DNA from: Eubacteriales bacterium
GTDB lineage: Bacteria > Bacillota > Clostridia > Oscillospirales > CAG-272
Direction of reading: 5' to 3'
Length of the DNA: 64,000 nt
Assembly (NCBI GenBank): GCA_045643885.1
Contig: JAZRFY010000026.1
Coordinates: 3,953-67,952 of the forward strand
Shown here: one piece after another, positions 1-64,000 of the stretch
How positions within the stretch are numbered: position 1 is the stretch's first letter
Layout: each line of letters starts with the position of its first letter
The notes under the pieces: generated by a model
What the model saw: the letters and a program-made list of their open reading frames with translations, nothing else
Databases searched by the model: none
Told to the model about the DNA's origin: nothing
Program-made: the position numbers and the translations under genes

Positions 1-2756
1 TTAGATGTATCAAATGATGTTCTATTAGATGTAGAAGAGAAGCTAAGTGTACCAAGAAGCTTCATAGAAGCAGCTGATCCACCACATACTGTGCAAAGAC
101 CATCTACGTAGTTATGATTGCCAGTAGCCTTTTCAGAACCAGCTGCGCCACAAACTACACATGTAGAATCCTTACCGCATGTTGCTGCATTCCAAGAAGA
201 GCAAACGTGAGGAACGTCGATTGTTACTGTAGAAGAGCCCTGAGCAATCTGAGCTACTGTGTTATAAATAGTAACTTTACCTTCAACTGTTACAACGTCA
301 CCGAGAGTAACCTTAGTTGTTGTTCTGAAAACAAGAACCTTGTTTCCATTTTCATCAATGATGTAAGGAGAGCAGTTGTTGTAGGAGCTCCATTCTTCAT
401 AGAAGCTATGAACTGTACCTGTGAACTTAACTACTGTACCTTCAGCAGAAGCAAGAACTTCGGGAATAGACATAAGACCGTCATCAGGAGTTGTGGAACC
501 GCTGTTGCCGCCTTCTTCGCCGCCTTCACCGCCTTCGGGAGGAGTTACTTCGCCACCTTCAGAGGGAGGAATTACTTCGCCGCCTTCAGCGATTTCGATT
601 CTACCGGGATACTGAGAACCGGAAGCGATCTGATCTCTGTAGTACTGACCTGACAAGCTGAATGTGTTGTATGTACCGTATGTACCAGCAAAGAATGTAT
701 CGGACTTACCGGAGATTTCATCGAAAATTTCGATAATACCGTAAGTTGTGTTGTATGTCCAAGGCAATGTAGGTGTCTCTGTTGTAAGAGAGAAGTGGCA
801 TCCTGCATAACCGCTATCCTTAAGATAAGCAGCTGCTGTGATATATGTCTTTGTTTCGCCATCCATAAAGAAGATGTGATAGCCACCGGTTACTTCTTCA
901 AAGTAGATAGCAACGGAAGCAGTAGCATCTGTTGTTGTTGCAAGGTAATTACCGCTTATAGAACCAGCAAAGTAAACCTTACCGCTGGGAAGCTCCATAA
1001 AGAAATTGTAGGGCTGACCAGCTACGGGAGCTGTGTAAGCAGGAGTAACAACGGGACCGTCGCCGCCTTCGTTACCACCTTCATTACCACCGTTGCCGCC
1101 TTCAACTTCACCTGTGTAAACTTCGATCTTTTCGATACGAACCTGAGATGTGAGAGTTGTGGACTGGAATACGTTTGTGGGAGCGCTGAATACGATTGTA
1201 AGAACATCGTTTTCACGTGTGATTGTTGCACCTGCAACTGTCATACCGTCCATACCGGACATGTAATTCTTTGTTCCATCGGGACTATAATCGTCAAATG
1301 TGATAACGATCTTTGTCATGCCGGGATATTCGATCTTAATTGTAGAACCAGCATATGCTCTCTGAGCGTAGGAAGGCTGAACTGTAAGAGCAGAAGTAGA
1401 GGAAGCCTTATCGTTTGTGAATGTAATGCCGTTTGCTGCGAAAACGTTCTGTTCGCCGGAACCTGTTACGAGGTTTGCATTACCCATCAAATCAAGAACA
1501 ACTGCGCCTGTTGTTTCGCCGCCGCCTTGATTGCCACCGTCATCGGGAGTGCCTTCGCCCTTAACTACGTTACGGATAACACCACCGGAAGTTGTTTCGT
1601 ATGTGCCATTGTAGTTTGTGATACCAGCAAATACTGTGATTGTATCACCAACTTCAAGCTCTTCACCACCGTTAAGTCTGTAGCAAAGAACGGGCTTATC
1701 TGTCATGCCATCAACTACGATGTTAACGGAAACGTTGTTATAAGCGGGATCGTATGCGTACTTAATGGATGTGATAACACCTGTAAATTCATAAGGACCT
1801 TCAAGAGTCTGACCGGACTCGAGCTTGTAGAGAGCCTCTACAACGTCCTTAGATGTGTAGTTTTCGGGAACTGTGGGAAGCTCCTGTTCAGGAAGTGTTT
1901 CCACCTCACCACCTGCACCGTACAAACGGCAAGGATAGTTTGTAGCACCGTTAAGGTAATCAATAGCAGAGCAAGAGATTGACTTGTATGTGCCGGAAGA
2001 GCCCATAAAGAACTGCTGGCCTGTTACAGATGTGTAAACAAGTGTGTTGTGTTCTGTGCTGTATGTGAAGTATTCAGAGGGAACAACTGTATCGAACTTA
2101 AGTGTACCCTTTGTTGTATCGCCATCTCTGGGGAATGCTACGATGTATGTCTTAACACCGTCTTTATCGAAGTAAAGTCTGTAACCACCTTCAACACCTT
2201 CAACTGCTTCGAGATATACGTCAACAGCAGAGAGGATGTCAGTTGTGTAAGAGAAGTACCAGCTATAGTTATTGTAGTTGTTACCATCGAAGTAAACAAC
2301 GCAACCTTCGTTACCGTGGAGAAGAGCGAGCTTGTAAGCAACGCCTACTTCAGGATTTGTGATCATACCGAAGGAAACTGTAACAACGGCATTAAGCTCG
2401 AATGTAGCCTTCTGACCACCATCTGTTGTAATGTTAGCAGTAAGTGTGTAGTTTGTTGTTTCCTTAACGTCCTTGGAAATTCTAACTACTGCCATACCAT
2501 CAACGTTTTCAACAGTAACGAATTCGTTATTAGAAGTCCATTCAATGTTGAAAATTGTCTGACCAACCTTGATCTGAGCAGCAAGCTCTTTGCCGTCAGG
2601 GATTGCAGTGTTCTGAGTCTTCTTGTACATATCCTTAAGCTCAGCAACTGCTTCTGCGATATCTGTTTCCTCAACCTTAGGCTGGAAGAGGTTACAGGAA
2701 GCAAATGTGCTCAAGATGAGTACCAAAACAATGAAGAGAGAGAGAATTCTTTTCAT
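1..2756 (-). CDS. large secreted lipoprotein, 3' end runs off the window (918 codons visible); duplicated beta-rich modules, OB-fold-like barrels, Gly/Glu/Pro linkers, Cys-rich CxxCG motifs
   Basis: Absent from the ORF track because it has no stop inside the window. My own translation of the minus strand starts at the ATG at comp(2754-2756), with AAGGAG 5 nt upstream, and is stop-free down to position 3. The N-terminus MKRILSLFIVLVLILSTFASC is a lipoprotein-type signal. The + strand ORFs 114-653, 795-1982 and 2049-2771 are codon-aligned antisense shadows of it. Confidence 0.85.
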   Translation of the reverse strand, partial: MKRILSLFIVLVLILSTFASCNLFQPKVEETDIAEAVAELKDMYKKTQNTAIPDGKELAAQIKVGQTIFNIEWTSNNEFVTVENVDGMAVVRISKDVKETTNYTLTANITTDGGQKATFELNAVVTVSFGMITNPEVGVAYKLALLHGNEGCVVYFDGNNYNNYSWYFSYTTDILSAVDVYLEAVEGVEGGYRLYFDKDGVKTYIVAFPRDGDTTKGTLKFDTVVPSEYFTYSTEHNTLVYTSVTGQQFFMGSSGTYKSISCSAIDYLNGATNYPCRLYGAGGEVETLPEQELPTVPENYTSKDVVEALYKLESGQTLEGPYEFTGVITSIKYAYDPAYNNVSVNIVVDGMTDKPVLCYRLNGGEELEVGDTITVFAGITNYNGTYETTSGGVIRNVVKGEGTPDDGGNQGGGETTGAVVLDLMGNANLVTGSGEQNVFAANGITFTNDKASSTSALTVQPSYAQRAYAGSTIKIEYPGMTKIVITFDDYSPDGTKNYMSGMDGMTVAGATITRENDVLTIVFSAPTNVFQSTTLTSQVRIEKIEVYTGEVEGGNGGNEGGNEGGDGPVVTPAYTAPVAGQPYNFFMELPSGKVYFAGSISGNYLATTTDATASVAIYFEEVTGGYHIFFMDGETKTYITAAAYLKDSGYAGCHFSLTTETPTLPWTYNTTYGIIEIFDEISGKSDTFFAGTYGTYNTFSLSGQYYRDQIASGSQYPGRIEIAEGGEVIPPSEGGEVTPPEGGEGGEEGGNSGSTTPDDGLMSIPEVLASAEGTVVKFTGTVHSFYEEWSSYNNCSPYIIDENGNKVLVFRTTTKVTLGDVVTVEGKVTIYNTVAQIAQGSSTVTIDVPHVCSSWNAATCGKDSTCVVCGAAGSEKATGNHNYVDGLCTVCGGSAASMKLLGTLSFSSTSNRTSFDTS

Positions 2757-2836
2757 AATAGCTCCTTTTAAATTTTTATTTTAGACAGCGCTTAAACGCT
2801 GATTCTAACTAATAAATGAAATAGAATTGAAATGAA

Positions 2837-4240
2837 TTATTCGTGGAATGTTACGTCGTTAATAGAGAATACCTGAATCTGGTAAGTACCAACTGTTTCT
2901 CCTTCGGGGAGATAATAGTCGATAGTACCCTTAACGTCGATGGTCTTGCCAACGAACTGATCCTGAGTGATGAGATTACCATCTGCATCTCTGAGAACGA
3001 TTGTACGAACCTGAATTTCCACACCGTTTACTGTGCAGTAAAGGGAGATAGCGCCCTTGCTGTCACCCTTTTGGGTTGTGTAAGCGCTCTTAACGTAGAG
3101 GTTGTTCATGGATACGGAAGCATCCTGTGCAAGGAACATAAAGGGGAATTCCTTAACAACGTCTTCACCGTCAACTGTTGTAGTGATTGCAACGAAGCCC
3201 TGGTTGGACTGAGGATCGAAATGCAAGGGAGTAACAAGCTGATAGCCGGGCTCATTTCCTGTGGAGATGAGGCTCATATTCTTTGCATTTTCTGTATCCC
3301 AAACATCGTACTTAAGGTCAGTAATCTGGTAGGAGCCGTTGAACTCGCCAACAACGCCTGCAAATCTGAGCTTGTTACCTACCTGCAAAAGCTCAAGACC
3401 GAAACCGTCAAGACCTGATGTGAGGTAGTAAGCAGAGATACCGTAGTAGATACCGTCTTCTTCGTCATAAGCTTCAATGTAAACTGAACCGCCGCTATCC
3501 TTAACGATAACGCCCTCGAATGCAACTCTTGCACCGATATAGTCTTCAATGTTTACCTTAAGCTCTTTGATTGTCATAAACTGAGCATCACCGTAGGGGA
3601 AGTCAGGGTCTTTTACGTTGGAAGGAGCGTAAACGTTAATTTTTGCTTCAGCTGCCTGAGCGATAGCCTTTTCGCAGTACTGAGCGTAAACGTATCTACC
3701 GGATTTGCTGGAAACAGCAAGACCTTCCTGAAGGATTTCAAGGTTAAGGTTTCTGTAATCAGCTTCACCTGCGGGTCTGTACCAAACCCAAACAAGGAAT
3801 CTTTCGCCTGTAGAGTCTACGTTCCAGTTGCTGTCATCACTTTCGATGATGATAGAATCAGCGCTCTGAAGCTTGGACTTTGTAAAGTTAGAAGCCTTTT
3901 TACCCCAAGGCTCGATCTTACCTGTAGATTCAGGAGTGTTGATGCCAAGATATCTTGCCTTTACAACACCTTCGATACCGGGTGCTTGGGAAATACCGTT
4001 GATATTTCCGCTATTGCTTACGTAGAAGTGAGTAGTGTCGCCGTCGATGAACATCTTAACGCTAACTTCCCACTTGAGTGTGTCGCTATCCATATCAAGC
4101 TTAAGCTGAGAGGCATAGTCAACCCACTCCTTCTCATCTGTGCCATCATCGGGGGTCTTGAACCATTCGCAAGCCCCCAATGTAGCTACAAGTGTGCAGA
4201 TAAGAAGAAATATTGATATAAATCTAATAAATTTCTTCAT
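2837..4240 (-). CDS. thermonuclease (staphylococcal nuclease, SNase) family lipoprotein with C-terminal beta-barrel (OB-like) domains
   Basis: Signal plus lipobox MKKFIRFISIFLLICTLVATLGAC. SNase core motifs ARYLGINTPESTGKIEPWGKKAS and RNLNLEILQEGLA. About 250 aa of extra C-terminal beta-rich sequence. Confidence 0.85.
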   Translation of the reverse strand: MKKFIRFISIFLLICTLVATLGACEWFKTPDDGTDEKEWVDYASQLKLDMDSDTLKWEVSVKMFIDGDTTHFYVSNSGNINGISQAPGIEGVVKARYLGINTPESTGKIEPWGKKASNFTKSKLQSADSIIIESDDSNWNVDSTGERFLVWVWYRPAGEADYRNLNLEILQEGLAVSSKSGRYVYAQYCEKAIAQAAEAKINVYAPSNVKDPDFPYGDAQFMTIKELKVNIEDYIGARVAFEGVIVKDSGGSVYIEAYDEEDGIYYGISAYYLTSGLDGFGLELLQVGNKLRFAGVVGEFNGSYQITDLKYDVWDTENAKNMSLISTGNEPGYQLVTPLHFDPQSNQGFVAITTTVDGEDVVKEFPFMFLAQDASVSMNNLYVKSAYTTQKGDSKGAISLYCTVNGVEIQVRTIVLRDADGNLITQDQFVGKTIDVKGTIDYYLPEGETVGTYQIQVFSINDVTFHE

Positions 4241-4284
4241 ATTATTAATTTATAAATCCTATAAAATGTTGTTTTGGAGTTTTA

Positions 4285-5688
4285 TTAGTTCTGCTGGCAG
4301 ATTTCGTAGTACTTCTGGAACTCAGAGTTGATCATAGAGCTGTTGTCCGCGTTAAGCACATACTTTGAGAATACGGACTGAAGAAGAAGACCAACCTGTG
4401 TACGAGCGTCTGCAGAACCTGCAAATGCGGGAGATGTGTAGTAAGCATCCTGCTGTTCAAGAGCTACAAGAGCAACGAGAGATGTGATGAAGTCACCACC
4501 GTTAGCCTTATCAAGAGCGTTCTTGTAAGTGGGTGTTTCCATAACAGACTTGATTACGGGAACGTAACCGGACTTCATAGCGTATTCAGCCTGGAAGCGC
4601 TGGTCTGTTGTGAGGAACTTGAGGAAGAGCCAAGAAGCGTAAACTTCCTGAACGTTTTCATCTTCAAAGATACAGATAGAGGGACCCTGAGAGATAACCT
4701 TGGGGTTAGAAGCGTCAACCTGAGGAATAGAAACGATGCCTACTTCGAAGGGATATGCGCCGTCAACCTTGTCAGGTCTCTGGTATCTAGCACCTGCAGA
4801 GGAACCGATGGACATGAAGATCTTACCTACTTCGTCATCAGCCTTCTTGAAGCCGTCAGATGTGTAAGAACCACCCATAAGAGCAGATGTGGACATCCAA
4901 CCCTTCTGGTACCATTCAGCAAACTTAGCAAGGAATGCCTTGTTTGTGTCGTTAACAAATGTGTAGTGCTCACCTGTAGCACTTGTGTACTCAGAATTGT
5001 ACTGTTCTACAAGAGTGATGAACATGTTTTCTTCGGAGTCATATCCGAGAGGAGTGGAGTTGGGGTAGTTCTGCTTAAGAACCTGAATGATTTCTTCAAC
5101 GTCGTCCCATGTTTCAGGAGCTTCAAGTCCGAGTGCATCAAATACTGTCTTATTATAATAAAGAACTTCTGTTGACTTCTGGAAGGGGAGAGAATACATC
5201 TTACCGTCGCCGTATTCCTTACCTTCATTGTAGTAAGCTTCGATAAAGTCATCGAGCTGAGCCTGTGTGAAGCCCATCATTTCGCCTGTGCCAAGAACGT
5301 TCTGGTTGTTGATGAGGTCATCAAGAACTACAACGGATTCAGACTTGTTGTAAGTAGCAACGTGGTCGGGATAGCAGAACGCCAAGTTGGGCTGGTTACC
5401 AGCTGTGAGCTTTGTTCTGATCTGGTCAAAAATGCCATCGTAATCGCCCAAGGACTGGTGTTCGATTGTGATGTTGGGGTACTTTTCGTTGAATCTTGCG
5501 ATTGCGTCTTCGAGCAATGCCTTGTTGTCAGCACCCATTGAATGCCAGAAAGTGATTGTTACTGCAGATCCGTCATATGATCCTGTAAGGTCGAGATCAA
5601 CAACAGGGTTGTTGTTGAAACAGGATACCAATGCAAATACATTGATGATCATAGCAACAAGAAGAAGAGAAACGAGAATTCTTTTCAT
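4285..5688 (-). CDS. ABC transporter substrate-binding lipoprotein (family 1 / CUT1-type)
   Basis: Lipoprotein signal ...FALVSC. Size and sequence are typical of family-1 extracellular solute-binding proteins. It sits directly downstream of two MalF/G-type permeases. Confidence 0.85.
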   Translation of the reverse strand: MKRILVSLLLVAMIINVFALVSCFNNNPVVDLDLTGSYDGSAVTITFWHSMGADNKALLEDAIARFNEKYPNITIEHQSLGDYDGIFDQIRTKLTAGNQPNLAFCYPDHVATYNKSESVVVLDDLINNQNVLGTGEMMGFTQAQLDDFIEAYYNEGKEYGDGKMYSLPFQKSTEVLYYNKTVFDALGLEAPETWDDVEEIIQVLKQNYPNSTPLGYDSEENMFITLVEQYNSEYTSATGEHYTFVNDTNKAFLAKFAEWYQKGWMSTSALMGGSYTSDGFKKADDEVGKIFMSIGSSAGARYQRPDKVDGAYPFEVGIVSIPQVDASNPKVISQGPSICIFEDENVQEVYASWLFLKFLTTDQRFQAEYAMKSGYVPVIKSVMETPTYKNALDKANGGDFITSLVALVALEQQDAYYTSPAFAGSADARTQVGLLLQSVFSKYVLNADNSSMINSEFQKYYEICQQN

Positions 5689-5778
5689 TTTTGTTTTTTC
5701 CTTTCGAAAATAGAATAATATTTGTTAAGATTTATCTTGCCCATAAGAATGATAAATCTTGAAACCGAATGTTAGGGA

Positions 5779-6705
5779 TTAACCCTTGATACCACTTCTT
5801 GAAACGCCCTTCATGATATACTTTCTGAAGAACATGAATACAAGGAAGAGGGGAAGAGATACTGCAGCAACCGCAGACATCTGAATAGGAATGTTTACGT
5901 CCATAGTCTGAACGAGCTGCTGTGTTACAGGGTCATAGTCAACCTTAAATCCTGCATCACGGATACCCTGAGTGATAAGCTTCATGTTTTCATCACTGAT
6001 AACAAGGTTAGGCCATACGTAAGTATTCCAAGAGCCCATCATCTTAAGAATTGTGATTGAGATGATAGTGGGGAATGCAAGCGGAATCATAACCTTCCAA
6101 AGATACTTAAAGTCGCTTGTACCGTCAACCTTAGCTGCAAGGTAAAGCTCGTTGGGAATCTGAAGGAAGTTCTGTCTCAAAAGATAGATGTAGAAAACGC
6201 TTACAAGGAAGGGAATGATAAGCACCTCATAGGTATTTTCCCAGTTGATAAGAGCGATAGTCTGATAGTTTGTGATCGTGAAAAGCTCACCGGGAATCAT
6301 CATTGTACCAAGAAGAGCTGCAAAGAGCGCGTTCTTGCCCTTGAATTCAAGTCTTGCAAAAGCAAAAGCTGAAAGGATCGTAATTACAAGTGAAAGGAGT
6401 GTTGAAACAACACCAACGTAAACTGTATTAAGGAACAATTTTTCAAGGTTAGCTGTTTCAAAAGCATAGAGATAGTTCTCAAAGTGGAACTCTTCAGGGA
6501 AGAGTGTGGGAGGATTTCTCATATATTCTGTCATTGACTTAACAGAAGAGATGAGCATCCAATAGAAGGGGAGCAAAACTGAGAAAGCAACTGTCAAAAG
6601 GAAGCCGTAATTGATAATAGTACCAAATACTTTAGTAACCTTCTGAGTAGTAGTTACTTTGGCAAAGTCTTTTTCCTGCATTGTGCGTGATGTAAGATTA
6701 GCCAT
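5779..6705 (-). CDS. carbohydrate-type ABC transporter permease (MalG/UgpE-like)
   Basis: Six-TM profile with the EAA-like loop LAAKVDGTSDFKYLWKVMIPLAFP. Confidence 0.9.
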   Translation of the reverse strand: MANLTSRTMQEKDFAKVTTTQKVTKVFGTIINYGFLLTVAFSVLLPFYWMLISSVKSMTEYMRNPPTLFPEEFHFENYLYAFETANLEKLFLNTVYVGVVSTLLSLVITILSAFAFARLEFKGKNALFAALLGTMMIPGELFTITNYQTIALINWENTYEVLIIPFLVSVFYIYLLRQNFLQIPNELYLAAKVDGTSDFKYLWKVMIPLAFPTIISITILKMMGSWNTYVWPNLVISDENMKLITQGIRDAGFKVDYDPVTQQLVQTMDVNIPIQMSAVAAVSLPLFLVFMFFRKYIMKGVSRSGIKG

Positions 6706-6717
6706 GCTTGCACCTCC

Positions 6718-7686
6718 TTAATACTGAGTCTTCTTGCTGCTTACCTTGAGGTTAATAAGTGTAACCACGAAGATAATGCCAAACAAGATAAGAGCAGCTG
6801 CGCTTGCTCGACCCTGGTTCTGAGCGATATACTTATAAATATAACCAACCATCGTATTAAGACGGTAAGCTTCACCAACAGGACCCATACTTTCACCGAA
6901 TACACCGACGATACTTGTGTATTCCTTAAATCCTCCGATAAAGCCTGTGATGATAACGTATGCAATCATAGGAGAAAGAAGCGGTACAGTAATTCTTGTG
7001 AAAGTTCTTACCTTGGAAGTACCGTCAACCTTAGCAGCATCATAGTACTGCTTGTTTACACTCTGCAAGCCACCAAGAAGAATAAGGATCTTGAAGGGAA
7101 GAGCGTTCCAAACGATGTATACAACCATTACCAACATATTTTGCCAATATGTGGACTGCGGACCTAACCAGTCAACAGGAGCAATGTGGAACAGGCCAAG
7201 AATATCGTTAACGATACCGGCAGTTACAATAATAGTTTCACCATTATTCTTAACTGTAGACATGGTAAACATTGCTGCAAATACAATACCTATCGCAATT
7301 GAGTTTGTAACGTAGGGAAGGAAGTAAATTGTCTGCAATGTTCTGTTAAGGAATTTAATAGAGTTAAGAGAAACCGCGATAACCAACGCAATGAATGTTG
7401 AAAGCGGTACTGTCAAAACGCAAAGGAGGAGAGTGTTCTTAAGGATATTGGCGAACTCTTTGTTTTTGATAACAGTCAAAAAGTTTTCAAAACCTATAGT
7501 AAAGGGATATGGATCTCCTCTGTATTGGCCCTTACGGAACCAACCAAGCTCGATTGCTGTATCATAGCCCTCAAAGAATGCAAGTCTTACTGTGTTAATA
7601 ATAGGCCAAACAGTAAAGATAAGCAAAAGGATGATTGCGGGTGTAAGATACAACCAAGCTTTCCATTGTTGTTTATTATCAACCAT
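6718..7686 (-). CDS. carbohydrate-type ABC transporter permease (MalF/UgpA-like)
   Basis: TM-rich protein with the EAA loop DAAKVDGTSKVRTFTRITVPLLSP. Confidence 0.9.
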   Translation of the reverse strand: MVDNKQQWKAWLYLTPAIILLLIFTVWPIINTVRLAFFEGYDTAIELGWFRKGQYRGDPYPFTIGFENFLTVIKNKEFANILKNTLLLCVLTVPLSTFIALVIAVSLNSIKFLNRTLQTIYFLPYVTNSIAIGIVFAAMFTMSTVKNNGETIIVTAGIVNDILGLFHIAPVDWLGPQSTYWQNMLVMVVYIVWNALPFKILILLGGLQSVNKQYYDAAKVDGTSKVRTFTRITVPLLSPMIAYVIITGFIGGFKEYTSIVGVFGESMGPVGEAYRLNTMVGYIYKYIAQNQGRASAAALILFGIIFVVTLINLKVSSKKTQY

Positions 7687-7698
7687 AGCCAGCTCTCC

Positions 7699-8796
7699 TT
7701 AGAAATAGATTCTTTCTTCTGTTTCCTTATTGAAAACAAATACCTTATGAGGCTTAAGAGAGAAGCTTACAGTCTTAGCTGTAGCATCGATCTGAGCGTC
7801 GGAATTGATGATAGATCTTACTACGGGGTTAAGAGAATCGTCGTGAGTAGAAACGATGCTTACGTCACGTCCCATAACCTCGATATTTGAAAGGTTAACT
7901 GTAAGAGGACCGTTAGGATCAAGGTTGAAGCCTTCAGGACGGATACCAACAGTTACGGGCTGATTTTCAACGCCGGGAGTTTCAAGAACCTCAGCACCAC
8001 CGATAAGGAGCTTGCCGGACTTGATTTCACCGTTGAATACGTTAACAGGAGGAGTACCAAGGAACTTAGCAACGAAGAGGTTAGCGGGATCGTCATAAAC
8101 GTTCTGGGGCTTACCGATCTGCTGAACAACACCAAGCTTCATAACAACGATGAAGTCGGAGATGCTCATTGCTTCTTCCTGGTCGTGAGTTACGAAAATT
8201 GTTGTGATGCCAGTTTCCTTCTGGATTCTCTTGATCTCTTCACGAGTCTGAAGTCTGAGACGTGCGTCAAGGTTTGAGAGAGGTTCGTCAAGAAGAAGAA
8301 CGCGGGGCATTTTAACAAGAGCACGAGCAATAGCTACACGCTGCTGCTGACCACCGGAAAGCTCACTGGGCTTTCTCTCCATAAGCTCGTCGATCTGAAC
8401 GAGTCTTGCTGCCTCATAAGCTCTTTCGAGCATAACTTCCTTAGAGAGCTTATCAGCGCCCTTAAGGTTCTGCAAGGGGAACAAAATGTTCTGCTTAACA
8501 GTCATATGAGGGTAAAGTGGGTAGTTCTGGAATACCAAGCCTACGCCACGGCTTTCGGTCGGAAGCTCGGTAACGTCTTCGTCACCAAAGAATATCTGAC
8601 CTGAGGAAGGTTTTTGCAAACCACTGATCATGTAGAGGGTTGTACTTTTACCGCATCCTGAAGGACCAAGCAAGCCAATAAGCTTACCGTCAGGAATTTC
8701 GAAGTTAAAGTTATTAACCGCTACAACATCTTCGCCAACCTTTTTCTTATCACGGTTAGGGAAGACCTTTGTTAAATTCTGCAAAACAACTTTCAT
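7699..8796 (-). CDS. ABC transporter ATP-binding protein (MalK/UgpC/MsmK family)
   Basis: Walker A GPSGCGKST, signature LSGGQQQRVAIARAL, Walker B LLLDEPLSNLD, and a C-terminal MalK-type regulatory domain. Confidence 0.95.
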   Translation of the reverse strand: MKVVLQNLTKVFPNRDKKKVGEDVVAVNNFNFEIPDGKLIGLLGPSGCGKSTTLYMISGLQKPSSGQIFFGDEDVTELPTESRGVGLVFQNYPLYPHMTVKQNILFPLQNLKGADKLSKEVMLERAYEAARLVQIDELMERKPSELSGGQQQRVAIARALVKMPRVLLLDEPLSNLDARLRLQTREEIKRIQKETGITTIFVTHDQEEAMSISDFIVVMKLGVVQQIGKPQNVYDDPANLFVAKFLGTPPVNVFNGEIKSGKLLIGGAEVLETPGVENQPVTVGIRPEGFNLDPNGPLTVNLSNIEVMGRDVSIVSTHDDSLNPVVRSIINSDAQIDATAKTVSFSLKPHKVFVFNKETEERIYF

Positions 8797-8857
8797 AAAA
8801 TCTCCATTTCCTTTTATATAAAAAATTTTATTTTGAGAACAAATTTAATTAAGGCAA

Positions 8858-9673
8858 TCAATAAGGTGCCTTATCTGCCATTTCCTTGTGGATACGGCGC
8901 TTATATTCCTCCAAAGCTTTAACTGAATCGAATATCATCTGACTTTGAAGGTCAACAACGACTGTAACAGCCAATTTGTCGTGAATGAGTGATCTTGTTC
9001 TGCGTGAGGTCAAGAAGAACACAACCTCAAGCAATAATATCAAAGCAAGAATTGACAATGGCAATATGGGAGAGAAACCAAGCAATAAGAATAATCCCAT
9101 CAGAAGGGGCACCATAGTTTCAATCGTGAATTTACCAAGTATAGTTCTTACAAAGAGCATAAAGGGAGTAATCTGTACGCAATCCTCTCTGACAACGGCG
9201 ATTGAGAAAAGCTTCTTTCCAAGTGTCTGACCGTTTTTAAAGAGAAGGGGAACGATAAACTCAAGAGCGATGTAAGCAAGCAAGATTGCCAATGAAACGT
9301 TTGTCAAAACCATTGAAAACATAATTGCCTCGTAGCTTGCAATGTCTTCATCATTTTCAATTGCATCGTGGCAAAGCTTAAACGGCTCTTTAACCTCGTC
9401 AGGCAAAAGAGCGATTTCATCGTCAAGCATGTAATCACTCATGATCTCATATTGACTAAAGCTTACCTCATACTTTTTCTCAAGCTCGGAAATGTTGTAC
9501 ATTTCCAAATAATAATTTTCTTTATCGGATGCCGCATCTATATATGAGTCATATCCGGTTATATTAAACAAAAGTAATGCAAGTCCAAGAGCCAAAATGA
9601 CAATGAAAATAAAGTCAAGAAGGAAAGCTGAGGCTCTCTTTGTAAAGCTTGCTTTTTGCAAATCGTAAATCAT
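8858..9673 (-). CDS. RDD family membrane protein
   Basis: N-terminal KRASAFLLDFIFI, GQTLGKKLFSIAVV and C-terminal HDKLAVTVVV match the RDD-domain pattern. Several TM segments are present. Confidence 0.75.
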   Translation of the reverse strand: MIYDLQKASFTKRASAFLLDFIFIVILALGLALLLFNITGYDSYIDAASDKENYYLEMYNISELEKKYEVSFSQYEIMSDYMLDDEIALLPDEVKEPFKLCHDAIENDEDIASYEAIMFSMVLTNVSLAILLAYIALEFIVPLLFKNGQTLGKKLFSIAVVREDCVQITPFMLFVRTILGKFTIETMVPLLMGLFLLLGFSPILPLSILALILLLEVVFFLTSRRTRSLIHDKLAVTVVVDLQSQMIFDSVKALEEYKRRIHKEMADKAPY

Positions 9674-9935
9674 CTCAAAAAACCCTTATTATAATTTAAT
9701 GTGGGAAACTATGTAAACGAAAGTTTGCATAGCTATAAATCATAAAATTACCCTATATACATAATAGCACAAACTTCTTCAAAAAACAAGCATTTTTTTC
9801 TCAAATAAAAGCAAAAAATAATTTTTCGTCAATTTGACAAAAAATGATATAAAAAAGGCAAATCATAAGTAATTTAGTACAAATTCAGCACTAAGAAAAT
9901 TCATTTATATTCATATTTTTAGCCGAATTTATATA

Positions 9936-9969
9936 AAAAACGCAACAGATTTGAATCTGTTGCGTTTTT
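9936..9969 (-). terminator. intrinsic terminator after the CNNM/CorC-type gene
   Basis: The stem cgcaacagat/atctgttgcg has a 4-nt loop and A/T runs on both sides. On the minus strand the hairpin is followed by TTTTTT. Confidence 0.8.
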
Positions 9970-9977
9970 GTGCAATT

Positions 9978-11309
9978 TTACTCGTCAGAGTCCTCTTCTT
10001 CAAGGGGAAGCTCTTCTTCCTTAACAATTACCTCGATTTCGTGTGACATAAGGTCATCAGCCTTAGTTACGGTAACTGTCAAATTGTTATATTCAAATGA
10101 GAAACCGACCTCGGGAATGCTTTCCGCGTGCTCGTTTACCCAACCGTTTACGGTTGTTGAATCACTCTCTTCGTCAACGTCAAGCTCAAAGAAAGAGAAG
10201 AATTCGTCAAGAGAAACCGTGGACAATACGCGATATTTGTCATCACCGATTGCCTTAATAGGTTCAATAGCTTCATCAAGCTCGTCCCAAATTTCACCAA
10301 CAAGCTCCTCGATGATGTCTTCCATACTTACAACACCTGATGTAAGTCCGTATTCATTAACAACGATTGCTATGTGGTTGTGAGAATCCTGCATTTCCTT
10401 AAGCAACGCATCGAGATGCATTGTCTCGGGTACGTATTTGGGAGGGAACATTGCGTCCTCAATTTTGTATTTGGGATTGCTGTAGTTAAGAAGATATTCG
10501 CGGGCATAAAGCACGCCAACTATCTTATCAAGACTATCCTCATAAACAGGAATTCTTGAATATCCCTCTTCCTTAATGATTTTAAGGAGCGCCGTTTTTG
10601 TGATATCCTGAGGAATAGCTACAAGTGACGTTCTTTGAGTCATAACGTCTGCAGCTGTAAGATTGTCGAGCTTAAATACGTTCTTTATGTATTCAACGTC
10701 GTCCTCGTCAAGACCACCCTCGTCTGCACCTGCATCAAGCATGGTAACGATATCCTCCTCAGAAACAACCTCTTCCTTTTCTTCGGGATCTATACCGAGA
10801 AGTCTGAGAATACCGTTTGTGGATACTGTGAGGAACCAGATGATGGGTTTAAAAATTGTTGTAAGGAAGGAAACCACTCCACAAAATGCTTTTGCAACCT
10901 TTTCCTTGTTCTTCATAGCAACTCTCTTGGGAACAAGCTCACCAAGAACGAGAGTGAAGTATGAGAGGATAAGTGTTACAACAATGACTGAAATTGTCTG
11001 GATAAGCTCTATATGTGCGTGAAGGCCGAATTCTTCGACGATTTGTTTTGTGATCATATCACCGAATTTGTCAGCAGCAAAAGCAGAGCCCATAAATCCT
11101 GCGAGTGTAATTCCTACCTGAATAGTAGAAAGGAATTTTGTGGGATCATCAAGGATCTTGACAATCCTGGAAGCTTTTTTGTCACCGTCCTCAGCAAGAG
11201 CCTTCATTTTCTGGCTGTTGAGGGAAACGACTGCAATTTCTGTTGCAGCAAAAAAAGCGTTGAGTGCGATAAGTATAAACTGTAGTAATAATTGTCTGAA
11301 TATAGACAT
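9978..11309 (-). CDS. CNNM/DUF21 + CBS pair + CorC_HlyC domain membrane protein (hemolysin-family / putative divalent-cation efflux)
   Basis: N-terminal DUF21 TM region (FAATEIAVVSLN), a CBS-pair region, and a C-terminal CorC/HlyC transporter-associated domain. Confidence 0.9.
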   Translation of the reverse strand: MSIFRQLLLQFILIALNAFFAATEIAVVSLNSQKMKALAEDGDKKASRIVKILDDPTKFLSTIQVGITLAGFMGSAFAADKFGDMITKQIVEEFGLHAHIELIQTISVIVVTLILSYFTLVLGELVPKRVAMKNKEKVAKAFCGVVSFLTTIFKPIIWFLTVSTNGILRLLGIDPEEKEEVVSEEDIVTMLDAGADEGGLDEDDVEYIKNVFKLDNLTAADVMTQRTSLVAIPQDITKTALLKIIKEEGYSRIPVYEDSLDKIVGVLYAREYLLNYSNPKYKIEDAMFPPKYVPETMHLDALLKEMQDSHNHIAIVVNEYGLTSGVVSMEDIIEELVGEIWDELDEAIEPIKAIGDDKYRVLSTVSLDEFFSFFELDVDEESDSTTVNGWVNEHAESIPEVGFSFEYNNLTVTVTKADDLMSHEIEVIVKEEELPLEEEDSDE

Positions 11310-11520
11310 AAATCCTCCAAAAATAAATTCAAATGTTCAAAATAGTGATGCGTTTGATATCGTACAAAACGACTTAACAGATAAGTGGCATATGCACGGT
11401 ATTGCTCGGAAACGAGCAACATTTGATTAATTTTGAATGATTGTCGTTAGATAACCGAGTTACAGGGCAACTTCGGGGCAATGGGTCCACGGTGTAAACT
11501 CCTTTCAAAAAAATAATATC
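11310..11520 (-). promoter_or_regulatory. predicted ~210-nt 5' leader of the CNNM/CorC-type gene with stable local helices (candidate cis-regulatory RNA, class unknown)
   Basis: The leader lies between the predicted promoter (11527-11555) and the ATG at 11309. One helix pairs GAGUU(U)ACA with UGUAACUC (plus coordinates 11493-11501 and 11457-11464). It encloses a tandem UUGCCC-CGAAG-UUGCCC. A 7-bp hairpin with a 4-nt loop is at 11402-11419. Confidence 0.4.
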
Positions 11521-11526
11521 AAGTGC

Positions 11527-11555
11527 ATTATAACATACTTGACGCAAAATTTCAA
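11527..11555 (-). promoter_or_regulatory. sigma-A-type promoter (TTGAAA-17-TATAAT with extended TG)
   Basis: The minus strand reads TTGAAAttttgcgtcaagtaTGtTATAAT. Confidence 0.6.
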
Positions 11556-11615
11556 TAGGTTTTAATCAATTTTTGTATATTATTAAAAAATAGTAGAGAA
11601 AAGTACAATAATTTG

Positions 11616-11644
11616 TTGACTAAGAATGTGGTTTGTGATAGAAT
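11616..11644 (+). promoter_or_regulatory. sigma-A-type promoter (TTGACT-17-TAGAAT)
   Basis: TTGACTaagaatgtggtttgtgaTAGAAT lies 32 nt upstream of the ATG at 11676. Confidence 0.6.
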
Positions 11645-11675
11645 GAATTTAATATTTTTTGAAAGGAAATTGATT

Positions 11676-12962
11676 ATGCTTTCAAACGAAATAATTAAAA
11701 CCTATGAAGACATTTTAATAGAGGAATTACAGGTGGCAATGGGATGTACAGAGCCGATCGCAATAGCATATGCTTCTGCCATTGCTCGCGATGCTCTCGG
11801 TCAGCTTCCTGATAAAATTACAATTCGTCTTAGCGGCAATATCATCAAAAACGTAAAGAGTGTAATTGTGCCTTCAACTGCGGGCATGCACGGAATAGAA
11901 AGTGCCGTAGCTGCCGGTGTCATCTCAAACAGATACGACCTTAAGCTTGAGCTTTTGTCCATTCTTGGAGAAAGTGATATTGAGGATATTAAGAGCTTTA
12001 AAGAAAGCTGCAGCATCATTCTTGAGGAGCTTGAAAGTCCTTGTAATTTCGACCTTTTCATCAAGGCTGAGAAGGATTCTCATAAGGTAAAGGTCAGAAT
12101 TTCCGACTATCATACAAACGTTGTTTACGTTGAGCATGATAAATGCGATCTTACAGATAAATACAGAAATGAAACTGCCGAAATTGGCAAGAGCTTGAAG
12201 AAGGCAGACAGATCTCTTCTTAACGTTAAGGACATAGTGGAATTTGCCGAAACAGTTGACCTTGAACGCATAAAGCCTCATATTTTAAAGCAAATTGAAA
12301 TGAATATGGCAATTGCGAAAGAGGGACTTACAAACGACTACGGAGCTACCATCGGCAAGATTCTTTATAAGAATGGAAACGCCCCCTTAAAGGAAGTTAT
12401 AAAGGGTTATGCAGCAGCCGGTAGTGATGCTCGTATGAGTGGCTGCGAATTACCGGTTTGTATTATTTCGGGCAGTGGAAATCAAGGCATCACGGCCTCC
12501 GTTCCCGTTGTGGTTTATGCAAGAGAAAACGGAATCAACGAAGAAAATATGCTTCGTGGAGTTCTGGTTTCCGACCTTCTTACAATCCATCAAAAAACCG
12601 GTATCGGAACACTCTCGGCATATTGTGGAGCTATCAGTGCAGGTGTTGGAGCAGGTGCAGGTATATGCTATCTTCAAGGAGGAAGATATCGTGAGATTGC
12701 TCACACTCTCGTTAATGCGGTAGCCATCCTTTCGGGAACTATTTGCGACGGTGCTAAAGCTTCTTGTGCTGCAAAGATCGCCATGGCAGTTGAGGCAGGT
12801 ATCGTAGGATGCGAAATGGCACATGCCGATAAGCAGTTCTACGGTGGTGACGGCATTGTTACCAAGGGCGTTGAAAATACCATCAAAAACGTTGGTATGC
12901 TTGCACGCGACGGTATGTCGGGCACCGATAAAGAAATTATCAAGATTATGCTTGGAAACTAA
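11676..12962 (+). CDS. UPF0597 / serine dehydratase alpha-like family protein (L-cysteine desulfidase family)
   Basis: MGCTEPIAIAYASA near the N-terminus and the Gly-rich GSGNQGITASVPV region fit this family. The start is moved from the track TTG (11613) to the ATG at 11676, because the promoter lies inside the track extension and GAAAGGA precedes 11676. Confidence 0.8.
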   Translation: MLSNEIIKTYEDILIEELQVAMGCTEPIAIAYASAIARDALGQLPDKITIRLSGNIIKNVKSVIVPSTAGMHGIESAVAAGVISNRYDLKLELLSILGESDIEDIKSFKESCSIILEELESPCNFDLFIKAEKDSHKVKVRISDYHTNVVYVEHDKCDLTDKYRNETAEIGKSLKKADRSLLNVKDIVEFAETVDLERIKPHILKQIEMNMAIAKEGLTNDYGATIGKILYKNGNAPLKEVIKGYAAAGSDARMSGCELPVCIISGSGNQGITASVPVVVYARENGINEENMLRGVLVSDLLTIHQKTGIGTLSAYCGAISAGVGAGAGICYLQGGRYREIAHTLVNAVAILSGTICDGAKASCAAKIAMAVEAGIVGCEMAHADKQFYGGDGIVTKGVENTIKNVGMLARDGMSGTDKEIIKIMLGN

Positions 12963-12998
12963 TTTGTTACTAATTGATTTACATAAAAGGAGAAAACT

Positions 12999-15803
12999 AT
13001 GAAAAACTTTACTTTTACCAATAAGGTAAGATTTGACTCCTGTGGCTATGACGTGTACGAATACGATCATATAAGCGGAGCAAAGCTTATCTACATTGAC
13101 TCAGGTACAGAGGAAAAATCCTTCTGTGCAGCATTCAAGACAATTCCAGATGATTCAACAGGTGTATTCCATATTCTCGAGCACTCCGTTCTTGACGGAT
13201 CTAAAAACTATCCTATGAACTCTCCGTTCTTGTTTATGCTCAAGAACTCTATGAATACCTTCCTTAATGCAATGACATTCAAGGGTAAGACAATGTACCC
13301 CTGTGCTTCTTGTAACCCCGATGATTTTGAAAATCTTATGAAGGTTTATCTTGATGCGGTTTTCAATCCCATTCTTGCTGAAGGCACTTTCTTGAGAGAG
13401 GGATGGCACATTGAAAAGGCAGAAAACGGCTTTGATATCAAGGGCGTTGTCTATAACGAGATGCAGGGTGCAGGCGCTTCTATTCAGCGTCAGCTTTACG
13501 GAGCTATGACTGCTGACCTTTACCCCGATACTTATCAGAAATATAACAGTGGTGGTGAGCCTTCAGTAATTCCTTCTCTCACATACGAAAACTACCTTGC
13601 GGCATATAGAAAGTACTATAGCACAGCTAACTGTGTGCTTTTCCTTCGCGGTAATATGGATCTTGAAAGATATACCGATATCATCGATCAGTGGCTTGCA
13701 GGTGCTTCTCAGGAAAGAAGTGAAATCAAGCATACGGTACAAGGGCCTAATCACAAGGTTTGTGAGCATGAATATCCCATTTCTCCCTCCGAGGATGCAA
13801 AGGGAAAGACAAATATCATCTACTCATACAACGTAGGTATGTATAACGATGCCGAAAGACAGATGGCTGCCGGTCTTCTTGCAAACTACCTTATGGATAA
13901 CAACTCGTCTCCCTTGAAGAAGGCGCTCGTTTCAAGTGGTCTTATGCAGGATGCTGATATTTACGACTCTACCGACGACATTCAAACCTCTTGGGGCTTT
14001 GCGGCTTATAATACTGAAAAAGAGCATAGAGATGCTATCAAGCAGATTATTGACGATACAATAAAGGGAATTATCGATAACGGTATTGATAAGGAAATCA
14101 TGCTTTCTCAAATTTCTGCCACAAGCTTCAGAATGAAGGAGCAGAGAAATGCCGTAACAGGTCTTTGCATCTACGATTTCATCAATATCGCAAATAACTG
14201 CTTCTATAACGTTCCCATCAATACTTATTTTGAGATTGATGAAACGTTTGAAAAATTTGAGCGTGAGCTTGATAACGGCTATTTTGAAAATCTTCTTCGT
14301 GAGATTTTCTTTGAAAACGATATTACTGCGATCTCAGTTCTTGTTCCCGTACAAAAGGAATCAAGTGAGGCTCACAAGAAGACTGTTGAAGAATATACAG
14401 CTCATCTTTCCAATGAAGTTAAGGAGGCTGCACATCAGAGATTTATAGACGGCACTCAAGAAGCGATGGATCGCGATACTCCCGAAGCAATTGCAAAAAT
14501 GCCCACTCTTTCACTCGATAAGCTCACAAAAGAGCTTCCTAAAAAGGAATTTATGCCCGAAGGCAAGGTTCTTTATACTCCCGCATCAACTAACGGTGTG
14601 GCATATTACCGATTCTACTTCTCGCTCGCAGGACTTAGCGCAAACGAGATTATGACTGTTGAGCTTATTTCCCGTAGCCTAGCGGACTTTGCAACAGAGA
14701 ACAGTACCCCCTCCGAGCTTTCCAATAAGCTTAATAGATACGCAGGTAAATGGAAATTTGCCACAACTACAGTTTCTCCCTCTATGAAGAAGTCCGATCC
14801 CTATCTTGTAGTAAGTGTTGCATGTCTTGAAAAGAACGCTGAAAAGGCACTTGAAATCATCAGTGAAATTCTTACTAAGACAGTTTATGATGAAGAAACT
14901 GCCAAAACAGTTCTTGCTCGCGAGCTCAATAACACAAGAATGCAGTTCATGGGCAACGGTGTAGGACTTGCTCTTAACACAAGTGAATCCCTTATTTCTG
15001 CAAGTGGATATTACAGTGTTCTTACAGGAGGATACCCCTTGTTTGCAAAGATTCAGGAGCTTTCAAACGAGCCCAAAGCCTTTTGCGAAGGTGCAAAAGC
15101 ACTTCTTTCCAGAGTATTTAACGAATCAAATCTTTGCTACACAGGTCTTACTGGCAATAAAGAGCTTCTTGCACATTCTCTTGATCTTCCCATGGGAGAA
15201 AAGCTTGAGGGTGCAACACTCGTTAATCCCGATTGTAAGAAGGTTGCTTATGCAATTCCCGCAGGAATCAGCTTTAACGTTCGTTCACTCGACGTAAATG
15301 ACATCCTTCCTTACAGTGGTAAGCATATGGCACTTTCAAATCTTCTTTCACTTGGATACTTGTGGCACAACGTCCGTGAGGTTGGCGGTGCTTACGGCAC
15401 AGGTCTTCGCTTTGCAAGACGAGGAGCTATGAATGTTTATTCATATCGCGATCCCAAGGTTAAGGAAACGTATGAGCTTTATGACGGTATTGCAAATTAT
15501 CTTGCAACTAACGAGTTTACCGATGGTGAGATTCTTGGATGCATCATCAGTACTCTTGCGGATTTCGTAAATCCCAAGTCCGTTGAAATGGAAGGCATTG
15601 AAAACGAAATGGGATTCCTTGCAAATTATACCTACGAAGAAAAGGCACGTCACATGGCTGAGGTTCTTTCCTTCAGCAAGGAAGATATCAAGTCCTTCGT
15701 GCCCATATTTGAAGCGTTCAAATCAAATTGCGCCGAGTGCTCAGTTGGTAACAGTGATAACCAAGCTGCCTACGGAAAATTTGATGAGATAATTAATATT
15801 TGA
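12999..15803 (+). CDS. M16 (insulinase/PreP-like) zinc metallopeptidase
   Basis: Inverted zinc motif HILEHSVLDGS (HxxEH). The ~930 aa length is typical of M16C presequence-protease-like enzymes. Confidence 0.9.
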   Translation: MKNFTFTNKVRFDSCGYDVYEYDHISGAKLIYIDSGTEEKSFCAAFKTIPDDSTGVFHILEHSVLDGSKNYPMNSPFLFMLKNSMNTFLNAMTFKGKTMYPCASCNPDDFENLMKVYLDAVFNPILAEGTFLREGWHIEKAENGFDIKGVVYNEMQGAGASIQRQLYGAMTADLYPDTYQKYNSGGEPSVIPSLTYENYLAAYRKYYSTANCVLFLRGNMDLERYTDIIDQWLAGASQERSEIKHTVQGPNHKVCEHEYPISPSEDAKGKTNIIYSYNVGMYNDAERQMAAGLLANYLMDNNSSPLKKALVSSGLMQDADIYDSTDDIQTSWGFAAYNTEKEHRDAIKQIIDDTIKGIIDNGIDKEIMLSQISATSFRMKEQRNAVTGLCIYDFINIANNCFYNVPINTYFEIDETFEKFERELDNGYFENLLREIFFENDITAISVLVPVQKESSEAHKKTVEEYTAHLSNEVKEAAHQRFIDGTQEAMDRDTPEAIAKMPTLSLDKLTKELPKKEFMPEGKVLYTPASTNGVAYYRFYFSLAGLSANEIMTVELISRSLADFATENSTPSELSNKLNRYAGKWKFATTTVSPSMKKSDPYLVVSVACLEKNAEKALEIISEILTKTVYDEETAKTVLARELNNTRMQFMGNGVGLALNTSESLISASGYYSVLTGGYPLFAKIQELSNEPKAFCEGAKALLSRVFNESNLCYTGLTGNKELLAHSLDLPMGEKLEGATLVNPDCKKVAYAIPAGISFNVRSLDVNDILPYSGKHMALSNLLSLGYLWHNVREVGGAYGTGLRFARRGAMNVYSYRDPKVKETYELYDGIANYLATNEFTDGEILGCIISTLADFVNPKSVEMEGIENEMGFLANYTYEEKARHMAEVLSFSKEDIKSFVPIFEAFKSNCAECSVGNSDNQAAYGKFDEIINI

Positions 15804-15816
15804 TAAATAAAAAGAT

Positions 15817-15849
15817 AACGGTGAGGGGCTACCTCACCGTTGTTTTTTT
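15817..15849. terminator. bidirectional intrinsic terminator between convergent genes
   Basis: The stem aacggtgagg/cctcaccgtt has a 5-nt loop. A T-run follows on the + strand and an A-run precedes it. Confidence 0.8.
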
Positions 15850-16669
15850 ATCTTAAATTTTTAAGCCAATTGTCAGCAAGATTTACCCACGAAGATGCAG
15901 GATGTGGAGCATTTTCGGGTATATCGCGACACGTTTCGTGGTTAGCAAGGGAAAGGCCGTGAACTCCATCGGGATAGAGAACCAGCTCGTGCTTAACTCC
16001 TGCTTTTTTTAGTGCAGACGCGAAATTCTTTGAGTTTTGAACGGGTACTGAATTATCATTTTCAGTGTGCCAAATAAATGCAGGTGGAGTGGTTTCATCA
16101 ACGTGAAGATCAAGAGAGAAAAGGTCTTTAAGCTCCTTGGATGGGTTTTCCGTTCCACAAAAATAATGCAATGTACCAAGATGTGTGGGGCATGTTGCCG
16201 TAATTACAGGGTATGATAAAACCATTGCATCGGGACGGCATATTTTTGTGTCAGAACCATCTCCAATTGCCGATTTAACTGCATCGTGATTCCAGTAAAC
16301 ACCGCATGATGCAGCGAGATGGCCACCTGCAGAAAATCCCAATATATAAACCCTTGAAGGGTCGATATTATATTCTTTTGCGTTATCTCTTATATGCTTG
16401 ATGGCAAGAGCAGCTTCACACAAGGGACGAAGACCTGATGCCATTTTCTCAACTGAATATTTCAGCACAAAAGCATTGTATCCTCTTGCTAAAAATTGAA
16501 CTGCAACAGGCTCGCTTTCACGCTCGGACGTCCATCCGTAACCCCCACCCGGGCAAATCAGAATAGCAGGGCGCGGATCGTTGCCAAGTTCAATCGGATT
16601 ATCCCTTATATAGGTTACAAGATGAGCAGCTTCATCCTGTGGGAAAATATATAATTTATCAAATTTCAT
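15848..16669 (-). CDS. alpha/beta hydrolase (acetyl esterase / Aes-like)
   Basis: Oxyanion-region CPGGGYGW and the nucleophile elbow GFSAGGH. Confidence 0.8.
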   Translation of the reverse strand: MKFDKLYIFPQDEAAHLVTYIRDNPIELGNDPRPAILICPGGGYGWTSERESEPVAVQFLARGYNAFVLKYSVEKMASGLRPLCEAALAIKHIRDNAKEYNIDPSRVYILGFSAGGHLAASCGVYWNHDAVKSAIGDGSDTKICRPDAMVLSYPVITATCPTHLGTLHYFCGTENPSKELKDLFSLDLHVDETTPPAFIWHTENDNSVPVQNSKNFASALKKAGVKHELVLYPDGVHGLSLANHETCRDIPENAPHPASSWVNLADNWLKNLR

Positions 16670-16779
16670 ACCATCACCTCAAATAAATTATAGCATTATT
16701 TCCATAAATGTCAATATAAAAGTATACTTTTCATCCTTTTGCAGATAATAATATCAAAACTTAAAAAGGAGAATAAAAA

Positions 16780-17229
16780 ATGAATAATAATTCAACAAAC
16801 AGGGATACTGAGCTTTTACAGGACATATATTCTAACGTGAAAATGGGATCTGATTCCATCATTAATTTGTTGCCCAAGATCAATGATGAAGAGATGAAAT
16901 GCTTTATGACCTCTCAGCTCGATAAATACGAGGGGTATGCTCAAAGCGTAAAGCAAATCCTAAGTGATAAGGGAGTTGAAGTCAAAGAACCCAACCCTCT
17001 TTCCAAGCTTGGAGCAAAGATCGGCATGGAGATGAAATCCATGCAAGACAGTACCACAAGCCATATGGCTGAGATGATGGTTCAAGGCTCAACGATGGAC
17101 GTTACCGACCTTTTGCAAAAGGTGAGTGCATATGAAAATTATCCCGAATGCAAGGAATCCGTAGCTCTTGCAAAAGAGATAGTTGCTTTTGAAGAGAAAA
17201 ACATTGAAAAAATGAAGCAGTTTCTTTAA
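16780..17229 (+). CDS. hypothetical helical protein (149 aa)
   Basis: ORF with RBS AAAGGAG. Composition suggests an all-helical protein. I do not recognise a family with confidence. Confidence 0.6.
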   Translation: MNNNSTNRDTELLQDIYSNVKMGSDSIINLLPKINDEEMKCFMTSQLDKYEGYAQSVKQILSDKGVEVKEPNPLSKLGAKIGMEMKSMQDSTTSHMAEMMVQGSTMDVTDLLQKVSAYENYPECKESVALAKEIVAFEEKNIEKMKQFL

Positions 17230-17256
17230 AAATCTATTATTTTAGTTAAAATCTGA

Positions 17257-17285
17257 TTGACATGCGCATTAAAATGTTATATAAT
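17257..17285 (+). promoter_or_regulatory. sigma-A-type promoter (TTGACA-17-TATAAT)
   Basis: TTGACAtgcgcattaaaatgttaTATAAT lies upstream of the DUF1858 gene. Confidence 0.6.
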
Positions 17286-17319
17286 AATTTATATACTTTT
17301 TAGATAGGAGAAACTAATC

Positions 17320-17517
17320 ATGAAGGTAACAAAGGAATCCATCATCGGTGATGTTCTTGATTTCAACCCCGAGACAGCTCAGTTCTTCTTTGAAATCGGT
17401 ATGCATTGCCTCGGTTGTCCTGCATCTCGTGGTGAGTGCATTGCTGATGCATGCGCAGTTCACGGAACAGATGCTGATAAGCTTGTTGAAAAGATTAACG
17501 CATTTCTTGGAAACTAA
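17320..17517 (+). CDS. DUF1858 domain protein (hybrid-cluster-protein-associated redox disulfide type)
   Basis: 65 aa containing GMHCLGCPASRGECI, which is characteristic of this small family. Confidence 0.75.
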   Translation: MKVTKESIIGDVLDFNPETAQFFFEIGMHCLGCPASRGECIADACAVHGTDADKLVEKINAFLGN

Positions 17518-17524
17518 TTAATAA

Positions 17525-17551
17525 AAAAGAGCCTTGCAAAAGGCTCTTTTT
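17525..17551 (+). terminator. intrinsic terminator
   Basis: agagcctt-gcaa-aaggctct followed by TTTT. Confidence 0.8.
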
Positions 17552-17565
17552 GCTCTGGAGAGATT

Positions 17566-18249
17566 ATGGAACATATCAAAATTAACGATAGATTATTAAC
17601 TGCCGTGCCTTTTGTAAGAGAAAATAGAAGATTTGCCGATATCGGTACCGATCATGCATATCTCCCGATATATCTTATGGGGCTTTCTAAAATATCTTCG
17701 GCAGTGGCAGCTGATATAAATGTCGGACCTTTGGAGAAGGCGCGCGAAAACATCGAAAAATACGGATATCAGGACTTGATTACAACAGTTCTTTGCGACG
17801 GACTTAAAAAGGTGTTTCCCGACTTGGCTGACGATATAGCAATATTCGGCATGGGTGGTGAGTTGATAGTCAAAATCATTGATGAAGCCCCTTGGGTAAA
17901 GGATTCAAGCAAAAGATTGATTCTTCAACCCATGACGCATCCCGAAAAGCTTAGAGAATACCTCATAAATAACGGATTTGCTATAATCGGTGAGGCGATT
18001 TCTTTCGATAGAGGTAAGATATATCAAACGATTTGTGCCGAATATGACGGTATCATAAGAGAGCTTGACGTATTAGCACTTCACTACGGAGAATACATTC
18101 TCAAGGATAAGAGTGATCTTCTTATTGAGCTTATGAAGGAGATGCAGAAAAAGCTTGAACGAAAGATAAACGGCAAAGCTGAAGGAAATGAGGATGCTTC
18201 ATATGAAAAGAACCTTCTTGCGAAAATTACGGAATACATAGAGAGGTAA
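17566..18249 (+). CDS. trmK: tRNA (adenine22-N1)-methyltransferase TrmK family
   Basis: ADIGTDHAYLPIYL and FGMGGELI motifs. Synteny with a Nif3 gene matches B. subtilis yqfN-yqfO. Confidence 0.85.
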   Translation: MEHIKINDRLLTAVPFVRENRRFADIGTDHAYLPIYLMGLSKISSAVAADINVGPLEKARENIEKYGYQDLITTVLCDGLKKVFPDLADDIAIFGMGGELIVKIIDEAPWVKDSSKRLILQPMTHPEKLREYLINNGFAIIGEAISFDRGKIYQTICAEYDGIIRELDVLALHYGEYILKDKSDLLIELMKEMQKKLERKINGKAEGNEDASYEKNLLAKITEYIER

Positions 18250-18254
18250 TTGCT

Positions 18255-19022
18255 ATGAATATTAATGAACTTAATAGATATATGAACGAGAGAATTCCCA
18301 AAACTCTTTCTTGTTCTTGGGATAACGACGGACTTATGTGTTGCCCCGATGCTACAAGAGAAGTTAAGAAGGCACTCTTTTGCATGGATGTAACACCCGA
18401 AGCAATTGATTATGCAATAGACGGAGGTTATGACGTTATCATTTCTCATCACCCCTTGATTTTCAAGGGGGTAAAGACCGTTTCAGGTGACGTTGGAATC
18501 CCTGCAAGAATCATCAAGCTTATTAAGAATGACGTTTCAGTTATGTCCTTCCACACAAGATTTGACGCAGTTGACGGTGGCGTAAATGACGCATTGGCAG
18601 AGCTTTTTGAACTTACTGACGTAGAAAAAATCGTTTGTGATGACATTGAGCTTATGCGAGTTGGTAGTCTCAAAAACGGGATGAATATCGAAGATTTTGT
18701 TGAGCTCGTTAAAGAAAAGCTTGGCTGCGAGCACCTGAATTTTGCTTCAAACGATGGCAAGGTTAAAAGACTTGCCTTGGTTGGCGGCGGTGGTGGAAGC
18801 TATATCCACACTGCAGCAAGAGCAGGAGCTGACACGTATCTTTCAGGTGAAATTGGCTATCACAATATGACTGACTGCAAGGATACTGGCATAAATCTTG
18901 TAGAAGCAGGACATTATTTTACTGAAAATCCCACACTCAAAAATCTTGCGAGATTCGTGCTTGAAGCCGATGCTTCAATTAAGTGCGATTTCTTTGAATC
19001 TAATATAATCAAACATATTTAA
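18255..19022 (+). CDS. Nif3-like dinuclear metal centre protein (YqfO/GTP cyclohydrolase 1 type 2 homolog)
   Basis: The pattern VIISHHPLIF ... SFHTRFD ... EAGHY fits the NIF3 family. Confidence 0.85.
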   Translation: MNINELNRYMNERIPKTLSCSWDNDGLMCCPDATREVKKALFCMDVTPEAIDYAIDGGYDVIISHHPLIFKGVKTVSGDVGIPARIIKLIKNDVSVMSFHTRFDAVDGGVNDALAELFELTDVEKIVCDDIELMRVGSLKNGMNIEDFVELVKEKLGCEHLNFASNDGKVKRLALVGGGGGSYIHTAARAGADTYLSGEIGYHNMTDCKDTGINLVEAGHYFTENPTLKNLARFVLEADASIKCDFFESNIIKHI

Positions 19023-19032
19023 GGAGAACTGT

Positions 19033-19722
19033 ATGACGTTTGTTGCATCAAACCTTTATGGTAGACTCGATAAATTTGAAAAGCTCATTAAGAAGATAAA
19101 CCTCAAGGATAGCGATATCCTCTATATTCTTGGAAATATCGTTGACTTCGGTGAGGATTCTATCGAGCTTGTAAACGAGCTCAGTGCTCAGTATAATGTT
19201 TATAGCGTTCTCGGTGAGCACGATTATAAGGCATATCTTTTGCTTTCTGAATTTGATAGAATCATCAGAGAGGGAGGTGCTCCTTCGGTTAGCTTTTCAA
19301 AGGAAATGATCGCTTGGGCGCAAAATGGTGGTCAGGCAACTCTTGAGGCGTTCAAGAGCGCTGATGCCGATTCTAAAGAGGGATTTCTCGATTATCTTTC
19401 CGACCTTCCCGTATTTGAAGAGGTTGATATCAAGGGCAAGCAGTACGTACTTACTTGCAGGGGTATTGCAAACTTTGAAGGTGATAAGGATCTCTATGAT
19501 TATGAGCTTGATTCCTTTATGGAAGGCTATCTTGATATAGAAAAAACTTACTTTGAAAGCAAGAAAATGGTTGTGGGCTATCTTGATTACGAGCACACTC
19601 CCGCAGGACGTGCAGGTAAAATCAATGCTAAAAACAACAATATTGCACTTGCTTGCGATATGAGTGAAAACGATGACGTCGTTTGCATTTGCCTTGAGAC
19701 CAATGATGAATACTATGTGTAA
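19033..19722 (+). CDS. metallophosphoesterase-fold protein with degenerate metal-binding motifs
   Basis: The layout matches calcineurin-like phosphoesterases, but motif I reads ASNLYG (not DxHG), motif II reads LGNIVDFG (not GDxxDRG), and motif III reads LGEHD (not GNHE). Confidence 0.65.
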   Translation: MTFVASNLYGRLDKFEKLIKKINLKDSDILYILGNIVDFGEDSIELVNELSAQYNVYSVLGEHDYKAYLLLSEFDRIIREGGAPSVSFSKEMIAWAQNGGQATLEAFKSADADSKEGFLDYLSDLPVFEEVDIKGKQYVLTCRGIANFEGDKDLYDYELDSFMEGYLDIEKTYFESKKMVVGYLDYEHTPAGRAGKINAKNNNIALACDMSENDDVVCICLETNDEYYV

Positions 19723-21106
19723 TATAAAGAAAAACGATATCGTGATCCTTGATATAACCGATATCAATAATCTTGGTGCAGGTGTTTCTCATCTTGAGGA
19801 CGGAAGAGTTGTTTTCGTTCGAGGAGCAGTCACCGGTGATAAGATAATGGCAAAGATCATCAAGGTAAATGCAAATTTTGTAGTTGCTCGTCTTGAAGAG
19901 ATAATTGTTCCTTCAGATAATCGTGAAACAGAGTGCTTTTGCAATGCAAGTGAAAGCTGTGGTGGATGCGTATACCGTCATATCACATATGACCACGAAA
20001 AAGAGATAAAGAAGAACTACGTAAAGCATGCTTTTATCAAGGCAGGTCTTTCTGACGTAGTTATCAATGACGTACATACTACAAATCGCACTAAGGCATA
20101 TAGAAACAAGGCGCAGTACCCATTTGCTATGACAAAGCAGGGAATTGTTGCAGGCTTTTATGCTAGTAAAACGCATAATGTCGTGCCTGCATTTGACTGT
20201 GCGCTTCAACCTGAGATTTTTGGCGAAATACTTAGGGATGTTTGCGAGTTTGCCAATAAAAAAGCATTTTCCGTTTACAATGAAGAGAGTGGCAAAGGAC
20301 TTCTTCGTCACCTCTATATGAGAATGGGTGAGCAAACAGGTGAATTGATGCTTTGCCTTGTATTGAACGGAGAAAAGCTCCCCTGTGAAGAGGAATTTGT
20401 TGCTCTTTTTACTGAAAAATACATCTGTATAAAGAGCATCCAGATCAATGTAAATACAAAGAACACCAACGTGGTTTTAGGAGATAAATACAGAACACTT
20501 TACGGAACAAGATATATCGAGGATATACTATGCGGTGTAAGGTTCAGAATCACTCCCGAATCCTTCTACCAGGTAAATCACGACGGTGCCGAAATGCTCT
20601 ATAGACTTGCCAAATCCAAGGTAATCGATAGCCTTGATAAGAAGATATCACTTGTGGATATGTATTGTGGCACGGGTACTATCGGTCTTTCCATGGCAGA
20701 CGTTTGTGATGAGCTTGTCGGTGTAGAGATTGTTGAGGGTGCAGTTGAATGTGCCAAAATCAATGCCCGGATCAACGGCTTTGAAAATGCAAAATTCTAC
20801 GCCGGGGATGCCAAGGATATAGAAAGCCTTTTTGCTTCAGTTGAAGCGCAGCATGGCGAGTTAAATCCCGACGTTGTGGTACTCGATCCCCCAAGAAAGG
20901 GCTGCACTCCCGAGGTCATCGAATATCTTTCCTCAAGAGATGTTAAGCGTATAGTGTACGTATCCTGCGATGCAGACACCTTGGCACGCGATTGCAAGAT
21001 GTTTGCCTCCTTGGGATATACAATCGGTGAGGTTGATCCTGTAGATATGTTCCCGAGAACAGGACACGTTGAAAGTGTCGTTTGTCTGACAAGGAGTAAA
21101 TTATGA
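19715..21106 (+). CDS. 23S rRNA (uracil-C5)-methyltransferase, RlmD/RumA family (TRAM + Fe-S + SAM MTase)
   Basis: TRAM-like N-terminus, Cys cluster CFCNASESCGGC, SAM motif DMYCGTGTIG, and catalytic region DPPRKGC ... YVSCD. The start is set at the ATG at 19715 (ATGTGTAA overlap with the upstream stop); the track start at 19664 is an extension. Confidence 0.85.
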   Translation: MCNIKKNDIVILDITDINNLGAGVSHLEDGRVVFVRGAVTGDKIMAKIIKVNANFVVARLEEIIVPSDNRETECFCNASESCGGCVYRHITYDHEKEIKKNYVKHAFIKAGLSDVVINDVHTTNRTKAYRNKAQYPFAMTKQGIVAGFYASKTHNVVPAFDCALQPEIFGEILRDVCEFANKKAFSVYNEESGKGLLRHLYMRMGEQTGELMLCLVLNGEKLPCEEEFVALFTEKYICIKSIQINVNTKNTNVVLGDKYRTLYGTRYIEDILCGVRFRITPESFYQVNHDGAEMLYRLAKSKVIDSLDKKISLVDMYCGTGTIGLSMADVCDELVGVEIVEGAVECAKINARINGFENAKFYAGDAKDIESLFASVEAQHGELNPDVVVLDPPRKGCTPEVIEYLSSRDVKRIVYVSCDADTLARDCKMFASLGYTIGEVDPVDMFPRTGHVESVVCLTRSKL

Positions 21107-21381
21107 TACTGTTCAAAAAAACATGCGACATGTGTAAAACTATTAAAACGGCAAAGTCGCTAAAAACTACCGAAGAATTTTTTGACATATTAGAAGAACT
21201 CAAGAAATTATCTGAAAGTGACGATTACGAATATGTCGGAGGGAATAACCCTGCCGACACCATTCGGTATTGGCCTCAAGACGGATTGTGGTATAGAATT
21301 AAATGCAAAAACTGCGGCGCGATTTATACTTTGTGGTATGATACATTTAGAAACAACGGAAGCTTCAAAAAAGGCAAATAA
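21103..21381 (+). CDS. small hypothetical CxxC...CxxC (zinc-ribbon-like) protein
   Basis: 92 aa with an ATGA overlap onto the rlmD-like stop. It carries CDMC and CKNC pairs. Confidence 0.5.
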   Translation: MILFKKTCDMCKTIKTAKSLKTTEEFFDILEELKKLSESDDYEYVGGNNPADTIRYWPQDGLWYRIKCKNCGAIYTLWYDTFRNNGSFKKGK

Positions 21382-21383
21382 AT

Positions 21384-21446
21384 ATACCTTTTGGAGTTTC
21401 CACCCCCGTTTTTGACCGATTTTTATACCTTTTGGAGTCTTGACCC
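21384..21446. repeat. two 23-nt direct repeats at 40-nt spacing in the intergenic region
   Basis: TATACCTTTTGGAGTTTCCACCC (21384-21406) and TATACCTTTTGGAGTCTTGACCC (21424-21446) match at 20 of 23 positions. Confidence 0.8.
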
Positions 21447-21505
21447 ATATTGAAAACGTTGTTTTAATAACACGATAATTTATATTTAAAGGATAGTTTA
21501 AATTT

Positions 21506-22438
21506 ATGGCTGATTTAGTGAAGAAATCAAATAAAAACAGCATAATTGAATTACTCAGGTTCTTATTTGCACTCAACGTTTTGGTGTACCATGAGTTTCT
21601 TCCTTTTGAATCCTCTTATTTTGGACAGGGATGGCTTTCAGTTGAATTCTTCTTCATTCTTAGTGGATTCTTGTTTAATAAGACCTTTGAAAAAACTAAA
21701 AATATGTCCTATCTTGATGGATTCAAAACCATATTTAACACAAAGCTCAAGCCCTTGTTAGTGCCCATAATAATAGGACTTCTCTCAAATATTATCTTGA
21801 ATATCATAGTAAAATATCACCCCTTAAAGATATGGAGATACCTTTGGTATATTCCGGCTATGATGGCAATGTTTTTCTTATACACCGTTTTGAGAAGGTT
21901 GATAAAAAACGATAAAAGCTTTTTTGCAGTTGTTCTTTCAATCTTTATTATCGCTACGATATTGAGATTCTCGGGCAATGATGCCTTGTATAGCTTTGAC
22001 TATATCAGATCAGCTTCAATGGTATCGTTTGGCATATTGCTTGCAAGGCTTCCAAGATTTGAAATCAAAAGCAAATTGCTTTCGTGGCTGCTTTTTATCG
22101 TGGCTTTCGTTCCAACCTTTTTGATAATATGCTTCCGTCTTGGTGATATGGAATGGTTTGGTGGTTTTAGGGGAATAGAGGCTATACTTAACCTTGTTTT
22201 GTATCCGTTTTTGATACTGACAGCCTTTAATCTCAACGTAAATTCCAGGATTTTGAGCTTTCTTGGTGCTATTAGCTTTGCTGTATATGCATATCAATGT
22301 CCTGCAAGATTGTTGGCTACTATAGGCCTTAAAAATTCATGGTTTTTGCTTTCCTTTATCTTTGGACTTGCAATAGTGGATTATCTTGCACGAAAATTTT
22401 ATATGAAACGTTCAATGAAGAAAGTGAGTCTTACATAA
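21506..22438 (+). CDS. acyltransferase family 3 (OafA-like membrane O-acyltransferase)
   Basis: N-terminal ELLRFLFALNVLVYHE motif and about 10 TM segments. Confidence 0.8.
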   Translation: MADLVKKSNKNSIIELLRFLFALNVLVYHEFLPFESSYFGQGWLSVEFFFILSGFLFNKTFEKTKNMSYLDGFKTIFNTKLKPLLVPIIIGLLSNIILNIIVKYHPLKIWRYLWYIPAMMAMFFLYTVLRRLIKNDKSFFAVVLSIFIIATILRFSGNDALYSFDYIRSASMVSFGILLARLPRFEIKSKLLSWLLFIVAFVPTFLIICFRLGDMEWFGGFRGIEAILNLVLYPFLILTAFNLNVNSRILSFLGAISFAVYAYQCPARLLATIGLKNSWFLLSFIFGLAIVDYLARKFYMKRSMKKVSLT

Positions 22439-23373
22439 TGGATAATGCTACACACCTTGATTTTCTGAATAAAAGCTTTCCAATGAGAAAGACTGATAAA
22501 GAAAAACAAGATTTCAGAGATTACATAGTAAATACGTTAAATGAAAAGGGAATAGACACAAAAGTAGAAACAACCTGTGATAAGAAAAACAATAATATTG
22601 TTATCGGTGATCCTACTACTGCCAAGGCAGTATTTACTGCACATTACGATACGCCTGCAAGATCACTCTTTCCCAATATTATGTTTCCTAAGCATAGACT
22701 TCTATACTATTTGTATCAGTTTTTGCCAATAATTTTGCTTCTTACAGTGTGCCTTTTGGTTTCATATGTCGTAGGTATCGTTATATTGAACGATACAACA
22801 ATCTATGCACTCTTGTTCATGGTTCTTTATTACGGATTGTTCTTTTTGATGATAAGAGCATTCAAAAACCCGAATAATTATAACGATAATACGTCCGGTG
22901 TTGCCACGGTTTTGAGCATCGTTGATTCACTCACCAAGGATGAGCTTAAAAACGTTGCATTTATTCTTTTTGATAATGAAGAAAAGGGAAAGAAGGGCTC
23001 TGCTGCATATTTTAAGGACCATTTTGAAGAAATGAAGGAACGTTTTCTTGTCAATTTTGACTGCGTAGGGAATGGAGATAACATAATTTTCATCGCACAA
23101 AAAGGTTCTGCTGATTCCGAAAAGTATGAGATTTTGAAGCATTCTTTTGAATTTACAGATAAATTCAGCGTTGATTTTTGTACACATAAAGAGGCAGATT
23201 CTAATTCCGACCACAAAAATTTTCCTTGTGGAGTAGCTTGTGTTGCTTGTAAAAAAGCAAAAAACGGTATAATTTATACACCCTATATACATACTCCAAA
23301 GGATGTAATTTCAAATAATTCCAATATTGACTTTATAGCTAAAAATACAGTTGCATTTGTTCGCAAAATCTGA
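22438..23373 (+). CDS. M28-family zinc peptidase-like protein with internal TM segments
   Basis: AHYDT, NTSGVA and DNEEKGKKGS motifs. The start is set at the ATG at 22438 (TAATG overlap with the upstream stop); the track start at 22339 lies inside the upstream gene. Confidence 0.7.
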   Translation: MDNATHLDFLNKSFPMRKTDKEKQDFRDYIVNTLNEKGIDTKVETTCDKKNNNIVIGDPTTAKAVFTAHYDTPARSLFPNIMFPKHRLLYYLYQFLPIILLLTVCLLVSYVVGIVILNDTTIYALLFMVLYYGLFFLMIRAFKNPNNYNDNTSGVATVLSIVDSLTKDELKNVAFILFDNEEKGKKGSAAYFKDHFEEMKERFLVNFDCVGNGDNIIFIAQKGSADSEKYEILKHSFEFTDKFSVDFCTHKEADSNSDHKNFPCGVACVACKKAKNGIIYTPYIHTPKDVISNNSNIDFIAKNTVAFVRKI

Positions 23374-23432
23374 CAGCTTTTGTTTAAAATCAACAAAGTT
23401 TGCCCGGATACACGCGAAGTTCACAAAATCTA

Positions 23433-23461
23433 TTGATTAAAAAATCAACATATGATATAAT
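23433..23461 (+). promoter_or_regulatory. sigma-A-type promoter (TTGATT-17-TATAAT)
   Basis: TTGATTaaaaaatcaacatatgaTATAAT. Confidence 0.55.
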
Positions 23462-23492
23462 CAATTCAGTACGGTTGAAACTGTATGTTTTG

Positions 23493-23521
23493 TTGAATAA
23501 TATTCAAAAATTATGAATATT
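23493..23521. repeat. overlapping AT-rich palindromes (candidate operator) between promoter and CDS
   Basis: TTGAATAATATTCAA (23493-23507) is a perfect 15-nt palindrome. It overlaps the inverted repeat AATATTCA-n7-TGAATATT (23499-23521). Confidence 0.6.
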
Positions 23522-23566
23522 ATTAGGCTTTGGGTGTCTTAAATGACACATAGAATGGAGAAAATA

Positions 23567-24451
23567 ATGGCTGAAAAGAAAAGAAAACGTCGTTGGGGTG
23601 ATAGATCCGAAGGTAGATTGATCAGAACTATTGATCCCATATTCAGAATCATGCCCTATATTATGACAAAGCGCAGTGATTCCCAAAACTTTTTTACTGA
23701 AAAGCTCGATATTTCCGAGGCGGAAAAGTTCTGCCGAGAGCAAACAAGAGCCGGTAAGAAGAATTTTTCTATGCTTCACGTTATTATTGCAGCTTACATC
23801 AGAGTTGTTTCACAGCGTCCCGCTATCAATAGATTTGTCAGCGGTCAGAAAATTTACGCAAGAAATAATATTGAAGTATTGATGACCATTAAGAAAAAGA
23901 TGGCTCTTGACGGTGAAGAAACAAGTATCAAGGTTTGCTTTGAACCAACAGATACTATCCACGATGTTTATGAAAAGTTCAATAAGGTAGTTGAAGAAAA
24001 CAAGGGTGAAAGTGAAGATAACAACACGGACCGCTTTGTTAAGCTTTTGTATTACATACCCGGTTTTTTGCTTAAGTTTGTCGTTTGGTTGATTAAAACT
24101 CTCGACTATTACGGAATGCTTCCCAAGTCTATCATCAACCTTAGTCCTATGCACGGATCTATGATCGTTACATCCATGGGTTCACTCGGTATTCGTCCCA
24201 TTTACCATCATATTTATGACTTCGGTAACCTTCCTGTTTTCGTTGCCTACGGCGCAAAGCAGCACGGAGTTAAAATGGATGACGAAGGCAACGTTAAGAA
24301 ATACCGTTATATCGAGATGAAGGTAACTACCGATGAAAGAATCTGTGACGGATACTACTATGCATCTGCTTTCAAGATGATGAAAAAGCTTTTCGAGAAT
24401 CCCAGAGTTCTTGAAAATCCCCCCGAACAGGTAATTGAAGATATCGATTAA
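23567..24451 (+). CDS. stand-alone 2-oxoacid dehydrogenase E2 / CAT-like acyltransferase catalytic-domain protein
   Basis: The C-terminal region ...VTTDERICDGYYYASAF... aligns by eye to the E2 DHRxxDG catalytic motif. There is no lipoyl or subunit-binding domain. The start is set at the ATG at 23567 (GGAG 7 nt upstream). Confidence 0.65.
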   Translation: MAEKKRKRRWGDRSEGRLIRTIDPIFRIMPYIMTKRSDSQNFFTEKLDISEAEKFCREQTRAGKKNFSMLHVIIAAYIRVVSQRPAINRFVSGQKIYARNNIEVLMTIKKKMALDGEETSIKVCFEPTDTIHDVYEKFNKVVEENKGESEDNNTDRFVKLLYYIPGFLLKFVVWLIKTLDYYGMLPKSIINLSPMHGSMIVTSMGSLGIRPIYHHIYDFGNLPVFVAYGAKQHGVKMDDEGNVKKYRYIEMKVTTDERICDGYYYASAFKMMKKLFENPRVLENPPEQVIEDID

Positions 24452-24461
24452 TATTATAAAA

Positions 24462-24488
24462 GATCCGACTCTTGTCGGATCTTTTTTT
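24462..24488 (+). terminator. intrinsic terminator
   Basis: gatccgac-tctt-gtcggatc followed by TTTTTTT. Confidence 0.85.
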
Positions 24489-24572
24489 GCCAAATTTTGC
24501 TCAACCTCGGCTTGAATAAATCAAGCATTGCATAGTCAATACTTGTTATAATCAAAAAAATACGGAGTGTTT

Positions 24573-25346
24573 ATGTATTATAATAAGGTTGAGATATGTG
24601 GGGTAAATACGTCAAAGCTTGAGGTGTTGAGCGACTCTGAAAAAAGAGAGCTTTTACTAAAAACAAAAAACGGTGATACCTTGGCACGGGAAAGACTCAT
24701 TTATGGTAATTTACGACTTGTTTTAAGTATTATACAAAGATTTTTGAATAGAAATGAGAACGTGGACGATCTGTTTCAGGTCGGCTGCTTAGGTCTTATC
24801 AAAGCAGTCGACAATTTCAATACAGAGCTGGATGTGAAGTTTTCGACCTATGCAGTTCCCATGATAATCGGAGAAATAAGAAGGTATCTTCGCGATAATA
24901 ACAGCATTCGTATAAGTAGATCCCTAAGAGACCTGGCATACCATGCTTTAAGTGTCAGAGAGGAGCTTACAAGAACAAATGAAAACGATCCGACAATAGA
25001 TCAAATATCGGATAAGCTTGGTGTTGCAAAGGAGATGGTTGTAAGAGCCATGGAGGCAATCGTAGCGCCAATATCGCTCTACGAACCCGTTTATAACGAT
25101 AATGGAGATTCCTTGTTCGTGATTGACCAATTAAGTGATTCAACGTCGGGAGAAGAGGTGTGGCTTGAAAGCATAGCACTCAGAGAGGCAATGAATGTCT
25201 TGACCGAGCGCGAAAGATTAATAATAAGACTAAGATTTTTCAAAAATCGCACACAAATGGAGATAGCAACTGAAATAGGGATCTCCCAAGCACAGGTTTC
25301 CAGAATTGAAAAGAGCGCTCTTGAAAGAATGCGAAAGCAATTTTAA
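24573..25346 (+). CDS. sigG: RNA polymerase sporulation sigma factor SigG
   Basis: NKVEICGVNTSKLEVL N-terminus, GNLRLVLSIIQRF, FSTYAVPMIIGEIRRYLRDN and ISQAQVSRIEK are near-identical to the B. subtilis SigG regions as I remember them. The ATG at 24573 is preferred over the track GTG at 24567. Confidence 0.9.
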   Translation: MYYNKVEICGVNTSKLEVLSDSEKRELLLKTKNGDTLARERLIYGNLRLVLSIIQRFLNRNENVDDLFQVGCLGLIKAVDNFNTELDVKFSTYAVPMIIGEIRRYLRDNNSIRISRSLRDLAYHALSVREELTRTNENDPTIDQISDKLGVAKEMVVRAMEAIVAPISLYEPVYNDNGDSLFVIDQLSDSTSGEEVWLESIALREAMNVLTERERLIIRLRFFKNRTQMEIATEIGISQAQVSRIEKSALERMRKQF

Positions 25347-25434
25347 TAAATGAATTATCATAATTTATCTTTTTGCATAATATGTTAAGGAAGAAAGTCT
25401 ATTTCTTCCTTATAACTTTTATGGAGGGTTAATT

Positions 25435-26271
25435 ATGCCGGATAATAGATTTATATGTTCGGGCCCAGGTGTCAGCAAGGAAACTGTGTGCATCGAGGCA
25501 AATCGCGTCCTTGATTCATGTCGAGACAGGGATTGCTATGAGAATATTCAGGTGTTTTTGACTAATTACGGAAATGAGATTATCGAAAGAACTGGCAATA
25601 TCAGGGTAAAGCATTCTTGTATTGCGTGGAGCAACGTAACTGTCGACCAGGTGGCATTTAATAAGGGATTCTATTCAGTAAACATTAGACTCTATATTAA
25701 GATAGTTTTTGAAGCTTGCCTGGTACCCGGAAGAGTGCAAGAATTTGATGGTGTAGCTGTAATCGATAAAAACGTTGTTCTTTATGGTGGTGAAAGCAAT
25801 CTGAACGTTTTCAAGAGTAACGGCACAAAGGGCTTTTGCGATGCTCCTGTTGAGGTTTGTTGCACCGAAGGCAATGTTCCAACTGCCATAGTTGAAGTAG
25901 TTGATCCAATTATTCTCAATGCTAAAATCATCGAAAAAAGGCATGATCACCATTGTATTTGCTGCTGCTCTTGTTGTGATGTGCCCGAGCATGTTACTAA
26001 TACCGTGAACGGTCAGCTTTGTGACGATGGCAATAGGATACTTGTAGTTTCTATCGGTATCTTTTCGGTTGTTCGCATTGTCCGTCCCGGTCAGTATCTG
26101 ATTCAGGCAACTGAATACACAGTGCCCGATAAGGAATGCCTGTCGCGTTCGGAAGAGAATCCTTGTGAAATCTTCAGATGTATGGAATTTCCAGTTGATG
26201 AGTTTACTATGGGGCAAGGACCTGCGTTGCGTCCTTTAAATCACACCGATAAGGGATGTGGATGTAAATAA
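25435..26271 (+). CDS. hypothetical Cys-cluster protein (278 aa)
   Basis: RBS GGAGGG. N-terminal CIEANRVLDSCRDRDC and an internal HDHHCICCCSCCDVPEH cluster. No family recognised. Confidence 0.6.
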   Translation: MPDNRFICSGPGVSKETVCIEANRVLDSCRDRDCYENIQVFLTNYGNEIIERTGNIRVKHSCIAWSNVTVDQVAFNKGFYSVNIRLYIKIVFEACLVPGRVQEFDGVAVIDKNVVLYGGESNLNVFKSNGTKGFCDAPVEVCCTEGNVPTAIVEVVDPIILNAKIIEKRHDHHCICCCSCCDVPEHVTNTVNGQLCDDGNRILVVSIGIFSVVRIVRPGQYLIQATEYTVPDKECLSRSEENPCEIFRCMEFPVDEFTMGQGPALRPLNHTDKGCGCK

Positions 26272-26274
26272 AGA

Positions 26275-26307
26275 AAGGCTGTTGCTTTTGCAACAGCCTT
26301 TTGTTTT
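26275..26307. terminator. bidirectional intrinsic terminator (convergent with clpX)
   Basis: aaggctgttgc-tttt-gcaacagcctt flanked by A and T runs. Confidence 0.8.
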
Positions 26308-27583
26308 ATTTTAAGATGTATTTGGGCTCGGATTTGTTGATTACAGTATCTCTTGTAATGATAATTGTTTCAATATCATCGCGGGAGGGAACCGTATACA
26401 TGATGTTCATCATAAATCCTTCCATAATGGATCTGAGACCTCTTGCGCCCGTGTTCTGCTCCAATGCAAGCTCGGCAATTGCACTGATAGCATCTTCCTC
26501 GAATTCGATGTTGACGTTATCAATAGCAAAAAGCTTTGTATATTGCTTCAAAAGAGAGTTCCTGGGCTCAGTGATTATCTTTGTGAGAGCATGTTTATCA
26601 AGCTCATTAAGAGCAACGATAACAGGAATTCTACCCGTAAGCTCAGGGATGATACCGTATTTAACGATATCGTGAGAGGTTACGTCCTTATAGATTCCGT
26701 CCTTTTTCTTTTCGCTCTTTTTCTTTACCTCACCGCCAAAGCCGATAACGTTGTTGCCCTTTCGTTTTTCGATGATGGACTCAAGACCGTCGAACGCGCC
26801 GCCACAAATAAAGAGAATGTTTTCAGTATTGATCTGAATGAACTCCTGATTGGGATGCTTTCTGCCTCCCTGAGGAGGAACGTTTGCAACAGTACCTTCA
26901 AGGATCTTAAGGAGTGCTTGCTGAACGCCTTCACCGGATACGTCGCGTGTAATGGAGCGATTTTCACTCTTTCTTGAGATCTTGTCGATTTCATCAATAT
27001 AGATGATACCTTTTTCGGCCTTTTGAACGTCGTAATCAGCGGCCTGAATAAGTCTTAAAAGGATGTTCTCAACGTCTTCACCTACGTAACCTGCCTCAGT
27101 AAGAGTGGTTGCATCAGCGATAGCAAAGGGAACCTGAAGTGTTTTTGCAAGTGTTTGAGCAAGGAATGTTTTACCTACACCTGTAGGGCCTATCAAAAGC
27201 ACGTTGGACTTCTGAAGCTCAACACCGTCGATTTCCTTGTCGCTCTTGTCCTCATTTTTGGACAAGATACGCTTGTAGTGATTATAAACTGCTACTGAAA
27301 GTGCAACCTTTGCGTCATCCTGACCGATAACGTACTCGTCAAGAGTTTTCTTTATATCCTGGGGCTTTGGAAGCTCTGCAAGCTCAAGAGTCTCGCAAGG
27401 ATCAGAAAAATCAGCAAGTGCCTCATCAATCATTTCTGAGCAAGTGTCTACGCAGAAATCACAAATATATACTCCGGTAGGAGAGGGAATTAAAAAATTA
27501 ACTTGATTTTCTTGTCTTCCGCAGAAACAGCAATACCTTTTTGAGGTATTGCCGTTTCCGTCGGGCTTTTTATTTTCAGCCAT
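26306..27583 (-). CDS. clpX: ATP-dependent Clp protease ATP-binding subunit ClpX
   Basis: N-terminal zinc finger CCFCG...CDFC, Walker A GPTGVGKT, and IYIDEIDK. Confidence 0.97.
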
Positions 27584-27600
27584 AATATTTAACCTTTCAA

Positions 27601-28194
27601 TTACGCGTGCTTTTCGATAACCTTGTCAATGAGGCCGTAAGCAAGAGCTTCCTCAGCTGTCATATAGTTATCTCTTTCGGTGTCAATGGCTACTTGCTCA
27701 ACGGATTTGCCTGTATTCTTTGCAAGGATAGCATTAAGTCTATCTCTTGTCTTAAGAATAAGCTCAGCCTGAATCTTGATATCGGTTGCCTGACCTTTTG
27801 CTCCGCCAAGGGGCTGGTGGATCATGATTTCACTGTTGGGGAGTGCAAATCTCTTACCCTTAGTACCTGCAGAAAGGAGGAATGCTCCCATGCTGGCTGC
27901 CATGCCGATGCAAACGGTAGAAACGTCACACTTGATAAAATTCATAGTGTCATAAATAGCCATACCTGCAGTAACTGAACCACCGGGTGAGTTAATGTAA
28001 AAGGAAATATCTTTGTCGGGATCCTGCGCCTCAAGATAAAGGAGCTGAGCTACCACAAGGGAAGCAGTTGCATCGTTTACCTCGTCGGAGAGGAAAATAA
28101 TACGGTCATTAAGGAGTCTTGAGAAAATGTCATAAGATCTTTCACCCCTGCCTGTCTGTTCAACTACCATTGGGACAAGCGAATTATTCATCAT
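27601..28194 (-). CDS. clpP: ATP-dependent Clp protease proteolytic subunit ClpP
   Basis: Catalytic region [11 protein letters not shown] and IMIHQPLGG. Confidence 0.97.
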
Positions 28195-28222
28195 AAGTAA
28201 TGACCTCCTAAAATAAATTTAA

Positions 28223-29626
28223 TTAAGCCTCTGTTGTTTCAGCAGCTTTCTTTGTTGTCTTTCTTGTCTTCTTTACGGGCTTTTCTTCGCCTTCAGAAGC
28301 TTCAGCTTCTGACTTGGGAGCTGCCTTCTTTGTTGACTTCTTCTTGGGAGCCTTTACAACTGCCTTTTCCTTAACGGAATCAAGAGCAAGCTGAACAGTC
28401 ATATCTGCAGCGATAAGATCAGCGTCGATAGAAGCCTTAACCTGTTCAACGTCGATGCCGTATGCTTCAGCAATTCTGCCATATTCAGCATTGATGCTTT
28501 CTTCAGAAGCCTTAAGGTTTTCAAGCTCAGCAATCTTTTCAAGAGCGAGTCTTGCCTTAACCTGCTTTTCAGCCTGGGGACGGAACTGAGCACGAAGTGT
28601 TTCGGGTGTCATACCTGTGTACTTGCAGTATGTCTGAAGATCAAGTCCCTGCATTCTGAGCTGGTTGTCATAGTCACGAACGAAATTGTCTGCTTCGTTT
28701 TCGAACATAGCTTCAGGAATCTCAGCCTCAAGCTTTTCGATAAGAGCATCCATAAGCTGACCGTCAACAGCGGACTGAGCAGCTGCTTCGTGTCTCTTTT
28801 CGATTTTTGCCTTAAGATCTGCCTTGTATTCATCAAGTGTATCGAATTCAGATACGTCCTTAGCAAACTCATCGTCAAGCTCAGGAAGCTCAACCTTTGT
28901 GATTGCGTGAATCTTTACCTTGAATACGGAGGGCTTGCCTGCAAGGTCTTCAGCGTGGTATTCAGCGGGGAATGTAACGTTTACGTCGAACTCTTCATCA
29001 ACGGAGTGACCAACGATCTGTTCCTCAAAGCCGGGGATGAACTGACCGGAGCCGAGCTTAAGAGCGTAGTCTTCACCCTTGCCACCGTCAAATGCAACGC
29101 CGTCAACAAAACCTTCGAAATCGATAACTGTTGTATCGCCAAGCTCAGCAGGACGATCGTTTGCATCGATTTCACGGCTGTTTCTTTCTCTGATAAGGTC
29201 AAGCTCCTTGCTGATTTCTTCATCAGTAACGGGAGCAACTTCCTTAGTTACTTCGATACCGTAGTAGCCTTCAATCTTAACTTCGGGCTTAACGAATACC
29301 TTAGCTGTGAAAACAACACCGTTATCGTCGAGAGAAAGAACGTCGATTTCGGGCTGTGCAACAGGCTCGATGCCTGCTTCTTTAATAGCTTCCTCGTAAG
29401 CAGAGGGAAGAATGTCGTTAAGAGCTGTGTCATAGAAGAAGCCCTTACCGTACATTTTTTCAATCATTGCTCTGGGAGCTTTGCCTTTTCTGAATCCGGG
29501 AATGTTGATTTTGCCAACTTCCTTCTTGTAAGCGCGTTCGATAGCATTTTCAAATACGTCAGCCTCAACAGAGAAGTGAAGCTCAACCTTGCTACCTTCA
29601 AGTTTTTCGTTTTTAATCAATTTCAT
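28223..29626 (-). CDS. tig: trigger factor with a Lys/Ala/Glu-rich C-terminal tail
   Basis: GFRKGKAP ribosome-binding motif and an FKBP-type central domain. The start is set at the ATG at 29626 (GGAGG 8 nt upstream); the track TTG at 29641 is an extension. Confidence 0.95.
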   Translation of the reverse strand: MKLIKNEKLEGSKVELHFSVEADVFENAIERAYKKEVGKINIPGFRKGKAPRAMIEKMYGKGFFYDTALNDILPSAYEEAIKEAGIEPVAQPEIDVLSLDDNGVVFTAKVFVKPEVKIEGYYGIEVTKEVAPVTDEEISKELDLIRERNSREIDANDRPAELGDTTVIDFEGFVDGVAFDGGKGEDYALKLGSGQFIPGFEEQIVGHSVDEEFDVNVTFPAEYHAEDLAGKPSVFKVKIHAITKVELPELDDEFAKDVSEFDTLDEYKADLKAKIEKRHEAAAQSAVDGQLMDALIEKLEAEIPEAMFENEADNFVRDYDNQLRMQGLDLQTYCKYTGMTPETLRAQFRPQAEKQVKARLALEKIAELENLKASEESINAEYGRIAEAYGIDVEQVKASIDADLIAADMTVQLALDSVKEKAVVKAPKKKSTKKAAPKSEAEASEGEEKPVKKTRKTTKKAAETTEA

Positions 29627-29662
29627 TTTGAAATCCTCCAAGATTTTTTACATACATTGCTT

Positions 29663-29691
29663 ATTATATATAAATTACAATAAAATGTCAA
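29663..29691 (-). promoter_or_regulatory. consensus sigma-A promoter for tig-clpP-clpX (TTGACA-17-TATAAT)
   Basis: The minus strand reads TTGACAttttattgtaatttataTATAAT. Confidence 0.7.
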
Positions 29692-29718
29692 GTTTTTTTT
29701 ATAAAAACACTCAAAAAG

Positions 29719-30447
29719 TTAAATAAATATGGGCATCGGGCAGAAATTAAGATAATCTGCAGCTACCATTGTAAAAGTTATGCCGTCAAAATCGAATTGA
29801 CGGGGAACGTAATAGTTATTGTGTATATGACCGTAATAGCAGTTTTTAATATCGAATTTTTTAAGAACGTTGAGTATCGGTTCGCATATGCAATCGGAAT
29901 ATATGGGTGGAAAATGAAGAAAAACATGAATAGGTAAACAGGGATTTTCCTCTTTTATTTTCATTGCCTCAGTGATGCTGATTTCAAGTCTTTGAGCCTC
30001 GCGTGCTACGATTTTCTCGTAATCAACGTCGCCAACGGTTTTTTGCTGCTTTTCGTCATAAAACCATCCTCTGGATCCACAAATTATACAATCCGCAAGG
30101 AGATATGCGTTGTTGTGTAAAAGCTTTATTGTTTTGATATCATTTTCTTCAAAAAAGCTATATATTTTTGTTGCCGTAGACCACCAAAAATCGTGATTAC
30201 CCTTGCCAATTATCTTTGTTCCGGGAAGAGAATCGAGAAATTTGAAATCCGATTTTGCTTCTTCTAAGGTCATAGCCCATGAGATGTCACCGGGGATTAT
30301 TATATAATCATCTTCATTGATGATGGCTTTAAAATTCTTTTCAATCTTTTTTTGATAGTCAAGCCACCTTGCACCGAATTTTTCCATTGATTTGTTAGTG
30401 GAAACGTTGGTCGAAAGGTGAAGATCGGAAATAACGTATAAGGACAT
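29719..30447 (-). CDS. metallophosphoesterase (intact motifs)
   Basis: SDLHLS, PGDISW, GNHDFWW and GHIHNN. Confidence 0.85.
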   Translation of the reverse strand: MSLYVISDLHLSTNVSTNKSMEKFGARWLDYQKKIEKNFKAIINEDDYIIIPGDISWAMTLEEAKSDFKFLDSLPGTKIIGKGNHDFWWSTATKIYSFFEENDIKTIKLLHNNAYLLADCIICGSRGWFYDEKQQKTVGDVDYEKIVAREAQRLEISITEAMKIKEENPCLPIHVFLHFPPIYSDCICEPILNVLKKFDIKNCYYGHIHNNYYVPRQFDFDGITFTMVAADYLNFCPMPIFI

Positions 30448-30465
30448 TATAAATTCCTTTCCTTT

Positions 30466-30494
30466 GAATAATTTTTTTGTGTCCGTCCATAATA
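30466..30494 (+). promoter_or_regulatory. forespore sigma-G/F-type promoter candidate (GAATA-17-CATAATA)
   Basis: GAATAatttttttgtgtccgtcCATAATA matches the remembered B. subtilis SigG consensus GHATR-17/18-CATxHTA. The downstream gene is a DUF1540 spore-type protein. Confidence 0.45.
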
Positions 30495-30546
30495 AGATAT
30501 GAGAGAAATCTCAAATCAGTTGCCATTGGGCAGAACGGAGGCATAT

Positions 30547-30735
30547 ATGAATAACGATAAGAAATGCTGTGCGTCTAATCAGAACGTAATCAAGGGTATT
30601 ACCTGCGACGTTGTTAACTGTCAGTACCATCATGGTGAGGGACAGTGCTGCGCAGGTCATATCAAGGTAGGTCCCAGCCAAGCTGAGGCTAATAGAGACA
30701 CCTTGTGCGCTACCTTTAAGAACAGAACTGAATAA
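30547..30735 (+). CDS. DUF1540 domain protein
   Basis: CDVVNCQYHHGEGQCCAGHIKVG ... DTLCATF. The start is set at the ATG at 30547 (GGAGG 5 nt upstream). Confidence 0.75.
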   Translation: MNNDKKCCASNQNVIKGITCDVVNCQYHHGEGQCCAGHIKVGPSQAEANRDTLCATFKNRTE

Positions 30736-30744
30736 GACTAAATT

Positions 30745-30771
30745 GCATATCCCGAAAGGGGTATGCTTTTT
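30745..30771. terminator. bidirectional terminator (overlaps the thrC stop)
   Basis: gcatatccc-gaaa-ggggtatgc followed by TTTTT. Confidence 0.7.
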
Positions 30772-32251
30772 ATTTGCTTATAAATTCCATAACCTCATCA
30801 TGCATTGTATCGGGGGTCTTGACTGTGTCAAAGTTGATTTTTCTTGTATCAAGACCGTCAATAGGCTTAGGAATACTTGTATTTGTCAATTTTGAAAGAT
30901 CGAAAAGTGCAGAAAGATCATCATCGGGTGTATGACCAAGTGCAAGGCAAACGTCTTTTGCAAATTTGTAAGGACTTGCAGTAGAGGCAATGACGGTTTT
31001 GGTCGTATCATAAGTTTCTTTTCTATAATCCTCTAATGCAGAAAATGCAACTGCAGTATGTGTATCTATAAGATAGCCACTATCATCAAAAGTCTTTTTG
31101 ATGGTGTTAAAGGTTTTCTCTTCGTCAGCAAAATATCCAACAAAATTATCCTTGATTTCTTCAAGGGTTGATTCATCAACCTTATAGCAACCCGTTTCGT
31201 TTAATGAAGCCATCCAGGCTTTTGTCTTTTCAGCTCCTGCAAGCATATACAAGAGTCTTTCAATATTGCTTGAGATAAGGATATCCATAGAAGGGGAGAC
31301 AGTTAGATAAAAATCTCTGTTTCTGTCATAAACTCCGCTATTAAGAAAATCCGTAAGGATATTGTTAGAGTTGGAAGCGCATATAAGCTTTCCGATGGGA
31401 AGACCCATAAGCTTTGCAATATAAGCAGCAAGGATGTTTCCAAAATTGCCCGTTGGAACGCAAACGTTTATATTGTCACCGAGTGCAATTTCCTTGGATT
31501 TGATAAGCTCACAGTATGCATGGATATAATAAACTATCTGAGGTGCCAAACGTCCGAAATTAATGGAGTTTGCACTTGAAAAGAAATATCCCTTATCAGA
31601 AATTTCTTTTGCAAATTCCTCGTCAGAGAATATTCTTTTTACACCTGTCTGGATATCGTCAAAATTGCCTTCAACAGCACAAACGTCAACGTTGTTTCCG
31701 TCTTGAGTAACCATTTGAAGCTTTTGTACTGAGCTGACACCGTTTTCGGGATAGAAAACGGCAATTTTGATTCCATCAACGTTCTTATAGCCTTCAAGAG
31801 CCGCCTTTCCTGTATCACCGGATGTAGCAACCAAAACAAGAGCAGTCTTTTCCTCGTTAGTTTTAACTAATGCTCTTGAAAGAAGTCTTGGCATGATTTG
31901 GAGTGCCATATCCTTAAAAGCACAGGTAGGTCCGTGCCAAAGCTCAAGTGAATATGTATTGTCATCTACCTTTTTCAAAGGACATATGTCTCCGTCAAAG
32001 CTATCCTGAGAATATGCTTTTCCGGCATCCTCTAAAAGCTCATTGAAGGAATAATCGGTCAAAAACATTGAAAGAACGGTTGAAGCAAGCTCAGGATAGG
32101 AAAGGTCGCAAAATGATGCGATATCATCCTTTGTAAGAGAGGGAATTGCTTCGGGAACAAAAAGTCCACCGTCATTTGCAAGACCTTGCTTAATTACTTG
32201 TGCAGAGGTATATTTAATTTTTTCATTACTTCTTGTGCTTTGAAATCTCAT
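30770..32251 (-). CDS. thrC: threonine synthase (long form)
   Basis: N-terminus FQSTRS...GLANDGGLFVP and the PLP-lysine region CAFKDMALQ. Confidence 0.93.
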   Translation of the reverse strand: MRFQSTRSNEKIKYTSAQVIKQGLANDGGLFVPEAIPSLTKDDIASFCDLSYPELASTVLSMFLTDYSFNELLEDAGKAYSQDSFDGDICPLKKVDDNTYSLELWHGPTCAFKDMALQIMPRLLSRALVKTNEEKTALVLVATSGDTGKAALEGYKNVDGIKIAVFYPENGVSSVQKLQMVTQDGNNVDVCAVEGNFDDIQTGVKRIFSDEEFAKEISDKGYFFSSANSINFGRLAPQIVYYIHAYCELIKSKEIALGDNINVCVPTGNFGNILAAYIAKLMGLPIGKLICASNSNNILTDFLNSGVYDRNRDFYLTVSPSMDILISSNIERLLYMLAGAEKTKAWMASLNETGCYKVDESTLEEIKDNFVGYFADEEKTFNTIKKTFDDSGYLIDTHTAVAFSALEDYRKETYDTTKTVIASTASPYKFAKDVCLALGHTPDDDLSALFDLSKLTNTSIPKPIDGLDTRKINFDTVKTPDTMHDEVMEFISK

Positions 32252-32259
32252 ATAGCCTC

Positions 32260-33192
32260 CTATATGCTTTTACTGAAAAATTCTTGTGCGTTTTTAAACA
32301 TAATTTTATCAATCAATTCTGAAGAATAATTGAGTCTGTGCATCTCGGTTGCAATTTTGTGTATATCGGAAATATCCTTAAAATTATTGGGTAGATTCGT
32401 TCCGTCCAGGTCACCACCCATAGCAATGGTATTTTCTCCGCCAAGTGAAAGATAATGATCGATATGACGGATAATATCAGCAATTTTGGGGTCGCCATTA
32501 GAAGAAAGGTGAGAAGGACAAAGATTTATGCCAACTATTCCACCAAGCTCCTTTATTCTCTTGAAATCACAGTCGCGAAGATTTCTTGTGTGAGGATTGA
32601 TAGCATAAGCATCGGAATGAGATGCGATAACGGGCTTTTTGAACACCTCGGCAATGTCCAAGGTCATTTCTGCCCCCTTGAAGGAAGAATGAGAAATATC
32701 CGGGATTATGCCGATTTCGAAGCATCTTCTGACAACGCTCTCTCCAAATTTACTAAGACCGGTATCGGTGTCGTGTGCACCACCGATGCAAGTGAGTCCA
32801 TACCAATTGAGTGTCAAGGTTCTTACGCCCAAATTGTAAAGTATATCAAGCCTTCCTAAGTCATTTTCAAGAATTCTTGCATCCTCGACTGAGAGTATCA
32901 ATGGTATTTTTCCTTGCTCGAATAAGAGGTAAATATCATTTGAGCTTTTTGCGATACCTACGTGCTCACTATTCAGTTTTGTTTCGTTTTCAAGATTTGA
33001 AACGACCTCAAAAAATCTTTCATATGCCTCAGCATCAGTAAGCTTGTGGTGGGACCATATTGCCATCACCTGAGCATATTTTTTAAGATATTTTGCTTTG
33101 TTTATTGATATGTGAAATGAATTGTCAAGCAAGCCTTGCTTTTCGGAAAGCAAGCGCGTGGACGTGTCGCAATGTAAATCAAATAATTTCAT
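32260..33192 (-). CDS. M19 membrane-dipeptidase-family dipeptidase
   Basis: DLHCDT and SHSDAYAINPHTRNL. The start is uncertain. I prefer MKLFDLHCDT (ATG at 33192, 1 nt after the yraN stop) over the track TTG at 33216. Confidence 0.8.
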   Translation of the reverse strand: MKLFDLHCDTSTRLLSEKQGLLDNSFHISINKAKYLKKYAQVMAIWSHHKLTDAEAYERFFEVVSNLENETKLNSEHVGIAKSSNDIYLLFEQGKIPLILSVEDARILENDLGRLDILYNLGVRTLTLNWYGLTCIGGAHDTDTGLSKFGESVVRRCFEIGIIPDISHSSFKGAEMTLDIAEVFKKPVIASHSDAYAINPHTRNLRDCDFKRIKELGGIVGINLCPSHLSSNGDPKIADIIRHIDHYLSLGGENTIAMGGDLDGTNLPNNFKDISDIHKIATEMHRLNYSSELIDKIMFKNAQEFFSKSI

Positions 33193-33193
33193 A

Positions 33194-33577
33194 TCAGTTT
33201 GAAAATGCATCCTCAATATGGTTGATTTTTTCTACCTTAGGCGTCATCGTATCGGCAGATTTTGATAAATAAACCTCAATAACGTCAAGCCTTGGAGATT
33301 TTTTGGTTTTGTGTGAATTTAGATATGACTGTGCCGCCGCAAGCGTACGCTTTTGCTTTGAATATGTAACGGCAGACGCAGCAGAACCAAACTCGTTTGA
33401 AGACAAGGTTCTTGTCTTAACCTCAATAAACACAATATATTGCTTGTTTTCGGCGATAATGTCTATTTCGTTGTGAGAAGCAAAATAATTTTGCTCCAGG
33501 ATCTTGTATTTTTGCGACTTCAAATATTCGCAAGCGGCATTTTCACCGAAGCGACCTGTATCAGTTGTAGTTTTCAT
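33194..33577 (-). CDS. yraN: YraN family (UPF0102) endonuclease-like protein
   Basis: GENAACEYLKSQKYKILEQNY...EIDIIA...IVFIEVKTR. Confidence 0.9.
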   Translation of the reverse strand: MKTTTDTGRFGENAACEYLKSQKYKILEQNYFASHNEIDIIAENKQYIVFIEVKTRTLSSNEFGSAASAVTYSKQKRTLAAAQSYLNSHKTKKSPRLDVIEVYLSKSADTMTPKVEKINHIEDAFSN

Positions 33578-33579
33578 AG

Positions 33580-34179
33580 TCAGTCTTCAAGAAATCTGAT
33601 GAATTTCTTTCTGTGAATAGGGGAAGGGCCAAATTCTCTCAAAGCATCCATGTGCTGCTTTGTGCCGTATCCCTTGTGCTTTGCGATTCCGTACTGAGGA
33701 TATTCCTTGTCCATTTTCTCGCAAAGTTCATCTCTTGTAACCTTGGCAAGAATTGAAGCTGCCGCGATGCTGGGACTCGTAGCATCCCCCTTGATAACCG
33801 TCATTGTGGGAATTTCAAATCCGCGGCTTACGTTACCGTCTATAAGTGCGAAATCAGCTTTGATTTTTAATCCCTCAACGGCTCTTCTCATCGCGAGCAT
33901 GTCTGCTTCAAGAATGTTGAGCTCGTTGATTTCTTCAACACTTGCTTCGGCAATGCAATAAGCAATTGCGTTTTCAATTATCTGGTCAAAAATCTGCTTT
34001 CTTTTCTTTGCAGTGAGCTTCTTTGAATCGTTAAGACCCTCAATGTAAAGACCGACGGGCAAAATGCAAGCTGCAGCAACAACAGGACCGCAAAGAGGGC
34101 CGCGACCTGCCTCGTCAACACCGCAAACGTATGTATATCCTTGATCGTTAAGAGATTGTTCCAAAGTATATTCGAGCAT
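33580..34179 (-). CDS. rnhB: ribonuclease HII
   Basis: GVDEAGRGPLCGPVVAAA and DSKKL. The ATG at 34179 (GGAGG 5 nt upstream) is preferred; the track start at 34191 is also possible. Confidence 0.93.
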   Translation of the reverse strand: MLEYTLEQSLNDQGYTYVCGVDEAGRGPLCGPVVAAACILPVGLYIEGLNDSKKLTAKKRKQIFDQIIENAIAYCIAEASVEEINELNILEADMLAMRRAVEGLKIKADFALIDGNVSRGFEIPTMTVIKGDATSPSIAAASILAKVTRDELCEKMDKEYPQYGIAKHKGYGTKQHMDALREFGPSPIHRKKFIRFLED

Positions 34180-34194
34180 AGCGCCCTCCATAAA

Positions 34195-35055
34195 TTATAT
34201 TCTGTCAAGAGTTATCTTGCCAATTTTAGCACTTCTAAACTCATCAAGAAGCATATTGGCAGTTCTTTCGTAGTCAATCTCACCACCGCTGATGAGGAAA
34301 CCGCGCTTTTTGCCGATAAGCTCAAAGAGTTGAAGATCGGTAAGATCTGCATAAGCGCTCATATCACCGAGCTTATAGCGTTCACTAAGCATCTCAGGAT
34401 AATACTTTCTAAGACGGGAGCAGAGAACTATAGCAAGGCTCTCAAGGTCAAGAATTTTATCCTTGATAGCGCCGGTGAGCGCGAGGTTTTCACCGATGAG
34501 TCTATCGTCAAACTTAGGCCAAAGAACACCGGGCATATCCATAAGATCAAGACCGATGCTTGTTGCAACCCATTGCTTGTCAACAGTAACACCGGGACGG
34601 TTTTCGACCTTAGCCTTCTTGCTTCCGCATATTCTGTTAATAAGGGATGATTTTCCAACGTTGGGAATACCAACAATCATAGCCTTGAGCTTTCTTGTCA
34701 TGCCTTTAGCTTCATATCTTTGGATTTTCTCGGCAAGAACAATGTTTACTGCATCCTTGATTTTGTTGATGCCAAGACCACTTACGCAGTCAGTGGTGAT
34801 ACAAATTGTATTTTCATTAGAGTAATGCTCACACCATTTTTTGGTCATGGCTGGGTCGGCAAGAGTAGCCTTATTCAAAAGGATGATAGTAGGCTTTTGT
34901 GCAGTCATTCCGGCAATCTCGGGATTTCTTGAGCTTTTGGGAATTCTTGCATCTAGTATTTCAATAACTACGTCAACGTTTTTTAAATTTTCAGTGATCA
35001 TACGGCGTGTTTTGGCCATATGACCGGGGAACCATTGAATCTGTTCTGATGGCAT
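34195..35055 (-). CDS. rbgA: ribosome biogenesis GTPase A (YlqF/RbgA)
   Basis: QWFPGHMAK, circularly permuted GTPase motifs NKATL...GIPNVGKSS, and DMPG. Confidence 0.93.
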   Translation of the reverse strand: MPSEQIQWFPGHMAKTRRMITENLKNVDVVIEILDARIPKSSRNPEIAGMTAQKPTIILLNKATLADPAMTKKWCEHYSNENTICITTDCVSGLGINKIKDAVNIVLAEKIQRYEAKGMTRKLKAMIVGIPNVGKSSLINRICGSKKAKVENRPGVTVDKQWVATSIGLDLMDMPGVLWPKFDDRLIGENLALTGAIKDKILDLESLAIVLCSRLRKYYPEMLSERYKLGDMSAYADLTDLQLFELIGKKRGFLISGGEIDYERTANMLLDEFRSAKIGKITLDRI

Positions 35056-35088
35056 AATATCTCCGTTCCTCGCGCGTGCGATAAATAA

Positions 35089-35697
35089 CTATTTAATGAA
35101 GCCGAATTGCTCGGCAGGTGTGATTCTGAGGATTGCCTTACCAAGGATAGTTCTTACGTCAACAAGACCTATTGACTCACTACGGCTATCCGTTGAATTG
35201 TTTCTATTGTCGCCTAAAACGAAAACGTAGCCCTTTGGCACGTATGTGATAAGGGGAGGCTCGTTTTCGGGCACGTTGTATTCTCCTGTTGAAAAATAAA
35301 CATATGATGATTCATCTACTATCTCCGACTCATTAAACGTGCTGTCGTCAGAAACGTATAAAAGACAATTTTGATAATCGATTTTTACCCATCTGTTTTC
35401 AGTAGCTATTACTCTTTTTACGATGGGTTTGTTAAGAGTGCCTGTGTTGTGGAATACGATTATATCATTTTCTTGTGGAGTGTAGAAAAGATTTGTTATG
35501 ATTAGGGTTTCTCCGTGATAAAGAGTGTTGTTCATCGAACCACCGTCAACCACACAAATTCTGAAAACGAAGGTTACAAGCACCAATATTACAATAAGTG
35601 CCTTGATCACAAGATCGAATAAATCAATTATTATATTTTTGAGCTTTGCATCAAAATTGCTTTTGGATGCCGAAGCGTTTGAATTGCTGTTTTCCAT
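35089..35697 (-). CDS. lepB: signal peptidase I
   Basis: GGSMNNTL (catalytic Ser) and VLGDNRNNSTDSR. The start is set at the ATG at 35697 (GGAGG upstream); the track start at 35766 is an extension. Confidence 0.9.
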   Translation of the reverse strand: MENSNSNASASKSNFDAKLKNIIIDLFDLVIKALIVILVLVTFVFRICVVDGGSMNNTLYHGETLIITNLFYTPQENDIIVFHNTGTLNKPIVKRVIATENRWVKIDYQNCLLYVSDDSTFNESEIVDESSYVYFSTGEYNVPENEPPLITYVPKGYVFVLGDNRNNSTDSRSESIGLVDVRTILGKAILRITPAEQFGFIK

Positions 35698-35834
35698 GAT
35701 ACCTCCAAAGGGGGAATAAGTGCTTTTATTTCGGCGTATTCTCCGCCATTTTATATATTGTAACATATTTATTTAAAATAAACAAGATTTTTTCAAAAAT
35801 TAAGAAAAAATGTTTAAAAAATCTAAAAATATTA

Positions 35835-35863
35835 TTGACACAATTGAAAAAATGTGTTAAAAT
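35835..35863 (+). promoter_or_regulatory. sigma-A-type promoter (TTGACA-17-TAAAAT, extended TG)
   Basis: TTGACAcaattgaaaaaatgTGtTAAAAT. Confidence 0.6.
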
Positions 35864-35881
35864 GATACATCACAAAATATT

Positions 35882-35946
35882 GAACGTGGAAATTTGTCCC
35901 TTTTTGGGGTAAATTCAAGGCGAATGGTGGTTTTCGTTGCACGTTT
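35882..35946 (+). promoter_or_regulatory. compact three-way-junction fold in the nfeD-SPFH leader (candidate structured 5' UTR)
   Basis: P1 pairs 35882-35888 with 35940-35946. P2 is the hairpin 35889-35916 with loop UUUUU. P3 is the hairpin 35920-35937 with an 8-nt loop. All helices were hand-folded and are short and AU/GU-rich. Confidence 0.3.
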
Positions 35947-35981
35947 AAGTTTAAAAAATTACATAAAGAGGAGAAAAATGT

Positions 35982-36443
35982 ATGAATTTCGGATTTAGTA
36001 TTTTGTGGTTTGTAATCCTCGTTATCGCAATCGTTATCGAGGCACGTACAAGCGACGTATCTGCAGTTTGGTTCGTTCCTGCTGCTGCATTGGCATTTTT
36101 GCTTTCATTCTTCATCACAGGAGAAGATGATGTAAAGAATCTTGCAATTCAGATTTTGGTATTTGTATTTGCAGCATTGATTTCTTTCATCGTTTTCAGA
36201 ATTTCCTTCAACAAGAAGGTTAAGAGAGTTAAGAAGGGCAAGACAAACATCACTGCTCTCATTGGTGAAAGATGTCTTGTTATTGAAGATATCTCTAACA
36301 TCGACGTTAAGGGCCTTGTAAACCTTAAGGGTTCTATTTGGAGCGCTCGTTCCAAGGACGAAAACGACTTTATCGAGGCTGGCACAGTTGTTGTTGTTGA
36401 GCGTGTTGAGGGCGTTAAGCTCGTATGCTCAAGAGAGAAATAA
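35982..36443 (+). CDS. NfeD family membrane protein
   Basis: N-terminal TM segments plus a C-terminal OB-like soluble domain (GERCLVIEDI...GSIWSARS...VVVVERVEGVKLVC), upstream of an SPFH gene. Confidence 0.85.
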   Translation: MNFGFSILWFVILVIAIVIEARTSDVSAVWFVPAAALAFLLSFFITGEDDVKNLAIQILVFVFAALISFIVFRISFNKKVKRVKKGKTNITALIGERCLVIEDISNIDVKGLVNLKGSIWSARSKDENDFIEAGTVVVVERVEGVKLVCSREK

Positions 36444-36463
36444 TGTAGGAGGATATAACTGAT

Positions 36464-37531
36464 ATGACTACAGAACTTATTATTGGTATTGCCGCCGTTG
36501 CGGTACTCTTGTTGCTTCTTATCGTTTGTAATATCCGAATCGTTCCCCAGTCTAAGGCTTGGGTTATGGAACGAATCGGCGTTTATTCCAGAACATGGCA
36601 CACAGGCTTGCACATTAAGCTTCCTTTCATCGAAAAGGCTGCTAAGAAGGTAGACCTTCGTGAACAGATTTTGGTTTGTGGTGAAGGCTTCAACCATGGT
36701 CAGTATCATAAGCATGAACGCCACAAGGTTGAGTATGCTTCTGTTTCTTCCGGTGTTGATTCTCAGTCATCTGTAGCAGCATCTTCTGTAGCTGCTTCTG
36801 GTACTGGTTCTAAGGCTGTTAACAATTCTGCAAATGGTATGGCTTCTACTAGAGCCAATGCTAGAGCAGAGGGTGCATCTTATAGCGTACTTTCTACAAA
36901 TATGCACAAGGGTGGCAATCATTCACCTTATTCACAGCCTGTTATCACTAAGGATAACGTATCTATGGAAATTGATACAGTTGTATTCTATCAGGTAACT
37001 GATCCTAAGCTTTATGCTTACGGTCATGCTAACCCCCTTAAGGCAATTGAACACCTTGTTGCTACATCTCTTCGTAACATCGTTGGTGGCCTTGAGCTTG
37101 ACGAAACACTTACATCCAGAGAGTATATCAACTCTAAGATCAGAGTAGTTCTTGACGAAGCTACAGATCCTTGGGGTATTAAGATTACACGTGTTGAGCT
37201 TAGAAACATCATCATTTCCGATGTTGAGCTTGCAGAAGCTATGGAAAAGCAGATGATCGCTGAACGCGAAAAGAGAGCTGCTATTCTTAGAGCAGAAGGT
37301 ATCAGCCAGGCTGAAATCCTTGAGGCACAGGGTAAGGCAGAAGCTATTAGACTTGTTAACGAGTCCAAGCCTTCTCAGGAATTCCTTACAATCCGTGCAC
37401 TTGAAGCATATGAAGTTGCTGCTCAGGGTCAGGCTACAAAGATTATCGTTCCTTCAAACCTTCAGTCCCTTGCAGGTCTTGCATTGACAGGCTCTGAAGT
37501 ATTTAAAGAAGGCGAAAAGATGGGCGAATAA
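36464..37531 (+). CDS. SPFH/band-7 (stomatin/QmcA-like) protein with a ~87-aa insertion in the SPFH domain
   Basis: N-terminal TM segment, then VPQSKAWVMERIG, VDLREQIL...[insert]...QPVITKDNVSMEIDTVVFYQV, and a C-terminal coiled-coil AEREKRAAILRAEG. Confidence 0.88.
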   Translation: MTTELIIGIAAVAVLLLLLIVCNIRIVPQSKAWVMERIGVYSRTWHTGLHIKLPFIEKAAKKVDLREQILVCGEGFNHGQYHKHERHKVEYASVSSGVDSQSSVAASSVAASGTGSKAVNNSANGMASTRANARAEGASYSVLSTNMHKGGNHSPYSQPVITKDNVSMEIDTVVFYQVTDPKLYAYGHANPLKAIEHLVATSLRNIVGGLELDETLTSREYINSKIRVVLDEATDPWGIKITRVELRNIIISDVELAEAMEKQMIAEREKRAAILRAEGISQAEILEAQGKAEAIRLVNESKPSQEFLTIRALEAYEVAAQGQATKIIVPSNLQSLAGLALTGSEVFKEGEKMGE

Positions 37532-37549
37532 TTCGAACTAAAACATTTT

Positions 37550-37586
37550 GAAAGACACAAGTAAAGCTTGTGTCTTTCTTTTTTTA
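37550..37586 (+). terminator. intrinsic terminator
   Basis: aaagacacaag-taaag-cttgtgtcttt followed by a T-run. Confidence 0.85.
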
Positions 37587-37604
37587 TAATATTTTCCAAA
37601 CCCT

Positions 37605-37633
37605 TTGACAAATGGCTATATATATAGTATAAT
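37605..37633 (+). promoter_or_regulatory. sigma-A-type promoter (TTGACA-17-TATAAT)
   Basis: TTGACAaatggctatatatatagTATAAT. Confidence 0.65.
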
Positions 37634-37680
37634 ATTTAAATGTAGAAAAAATCTCAAATCGAGAATGAAAAGGAGCAAAA

Positions 37681-38427
37681 ATGCCTAAGTTTTTTATTAA
37701 CAAAAATCAAATAGATGGAGATATCATAAAGATTGTCGGTGAGGATTCACACCATATTTCACGTTCTTTGAGAATGGCTTGTGGTGAGAAGATTAACGTT
37801 ACCGATGACGAGGCTTATGAATATGAGTGCACACTTGAAACCTTCGGTGAGGGCTTTGTTCTTGCGCGTATTGAGTCCAAGCAAATGTCCAATGCCGAAT
37901 CTCCCATAAAGGTGCATTTGTTTCAAGCATTGCCCAAGGGTGAAAAGCTTGATCTAATCATTCAAAAATCCGTAGAATGTGGAGTTTATGATATAACCCC
38001 GTTTGAGAGTGAATATTGTATTGCAAAGGCTAAGGGTGATTCCGAAGGCAGAAAGAACGACCGTAGAAGCAAGATAGCTCTTGAGGCTGCAAAGCAGTGT
38101 AGAAGAGGAATTATTCCTAAGGTTAATTCCACTGTAACGTTTGACCAAATGATGGGCAAGGCTTTCCTTTCCGATGCTGTTCTTTTTTGCTATGAAGGAG
38201 AAGGCACCGTTGTTATGGGAAAAATGCTTAATGAATTAAAAAACACCAAGGAAATCAAAGAGCTTTCAATTATAATAGGAAGTGAAGGGGGCTTTTCACC
38301 TGCTGAGGCAGAGAAAATGCAAAAAGCCGGTGCCTTTATGATTGGTCTTGGCAAACGCATTTTGAGAGCTGAAACTGCCGCTATAATGGCTTTAAGCTGC
38401 CTTGTTTACGAGTTTGAACTCACTTGA
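37681..38427 (+). CDS. rsmE: 16S rRNA (uracil1498-N3)-methyltransferase RsmE
   Basis: N-terminal PUA-like domain (HHISRSLRM) and a C-terminal SPOUT region IGSEGGFSPAE...LGKRILRAETA. Confidence 0.9.
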   Translation: MPKFFINKNQIDGDIIKIVGEDSHHISRSLRMACGEKINVTDDEAYEYECTLETFGEGFVLARIESKQMSNAESPIKVHLFQALPKGEKLDLIIQKSVECGVYDITPFESEYCIAKAKGDSEGRKNDRRSKIALEAAKQCRRGIIPKVNSTVTFDQMMGKAFLSDAVLFCYEGEGTVVMGKMLNELKNTKEIKELSIIIGSEGGFSPAEAEKMQKAGAFMIGLGKRILRAETAAIMALSCLVYEFELT

Positions 38428-38504
38428 TTGTGCATATTTACAGTGCTTTACACTAAAAAGCACAAAAAAAATTAAAAAAATTAGAGAAAATATCAAAAAC
38501 CCTA

Positions 38505-38533
38505 TTGAAAAATAACAAAAAATGTAGTATGAT
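38505..38533 (+). promoter_or_regulatory. sigma-A-type promoter (TTGAAA-17-TATGAT)
   Basis: TTGAAAaataacaaaaaatgtagTATGAT. Confidence 0.5.
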
Positions 38534-38586
38534 ATAGTATAGTATGTACAAAAAACTAATAATCTTATAAATGTGAGGTTTATTTT

Positions 38587-39672
38587 ATGTCTAACAGATT
38601 ATTTCAGGGTGTAGTTCATCAGATGAAGGACGCGGTTGATCGCGTTATCGGTGTCGTTGATGAAAATGGTGTTGTAGTAGCTTGTTCTGAGCTTCCCAAA
38701 ATCGGTGAAGTAAAGCAGGGAGTTGCTGAAGAAATTTCTTACACCGCAAAAACATTTACTTTGTTTGGTAATACATATAGCCCTATTTCATCCGGCTCTA
38801 AATCCGAGTTCTTCGTGTTCGTTGAAGGTGAAGATAAGATGGCTGAAAAAATTGCCAAGATTCTTGTTGTATCTTTTGCTAATATTAAGAACCTTTATGA
38901 TGAAAAATATGATAAGGGATCTTTCATCAAGAACATCATTCTTGATAACATTCTTCCCAGTGATATTTACATCAAGAGCAAGGAATTGCATTTCAATACC
39001 GAAGAGGTAAGAATCGTATTCCTTATCAAGTTCTATGGCAGAACTGATATGATGCCTTTCGAAATGCTTCAGAATATGTTCCCTGATAAGTCCAAGGACT
39101 ATGTTATCAGCGTTGGTGAGCAGGATGTTGTTCTTGTTAAGGACATCAAGCCCGGAACTGAACGTCGCGAAATAGAGAAGATGGCTTCTGGTATCGTTAC
39201 AACTCTTAATAACGAATACTATGCTAAGGTTGCTATCGGTATCTCTACAGTTGTAGATAACATTAAGGACCTTGCAAGAGCTTACAAAGAGGCTCAGGTT
39301 GCGCTTGACGTAGGTAAGGTTTTTGAAACTGAAAAGAATATCATCAGCTATGAAAACCTTGGTATTGGAAGACTTATTTATCAGCTTCCTACAACAATGT
39401 GTGAAATGTTCCTCTCTGAGGTATTTAAGAAGGGTAGCCTCGATTCTCTTGATAGAGAAACTCTCATGACTATCCAGTGCTTCTTTGAGAACAATCTTAA
39501 CGTTTCCGAAACTTCAAGAAAGCTTTTTGTACACAGAAATACACTTGTATACAGACTTGAAAAGATTCGCAAGCTCACAGGTCTTGACTTGCGTGAATTC
39601 GAGCATGCAATCACATTCAAGGTTGCACTCATGGTTCAGAAATATCTCAAGTCCATATCCTCAAAATATTGA
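38587..39672 (+). CDS. PucR/CdaR-family transcriptional regulator
   Basis: C-terminal PucR-type HTH NVSETSRKLFVHRNTLVYRLEKIRKLTGLD. Confidence 0.8.
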   Translation: MSNRLFQGVVHQMKDAVDRVIGVVDENGVVVACSELPKIGEVKQGVAEEISYTAKTFTLFGNTYSPISSGSKSEFFVFVEGEDKMAEKIAKILVVSFANIKNLYDEKYDKGSFIKNIILDNILPSDIYIKSKELHFNTEEVRIVFLIKFYGRTDMMPFEMLQNMFPDKSKDYVISVGEQDVVLVKDIKPGTERREIEKMASGIVTTLNNEYYAKVAIGISTVVDNIKDLARAYKEAQVALDVGKVFETEKNIISYENLGIGRLIYQLPTTMCEMFLSEVFKKGSLDSLDRETLMTIQCFFENNLNVSETSRKLFVHRNTLVYRLEKIRKLTGLDLREFEHAITFKVALMVQKYLKSISSKY

Positions 39673-39685
39673 TTTGTACTTGAAT

Positions 39686-39713
39686 TAAGCGAAACGGTAT
39701 ACCGTTTCGCTTA
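39686..39713. repeat. perfect 28-nt palindrome/hairpin after the PucR-family gene (no T-run)
   Basis: TAAGCGAAACGGTATACCGTTTCGCTTA. It may act as a terminator-like hairpin or as a protein-binding site. Confidence 0.7.
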
Positions 39714-39761
39714 GTCTCGTTCATAAAACCATAACCGTTGTTCTATAGGATGGTGAATAAT

Positions 39762-41150
39762 ATGAAAAATAAGATAATAATTTCGATAATTTGCTTAGTT
39801 TTGTTAGTTGCAACAGCTATTGCTGTGGTTGCTTGCACGTTCCCAAATAACAACGAAACTACAAAACCCAATAATAATATCCAGGCACCCGGTGATGACG
39901 AAAGAGAACCTATTGATTATACAAACTCTCTTTTGTTGATAGATGCTATCTTCAGCAATTATTCAATCTTTGATATCGATTACGAAAAGACTATGCTTGC
40001 TGCTATTCGAGGTTACGTTGATGCAACCGGAGATAAGTATGCTATGTACTATACTCCCGAGGAGCTTGAAGATTTGTATTCCGAGAATAACGGCGACCTT
40101 TACGGCATCGGTGTTCAGGTAATATTCGATTATGAGGAATATTTCATGGAGATAGTTCTCATAATGCCCGATTCTCCTGCTCAGGGCAAGCTTGAGGTTG
40201 GAGATAAGGTAACACACATCATTCTTGATGGTGAAAGAATTTCTCTTTCTTCAATCGTTGAAGATTATAAGCAAAAGTATGTAACAATTTATCCCTCCTA
40301 TACCGAAGAAGAGATAAATAATGCGGCTTGCTATGATACCTTCCAGTATGCTGTTTCAAAGCTTAAGGGCGCTGAGGGAACTTACACCGAATTCGTTATC
40401 GATAGAGACGGCGTTTCTATGGATATGAAGATTCAGCGCGCAAAGGTTAAAACCGTTTCAGTTACAGGAAAGGTGTCTATCAAGGATAAGACTGTTGGTA
40501 TAGTTTCTATTTCTCAGTTCGATCTTACAACGCCCACTCAGTTCAAGGAATGTATGAATACCTTGATAGCAAGTGGATGCAATAAGTTTGTATTTGACGT
40601 TAGAAACAATCCCGGTGGTGATCTTGCGTCAGTTGTTGCCGTTCTTAGCACAATTCTTCAAAAAGGTCAGGTAATCCTTTCAACAAAGGATTCATCCAAT
40701 CAAGTTGAAATTACTAAGGTAAAGGCAGTTAACTACGGTTCAACCTCTGATTACGTAACGTGTAACGTTACAGAATCCGAGATCGGTATGTACAGTAAAT
40801 ATAAGATGGTAGTGCTCGCAAATGAAAATTCCGCAAGTGCAGCTGAACTTTTCACTGCAGCAATGCGTGACCATAACGTAGCTAAGGTAGTTGGTGTAAA
40901 AACCTACGGCAAGGGAAGCGTGCAGAGCATTATTCCTCTCTCATATTACGGTGATAAATACTACGGAGCTATCAAGCTCACAACTAAGCTTTATTTCCCA
41001 CCATGTGGTGAGGGTTATGACGGTGGTATCGGTATTGCTCCTCATTATGCAGTTGAGCTTGAGGGCATTGCTGCAGAAACACATTTCTATAAGCTTACTG
41101 AAGAAATTGACAATCAGCTTCAAAAGGCTGTATCAGTACTCGTTGATTAA
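39762..41150 (+). CDS. S41 family C-terminal processing peptidase (Ctp-like) lipoprotein
   Basis: Signal ...AIAVVAC, a PDZ-like region, then NPGGDL, NENSASAAELF and KTYGKGSVQ. The start at 39762 is preferred; 39750 is possible. Confidence 0.88.
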   Translation: MKNKIIISIICLVLLVATAIAVVACTFPNNNETTKPNNNIQAPGDDEREPIDYTNSLLLIDAIFSNYSIFDIDYEKTMLAAIRGYVDATGDKYAMYYTPEELEDLYSENNGDLYGIGVQVIFDYEEYFMEIVLIMPDSPAQGKLEVGDKVTHIILDGERISLSSIVEDYKQKYVTIYPSYTEEEINNAACYDTFQYAVSKLKGAEGTYTEFVIDRDGVSMDMKIQRAKVKTVSVTGKVSIKDKTVGIVSISQFDLTTPTQFKECMNTLIASGCNKFVFDVRNNPGGDLASVVAVLSTILQKGQVILSTKDSSNQVEITKVKAVNYGSTSDYVTCNVTESEIGMYSKYKMVVLANENSASAAELFTAAMRDHNVAKVVGVKTYGKGSVQSIIPLSYYGDKYYGAIKLTTKLYFPPCGEGYDGGIGIAPHYAVELEGIAAETHFYKLTEEIDNQLQKAVSVLVD

Positions 41151-41183
41151 TTTGATTTTTATTTATAGATAGGAGATTTTATT

Positions 41184-41666
41184 ATGGCAAAGGCTAAACA
41201 GATGTTGTATACAAAAGAAGGTTTCCAGGCGCTTCAGGACGAACTCAGAGAGCGTCAGACCGTTAAACGTGAAGAAATTAAAGAGGCAATTGCTCTTGCA
41301 CGTTCTTTCGGTGACCTTTCCGAAAACTCTGAGTACGATGAAGCAAGAAACGAACAGGCTAAAAATGAATCAAGAATTCTTGAGCTCCAGGCTTTGATCG
41401 ACAATGCACTTATCGTTGACGAAACAAAGATCGATTCCAGTGTGATCAGTATCGGTTCAACAGTTAAGGTTTACGACTATGACCTTGAAGAGGAAGTAGA
41501 GTATAGCATCGTTGGTTCTAACGAGGTTGATCCTCTTGCAGGTAAGATTTCCGATCAGTCTCCCATCGGTCACGCATTGATGGGTAAGGCACAGGGCGCT
41601 GAATTCAGCGTTGAAACACCTGCTGGTACACTTACATTCAAGATTCTTGAAGTATCAAGAAAGTAA
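41184..41666 (+). CDS. greA: transcription elongation factor GreA
   Basis: GDLSENSEYDEARNEQA and the C-terminal FKBP-like domain. Confidence 0.95.
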   Translation: MAKAKQMLYTKEGFQALQDELRERQTVKREEIKEAIALARSFGDLSENSEYDEARNEQAKNESRILELQALIDNALIVDETKIDSSVISIGSTVKVYDYDLEEEVEYSIVGSNEVDPLAGKISDQSPIGHALMGKAQGAEFSVETPAGTLTFKILEVSRK

Positions 41667-41679
41667 TTTGGAGGCTATT

Positions 41680-43191
41680 ATGGCAGATATTAATAACATC
41701 AATGAAGAAGTAGTCGTTGACGAAGAGAAGGAATTAAATTCCATACTTCAAATCAGACGTGATAAGCTTGCTGCTCTTAAGGAAGCTGGCAACGACCCCT
41801 TCCAGAAGGTTAAGTACGATTTTGACACTTATAGCATTGACATCAAAAATAACTTTGATGAATATAACGAAAAGGATGTTAAGATTGCCGGCAGAATTAT
41901 GAGCCGCCGTGATATGGGTAAGGCAAACTTTATCGACGTTATGGACGGCAAGGGCAGAATTCAGTGCTACATCCGTATCAATGATATCGGTGAAGAAGCA
42001 TTCGAACAGTATAAGAAGTGGGACATCGGTGATATCGTTGGCGTAAGTGGTAAGGTGTTTCTTACACGCCGCGGCGAGATTTCTGTTCACGTTCAGTCCA
42101 TCGAGCTTCTTGCTAAGAGCTTGCTTCCTCTTCCTGAAAAGTTCCACGGTCTTCGTGACACAGATCTTCGTTACCGTCAGAGATATGTTGACCTTATTAT
42201 GAATCCCGAGGTTAAGGACACATTCGTTAAGCGTAGCCTTATCCTTAAGTATATCAGAGAGTACCTTGATGGCAAGGGCTTCCTTGAGGTAGATACACCT
42301 ATCCTTGTGCCTCTTGAAATCGGCGCTAGTGCACGTCCCTTCAAGACTCATCATAACACCCTTGATATGGATATGTATCTCAGAATCGAAACTGAGCTTT
42401 ATCTTAAGCGCCTTATCGTAGGTGGTATGGATAAAGTATATGAGGTAGGCCGTATCTTCAGAAACGAGGGTATGGATACAAAGCATAATCCCGAATTTAC
42501 ATCTATCGAGCTTTATCAGGCATTTACTGATTATAAGGGCATGATGGATCTTGTTGAAGAAATGAACAAGATGCTTGCTGAAAAGGTATGTGGCACAACA
42601 CTTATTACATACCAGGGCAAGGAAATCGATATGTCCAAGTGGGAAAGACTCACAATGGTTGAGGCTGTTAAGAAGTATGCAGGCGTTGACTACTATGATT
42701 GGAAGTCCGATGAAGAAGCAAGAGCTTGTGCTAAGGAAAAGCACGTTGAAGTTCCTTCAAATGCTACAAAGGGCACAGTACTTGTTGAATTCTTTGATGC
42801 ATACGTTGAAGAGCATCTCATTCAGCCTACATTTATCTACGATTATCCCGTAGAAAACAGCCCTCTTGCTAAGAGAAAGCCCGAGGATCCTGCATTTACT
42901 GAAAGATTTGAATACTTTATCAATGCAACTGAATTTGGCAATGCATTCAGTGAGCTTAATGATCCTATCGATCAGAAGGAACGTTTTGAAAAGCAGGTTG
43001 CTGCTAAGAAGAAGGACGAGCCTAACTGCAACGCAGAGGTAGACTATGACTACGTAACTGCTCTTGAGTACGGTCTTGCTCCCACAGGTGGTCTTGGCTT
43101 TGGTGTTGACCGTCTTGTAATGCTTCTTACAGACTCTGCATCTATTCGTGACGTATTGTTGTTCCCAACAATGAAGCCCCTTGCAGAATAA
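41680..43191 (+). CDS. lysS: lysine--tRNA ligase (class II)
   Basis: OB anticodon-binding domain, FLEVDTPIL, FRNEGMDTKHNPEFT and GLGFGVDRLVML. The start is set at the ATG at 41680 (GGAGG 5 nt upstream); the track start at 41611 overlaps greA. Confidence 0.96.
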   Translation: MADINNINEEVVVDEEKELNSILQIRRDKLAALKEAGNDPFQKVKYDFDTYSIDIKNNFDEYNEKDVKIAGRIMSRRDMGKANFIDVMDGKGRIQCYIRINDIGEEAFEQYKKWDIGDIVGVSGKVFLTRRGEISVHVQSIELLAKSLLPLPEKFHGLRDTDLRYRQRYVDLIMNPEVKDTFVKRSLILKYIREYLDGKGFLEVDTPILVPLEIGASARPFKTHHNTLDMDMYLRIETELYLKRLIVGGMDKVYEVGRIFRNEGMDTKHNPEFTSIELYQAFTDYKGMMDLVEEMNKMLAEKVCGTTLITYQGKEIDMSKWERLTMVEAVKKYAGVDYYDWKSDEEARACAKEKHVEVPSNATKGTVLVEFFDAYVEEHLIQPTFIYDYPVENSPLAKRKPEDPAFTERFEYFINATEFGNAFSELNDPIDQKERFEKQVAAKKKDEPNCNAEVDYDYVTALEYGLAPTGGLGFGVDRLVMLLTDSASIRDVLLFPTMKPLAE

Positions 43192-43200
43192 TTAAAAAAT

Positions 43201-43233
43201 AGAGCCCAGAGAAATTCTCTGGGCTCTTTTATT
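43201..43233. terminator. bidirectional intrinsic terminator
   Basis: agagcccagag-aaatt-ctctgggctct flanked by an A-run and a T-rich run. Confidence 0.8.
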
Positions 43234-43239
43234 ATTATT

Positions 43240-45054
43240 TTATTCAGTGATATTTTCATATCTCTCGTCGTCCTTGAGTATCCACTTGTCAAAGATTACA
43301 AGCAATGAGGGAAGTACGAAGAGAATGAGAATAATAGCGCAGAAAGCACCAATACTGAGTGTCTGAAGGATTGCAGCAACTGTACCTGTCATAAAGAAAC
43401 CGCAAACGAATGTTACCATAACCATGATCAATGAAGATGTAAGGATAGCATAAGTTGATCTTCTCATTACCTCGGGTAATGTTTCTTCAATGGGGTGAGT
43501 TTTTCTGATTTCCTTATAATAAGTTGTAAAGAGAATTGCATAGTCAATCATCGTTCCCATAAGGATACACTGAACGAGGATGAGTGCTATAAAGAACATA
43601 GGAGAACCTGAAATGGTCATTACGCTCATCATAGCAAATACCGCGCATTCAATTACGCAAATAAGAAGAACGGATACTGGGATGTTTTTGAAAGTAAGGA
43701 ATACTACGATAAATACCACCAAAGCAGTTACGCAAGTGATGAGAAGGAATTCGCTGTTGAATGTTTGTGAAACCTCATAAGACATTGCAGAATTACCTAC
43801 AAGATAATAATCTCTTGCCATGATGGAATCAAGCTTTGTAGTAAGATTCTCATAGAACGCCTTGATTTCGGGGGATTCGGGAACATAATTCAATGTGATA
43901 ACCATTCTTGAGTGCTCAGGTCCAACCAATTGAACAATACCGTCTGCCATCTGAACCTTGGCATCATCAAGCTGCTTTGCAACGTCTCCATCGAAGAATG
44001 AAGAGAATGATTCGTTAGAAACGATTGTGTTGCAAATGAACATAAAGAAGTCATACAAAGCAATCTTTTTATCGGAATAGTCAATCGTATTGCTTCTTGA
44101 CATGATGTAAAGAAGAGTTACAGTATCCTTGTTAAGCATATCTGCACTAGCGCCACCCATAGAAGAGAACATATCAGCAATATCATCGGGGTAGAGCAAT
44201 GTGTTTTCTTCAACTGATTTAGCAATTGAGATCAAGGATTCAAGCTGTCCTGACTGATCTGTGGGAAGAATACTGCTTACAAGGGGATAAATAGATGAAA
44301 GGGTTGAAACAAAATCGTTAAATGTCATCTTTTCAACGGGTTTAACGTTGAAGAGGAGCTCAATCGTTTCAGAATCCATGCCGATAATATCAGCAGCTGT
44401 ACCGAATATTGTTCCAAGTGCATTTGAAGGAGAGATATTGATTATTTGCTTAGCGTAGAATATTATCTTAACAAGGTTTGCATCAACGCCAAACAATTCG
44501 CCAATCTCATTTGCAGAGTATTTTTTACCGTTTGTAAGAGCATCGATGAGATCACCAAGCTGATAAATCTGAGCTTTGCTTTCTTCATCAATCATTGAAC
44601 TGAACATTTCATTTTCAAGGAATGCATCGGAAGAGATAAATGAAGCAAAATCAGTGAACGTCATGCCTTGAGCAAGCATTCCGTTTTCATAAATATAAAA
44701 CAATGTGTTAAGGAACACAATATCGATACCAAGCATTTCAGAAAACTCGGAAGGGGACATTTCAAGGCCCAAAGTGTTTGCGTATGCTTGAATTGAGGTA
44801 ACGTGCTCATCCTTTTCAAGATATTCGATGAGCTGAGCGATGCTTTCCTCGTCGTAGTTATTATAAACAATAACAACAGTATCGTCTTGAGGGAATATTT
44901 CAGTTACAATACTTTCTTCTGCATATGTGTATTCAATAATAGTTATGGACTGAAGAATGAACACAGTGATAAACAAAACCAATCCGAAAACAGCGATATA
45001 TCTTCTGTTTTTATAGCTAAAACGGCCAATTGATGAAACTATTTTCTCAAACAT
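43240..45054 (-). CDS. MMPL/RND-superfamily transporter, C-terminal half (TM7, large external domain, TM8-12)
   Basis: One N-terminal TM, about 400 aa of extracytoplasmic domain with repeated ...F.DF...-type helical motifs, then a 5-TM bundle. The start is set at the ATG at 45054 (GGAGGTGA upstream, ATGTTTGA overlap with the upstream stop). Confidence 0.75.
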   Translation of the reverse strand: MFEKIVSSIGRFSYKNRRYIAVFGLVLFITVFILQSITIIEYTYAEESIVTEIFPQDDTVVIVYNNYDEESIAQLIEYLEKDEHVTSIQAYANTLGLEMSPSEFSEMLGIDIVFLNTLFYIYENGMLAQGMTFTDFASFISSDAFLENEMFSSMIDEESKAQIYQLGDLIDALTNGKKYSANEIGELFGVDANLVKIIFYAKQIINISPSNALGTIFGTAADIIGMDSETIELLFNVKPVEKMTFNDFVSTLSSIYPLVSSILPTDQSGQLESLISIAKSVEENTLLYPDDIADMFSSMGGASADMLNKDTVTLLYIMSRSNTIDYSDKKIALYDFFMFICNTIVSNESFSSFFDGDVAKQLDDAKVQMADGIVQLVGPEHSRMVITLNYVPESPEIKAFYENLTTKLDSIMARDYYLVGNSAMSYEVSQTFNSEFLLITCVTALVVFIVVFLTFKNIPVSVLLICVIECAVFAMMSVMTISGSPMFFIALILVQCILMGTMIDYAILFTTYYKEIRKTHPIEETLPEVMRRSTYAILTSSLIMVMVTFVCGFFMTGTVAAILQTLSIGAFCAIILILFVLPSLLVIFDKWILKDDERYENITE

Positions 45055-46060
45055 TTGCTTCACCTCCGTTTTTAGTGGCAAGTCTCTTGTTCTTTAAATA
45101 AGTTTTGTCGGTTTTGTGAATAAGATCTTCAAACCAAAGGATCATAGAGGGCATTACAGTAAATACACAAATAAGACTAAGAAGAACGCCCTTGGAAAGA
45201 ACAAGACCAATGTCGGTACCGATTGTGAATGTCATAAGCAAGAGAACCAAAAGACCAACTATTGTAGTAGCTGAGCTACTAATAATTGAAGAAATGGCAT
45301 TAGCAATGGCATTAATCATAGCTTGCTTTTTGTCCTTAACCTCCAGAAGGTCATATTCCTGCTGATAACGGTGCATAAGAATGATAGAATAGTCAATTGA
45401 AAGCACAAGCTGGAATACTGCTGCAATTGCAAACGTCATATCAGAAACGCTTTCGAATATGATATTTGAACCCATATTGATAAGTACTGCAACACCAATG
45501 GATATAAGCAGCAAAACAGGCTCAAAATAAGATTTGCACATAAGCAAAAGCAAGATAAGCATAATAGAAACGGCAAGGGGAATAAGAAGATCGAGTACGT
45601 CAAGATAACCGTTTGCATAGTAAGTGTGAATTACGTATTCGTCACCAAGATCTGCCTTTATGCTATCAATAACCGAGTTGACCTTTTCGGAATCCATAAT
45701 ATATTCGGTTGTAACCATGTACATAGTATAGCTTTTTGTATTATGGTCTGTTGAGTTGATATCATAATCTACGGATTCAACACCTGAATAAGTTTTAAGC
45801 TTTTCGTAAATGGTAACCTTTTCAGTATATGTCAAATTCTCAAACATAACCTGAACTGTATCCTTAAGCTCAACAGCGGGGAATTCCGAGTTGATGATTT
45901 CAAGGCCCTTTCTCATTTCCGAATCTTTAGCAAGATATTTGGTTTGATCCTTGTTTACTGTTACACTGCCTATAAGACAAGCGAAGATAAGCGCTATCGC
46001 AATGCTTGCTATGAAGAAGAACAGTCTTTTCTCAACCAAAATTTTAGCAAATTTTTTCAT
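45047..46060 (-). CDS. MMPL/RND-superfamily transporter, N-terminal half (TM1, external loop, TM2-6)
   Basis: TM1, about 130 aa of external domain, then a 5-TM bundle (SSD-like), ending 8 nt inside the next gene. Confidence 0.75.
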   Translation of the reverse strand: MKKFAKILVEKRLFFFIASIAIALIFACLIGSVTVNKDQTKYLAKDSEMRKGLEIINSEFPAVELKDTVQVMFENLTYTEKVTIYEKLKTYSGVESVDYDINSTDHNTKSYTMYMVTTEYIMDSEKVNSVIDSIKADLGDEYVIHTYYANGYLDVLDLLIPLAVSIMLILLLLMCKSYFEPVLLLISIGVAVLINMGSNIIFESVSDMTFAIAAVFQLVLSIDYSIILMHRYQQEYDLLEVKDKKQAMINAIANAISSIISSSATTIVGLLVLLLMTFTIGTDIGLVLSKGVLLSLICVFTVMPSMILWFEDLIHKTDKTYLKNKRLATKNGGEANV

Positions 46061-46212
46061 GTATGTTCCTCACAATGTGAATGATAATTATTTAATCACA
46101 GTATTATACTACAATAAGGGAATTTTTTCAAGTGGAATTATACAATTAAATAAGTATAATTTGTTAATTTTATATAATATTAATATTCATATCCCAAATT
46201 AATCAAAAGCAC

Positions 46213-46240
46213 TTGAAAAATTATTAAATAATGGTATAAT
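46213..46240 (+). promoter_or_regulatory. sigma-A-type promoter (TTGAAA-16-TATAAT, extended TG)
   Basis: TTGAAAaattattaaataaTGgTATAAT. Confidence 0.55.
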
Positions 46241-46273
46241 ATATTAGATATAGAATATTAAAGGAGAAATGTT

Positions 46274-48154
46274 ATGCCAGACTATAAATTTCTGAATAAT
46301 ATCAATTCTCCTGCAGACTTAAAATTGTTGCAGGAGGATCAAATTGAACCTCTTGCCAGTGAAATTAGAGACTTCTTGGTAGAGAACGTTACTAAAACAG
46401 GAGGACATCTTGCATCCAATCTTGGCGCAGTTGAGCTAAGTCTTGCAATACATAGAGTGTTTGACGTCCCCAATGACCACGTTATATTTGACGTTGGACA
46501 TCAAAGCTATGTTCATAAGATCCTTACCGGCAGAAAAGATAAATTCAACACCTTAAGACAGGGTGGAGGTATTAGTGGATTTACTAAACGAAGCGAAAGT
46601 GAGTATGATTGCTTTGGCGCAGGTCATAGCTCAACCTCAGTTTCAGCAGGTTTAGGCTTTGCAATAGCAGATAAATTGCAGGGCAATGATACATATACTG
46701 TCGTTGTTCTTGGCGATGGAGCATTTACCGGTGGTATGGTTCACGAGGCACTCAACAATATCGAAAGAAATCTTCGTCTTGTTATCATCTTGAATGAAAA
46801 TGAAATGTCGATTTCCAAGAATATCGGATCATTTGCGAAAATCCTCACAAAGCTCCGTCTTAATCCTTCATATGTCAATACTAAAGGATTTTTCAGAACG
46901 TTTATTTCACACATTCCGTTGATCGGTAAACCTCTTTTCAAGGGATTAAGAAACCTTAAAAAGAGAATTAAGGATATGTTTTATGGATCTAACTATTTTG
47001 AAAATCTTGGTCTTTTCTATATAGGTCCTATTGACGGAAATGATGAAAAACAGCTTGAAAGTGCACTTAAGCTTGCTAAATCCTGTAAGGAAAGCACACT
47101 TGTTCACGTTAAAACCGTTAAGGGCAAGGGCTATTCTCCTGCTGAAGAAAATCCTGCCAAGTTCCACGGAATATCTCCCGAAGGATCTATGCGCTCAAAT
47201 ACTAATTTTTCAGAAGAATTTGGCAAACATCTAAATAATATTGCAAATAATGATGAAAAAGTAGTTGCAATAACCGCAGCAATGCTTGACGGAACCGGTC
47301 TTTGCGATTTTGCCAATAATCATCCCGACAGAACCTTTGACGTAGGTATCGCAGAAGAACACGCAATTACTTTTGCAGCAGGTCTTGCAGCAAGTGGCAT
47401 AAAGCCGTATTGTGCAATATATTCTACCTTCTTGCAGCGCACCTATGATAATATCATTCACGACGTTGCACTTCAAAATATTCCTGTGAAGATTTGCATC
47501 GACAGAGCTGGACTTAACGCCTCTGACGGTCCTACTCATCACGGCATATATGACGTGGCAATGCTTTCTCAAGTGCCTAATATGACATTATATTCGGCTT
47601 CTACTTATAACACCTTGAGATTGGCTCTTGACACTATGAATTCCATAGGATTACCCTCTGCAGTCAGATATAATAAGGGTGCTGAAAAGCAAATTATCGT
47701 TGACGAATTCTATAAAGAAGACGCTAAGAATCTTTCTATTAGAACTAACTATTCCAATCCGGAAGAGCTTGATGCAGTGATTGTTACACATGGCGGAATT
47801 GCTGCTGAAGCTATAAAGGCTGCAAGACTTCTTGATTCTAAAATCAAGGTTGGAATCATACTTGTTGAAAGAATTATGCCATATGCAAATCTTGTTGAGG
47901 ATATCATAAAGGTGATACCCAATAAACCTTCTGTCATCGTTACACTTGAAGAGGAGATAAAAGCAGGTGGATTTGGCATGATGCTTATGGATAAGCTTTC
48001 AAAATGCTATATTATGAGCAATAAACATACTGACATAATTGCTGTTGAAGATAGCTTTGCAGATAAATACGGAGAAGATATCTATGCTTCACTTGGTCTT
48101 GATGCCAATAGCATCGCACAAAGAATAATTAACTTAAAGGAGAGAACAAAATGA
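46274..48154 (+). CDS. dxs: 1-deoxy-D-xylulose-5-phosphate synthase
   Basis: GGHLASNLGAVEL, DVGHQSY, GDGAFTGGM and DGPTHHG motifs. Confidence 0.96.
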   Translation: MPDYKFLNNINSPADLKLLQEDQIEPLASEIRDFLVENVTKTGGHLASNLGAVELSLAIHRVFDVPNDHVIFDVGHQSYVHKILTGRKDKFNTLRQGGGISGFTKRSESEYDCFGAGHSSTSVSAGLGFAIADKLQGNDTYTVVVLGDGAFTGGMVHEALNNIERNLRLVIILNENEMSISKNIGSFAKILTKLRLNPSYVNTKGFFRTFISHIPLIGKPLFKGLRNLKKRIKDMFYGSNYFENLGLFYIGPIDGNDEKQLESALKLAKSCKESTLVHVKTVKGKGYSPAEENPAKFHGISPEGSMRSNTNFSEEFGKHLNNIANNDEKVVAITAAMLDGTGLCDFANNHPDRTFDVGIAEEHAITFAAGLAASGIKPYCAIYSTFLQRTYDNIIHDVALQNIPVKICIDRAGLNASDGPTHHGIYDVAMLSQVPNMTLYSASTYNTLRLALDTMNSIGLPSAVRYNKGAEKQIIVDEFYKEDAKNLSIRTNYSNPEELDAVIVTHGGIAAEAIKAARLLDSKIKVGIILVERIMPYANLVEDIIKVIPNKPSVIVTLEEEIKAGGFGMMLMDKLSKCYIMSNKHTDIIAVEDSFADKYGEDIYASLGLDANSIAQRIINLKERTK

Positions 48155-48513
48155 GCTTATATGAATCAGGCGAAATGTACCTTGAAACAATTTTTGTTTT
48201 AACCAATGAGGGAAAAAATATAAGAGCAATTGACGTTTGTGAACATATGGGATACTCCAAGCCCAGTGTCAGCCGTGCTCTTGGTATTTTAAAGAAGAGT
48301 GGCCATATTCTTGTTGATAAAAACGGGTATCTTACCTTGACTGAGGAAGGTATTAAGGTGGCAAAAAAGATTTACGAAAGACACAAAATTCTTACTGAAG
48401 TGCTTATCGAGATTGGTGTTAGCCCTGAGGTTGCAAGTGACGACGCTTGTAAGATAGAGCATCATATAAGTGACGAGTCCTTCGAAGCAATCAAATCAAA
48501 ATTCCAAAAATAA
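48151..48513 (+). CDS. DtxR/MntR-family metal-dependent transcriptional regulator (short, 120 aa)
   Basis: ESGEMYLETIF, wHTH region SKPSVSRALGILKKSGH, and IEHH near the C-terminus. ATGA overlap with the dxs stop. Confidence 0.8.
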   Translation: MSLYESGEMYLETIFVLTNEGKNIRAIDVCEHMGYSKPSVSRALGILKKSGHILVDKNGYLTLTEEGIKVAKKIYERHKILTEVLIEIGVSPEVASDDACKIEHHISDESFEAIKSKFQK

Positions 48514-48518
48514 AAAAT

Positions 48519-48549
48519 AGCGGAGATGCAAGCATCTCCGCTTTATTTA
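48519..48549. terminator. bidirectional intrinsic terminator
   Basis: agcggagatgc-aa-gcatctccgct followed by a T-rich run. Confidence 0.75.
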
Positions 48550-49734
48550 TTATACTAAACCGTTTTTGATATCCTCAATGAATTTTGCCATTCTTTCAAG
48601 ACCTTCCGTTATGTGCTTGATTGAATAAGCGTAGGAAATTCTTGCAAATCCTGTGCCACTAGCTCCAAATGCTTCACCGGGAACGATTGCCACGTGATAT
48701 CTCTTTAAAAGCTCAGTGCAAAATTCTTCGCCGCTAAGACCGAACTGAGAAATCTTAGGGAAGATATAGAAAGCACCCTTTGGCTCAAAGCTTTCAATGC
48801 CCATTTCAAGAAGCTTTTCATATATAAGAGTTCTTCTTCTGTCATATTCTGCGGTCATATAAGCAATGTCACCGTCACCATTTTTAAGTGCAGAAATTGC
48901 AGCAAACTGTGACGTTGTTGGGCTTGACATTATTTCATACTGATGAATCTTAAGCATCTGAGAGGTGATTTGCTTGGGAGCACATACCCAGCCAAGACGC
49001 CAGCCTGTCATAGCAAATGCCTTTGAAAAGCCGTTCACAACGATGGTGCGTTCCTTCATGCCGTCAATAGAAGCAATTGAGCAATGCTTAGATCCATAGG
49101 TCATCTCTGCATATATTTCATCAGAAAGAATTACGATATTTGTATCTCTGACAATATCGGCAATCTCCTCAAGCTCCTCTTTTGTCATTATAGCGCCTGT
49201 AGGATTGTTAGGAAAGGGAAGAACAATCATTTTTGTTCTATCCGTAATAAGTGATTTCAATTTGTCGGGATCGATCTTAAATTCGTTTTCAAAATATGTT
49301 TCAAGAATAACAGGTGTTGCACCCGCCATCTTTGCAAGAGGCTCATAGCATACGAACGAGGGTGTTGGAATGATAACCTCATCACCGATATCAAGAGTAG
49401 CTCTCATTGCAATATCGATAGCCTCAGAGCCACCAACTGTTACGATAATTTCATCCTTGGGATTATATGAAAGACCAAATCTTCTTGTCATATAATTATC
49501 TATTTCACGACGAAGCTCTTCAAGACCTGCATTTGCAGTATAGAACGTCTTTCCGGTTTCAAGGCTTTGAATACCGGCTTCGCGAATATGCCAGGGTGTA
49601 ACGAAATCAGGCTGACCGACAGTAAGTGATATAACGTCCTTCATATCGGGAGATATCATATCGAAATATTTTCTGATTCCCGATTTAGGTATATCAACAA
49701 TTTTCTTGGGTAATACCTTACTGTAATCAATCAT
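48550..49734 (-). CDS. class I/II PLP-dependent aminotransferase (AspC/PatA-like)
   Basis: SGIRKYFD, NPTG, and the PLP-lysine region NGFSKAFAMTGWRLG. Confidence 0.9.
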   Translation of the reverse strand: MIDYSKVLPKKIVDIPKSGIRKYFDMISPDMKDVISLTVGQPDFVTPWHIREAGIQSLETGKTFYTANAGLEELRREIDNYMTRRFGLSYNPKDEIIVTVGGSEAIDIAMRATLDIGDEVIIPTPSFVCYEPLAKMAGATPVILETYFENEFKIDPDKLKSLITDRTKMIVLPFPNNPTGAIMTKEELEEIADIVRDTNIVILSDEIYAEMTYGSKHCSIASIDGMKERTIVVNGFSKAFAMTGWRLGWVCAPKQITSQMLKIHQYEIMSSPTTSQFAAISALKNGDGDIAYMTAEYDRRRTLIYEKLLEMGIESFEPKGAFYIFPKISQFGLSGEEFCTELLKRYHVAIVPGEAFGASGTGFARISYAYSIKHITEGLERMAKFIEDIKNGLV

Positions 49735-50216
49735 TCGCCAAAGATCTCTCTTTCGTCGGTTTCGGGAGTAGAGCCGTAGATAACGCCCTTATCCTTGTAT
49801 TTTCTCAAAACAAAGTGAGTTGAAGTTGTCTGAATGTGAGAAATGGGAGAAAGCTTTTCGGCAACGAAAAGAGCAACCTCACGAAGAGTCTTGCCTTCGA
49901 TAATGATTGCAAAGTCAAAGCCTCCAGAAATAAGATAAAGACTTTCAACCTCGGGATAGTTATAAATCTTTTCAGCAATTCTATCAAAGCCACGCTCAGG
50001 CTGAGGAGTGGTCTTAACCTCAATTATTGCAGTAACGTATTCGCGAGAAGTCTTGTCCCAGTCGATAAGTGTTTTATATCCAAGAATAACGCCTTGCTTC
50101 TCGTAATCAAGGATCATTTTCTTTATATCGCCAACTTCTTTGTCAAGCATCTTTGAGAGCTGCTCGGGAGTGAGAGTGGCATCATTTTCAAGCAATGTGA
50201 GCAATTTGTTTTCCAT
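49731..50216 (-). CDS. Lrp/AsnC family transcriptional regulator
   Basis: N-terminal HTH plus a C-terminal RAM domain. ATGA overlap with the aminotransferase. Confidence 0.85.
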   Translation of the reverse strand: MENKLLTLLENDATLTPEQLSKMLDKEVGDIKKMILDYEKQGVILGYKTLIDWDKTSREYVTAIIEVKTTPQPERGFDRIAEKIYNYPEVESLYLISGGFDFAIIIEGKTLREVALFVAEKLSPISHIQTTSTHFVLRKYKDKGVIYGSTPETDEREIFGE

Positions 50217-50294
50217 ATCGGTAACTCCTTAAAATAAATACTGATTAATTATATCACATTTTTGATATTTAGTAAATAGTTTTATTATTTTTTC

Positions 50295-50323
50295 TTGCAA
50301 CTTTTACTTTTATGTAGTATAAT
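50295..50323 (+). promoter_or_regulatory. sigma-A-type promoter (TTGCAA-17-TATAAT)
   Basis: TTGCAActtttacttttatgtagTATAAT. Confidence 0.55.
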
Positions 50324-50350
50324 AAATAAAAAAGTAAGGGAGGAACTAAA

Positions 50351-51430
50351 ATGAACGAAAATTATCTTTTGAATAATGAAGCTGCAAAAAAGCTATATTT
50401 CGAATATGCCAAGAATCTTCCCACTTTGTATCTCTATTTCAACTGTAAGGTAAGCGAAAAACCATACGATAATATTACCCAAGCATTTATTTGGAATGAT
50501 TATTATAAGCTTTTTCTTCTAGACAATTCACCCCTAAATATTCTTGAAGCTTCAGATTATACGATTTTCAAGGAATTTTGCAATTTGATACCGAAGTTAG
50601 CTATGCATCCTATATATATACTTGCGCATATCGAGCTAAAAGAAAACTTTGATTGTCAGCTTGAAATCAATGGTGACAATTGTGACGCTATATGGTATCA
50701 TTGCAATGACTATATTAAAAACAATGATTTCTCTGATTTTTATGTTCAAAAGAAGAACAATTGCATTAATATTCCATATTTGGATTTAAACGGTTTGTTG
50801 GATAAATGCATTAATGATGAGAATATTACTGATTTGGAAAGCTTTGAAAATGCTGCCATTAAAGTTTTGACATTGTATAATGAAAACGGTTGTAAGAGAG
50901 CGCATTTAAATAGAATCGTTGATGATTTTAATAAGCCCAACCCTTACCAGGCAAATTTAATCCTTCAAAGAATCAGAGAAAGAGATAAGACTCTTATTGA
51001 TTCGGACCTTGCTTTGCTTGAAGCACAAGCGCTTAGAACAATCGGCATCAAAGCAAAAGAAATGGGTTGGAAGTATTTTTCCGATAATGAAAATTGGGGA
51101 ACCAATGGAGATTTATTTAGCTACCTTGCATACTCTTCAGCTCTGCCGGAGCTAATCGAGATAGTAAGCGGTGATTTTATTGCATCTTCGTTTAATTTTT
51201 CAGAATTGATTTCAAAATATGCCCATAGTTATCCAATTGGAGATATGATATTCCATATAGAATCTACATCTCCAACAGCTGCATATGCAAGATACGACTA
51301 TTATAAACGTATACTTTGCAATCTTTTAGGAGAAGCCATTGAAAACGGCGAATATACCTCCGATGAAAGTACTGTAAAGAAGATTATCGAAGACATTTTA
51401 TATAATAATTTAAAAGAAGCCATCAAATGA
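50351..51430 (+). CDS. truncated, motif-degenerate glucuronate isomerase (UxaC)-like protein
   Basis: The ends align by eye to UxaC: ENYLLNNEAAKKLYFEYAKNLP versus E. coli [22 protein letters not shown], and ARYDYYKRILCNLLG versus TRHEYFRRILCQMIG. The DYHCHL metal motif reads LYFNCKV, and the protein is 359 aa against about 470. Confidence 0.65.
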   Translation: MNENYLLNNEAAKKLYFEYAKNLPTLYLYFNCKVSEKPYDNITQAFIWNDYYKLFLLDNSPLNILEASDYTIFKEFCNLIPKLAMHPIYILAHIELKENFDCQLEINGDNCDAIWYHCNDYIKNNDFSDFYVQKKNNCINIPYLDLNGLLDKCINDENITDLESFENAAIKVLTLYNENGCKRAHLNRIVDDFNKPNPYQANLILQRIRERDKTLIDSDLALLEAQALRTIGIKAKEMGWKYFSDNENWGTNGDLFSYLAYSSALPELIEIVSGDFIASSFNFSELISKYAHSYPIGDMIFHIESTSPTAAYARYDYYKRILCNLLGEAIENGEYTSDESTVKKIIEDILYNNLKEAIK

Positions 51431-51446
51431 TGGCTTCTTTCTTTTT
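51412..51446. terminator. bidirectional terminator overlapping the UxaC-like stop
   Basis: aaagaagccatc-aaat-gatggcttcttt followed by a T-run. Confidence 0.75.
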
Positions 51447-52359
51447 ATGCTATAAATTCAAGAATATCTTTTATACATTCTTCGCGGGAAATATCATTAA
51501 GAACCTCGTGACGGTTCTTTTCGTAGAGCTTTGTAGTAACGATTGCGCCTTTTTCACGGAGCTTCTTATCTACTACAAGAACACCTTTACCGTAATCACC
51601 AACAACGTCATCAGCACCTGATACGAGAAGAATGGGCATTTTCTTTGCAACAGCTTCAAACCATTCATCCTTATTTACAAGGTGCAAAAGATATATAAGG
51701 TCGTGCATTGCAGAAACAGTGAAGTTAAAGGTACAGAACTTGTCATTGTGATAAGCATCGCGAACACTTGCATCGTTTGTGAGCCACGCGTGAGGGCCTT
51801 CTTCTTTAGGATATTTCGCATTATAACTACCAAAAGCAATCATATCCATAAGAGGGGAGTAGTGCTTAGGACCTCTTATTCCTCTTATAATTCTGGCAAG
51901 ATATACACCGATAATACTGATAGGCAAGGGACCGCCCGTTCCCATAACGATGAGCTTGTCAGGAGTTACGTATTTTTGAGTAGATCTTCTTACTACAAAT
52001 GAGCCCATGCTATGTCCCATAAGATAATACGGATAATCACCGTATTCTTCCTTGATTGCATCATAGAATACCTTAACGTCTTGACAAATGATATCCTCAC
52101 CGCCCTTATCGGCAAAATGGCCAAGCTCACTGTCGTTAGTTGCAGTATGTCCGTGACCGATATGATCGTATGCGAATGTGATATAGCCTGCTGCAGCCAT
52201 AATTCTCATAAAGGAATCATATCTTGCGATATGCTCAGTTTTTCCGTGTACAACGTGGAAATAACCCTTTATTTCTCCGTGAGGAAGATATACCTTTCCA
52301 ACAAGCCAGGTAGTCTTGTTAGAGGATAATACTTTCTTATCTAAAATTGAATATTCCAT
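51445..52359 (-). CDS. alpha/beta hydrolase (lysophospholipase / monoacylglycerol-lipase-like)
   Basis: HGKTEH, the nucleophile elbow GHSMGS, and a C-terminal His region. It lies 9 nt downstream of glpK. Confidence 0.8.
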   Translation of the reverse strand: MEYSILDKKVLSSNKTTWLVGKVYLPHGEIKGYFHVVHGKTEHIARYDSFMRIMAAAGYITFAYDHIGHGHTATNDSELGHFADKGGEDIICQDVKVFYDAIKEEYGDYPYYLMGHSMGSFVVRRSTQKYVTPDKLIVMGTGGPLPISIIGVYLARIIRGIRGPKHYSPLMDMIAFGSYNAKYPKEEGPHAWLTNDASVRDAYHNDKFCTFNFTVSAMHDLIYLLHLVNKDEWFEAVAKKMPILLVSGADDVVGDYGKGVLVVDKKLREKGAIVTTKLYEKNRHEVLNDISREECIKDILEFIA

Positions 52360-52368
52360 AAATTACTC

Positions 52369-53850
52369 CTAAAATGATCTGCAAGCATTGATTGCATCTT
52401 CCCATCCCTTAAGAAGAGTGTTTCGTTTTTCATTCTCAATAGAAGGGATAAACGAATCCTTAGCCTTTACCAAGGTTTTAAGCTCGTCTCTGTCCTTATA
52501 GAAACCAACTGCAAGACCTGCAAGGAAAGCAGCTCCTTGGGCAGTTGCTTCAGTCGAAGAGGGACGGATAACCTCAACCTCAGATATGTCGCTTTGAAAT
52601 TGCATAAGGAAATTGTTAGAAGAAGCACCACCGTCAACCTTAAGTGTTTTGATGCAGCTATTAGTGTCTGCATTCATTGCTCTGATGAGGTCGTTTGATT
52701 GATATGCGATAGATTCAAGAGCGGCTCTTACTATGTGATAAACGTTAGCGCCTCTTGTAAGGCCGGTAATAGTGCCTCTGGCATGCATATCCCAATAGGG
52801 AGCACCAAGACCTGCAAAAGCAGGAACAACGTAAACGCCTGCACTGTCTTCAACCATTTTAGCAAATGCTTCGGATTCCTTTGATTCCTTGATAACCTTC
52901 AATTCATCTCTGAGCCAATGGATTACTGCACCACCTATAAATACTGATCCCTCAAGAGCATATTCGGTTTTTCTGCCTTGCTCAGTTGCTGCAACAGTTG
53001 TAATAAGACCGTTTTTAGAGCTAATGATTTGATTTCCTGTGTGAGCAAGTAGGAAGCATCCCGTGCCGTATGTATTTTTTGCTTGGCCTTCTTCAAAACA
53101 GCATTGACCAAAGAGAGCTGCTTGCTGGTCACCTGCGATTCCACATATCGGAATTGAAGCTCCCATGATATCAACATGACCATATATCTCACTGCTTGAA
53201 CGAATCTTGGGCAAAATAGAGGATGGAATATCAAGTATCTTTAAAAGCTTTTCATCCCACTCGCCCTTTTCAATATTATAAAGCATCGTTCTTGATGCAT
53301 TTGTTGCGTCAGTTACGTGAATTCTGCCTTCAGTAAGCTTCCATATGAGCCAGGTGTCAACGGTTCCAAAAAGGATTTCTCCTCGTTCAGCCATCTCTCG
53401 TGCACCTTCAACGTGGTCAAGTATCCATTTTATCTTTGTGCCACTGAAGTAAGCATCTATTCTAAGTCCTGTTACTTCTTGAATATACTCTGAATAACCT
53501 TCTTTGATCAATTGATCGCATATGTCTGCAGTTCTGCGGCATTGCCATACGATGGCATTATAAATGGGCTTTCCCGTAATCTTATTCCAAAGAATTGTCG
53601 TTTCGCGCTGATTGGTGATACCTATTCCTGCGATTTCTTCGGCTGAAATGCCACTTTTTGCAATACATTGAGTCAAAGTTGCATACTGATTGGCATATAT
53701 CTCCATTGGGTCTTGCTCCACCCAACCGGGTTGAGGATAGTATTGTGTAAATTCGTGCTGAGACGATGAAACAATCTTGCAATCGTGGTCGAAGAGTATG
53801 CTTCGAGCACTTGTTGTACCTTCATCCAAAGCCAAAATATACTTTTTCAT
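52369..53850 (-). CDS. glpK: glycerol kinase
   Basis: [24 protein letters not shown] and [16 protein letters not shown]. The start is set at the ATG at 53850 (GGAGG upstream); the track start at 53952 is an extension. Confidence 0.96.
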
Positions 53851-53896
53851 ATAGCCTCCATACTGCCAAATCGCGGCAAAAATAATATACACATCA

Positions 53897-53925
53897 ATTC
53901 TATCACAATTTATTTGATAATTCAA
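53897..53925 (-). promoter_or_regulatory. sigma-A-type promoter for glpK (TTGAAT-17-TAGAAT)
   Basis: The minus strand reads TTGAATtatcaaataaattgtgaTAGAAT. Confidence 0.55.
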
Positions 53926-53987
53926 TACTTTTTGTAATAATTTGAGCGCCATTTACATAGGAATTACTAAAAGGAAGTGGACAAGCG

Positions 53988-54857
53988 ATGAATTTTGATA
54001 AAATAAATTTTATTCCTTTAAGATTAAAAGATGAAATTACAAAAAATGTATACGAAAAAGGAATTCTTGAAGAAATCAGAATACGAAAAAACAGAAATGC
54101 TTACATAATTGTTTCAGGCAAAAACATAGTATTAAACATAATTATTCACGATGAGGAGATGCTTGAAATAATTCAAAAAATCACAAGAAACTCCTTGTAT
54201 GCCTATCGAGATACAATCGTCAACGGTTACATAAGCTTTGAATACGGAATTCGCATCGGTGTAATAGGATCAGCCAACGTTGAAAACAATTCGATTATCG
54301 GCATATCAGATATAAACGAGCTTGCTATAAGAATACCCAATAATATTTCAGTTAACGTAGACGATTTGCTTGATCTTGTTCGAGCAAATTCCGTATTGAT
54401 ATATTCACCGCCAGGAGAGGGGAAAACTACTCTTTTGCGTGCACTTATAAGAGAGCTATCAGTTGGACACCTCGGGAAGCGTTTGGGTGTTATAGACACC
54501 CGAGATGAGCTTATTTGCGACTTTGATAATAAAGAAGCTCTTGTGAGTGTTCTAAGTAAATATCCAAGAGAAAACGGCATAGAAATCGCCATAAGAACGA
54601 TGAATCCACAAATAATCATGTGCGATGAAATTGGTGATGCAAAGGACTCAAGAGCTTTTCTTGAAGCTCAAGGAATAGGAGTTCCCATAATCGCGACCTG
54701 TCACGGCTCTTCAATTAAAGAAATACTTTCTCACACCGGAATACGCAATCTTCACGTAAACTCAATTTTTGATTATTATATTGGAATCAAGAGAGGGAAT
54801 AACATGGATTTTATTTATACCGTACATTCTTGGAGAGATGCCAATGATTGTTTATAA
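53988..54857 (+). CDS. spoIIIAA: stage III sporulation protein AA (ATPase)
   Basis: Walker A SPPGEGKTTLLR, Walker B IIMCDEIG, and first position in an eight-gene spoIIIA-like operon. Confidence 0.9.
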   Translation: MNFDKINFIPLRLKDEITKNVYEKGILEEIRIRKNRNAYIIVSGKNIVLNIIIHDEEMLEIIQKITRNSLYAYRDTIVNGYISFEYGIRIGVIGSANVENNSIIGISDINELAIRIPNNISVNVDDLLDLVRANSVLIYSPPGEGKTTLLRALIRELSVGHLGKRLGVIDTRDELICDFDNKEALVSVLSKYPRENGIEIAIRTMNPQIIMCDEIGDAKDSRAFLEAQGIGVPIIATCHGSSIKEILSHTGIRNLHVNSIFDYYIGIKRGNNMDFIYTVHSWRDANDCL

Positions 54858-55326
54858 AGCTCTTGGTGCTATAGGAATAATATTCTCAGGCTTCTGGTTT
54901 TACGTTGTATGTGAAGGCTTTCAAAAGAAAAAATCATCGCAATTGGATGGCTTTATTGAATTGTTAGCATATATTAGAAATCAGATAAAATGCTATATGA
55001 TGCCGATTGATTCTATATTTAAAGGTTGCTCAAAATCTATTCTCTTAAAATGTGGATATTTCAGCAATAGTATACCCAAAAATCTCGAGGAATTGTTAAG
55101 CAATTCAGTTCTCTATATTGACAATGAATCAGAGCTCCATCTGAATAATTTGGCAAGGGGCTTTGGAACAGTATATTTCAACGAGCAAATCAAGCTTTGT
55201 GACGATTGCCTCAATGAGCTTAATAAGATCCGTGAGAAAAATACAGTAAAAAGAAAAAATGACAGAAAAGTATCACTTGCAATATGCATATCGATGTCAC
55301 TTTCATTGATACTCATATTGATTTAG
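54844..55326 (+). CDS. spoIIIAB: stage III sporulation protein AB
   Basis: N-terminal TM segment, size, and position in the operon. The start is set at the ATG at 54844 (GGAGAG 6 nt upstream). Confidence 0.8.
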   Translation: MIVYKALGAIGIIFSGFWFYVVCEGFQKKKSSQLDGFIELLAYIRNQIKCYMMPIDSIFKGCSKSILLKCGYFSNSIPKNLEELLSNSVLYIDNESELHLNNLARGFGTVYFNEQIKLCDDCLNELNKIREKNTVKRKNDRKVSLAICISMSLSLILILI

Positions 55327-55339
55327 TTTAGGAGGTTTA

Positions 55340-55534
55340 ATGGGAATCGATATTATATTAAAGGTTGCCGGTATTGGAATCATAGTTTCAATATTGGCAC
55401 AAATTCTGAACAAATCAGGACGGGACGAGCAGGGGCTTATGCTGATAATATCGGGTATAATAGTCGTGTTTTTAGTAATAGTAGGAGAGCTTGGAAACTT
55501 GTTTGAAAGTATAAAGGATGTGTTTGAGCTTTGA
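55340..55534 (+). CDS. spoIIIAC: stage III sporulation protein AC
   Basis: A 64-aa two-TM protein with LNKSGRDEQG in the loop, typical of SpoIIIAC. Confidence 0.88.
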   Translation: MGIDIILKVAGIGIIVSILAQILNKSGRDEQGLMLIISGIIVVFLVIVGELGNLFESIKDVFEL

Positions 55535-55920
55535 GCGATACGTTTAAAATCTGTGCTATAGGAATTTTTTGCGCTATAGCTTGTGTAGTTATAAAGAGCT
55601 GTCAATCAGGTTTTGTCATTCCTACAAGGCTTGTTGGTATGATAATTCTATACTCATTTCTTGCAGTTTTGATTTCTCCCATAATCACTTATATAAGCGG
55701 CCTTATGGGTATGGCAATATCTATATCTCACATAGAATTAATGGTAAAAGCGATAAGTCTTGCGTATATAACTCAAATAACGTGCGATATATGTAAAGAA
55801 TGTGGAGAAAATACTCTGGCATCGGGAATAGATACAATCGGCAAAATTGAGATACTTGTTTTAGCACTTCCTCTTGTGGATGAGATCATCAAAATGTCGG
55901 AGGAGCTTGCCTCATGGTAA
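55531..55920 (+). CDS. spoIIIAD: stage III sporulation protein AD
   Basis: A 129-aa four-TM protein with a TTGA overlap start. The ITQITCDICKECGE region aligns to the SpoIIIAD AEFGAQLTKDAG region. Confidence 0.85.
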   Translation: MSDTFKICAIGIFCAIACVVIKSCQSGFVIPTRLVGMIILYSFLAVLISPIITYISGLMGMAISISHIELMVKAISLAYITQITCDICKECGENTLASGIDTIGKIEILVLALPLVDEIIKMSEELASW

Positions 55921-57050
55921 AGAAATTGCTCATAATCATACTACTTGTCTTATCAATTTTACCGTTTTTCAGTGTCCAAGCATATGCAAATGAAACTGAT
56001 GTTCCGGACGAATACGTAGACTTTATGAATGAATTGCCAAATGATATCAAGGAGCTTTTACCTGAGGGCTTGTTTTCGAGCAACTCGAACGAGATGCTAG
56101 ATGCAGCTGAAGAAATTTCAGGATGGGACTTCATATTTGACGTTCTGATAAATTTAGTAGGCATAAATTGGCGCGATATATTAAAGCACACGGCTGTAAT
56201 TTGCTCCGTGCTTGTTATTTCTTCGGTCATAAGGTCATTGAAGGACTCGGTTTCAAACGCGGCTACAGTTAAAATTATCGAGCTTATAAGCTCAGTAATA
56301 TTGGTCACAATCTTAATTGAGCAATCAAGAGAGCCTCTGACAAAAACCATGCAGCTATTAGAAAATATAAAGATCTTCGTGAATACCATGTCACCACTTG
56401 TTTGCTCAATGTATGCAATGGGGGGCAACGTAAGCTCTGCTCTTGTTTCTAATTATGGATTGATAGTTTTCCTTTCTATATTTGAAAATGTGTGTATATT
56501 GGCACTTGAAACAATTCTTGGCATATGCCTGGCATTAACGCTTGCGTCATCATTCGTAGAAGATGGCAATCTTTTGTCTATCAGCTCAGCATTAAAAAAG
56601 ACTTTTACTTTTATCATTGGATTTCTGATGCTTGTTTTTACTACAGTTATATCCACCCAAGGCATCTTAGCTTCACGGGCAGAGAGCTTAATCACAAAGA
56701 CTACTAAAATGTTAGTTAGCCAATTGATTCCCGTGGTAGGCTCTACTGTAGGTGAAACTTTGAAAACGGCAGGCGCAAGCGTTGAGTATCTAAGGACGAG
56801 CATAGGTGTTGTGCTTATTGTTGCTTTTGTTATTCTTATTCTGCCAACGTTTTTGAACGTATTTTTGCATCGACTGGCCTTGATTATTTCAAACGGAATT
56901 GCAGGACTTTTGGGATGTAGAAAGGAGGGAGGAGTTTTAAGCGAGATTTCGAGTATATACGGATATGCTATAGCAATTATTTCAATATGTGCTATTGCCT
57001 TACTGTTCCTCTTGACCATATTTGCAAAATCTTCGTCTCCTCTTACTTAA
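55914..57050 (+). CDS. spoIIIAE: stage III sporulation protein AE
   Basis: Signal peptide followed by a polytopic membrane domain. Size and position fit. Confidence 0.88.
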   Translation: MVKKLLIIILLVLSILPFFSVQAYANETDVPDEYVDFMNELPNDIKELLPEGLFSSNSNEMLDAAEEISGWDFIFDVLINLVGINWRDILKHTAVICSVLVISSVIRSLKDSVSNAATVKIIELISSVILVTILIEQSREPLTKTMQLLENIKIFVNTMSPLVCSMYAMGGNVSSALVSNYGLIVFLSIFENVCILALETILGICLALTLASSFVEDGNLLSISSALKKTFTFIIGFLMLVFTTVISTQGILASRAESLITKTTKMLVSQLIPVVGSTVGETLKTAGASVEYLRTSIGVVLIVAFVILILPTFLNVFLHRLALIISNGIAGLLGCRKEGGVLSEISSIYGYAIAIISICAIALLFLLTIFAKSSSPLT

Positions 57051-57554
57051 ATGAACAAATATTTACTGACAATCATCATCACGTCAATTTCAATTGGACT
57101 GTGCAATATAATTATTCCAAAGCAAAGCGGACTCGATAAAAGTGTAAAATTTATCGGAATGCTTATCATTCTCGCAACCGTTTTGTCACCCATCATCGAT
57201 GGAATAAAAAACATTAATGACGAAACCGTTGATTTGGTCAAGGACAAACTGTCTTTTGATGCCGAGAAAGAAAAGGATAAATATGAATTCATCTTAGAAG
57301 ATTATTTGTCTGATTATTCCTATGATTTAGTGAATGATTATATTAAAAATGAGCTGAATATTAAATTCGATATCGCATCCGAAGAGTGCGAAGTGAATTT
57401 GTCTATAGTCAACGAAGGAGAAAATAAAAAGATTTCTCATGTTCAGGTTCTTTTGTCCGGCGCAGCAATTTTCAAGAATCCGTATGATATTGAGCAATAC
57501 GTAAGCAGCATGCTTGGAGCAGAATGCTCGGTATATATAAAAAACAGGAGGTGA
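57051..57554 (+). CDS. spoIIIAF: stage III sporulation protein AF
   Basis: Two N-terminal TM segments plus a soluble ring-building-motif-sized domain. Position in the operon fits. Confidence 0.8.
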   Translation: MNKYLLTIIITSISIGLCNIIIPKQSGLDKSVKFIGMLIILATVLSPIIDGIKNINDETVDLVKDKLSFDAEKEKDKYEFILEDYLSDYSYDLVNDYIKNELNIKFDIASEECEVNLSIVNEGENKKISHVQVLLSGAAIFKNPYDIEQYVSSMLGAECSVYIKNRR

Positions 57555-57558
57555 GTAA

Positions 57559-58077
57559 ATGAAAGGGAAACAACAAGAAAAAGAAACCTTGCTATCATAT
57601 CTAACAAAGCAAAAAAGCACACTCATCATCATTATGGTTGCGGTTTTGGCATTTTTACTGCTTATTATTCCAAGTGGCACTTCAAATAATACAACGAAAA
57701 ATGATATTGATCGCATCGACGAGTATGAAAAGAAAATGGAAGCAAAGATTGCAGATCTTTGCTCGGGTGTAAAAGGTGTATCATCAATAACTGTAAGCGT
57801 TTATTTTGACAGTGGATTTGAAACTGTCTACGCCTATAATGAAGAGAGCAGAGCAACATCGAACGGAATCAATTCCGAAAAGAAATACGTTACAATCGGT
57901 TCAGGCAATGATGAAAGTATGGTTTGCCTGTTCGAAAGAATGCCCCATATAAGCGGAGTAGCCGTAGTTTGCAAAGGAGGAGGGAATTCCATGATTGCAA
58001 GCGAAATAATCAATCTTATTTCATCAGCCTTTGACGTTCCAAAAAACAAAATATACGTGGCAGAAGGAAAAAACTAA
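57559..58077 (+). CDS. spoIIIAG: stage III sporulation protein AG
   Basis: TM anchor plus the C-terminal GVAVVCKGGGN...IYV motif. Confidence 0.85.
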   Translation: MKGKQQEKETLLSYLTKQKSTLIIIMVAVLAFLLLIIPSGTSNNTTKNDIDRIDEYEKKMEAKIADLCSGVKGVSSITVSVYFDSGFETVYAYNEESRATSNGINSEKKYVTIGSGNDESMVCLFERMPHISGVAVVCKGGGNSMIASEIINLISSAFDVPKNKIYVAEGKN

Positions 58078-58148
58078 TCAGTATATGTTCTAAAACCCCA
58101 AACAGTGAATAAAATATAGTGTACTACAAACAAACGGAGGTTATTTTT

Positions 58149-58730
58149 ATGAATACAGAAGAAAAGTACGAATTGATAGAAGTTGAGGAAGTAAAGTTCT
58201 TTGATAAAGTCAAAGAATTCTTTGGAAAAATCGGGAGAAGAAATCTCATAATTATTGGCTCAGTGTTGCTTGTTGCAGTAGCAGTTTGTCTTAACTGGGT
58301 ATTATTTGCACAGCCAGATGATGAAGGATTCGATTATAATCAAGCAGGCACCGAGCTTGAAGAAAACGAAACCAGTGAAGTTCTTGCATACTTTGCTTCA
58401 ACCCAGGTGAGCAGAGATAGAGCGAGAGATGAAGCACTTGCAGTTCTCCAGAATGTCGTTGATTCTACAGACACAGATAGCGCTGAAAAGACTCAGGCAC
58501 TCGAGGATATAGCAACTATGGCAGCTAATATTGAAGCTGAAGCTAATATCGAAGCCATGGTTATGGCAAAGGGATTTGAGCAATGTGTTGCAATAATCAA
58601 TGACGGTATGTGCACGGTTGTTGTTATGAGTGAAGGTCTTCTTCCTAACGAGATGGCTCAAATTAACGAAATCGTATACGAACAAACAGGTATTAAACCG
58701 GTTAACGTTAAATACATAGAAAAGAAATAA
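58149..58730 (+). CDS. spoIIIAH: stage III sporulation protein AH
   Basis: TM anchor plus a C-terminal YscJ/FliF-like domain. The start is set at the ATG at 58149 (GGAGG upstream). Confidence 0.82.
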   Translation: MNTEEKYELIEVEEVKFFDKVKEFFGKIGRRNLIIIGSVLLVAVAVCLNWVLFAQPDDEGFDYNQAGTELEENETSEVLAYFASTQVSRDRARDEALAVLQNVVDSTDTDSAEKTQALEDIATMAANIEAEANIEAMVMAKGFEQCVAIINDGMCTVVVMSEGLLPNEMAQINEIVYEQTGIKPVNVKYIEKK

Positions 58731-58733
58731 TGA

Positions 58734-58759
58734 TAAGCACCGACGTTTGTCGGTGCTTA
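58734..58759 (+). terminator. hairpin after the spoIIIA operon (weak T-run)
   Basis: taagcaccgac-gttt-gtcggtgctta followed by aatcttt. Confidence 0.5.
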
Positions 58760-58779
58760 AATCTTTATAGGAGGGAATT

Positions 58780-59073
58780 ATGGATATAATCAGCACGGCA
58801 GATTTAAGAAAAAAAGAGATAATAAATCTTTGTGACGGAGCCAGACTTGGTTGTGCAACTGATTTTGAGTTTGATAGATGCTCTTCGGTAATTACAGGGC
58901 TGATACTCAAAAAAGAAAACGGATTTTTCGGACTTTGTGAATCCGAAAGAGTTATAATTCCGTGGTGTAGGGTAGAGTGCATCGGAGATGATACAATACT
59001 TGTGAGATTTCAATCCGATGAGCTTGCTTCTTTATGCAAGAAAAGAAGGAAAAGCTTCTTTAACCTATACTGA
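58780..59073 (+). CDS. YlmC/YmxH family sporulation protein (PRC-barrel)
   Basis: DLRKKEIINLCDGARLGCATDFEFD is typical of this family. Confidence 0.85.
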   Translation: MDIISTADLRKKEIINLCDGARLGCATDFEFDRCSSVITGLILKKENGFFGLCESERVIIPWCRVECIGDDTILVRFQSDELASLCKKRRKSFFNLY

Positions 59074-59107
59074 ATTGTAAACAAATTGTAAACTTTGATT
59101 TTGCCTC

Positions 59108-59137
59108 TTGAAAATATATATATGTATATGTTATAAT
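59108..59137 (+). promoter_or_regulatory. sigma-A-type promoter for rpsB-tsf (TTGAAA-18-TATAAT, extended TG)
   Basis: TTGAAAatatatatatgtataTGtTATAAT. Confidence 0.6.
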
Positions 59138-59283
59138 CGTTTGTAATTGTGCGAAAATCATGCACAATGATAAAAAATACACACACAGAGGCATAAAACA
59201 ATGCCGGTGTTGCTGGGTTTTATCTCGGTAATTGCGATTGTCGGCTATCTGTGGTGGAAAAAAACCGAAGGAGGACATGAAAC

Positions 59284-60015
59284 ATGTCAATTATTTCAAT
59301 TAAGCAGCTTCTCGAAGCTGGCGTCCATTTTGGACATCACACAAGAAGATGGAACCCCAAGATGAGTGAGTACATCTTCACAGAAAGAAACGGTATCTAC
59401 ATCATCGACCTTCAGAAGACAGTTAAGAAGTTTGAAGAAGCTTACATGTTCGTACGTGATATCGCTGCAGAGGGTGGCAACATTCTTTTCGTTGGTACAA
59501 AGAAGCAGGCAACTGATGCTATCAAGGAAGAAGCAACACGTTGCGGTATGTACTATGTAAACGTTCGTTGGCCCGGTGGTATGCTTACAAACCACAAGAC
59601 AATTAAGAAGTCTATCGCTCGTCTTAACGCTCTTACAAAGATGCAGGAAGACGGCACATTTGATCTTCCTCCTAAGAAGGAAGTTGCTACAAAGCAGAAG
59701 GAAATCTTCGACCTTGAAAAGAGCTACGGTGGTATCAAGAATATGGATACACTTCCCGCAGCAATCTTCATTGTAGACCCCAAGAAGGAAAGAAATGCAG
59801 TTCTCGAAGCAAAGAAGCTCGGTATTCCCGTTGTTGCTATCGTTGACACAAACTGTGATCCTGATGATGCTGACTACGTAATTCCCGGTAACGATGACGC
59901 TATCCGCGCTATCAAGCTCATCTCTTCCGTAATCGCTGACGCTGTTATCGAAGGTAAGCAGGGTGAACAGACTGTTGAAGTAGCTGCAGAGGCTACAGAA
60001 GTAGTTGCAGAATAA
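59284..60015 (+). CDS. rpsB: 30S ribosomal protein S2
   Basis: [27 protein letters not shown]. Confidence 0.97.
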
Positions 60016-60048
60016 TTTTAATCTTATAAATTAAGTGAGGGTAAAATA

Positions 60049-60975
60049 ATGGCTAATATTACAGCAAAAGACGTTGCGGCTTTGCGCGCAAAAACAGGAC
60101 TTGGTATGATGGACTGCAAGAAGGCTCTTGTTGTGGCTGACGGCGACATCGAAAAGGCAGTTAAGCTTCTTCGTGAAAAGGGTCTTGCAACTGCTGCAAA
60201 GAAGGAAAGCAGAATCGCTGCTGAAGGTATCGTTGATATTATGACAATCGGCAACGTATCCGCTATGATCGAAGTTAACTCTGAAACAGACTTCGTTGCA
60301 AAGAACGACACATTCAAGGAATTCGTTAAGGGCCTTCTCAGAACAGTTATCAACTGCAAGCCCGTTGACCTTGAAGCTCTTCTTAACACAAAGTTCGACG
60401 GTACAGAAACACTCGTTAAGGATTCTCTTGTTGAAAAGATCGCTATGATCGGTGAAAAGCTTGACATCCGTCGTTTCGTAATCGTTGAGGGTACAACAAG
60501 CACATATATCCACGGTCTTGGTTCTATCGGCGTTATCGTATCTTTCGAAGCTGATGAAGCAGCTGTAAATCACCCTGGTTTTGCTGAGTTCTCAAAGAAC
60601 ATCGCTCTTCAGGTTGGTGCATATCCCGTTGCATATCTTAACAAGGAGTCCGTTCCTGCTTCTGTAATTGAAGAGGAAAAGAACATCCTTATGGCACAGA
60701 TCGCAAACGATCCTGCTAACTCCAAGAAGCCCGCTCAGATCATCGAAAAGATGGTTGTTGGACGTATTGGTAAGTTCTACGATAACAACTGCTTGCTCGA
60801 GCAGGCTTACGTTAAGGAAGATTCCCTTAAGGTTTGCCAGTATGTAGCTCAGTCCGCTAAGGAATTCGGTGGCAACATCGCAGTTACAGGCTACTGCCGT
60901 TTCGAAAAGGGCGAAGGCATTCAGAAGAAGGAAGAAAACTTCGCTGAAGAAATCGCAAAGCTTACAAATAAGTAA
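60049..60975 (+). CDS. tsf: translation elongation factor Ts
   Basis: ITAKDVAALRAKTGLGMMDCKKAL. Confidence 0.97.
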   Translation: MANITAKDVAALRAKTGLGMMDCKKALVVADGDIEKAVKLLREKGLATAAKKESRIAAEGIVDIMTIGNVSAMIEVNSETDFVAKNDTFKEFVKGLLRTVINCKPVDLEALLNTKFDGTETLVKDSLVEKIAMIGEKLDIRRFVIVEGTTSTYIHGLGSIGVIVSFEADEAAVNHPGFAEFSKNIALQVGAYPVAYLNKESVPASVIEEEKNILMAQIANDPANSKKPAQIIEKMVVGRIGKFYDNNCLLEQAYVKEDSLKVCQYVAQSAKEFGGNIAVTGYCRFEKGEGIQKKEENFAEEIAKLTNK

Positions 60976-60992
60976 TTTGTAAAAATAAAATT

Positions 60993-61026
60993 AGTTGCCT
61001 GGATTTAATTCAGGCAACTTTTTTTG
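60993..61026 (+). terminator. intrinsic terminator
   Basis: agttgcctg-gatttaatt-caggcaact followed by TTTTTTT. Confidence 0.85.
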
Positions 61027-61042
61027 TTATAATGGAGGATTT

Positions 61043-61567
61043 ATGAATATAAGATCGTCTACAATTAAAACTGAAAGACTCACTCTTCACGGACTCAATG
61101 TCTCAGATGCAGAAAATATGATAGATATCCTTACAAATGAAGAGGTAGCATTAACATATATGCTTCCTAAATTCACATGTAGGGAAGAAGCATATAAGCT
61201 TTTTGAAAGAATAATGAATCTCTCAAATTCTGAAGACAAATTCGTATATGGCATATATCTTAATGAAAGAATCATTGGTTTTACTAATGAGGTAGAAAAA
61301 AACGATGAATTTATTGAGCTTGGATATGTAATCGATCCTGAATTCAAGGGGAACGGATATGCAACCGAGGCACTTAAAGCATCTATAAAAGAGCTTTTTT
61401 CCATGGGATATCCTTCAGTAAAGACAGGTGCTTTTGAGAAAAATGTAGCAAGTATGCGTGTGATGGAAAAGTGTGGCATGACAAGATGCGATTTTACTGA
61501 AACCGTAGAATATAACGGAAAACAAATTAATTGCATTATTTATATGATAAAGAAAGCATCCGAATGA
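61043..61567 (+). CDS. GNAT family N-acetyltransferase (RimJ/RimL-like)
   Basis: TERLTLHGL N-terminus and the acetyl-CoA region GNGYATEALKA. The start is set at the ATG at 61043 (GGAGG upstream). Confidence 0.85.
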   Translation: MNIRSSTIKTERLTLHGLNVSDAENMIDILTNEEVALTYMLPKFTCREEAYKLFERIMNLSNSEDKFVYGIYLNERIIGFTNEVEKNDEFIELGYVIDPEFKGNGYATEALKASIKELFSMGYPSVKTGAFEKNVASMRVMEKCGMTRCDFTETVEYNGKQINCIIYMIKKASE

Positions 61568-61587
61568 AATCTTCGGATGCCTTTTTG
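61556..61587. terminator. bidirectional intrinsic terminator
   Basis: gcatccgaa-tgaaatc-ttcggatgc followed by cTTTTTg. Confidence 0.8.
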
Positions 61588-61590
61588 TTA

Positions 61591-63090
61591 TTAAGATTTA
61601 AAAGCCTTTTCATATGCAGCCTTTGCGCCCATCATAACGTTTGCAAGACCGCCTGCGTTCTCACTTTGTTGTCCAACGAAGAAGAGATTCTTAACGGGTG
61701 TTATATGAGTTGGATTTTGTTGATTCCAAATAGGAACAACACCTCCAAAAGAGCATTTCTTCATATGAGTATACTCTCTATATTCAATTGCAGTCATAAT
61801 CTTCATAGTTGTTATATGCTTTGAAAGATCAGGAATTTGCTTTTCTGCAAGAGAAATAAGAGTTTTAGCATATTCTTCTTTTTTGTCCTCCCATGATGCA
61901 TCTTTAAGCGTGTCGGGAGCAACTGTATAAATTGTAAGACAATGCTTTCCTTCGGGAGCAAATTCAGGCGCATGGTGCGAGGGAACGAAAAGGAGATATC
62001 CATCATAGCCCTCATGGTAAATACCTGTTCTGAGCTTTACTGTTGCTTCGTGAAGATCATACATTCCATAGCAATAAGAAAGAGCAGAGCGCATATACTT
62101 CATGGGATCGATATCAACACCGAGATGAAGCATAAACACTGCCTCCATAGGTCTGAAGGTGTTGAGAATATTTAGATAATTCTCATCAAGATGCTCGGCA
62201 CCAACTGTGTCAAAGAAGAAATCCTTGCCACCACCGCAACCTACTACCATATCGCTTTCGATTACGTCACCGTTTTGGAGTCTTATGCCCTTAACGGTCT
62301 TATCTTCTACCAATACCTTCTCAACGATAGTTCCGTAGTTAATTTTGCCACCGTGTGAGATGATATAATCAGCCAAAGCCTCGGGGATCTTTTGGCATCC
62401 GCCCTTTATATAGCAATAGCCCGGATAATACTTTTTGCCATTCTTATAAAGAGGAATTCTCTTATCAAAAGCAGTTTCAAAGTTAGTAAATACAACTGCA
62501 AGACCTTGAGCTTCAGAAGGATCTGCACAGAAATCAGCAAGGATTCCGGTGTAAAGCGTTCTGATTTTCTCACTCTTGAAAAAGTGTTTTGTGAGCTCAT
62601 CTGCATTCATATTTACGTATTTTTTGATTTTCAAAAAAGCAAGAGCAAGCTTAATCTTGTTAAAAGCCGTTTGGGGAAGAGTGGTAAGATATCTAAGATA
62701 CATTACGTCATCATAAAACTTATAGTATCTATCAATATTGGCAGCTTCTTCAGGGAAAAGCTCCTTCAATTTTTCTCTACGCCAATACGGGCCTTTATAT
62801 TCACTTGGAGTTACCATTCCATAGTCGGGCATTATGATATCTCTATCAGCTCGCATTGTTTCAAGGGTGATTCCAAGCTCTTTTAAAAACTCATATATGG
62901 GCTCTTCTTCAAGCATGTCACCGATAAGCAAAGGACCTTGCTCAAATTTATAGCCCTCATGCTCGCAAAGTGCTACAACACCACCAGGAGCATGATTTTT
63001 ATCATATATAATTACTTCGTGGCCATCTTTGGCTGCCATTGCACCGAACGTGAGACCACCAAGACCTGCGCCAATAATTGTTATTTTCAT
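61591..63090 (-). CDS. phytoene-desaturase (CrtI)-family FAD-dependent oxidoreductase
   Basis: N-terminal dinucleotide fold MKITIIGAGLGGL...IYDKNHAPGG. The ~500 aa length and C-terminal FFVGQQSENAGG fit the family. Confidence 0.8.
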   Translation of the reverse strand: MKITIIGAGLGGLTFGAMAAKDGHEVIIYDKNHAPGGVVALCEHEGYKFEQGPLLIGDMLEEEPIYEFLKELGITLETMRADRDIIMPDYGMVTPSEYKGPYWRREKLKELFPEEAANIDRYYKFYDDVMYLRYLTTLPQTAFNKIKLALAFLKIKKYVNMNADELTKHFFKSEKIRTLYTGILADFCADPSEAQGLAVVFTNFETAFDKRIPLYKNGKKYYPGYCYIKGGCQKIPEALADYIISHGGKINYGTIVEKVLVEDKTVKGIRLQNGDVIESDMVVGCGGGKDFFFDTVGAEHLDENYLNILNTFRPMEAVFMLHLGVDIDPMKYMRSALSYCYGMYDLHEATVKLRTGIYHEGYDGYLLFVPSHHAPEFAPEGKHCLTIYTVAPDTLKDASWEDKKEEYAKTLISLAEKQIPDLSKHITTMKIMTAIEYREYTHMKKCSFGGVVPIWNQQNPTHITPVKNLFFVGQQSENAGGLANVMMGAKAAYEKAFKS

Positions 63091-64000
63091 TTGGATTCTT
63101 TTCTTCTTTCTTCAAGCTGTTTAAGAACCTCTGCATGAGATTCTCTTGTGATGGGATATTTGAGAAGCAAGGGAACACAAATAAGCAAGAAAATTGCGGG
63201 AAGAAGAGCAAACATAACACGAATTGCCCACAAAGCGCTCTCAGGCTGAACAACTACTTCGCCCTCGGGAAGTGTTGTGGGGTCAACGTACTTGCCAAGC
63301 TCAAGCGCCCAGCCACACATAGCAGTAGCGAGCGCACCTGTAACCTTAGTAGCAGTTGCTTGCATTCCGTAGTAAACACCCTCTCTTCTTTCGCCAGTCA
63401 TAAGCTCATCATACTCGATAACGTCGGGAATCATAGAGTGAGGACATACCCACTGAGCTGAGAATCCCATACCTGCTATAGCTGCAAGAAGGAAAATAAT
63501 GTTGGAAGGTCCTTGAGGTACAAAGAATACGCAAATAAGAGCAGCAGATGCTATTGTAAGACCAAGAGCATATGTTTTAGCTTTACCTATCTTGTTAGAA
63601 ATGATACCACAGGGAACAAGGAATATAGCAAGTACACCAAGCATAGAAAGCATGATGAAGAGTGATGAAGAATTCATATCAAGCTGATAGTCAATGTAGT
63701 ACTGAAGCATAGCAGTAACGGTTGTAAAGCTAATGCTCATAATCATAGTAACTACAAGATAACTAATAAACGGCTTGTTTTTGAATGTTGTAAGAATAGA
63801 TTTGATAGGGGGCATCTGAGGAGGCTTTTCTTCAACTGCGGGCTTGTACTTGAGGAACAAACCGGGAATAAGTATTGAAATGCCTGCAAGAATACCGTAA
63901 ATAAGGCTTACGATGCTCCAACCCTCGTGTTCAGTTACGTCAAAGGAGCTGCTCACAATGCCGGCAAGCATTGACGTAAGACCTGCACCTGCGAGATAAC
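63087..64000 (-). CDS. GPH-family (MelB/YicJ-like, MFS_2) cation symporter, N-terminus outside the window
   Basis: The frame stays open upstream of the track Met (63971) to the window edge. TM-rich with DVIEYDELMTGERREG (the GPH loop motif). ATGA overlap with the downstream CrtI-like gene. Confidence 0.8.
   Translation of the reverse strand, partial: YLAGAGLTSMLAGIVSSSFDVTEHEGWSIVSLIYGILAGISILIPGLFLKYKPAVEEKPPQMPPIKSILTTFKNKPFISYLVVTMIMSISFTTVTAMLQYYIDYQLDMNSSSLFIMLSMLGVLAIFLVPCGIISNKIGKAKTYALGLTIASAALICVFFVPQGPSNIIFLLAAIAGMGFSAQWVCPHSMIPDVIEYDELMTGERREGVYYGMQATATKVTGALATAMCGWALELGKYVDPTTLPEGEVVVQPESALWAIRVMFALLPAIFLLICVPLLLKYPITRESHAEVLKQLEERRKESK

Follow-up and report, generated by a model that had tools for sequence, protein, structure and literature searches.

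In the stretch of DNA analysed here (the window, 64,000 nt), the genes of a CUT1-type ABC importer are followed on the same strand by genes for a staphylococcal-nuclease-like (SNase) lipoprotein and a giant lipoprotein. This arrangement raises the question of whether nuclease, giant lipoprotein and transporter serve a common function and, if so, on which substrate. A first-pass annotation had read them as a surface module for capturing, degrading and importing extracellular nucleic acid or another phosphodiester polymer. That reading is supported by homologue neighbourhoods, which keep the three components together, and we consider it likely that the operon is a surface nucleic-acid harvesting and import system of a Gram-positive gut bacterium, an uncultured member of the Clostridia.

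Operon layout and conservation

The annotated same-strand order of ATPase, two permeases, binding protein, nuclease and giant lipoprotein was borne out by gene calls and domain matches. All six genes of the unit originally described were confirmed, but the unit most likely starts one gene earlier, with an RDD-family gene. The features are as follows.

9688..9717, minus strand: promoter-like site, TTTACA / 18 nt spacer / TATAAT (11/12 consensus matches)
8858..9673, minus strand: RDD-family membrane protein, 271 aa (PF06271, 49.6 bits)
7699..8796, minus strand: ABC ATPase, UgpC/MalK type, 365 aa (ABC_tran, 128.5 bits)
6718..7686, minus strand: permease A, MalF/UgpA-like, 322 aa (BPD_transp_1, 63.2 bits)
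5779..6705, minus strand: permease B, UgpE/MalG-like, 308 aa (BPD_transp_1, 49.8 bits)
5727..5760, minus strand: AU-rich hairpin with 10-bp stem in the permease B/binding-protein spacer (centroid -8 kcal/mol, z-score -1.2)
4285..5688, minus strand: substrate-binding lipoprotein, 467 aa, UgpB-related CUT1 branch (SBP_bac_8, 121 bits; SBP_bac_1)
2837..4240, minus strand: SNase nuclease lipoprotein, 467 aa (PF00565)
2781..2808, minus strand: short GC hairpin in the nuclease/giant lipoprotein spacer (centroid -10.8 kcal/mol, z-score -1.8)
1..2756, minus strand: giant surface lipoprotein, aa 1-918 of 1029 in the window (ATG at 2756, open to base 1)

The intergenic gaps from the ATPase gene to the giant lipoprotein gene are 12, 12, 90, 44 and 80 nt, and the terminator scan found no intrinsic-terminator-like site in any spacer between operon genes, both in agreement with the earlier description. 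The sole spacer structures are the two hairpins, neither of which has a T-run after its stem. The AU-rich hairpin might conceivably be an mRNA processing or stability element; the GC hairpin, which has an A-rich stretch rather than a T-run on its 3' side and received no call in the scan, could be a weak attenuator at most. The RDD/ATPase spacer is 61 nt long and without a hairpin. The promoter-like site, a candidate by its consensus match, precedes the RDD start codon by about 15 nt, and its -35 hexamer is overlapped by a near-palindrome, ATGCAAAC-TTTC-GTTTACAT (9711-9730). The RDD gene is probably the first gene of a seven-gene operon, the members of which would be co-transcribed.

Signal peptides followed by lipoboxes (ALVSC, TLGAC and TFASC) were found in all three extracytoplasmic proteins, namely the binding protein, the nuclease and the giant lipoprotein, as annotated, and the lipobox cysteine is invariant across homologues. 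The nuclease had been called secreted; it is exported with a signal peptide, but its lipobox makes it a lipid-anchored rather than a freely secreted protein.

A neighbourhood census, named beforehand as a possible refutation of the linkage, covered 80 related species-level genomes out of at least 583 encoding the nuclease, and found both nuclease and giant lipoprotein linked to the ABC genes. The order RDD-ATPase-permease-permease-binding protein-nuclease was kept in 80/80 loci as far as each contig reaches, at nuclease identities down to 45 %, with ABC genes, binding protein and nuclease contiguous in every one. Wherever the contig extends far enough, the RDD gene is on the same strand directly 5' of the ATPase gene. 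An ORF of at least 200 aa begins no more than 86 nt past the nuclease in 76 loci (median gap 30 nt). The conserved block has edges: conservation breaks off 5' of the RDD gene, in a flank where the CNNM, SDH_alpha and M16 peptidase genes recur in only 4/50 loci. With ATPase identities of mostly 73-90 % (range 61-90 %), the 80 loci could all stem from a small number of related lineages, and common descent rather than selection might account for part of the synteny.

The nuclease and the giant lipoprotein

The PF00565 match of the nuclease (aa 95-203) scores 42.3 bits, well above the cut-off of 21, and the annotated motifs RYLGINTPES, WGKKAS and NLNLEILQEGLA are all present in its sequence. Foldseek placed the AlphaFold2 model of the nuclease (pLDDT 84.9) on S. 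aureus nuclease with a target TM-score of 0.84-0.87 and an rmsd of 2.0-2.5 Å, the SNase domain spanning aa 56-205 (nt 3626-4075). In a profile alignment the SNase residues D21, R35, T41, E43 and R87 are conserved, so that the protein shares both the fold and the catalytic Arg/Glu/Arg of staphylococcal (micrococcal) nuclease. It differs from that enzyme in being embedded in an ABC importer operon and in having an invariant Asn (N101) at the position of the calcium ligand Asp40, where the active M. bovis enzyme has Asp (PMC4881454). Because of this substitution, nuclease activity or metal preference could differ.

The extra beta-barrel domains noted earlier appear in the model as two C-terminal barrels (aa 238-307, nt 3320-3529; aa 385-456, nt 2873-3088). 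These are probably OB-like, as judged from iterated HMM searches (E 1e-5 at iteration 3), hhalign (40-47 %) and a beta1-3/alpha/beta4-5 topology. SNase and OB-fold domains also occur together on a surface-attached protein in B. subtilis YhcR, a multi-domain cell-wall nuclease. In contrast to such YhcR-type nucleases, which are sortase-anchored, the present protein is lipid-anchored and is without a 5'-nucleotidase domain.

The giant lipoprotein had been estimated at more than 918 aa from a frame of 918 codons running off the window edge; the full protein (P0121) has 1029 aa. Its AlphaFold2 model (pLDDT 80.8) begins with an N-terminal module of a conserved helix and an atrophied Ig domain (aa 30-127, nt 2376-2669), followed by a three-domain unit that is duplicated, with a Cys-rich segment between the copies. 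The outer domains of the unit are D1 (aa 128-292) and D4 (aa 573-728), and D3 (aa 417-550) and D7 (aa 897-1029), and the OB-folds are at aa 318-394 (nt 1575-1805) and aa 776-843 (nt 228-431); internal hhalign comparisons gave 99.8 % for D1 with D4, 98.4 % for OB with OB and 98.4 % for D3 with D7. Foldseek on the whole model returned nothing useful. The OB-fold of this protein itself scored 16.2 bits, under the Pfam threshold of 27, and was reached through relatives: P0217 and P0237 have PF01336 matches of 92 and 86 bits with several repeats each, and a Pfam-validated P0217 repeat matched the first OB-fold of the giant lipoprotein by phmmer (E 8.5e-8) and the second at iteration 2 (E 8.7e-13). 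Among the post-nuclease ORFs tested, the N-terminal module was present in 70/70, and 58/70 had 1-7 OB-fold domains. This architecture suggests that the giant lipoprotein may bind DNA.

Substrate of the transporter

To the four transporter proteins the best named families are of the Ugp and Mal types, at scores under the cut-offs. For the ATPase this was UgpC (336.5 bits against 432), with sub-threshold CysA_C_terminal and OB_MalK matches and a C-terminal regulatory beta domain; for permease A, MalF followed by UgpA, both far under the cut-offs (UgpA 52 against 335); for permease B, UgpE (97.5 against 297); and for the binding protein, UgpB (77 against 411). The best PDB matches of the binding protein were E. 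coli UgpB (6x84/4aq4), the 7c0f series, which we take to be the T. thermophilus dinucleotide binder, and Phaeobacter 9lff. Its nearest solved relatives are the UgpB clade, which further includes M. tuberculosis 6r1b and the T. thermophilus dinucleotide (U3G) binder (Chandravanshi et al. 2021).

The substrate had been considered unreadable from the sequence. Pairwise alignment with UgpB, at about 20 % identity and with residue roles taken from PMC12718374, placed a UgpB-clade phosphate site in the binding protein: the Tyr/Ser/Ser/Tyr ligands correspond to Y83 (71/76 orthologues), S172 (76/76), S293 (65/76) and Y375 (76/76), and the aligned G335 and R429, as well as D108, are each conserved in 76/76. 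This set is common to UgpB, the M. tuberculosis glycerophosphocholine (GPC) binder and the T. thermophilus dinucleotide binder, and is not found in sugar binders (PMC12718374). S293 is less well kept in distant relatives, with Ser in 67/150 cluster representatives and Cys, Thr or Val in others. None of the 76 orthologues has the Trp169/Trp172 clamp by which UgpB grips glycerol, a variable residue and Phe223 standing in its place; the clamp is likewise missing from the larger-pocket GPC and dinucleotide binders (PMC12718374). Phosphate-binding residues can therefore be read, while the actual ligand is one that we infer.

Genes of nucleotide metabolism surround the related loci. SurE and two NrnA genes lie 1.3-7.5 kb downstream of the operon in 43 loci, and only 11 loci whose downstream sequence extends for 8 kb or more are without them; on either side there are genes for HD (19 loci), Tdk (15), DeoC (13), DeoB-Cdd (12) and Pdp (9). 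A purine riboswitch adjoins the operon in one locus (L059). As the window ends inside the giant lipoprotein gene, this context is seen in related genomes only, and SurE/NrnA/Deo-type genes were found nowhere else in the 64 kb window. Since SurE, NrnA, Tdk, DeoC, DeoB-Cdd and Pdp surround the related loci, nucleic acid is now much more likely as the substrate than the other phosphodiester polymer earlier kept as an option. No signal peptide could be recognised in SurE (L001 sequence), which would therefore act intracellularly. SNase enzymes (EC 3.1.31.1) release products bearing 3'-phosphates, which fits both a binding protein that recognises phosphate and a 3'/5'-nucleotidase inside the cell. 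These observations suggest that the imported nucleic-acid fragments are possibly still phosphorylated.

A different form of nucleic-acid feeding, in which other extracellular phosphatases finish the breakdown and the transporter imports dephosphorylated nucleosides or free ribose/deoxyribose, appears unlikely but deserves weight. Bacteria generally import nucleosides rather than nucleotides, CUT1 transporters mostly import sugars, and the neighbouring Pdp, DeoB, DeoC and Tdk use nucleosides and pentose phosphates. Wasmund et al. read the ABC transporters encoded in the Izemoplasmatales DNA loci as probable nucleoside/nucleobase transporters (PMC8289736). However, the conserved neighbours were not seen to include any secreted phosphatase or 5'-nucleotidase, the recurring nucleotidase is the one without a signal peptide, NrnA enzymes require intracellular oligonucleotide substrates, and the phosphate-coordinating residues that sugar binders lack are kept.

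A genuine Ugp-like function, in which the operon would import glycerol-3-phosphate or glycerophosphodiesters derived from, for instance, teichoic acids or phospholipid head groups, is improbable; the SNase-like enzyme would then be a general phosphodiesterase or be linked for another reason. UgpB, UgpE, UgpA and UgpC are among the top named families, and the M. pneumoniae homologues have been drawn as a glycerol-3-phosphate transporter, MPN133 mutants being impaired on glycerol (PMC3178575, PMC4766277). Yet all four proteins fall far under the Ugp equivalog cut-offs, the glycerol clamp is lost, GlpQ, GlpK and GlpD were not seen near the operon, where nucleotide and nucleoside enzymes recur, and SNase-family enzymes are known as DNA/RNA nucleases. 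Least credible is a non-nutritional role of nuclease and giant lipoprotein (clearing of eDNA in biofilm or mucus, competition, or foreign-DNA defence) on a transcript shared with an unrelated sugar transporter: staphylococcal and mycoplasma surface and secreted SNase-type nucleases do take part in degrading biofilm and NETs (PMC4881454, PMC12115388), but the strict 80/80 adjacency to the same ABC genes and the position of the whole block beside nucleotide salvage and catabolism genes make a metabolic connection hard to avoid.

Relation to known loci and proposed function

The Mollicutes precedent named by the first-pass annotation was confirmed in PMC3585158. It comprises M. agalactiae MAG_5030-5070, M. 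bovis MBOVPG45_0307-0311, M. gallisepticum MslA/MGA_0676, M. hyopneumoniae mhp379, M. genitalium MG_185-189 and M. pneumoniae MPN133-136. As here, an SNase-domain lipoprotein gene adjoins a CUT1-type ATPase, two permeases and a solute-binding-like lipoprotein, and a role of the operon in releasing nucleic-acid precursors and taking them up has been proposed; the M. agalactiae P80/MAG_5030 - SNase MAG_5040 - ABC operon has overlapping transcripts (PMC3585158), and the surface lipoprotein MslA binds DNA (PMC3585158, PMC4045577). The M. pneumoniae assignment to glycerol-3-phosphate gives even this precedent a competing substrate. In Mollicutes the lipoprotein and nuclease precede the ABC genes, whereas here they follow them. 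Additional here are the RDD protein, the giant lipoprotein with its OB-folds and the two nuclease barrels, and the Asp40 position, which is Asp in the M. bovis enzyme (PMC4881454), is Asn. The binding protein is of ordinary size and weakly matches the Mycoplasma P68 model NF045826 (40.7 bits against 200, N-terminal 183 aa only); 0/10 more distant relatives tested matched this model at E <= 1e-8.

The Izemoplasmatales loci (Wasmund et al. 2021, PMC8289736; Xianfuyuplasma coldseepsis zrk13, PMC8397711) are similar by description, with extracellular nucleases co-localized with ABC transporters, phosphohydrolases, 3'-5' nucleases and a roughly 1,049-aa protein that has nucleic-acid-binding domains, and one isolate was shown to grow on DNA. 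They additionally encode phosphate transporters, EddB-type proteins and a number of different nucleases, and nuclease and lamin-tail domains make their large protein unlike the giant lipoprotein. Those lineages are from marine sediment, whereas the present operon occurs in gut and rumen Clostridia. No experiments on any member of this operon family were found in the literature.

In the proposed mechanism, the membrane-anchored giant lipoprotein would hold extracellular DNA or RNA on the surface through its OB-fold and other beta domains, with its N-terminal module as a conserved docking module. The lipid-anchored nuclease would cut the polymer into short 3'-phosphorylated mono- and oligonucleotides, and the UgpB-related lipoprotein would pass a phosphate-bearing product to the two permeases, with uptake powered by the UgpC/MalK-type ATPase and the RDD protein a putative conserved accessory. 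Once in the cytoplasm, the fragments would be broken down to nucleosides, bases and pentose phosphate by enzymes encoded beside the operon in relatives: two NrnA-type DHH/DHHA1 nano-oligonucleotidases, the 3'/5'-nucleotidase SurE, an HD phosphohydrolase, thymidine kinase, pyrimidine-nucleoside phosphorylase, phosphopentomutase-cytidine deaminase and deoxyribose-phosphate aldolase. The operon is thus best read as a newly seen variant of the DNA-scavenging loci of Mollicutes and Izemoplasmatales.

Organization and conservation of the operon

A row of tightly packed genes was found at bases 1–9717 on the minus strand of the window, running from an RDD-family membrane protein to a giant lipoprotein.

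Features of the gene row, with the basis of each call in brackets

9717–9688, minus strand: promoter-like site TTTACA, 18 nt, TATAAT, just upstream of the RDD gene (best match of the region)
9673–8858, minus strand: RDD-family membrane protein (gene call)
8796–7699, minus strand: ABC ATPase, UgpC/MalK type (Pfam, NCBIfam)
7686–6718, minus strand: permease, BPD_transp_1 (Pfam)
6705–5779, minus strand: permease, BPD_transp_1 (Pfam)
5688–4285, minus strand: binding lipoprotein, SBP_bac_1 and SBP_bac_8 (Pfam)
4240–2837, minus strand: nuclease lipoprotein, 467 aa, SNase domain (Pfam)
2756 to past the window edge at base 1, minus strand: giant lipoprotein (gene call)

From the ATPase onward, the intergenic gaps were 12, 12, 90, 44 and 80 nt, and a scan of the region found no terminator-like sites in the operon spacers. 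The only structures that folded in these spacers were an AU-rich hairpin at 5727–5760 and a short GC hairpin at 2781–2808, neither with a T-run after it, and the RDD–ATPase spacer gave no structure on folding. The short gaps, the lack of spacer terminators and the promoter-like site before the RDD gene suggest that the genes from RDD through the giant lipoprotein can be read as one seven-gene transcription unit. The gene calls returned gap sizes in line with the first-pass annotation, and Pfam and NCBIfam agreed with its identification of the ATPase, permeases, binding protein and SNase. Plus-strand ORFs at 114–653, 795–1982 and 2049–2771 were rejected as genes, being Cys-rich, low-complexity shadows antisense to the giant gene.

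The near-palindrome ATGCAAAC-TTTC-GTTTACAT at window positions 9711–9730 overlaps the −35 hexamer of the RDD promoter-like site and may be an operator. A similar element, TATGyCAAyTTTTrGTTkCA, is carried by three close relatives (loci L001, L002 and L006); in more distant loci its place is taken by a promoter of the extended −10 type and by a 5′ leader whose hairpin is species-specific. Rfam identified no RNA families in the window, and its hits in seven related loci were limited to a pair of tRNAs and a single purine riboswitch, indicating that the operon leader holds no known riboswitch. This purine riboswitch (RF00167, 40.6 bits, gathering threshold 37) lies at L059:2211–2308, some 2.4 kb upstream of that related locus's RDD gene, and is followed by two ORFs, one of 181 and one of 555 aa.

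The possibility of a mobile element or horizontally acquired island was rejected on the basis of flat composition and the ordinary chromosomal content of the annotated part of the remaining window. The 20 ORFs annotated at 9978–39672 lie in sequence of flat GC content (~0.35–0.45) with no mobile-element signature, and include a CNNM/CorC transporter, an SDH_alpha-family protein, an M16 peptidase, TrmK, NIF3, a sigma factor, ClpX, trigger factor, threonine synthase and an M19 dipeptidase.

In a scan using one genome per species, nuclease relatives were encoded in at least 583 stretches, and the best 80 of these were fetched with their flanks as the comparative set. All were from gut and rumen MAGs labelled Clostridia, Eubacteriales, Oscillospiraceae, Lachnospiraceae and similar. 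Whether the ABC genes are co-conserved with the nuclease had been raised by the first-pass annotation; they were linked in 80/80 loci, in the single order RDD–ATPase–permease–permease–binding protein–nuclease as far as the contig extends, even where nuclease identity was just 45–50 %. The block began with the RDD gene in every related locus reaching that far, and its upstream edge was clear, with the CNNM, SDH_alpha and M16 peptidase genes before RDD kept in just 4 of 50 loci.

The surface nuclease and the giant lipoprotein

The binding protein, the nuclease and the giant protein are predicted lipoproteins, as the first-pass annotation had suggested, each having a signal peptide followed by a lipobox (ALVSC, TLGAC and TFASC, respectively). 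Lipobox residues Cys24 and Cys21 were invariant in the homologue alignments. The nuclease had been described as secreted; its signal peptide and invariant lipobox Cys indicate instead that it is tethered to the surface by lipid and not freely released.

The nuclease matched SNase PF00565 at aa 95–203 with 42.3 bits (cut-off 21), and all 50 aligned homologues matched this family too. Its AlphaFold2 model (pLDDT 84.9) was matched by Foldseek to S. aureus nuclease structures with target TM-scores of 0.84–0.87 and rmsd of 2.0–2.5 Å, and variants of that enzyme filled the PDB match list. When the family profile was aligned to the S. aureus enzyme, the invariant residues R96, E104, R147, D68 and T102 corresponded to SNase Arg35, Glu43, Arg87, Asp21 and Thr41. 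The calcium ligand Asp40 was replaced by Asn (N101) in 50/50 aligned family members; Asn101 could still ligate a metal, and Asp is retained at this position in the experimentally active M. bovis homologue (PMC4881454). Two beta domains lie C-terminal to the SNase domain, the first of which (aa 238–307) has the beta1–3/helix/beta4–5 order of an OB-fold. Both reached the OB-fold profile only at the third iteration (hhalign 40–47 %), and they are probably OB-like.

The exact-match full form of the giant lipoprotein, P0121, is 1029 aa long, and its AlphaFold2 model (pLDDT 80.8) comprised eight domains. An N-terminal helix and an atrophied-Ig module (aa 30–127) are followed by a three-domain unit present twice, as indicated by hhalign values of 99.8 % between domains D1 and D4, 98.4 % between the two predicted OB-folds (aa 318–394 and 776–843) and 98.4 % between D3 and D7. 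The window's giant protein scored below threshold for PF01336 (16.2 bits vs 27). A single Pfam-validated PF01336 repeat from the relative P0217 matched aa 324–393 at E 8.5e-8, with the second OB copy recovered at iteration 2 of the same search, and the close relative P0192 passed PF01336 with 31.3 bits. The beta-rich D1 type (P0121 aa 128–292 and 573–728) and the beta-rich D3 type (aa 417–550 and 897–1029) had no Pfam match, and were also present in 42 and 7, respectively, of 70 downstream lipoproteins of related loci. Searching Foldseek with the whole model returned only weak matches of high rmsd, HIN-200 OB domains (E ~5e-3) among them, and these were not relied on.

An ORF of at least 200 aa started within 86 nt past the nuclease in 76 loci (median gap 30 nt). 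The proteins encoded downstream ranged from 390 to 1670 aa, with identities mostly of ~16–35 %. The same N-terminal module was present in 70/70 of those tested, and one to seven OB-folds in 58/70. The giant lipoprotein, sharing this module despite low identity, is therefore a fixed component of the operon whose body changes rapidly. With its constant N-terminal module and variable OB-fold body, the lipoprotein is a candidate surface DNA receptor, and its OB-fold domains lend indirect support to polynucleotide binding.

A second lipoprotein of ~360–410 aa, outside the window, came after the variable OB-fold lipoprotein in 22 of the 80 related loci (for example L047:13819–15006; also L005, L011, L018, L021, L035, L048, L072 and others). 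Its C-terminus has a barnase/RNase Sa-like motif, YFELD ... TRGAARIV ... FYTNNHYNDF, which was below threshold for Pfam Ribonuclease PF00545 (E 0.003, 18.5 bits vs 24). If the motif is real, this would be a second surface nuclease, with products that are likewise 3′-phosphorylated.

The binding protein and neighbouring nucleotide metabolism

The CUT1 (TC 3.A.1.1) gene set was complete in one cluster, with SBP_bac_8 and SBP_bac_1, two BPD_transp_1 and ABC_tran. The C-terminal regulatory domain of the ATPase gave CysA_C and OB_MalK matches, both sub-threshold, and the NCBIfam Ugp equivalogs were all below cut-off (UgpB 77 vs 411, UgpE 97.5 vs 297, UgpA 52 vs 335, UgpC 336.5 vs 432). The nearest solved relatives of the binding protein were E. 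coli UgpB (6x84, 4aq4), the 7c0f series and Phaeobacter UgpB (9lff).

In UgpB, two Tyr and two Ser contact the phosphate, Gly, Arg and Glu contact the glycerol hydroxyls, and two Trp clamp the glycerol (PMC12718374). The Tyr/Ser/Ser/Tyr set is common to UgpB, the M. tuberculosis glycerophosphocholine binder and the T. thermophilus dinucleotide binder, and is absent from sugar binders (PMC12718374). Residues were mapped by HMMER alignment at ~20 % identity, with E. coli numbering counted from the mature N-terminus, a count that puts the known Trp169 at the right place. The phosphate ligands Y42, S121, S247 and Y323 of the E. coli protein aligned to Y83, S172, S293 and Y375, which were conserved in 71, 76, 65 and 76 of 76 orthologues; G335, R429 and D108 were each present in 76/76. 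Across a more distant set of 150 cluster representatives, conservation was 122–126 for Y83, S172 and Y375 and only 67 for S293. The Trp clamp (E. coli W169/W172) was absent, the aligned positions being a variable A/S/E/N and an invariant Phe223. With its phosphate ligands kept, no Trp clamp and a score far below the UgpB threshold, the protein looks like a phosphate-ester binder whose partner moiety differs from glycerol, and is probably larger.

The binding-protein family comprised 451 clusters at 50 % identity with E ≤ 1e-30. Among the 150 nearest cluster representatives, 57 were at least 550 aa long with long N-terminal extensions (e.g. P0245, P0247, P0249, P0253, P0261, P0271 and P0277), a size that recalls the ~700-aa Mycoplasma P80/MslA lipoproteins. 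The extensions include Cys-rich ribbons, leucine-rich repeats, helical and beta modules, atrophied-Ig modules and a few OB-folds. Their assignment as OB-folds in general was rejected, with only 6/57 qualifying and the others being Cys-rich, leucine-rich-repeat or helical modules, as was the assignment of the distant relatives as Mycoplasma P68 lipoproteins (0/10 matching the model at E ≤ 1e-8).

The window ends before the region downstream of the operon, and the corresponding context for this genome was inferred from the closely related loci L001, L006 and L054. A convergent trio, made up of a SurE gene and two paralogous DHH/DHHA1 (NrnA-type) genes, was located 1.3–7.5 kb past the nuclease in 43 loci, and was absent from only 11 loci whose downstream sequence extends for 8 kb or more. 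Genes for an HD/HD_assoc phosphohydrolase and thymidine kinase frequently come after the trio. Recurring on either side of the operon were the HD/HD_assoc phosphohydrolase (19 loci), thymidine kinase (15), DeoC (13), a DeoB–cytidine deaminase fusion (12) and pyrimidine-nucleoside phosphorylase (9). Proximity retained through reshuffling of gene positions classically points to a common pathway.

Proposed function and relation to the Mollicutes operon

In Mollicutes, CUT1 ABC genes are co-transcribed with the genes for a large lipoprotein (P80/P81/MslA) and an SNase lipoprotein, and the operon has been proposed to import nucleotide precursors (PMC3585158, PMC4045577). Its substrate is not yet settled: in M. 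pneumoniae the genes have been depicted as a transporter of G3P, and growth of MPN133 mutants on glycerol is poor (PMC3178575, PMC4766277). The present arrangement shares the adjoining of an SNase lipoprotein gene with genes for a CUT1 ABC transporter and a solute-binding-like lipoprotein, and also resembles the Izemoplasmatales DNA-degradation loci (PMC8289736, PMC8397711). It is a counterpart of the Mollicutes operon, not a new kind of system. The order differs, being lipoprotein, nuclease, ATPase, permeases in Mollicutes and RDD, ATPase, permeases, binding protein, nuclease, giant lipoprotein here. The binding protein, ordinary in size, scored only 40.7 bits against the P68/P80/MslA family model NF045826 (cut-off 200), over the N-terminal 183 aa only. 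The RDD gene is an added part, the extra nuclease barrels, the Asn substitution and the variable OB-fold lipoprotein are further differences, and no counterpart of the RDD protein is given in the Mollicutes operon descriptions (PMC3585158, PMC4045577). No description of such a system in Clostridia was found in the open-access literature.

The capture, cutting and import of nucleic acid is the probable general function of the operon. This reading, proposed by the first-pass annotation from the sequence alone for nucleic acid or another phosphodiester polymer, was supported and sharpened by the comparative results, and the feature itself is real and strongly conserved. In the proposed mechanism, the OB-fold lipoproteins would hold nucleic acid at the membrane surface, the SNase lipoprotein would cut it, the UgpB-like binding protein would capture a phosphorylated fragment and the ABC transporter would import it. 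NrnA enzymes and SurE (a 3′/5′-nucleotidase) would then reduce the fragments to nucleosides, feeding Tdk, Pdp, DeoB–Cdd and DeoC.

SNase products bear 3′-phosphates. We tentatively propose, at somewhat short of even odds, that the cargo is still phosphorylated on entry, the transporter being dedicated to nucleoside 3′-phosphates and/or dinucleotides that are recognized via the phosphate by the UgpB-derived protein and then processed by cytoplasmic SurE and NrnA. The leading alternative, in which nucleosides or pentoses are imported, is compatible with the recurrent nucleoside-metabolism genes; set beside the conserved phosphate-ligand positions of the binding protein, it appears unlikely. A true glycerophosphate importer is highly improbable given the gene context, and a non-nutritional role for the nuclease is given even less credence on the same grounds.

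The gut and rumen are rich in nucleic acid from the diet, shed host cells and dead microbes, and to our knowledge little has been established on which Firmicutes harvest it, or how. If the operon imports the products of its nuclease, a large group of uncultured Clostridia would be nucleic-acid scavengers, and a supplement for their culture would be suggested. If the binding protein reads the phosphate ester and not a sugar, the CUT1 transporter would become a tractable model of nucleotide or oligonucleotide uptake, a process proposed in mycoplasmas since 2007 and, as far as we know, never demonstrated there. Should the cargo prove to be phosphorylated, the operon would represent an uptake route for nucleotides, not nucleosides, that is common in gut and rumen Clostridia, and the substrate question of the homologous-looking Mollicutes operon would be settled as well.
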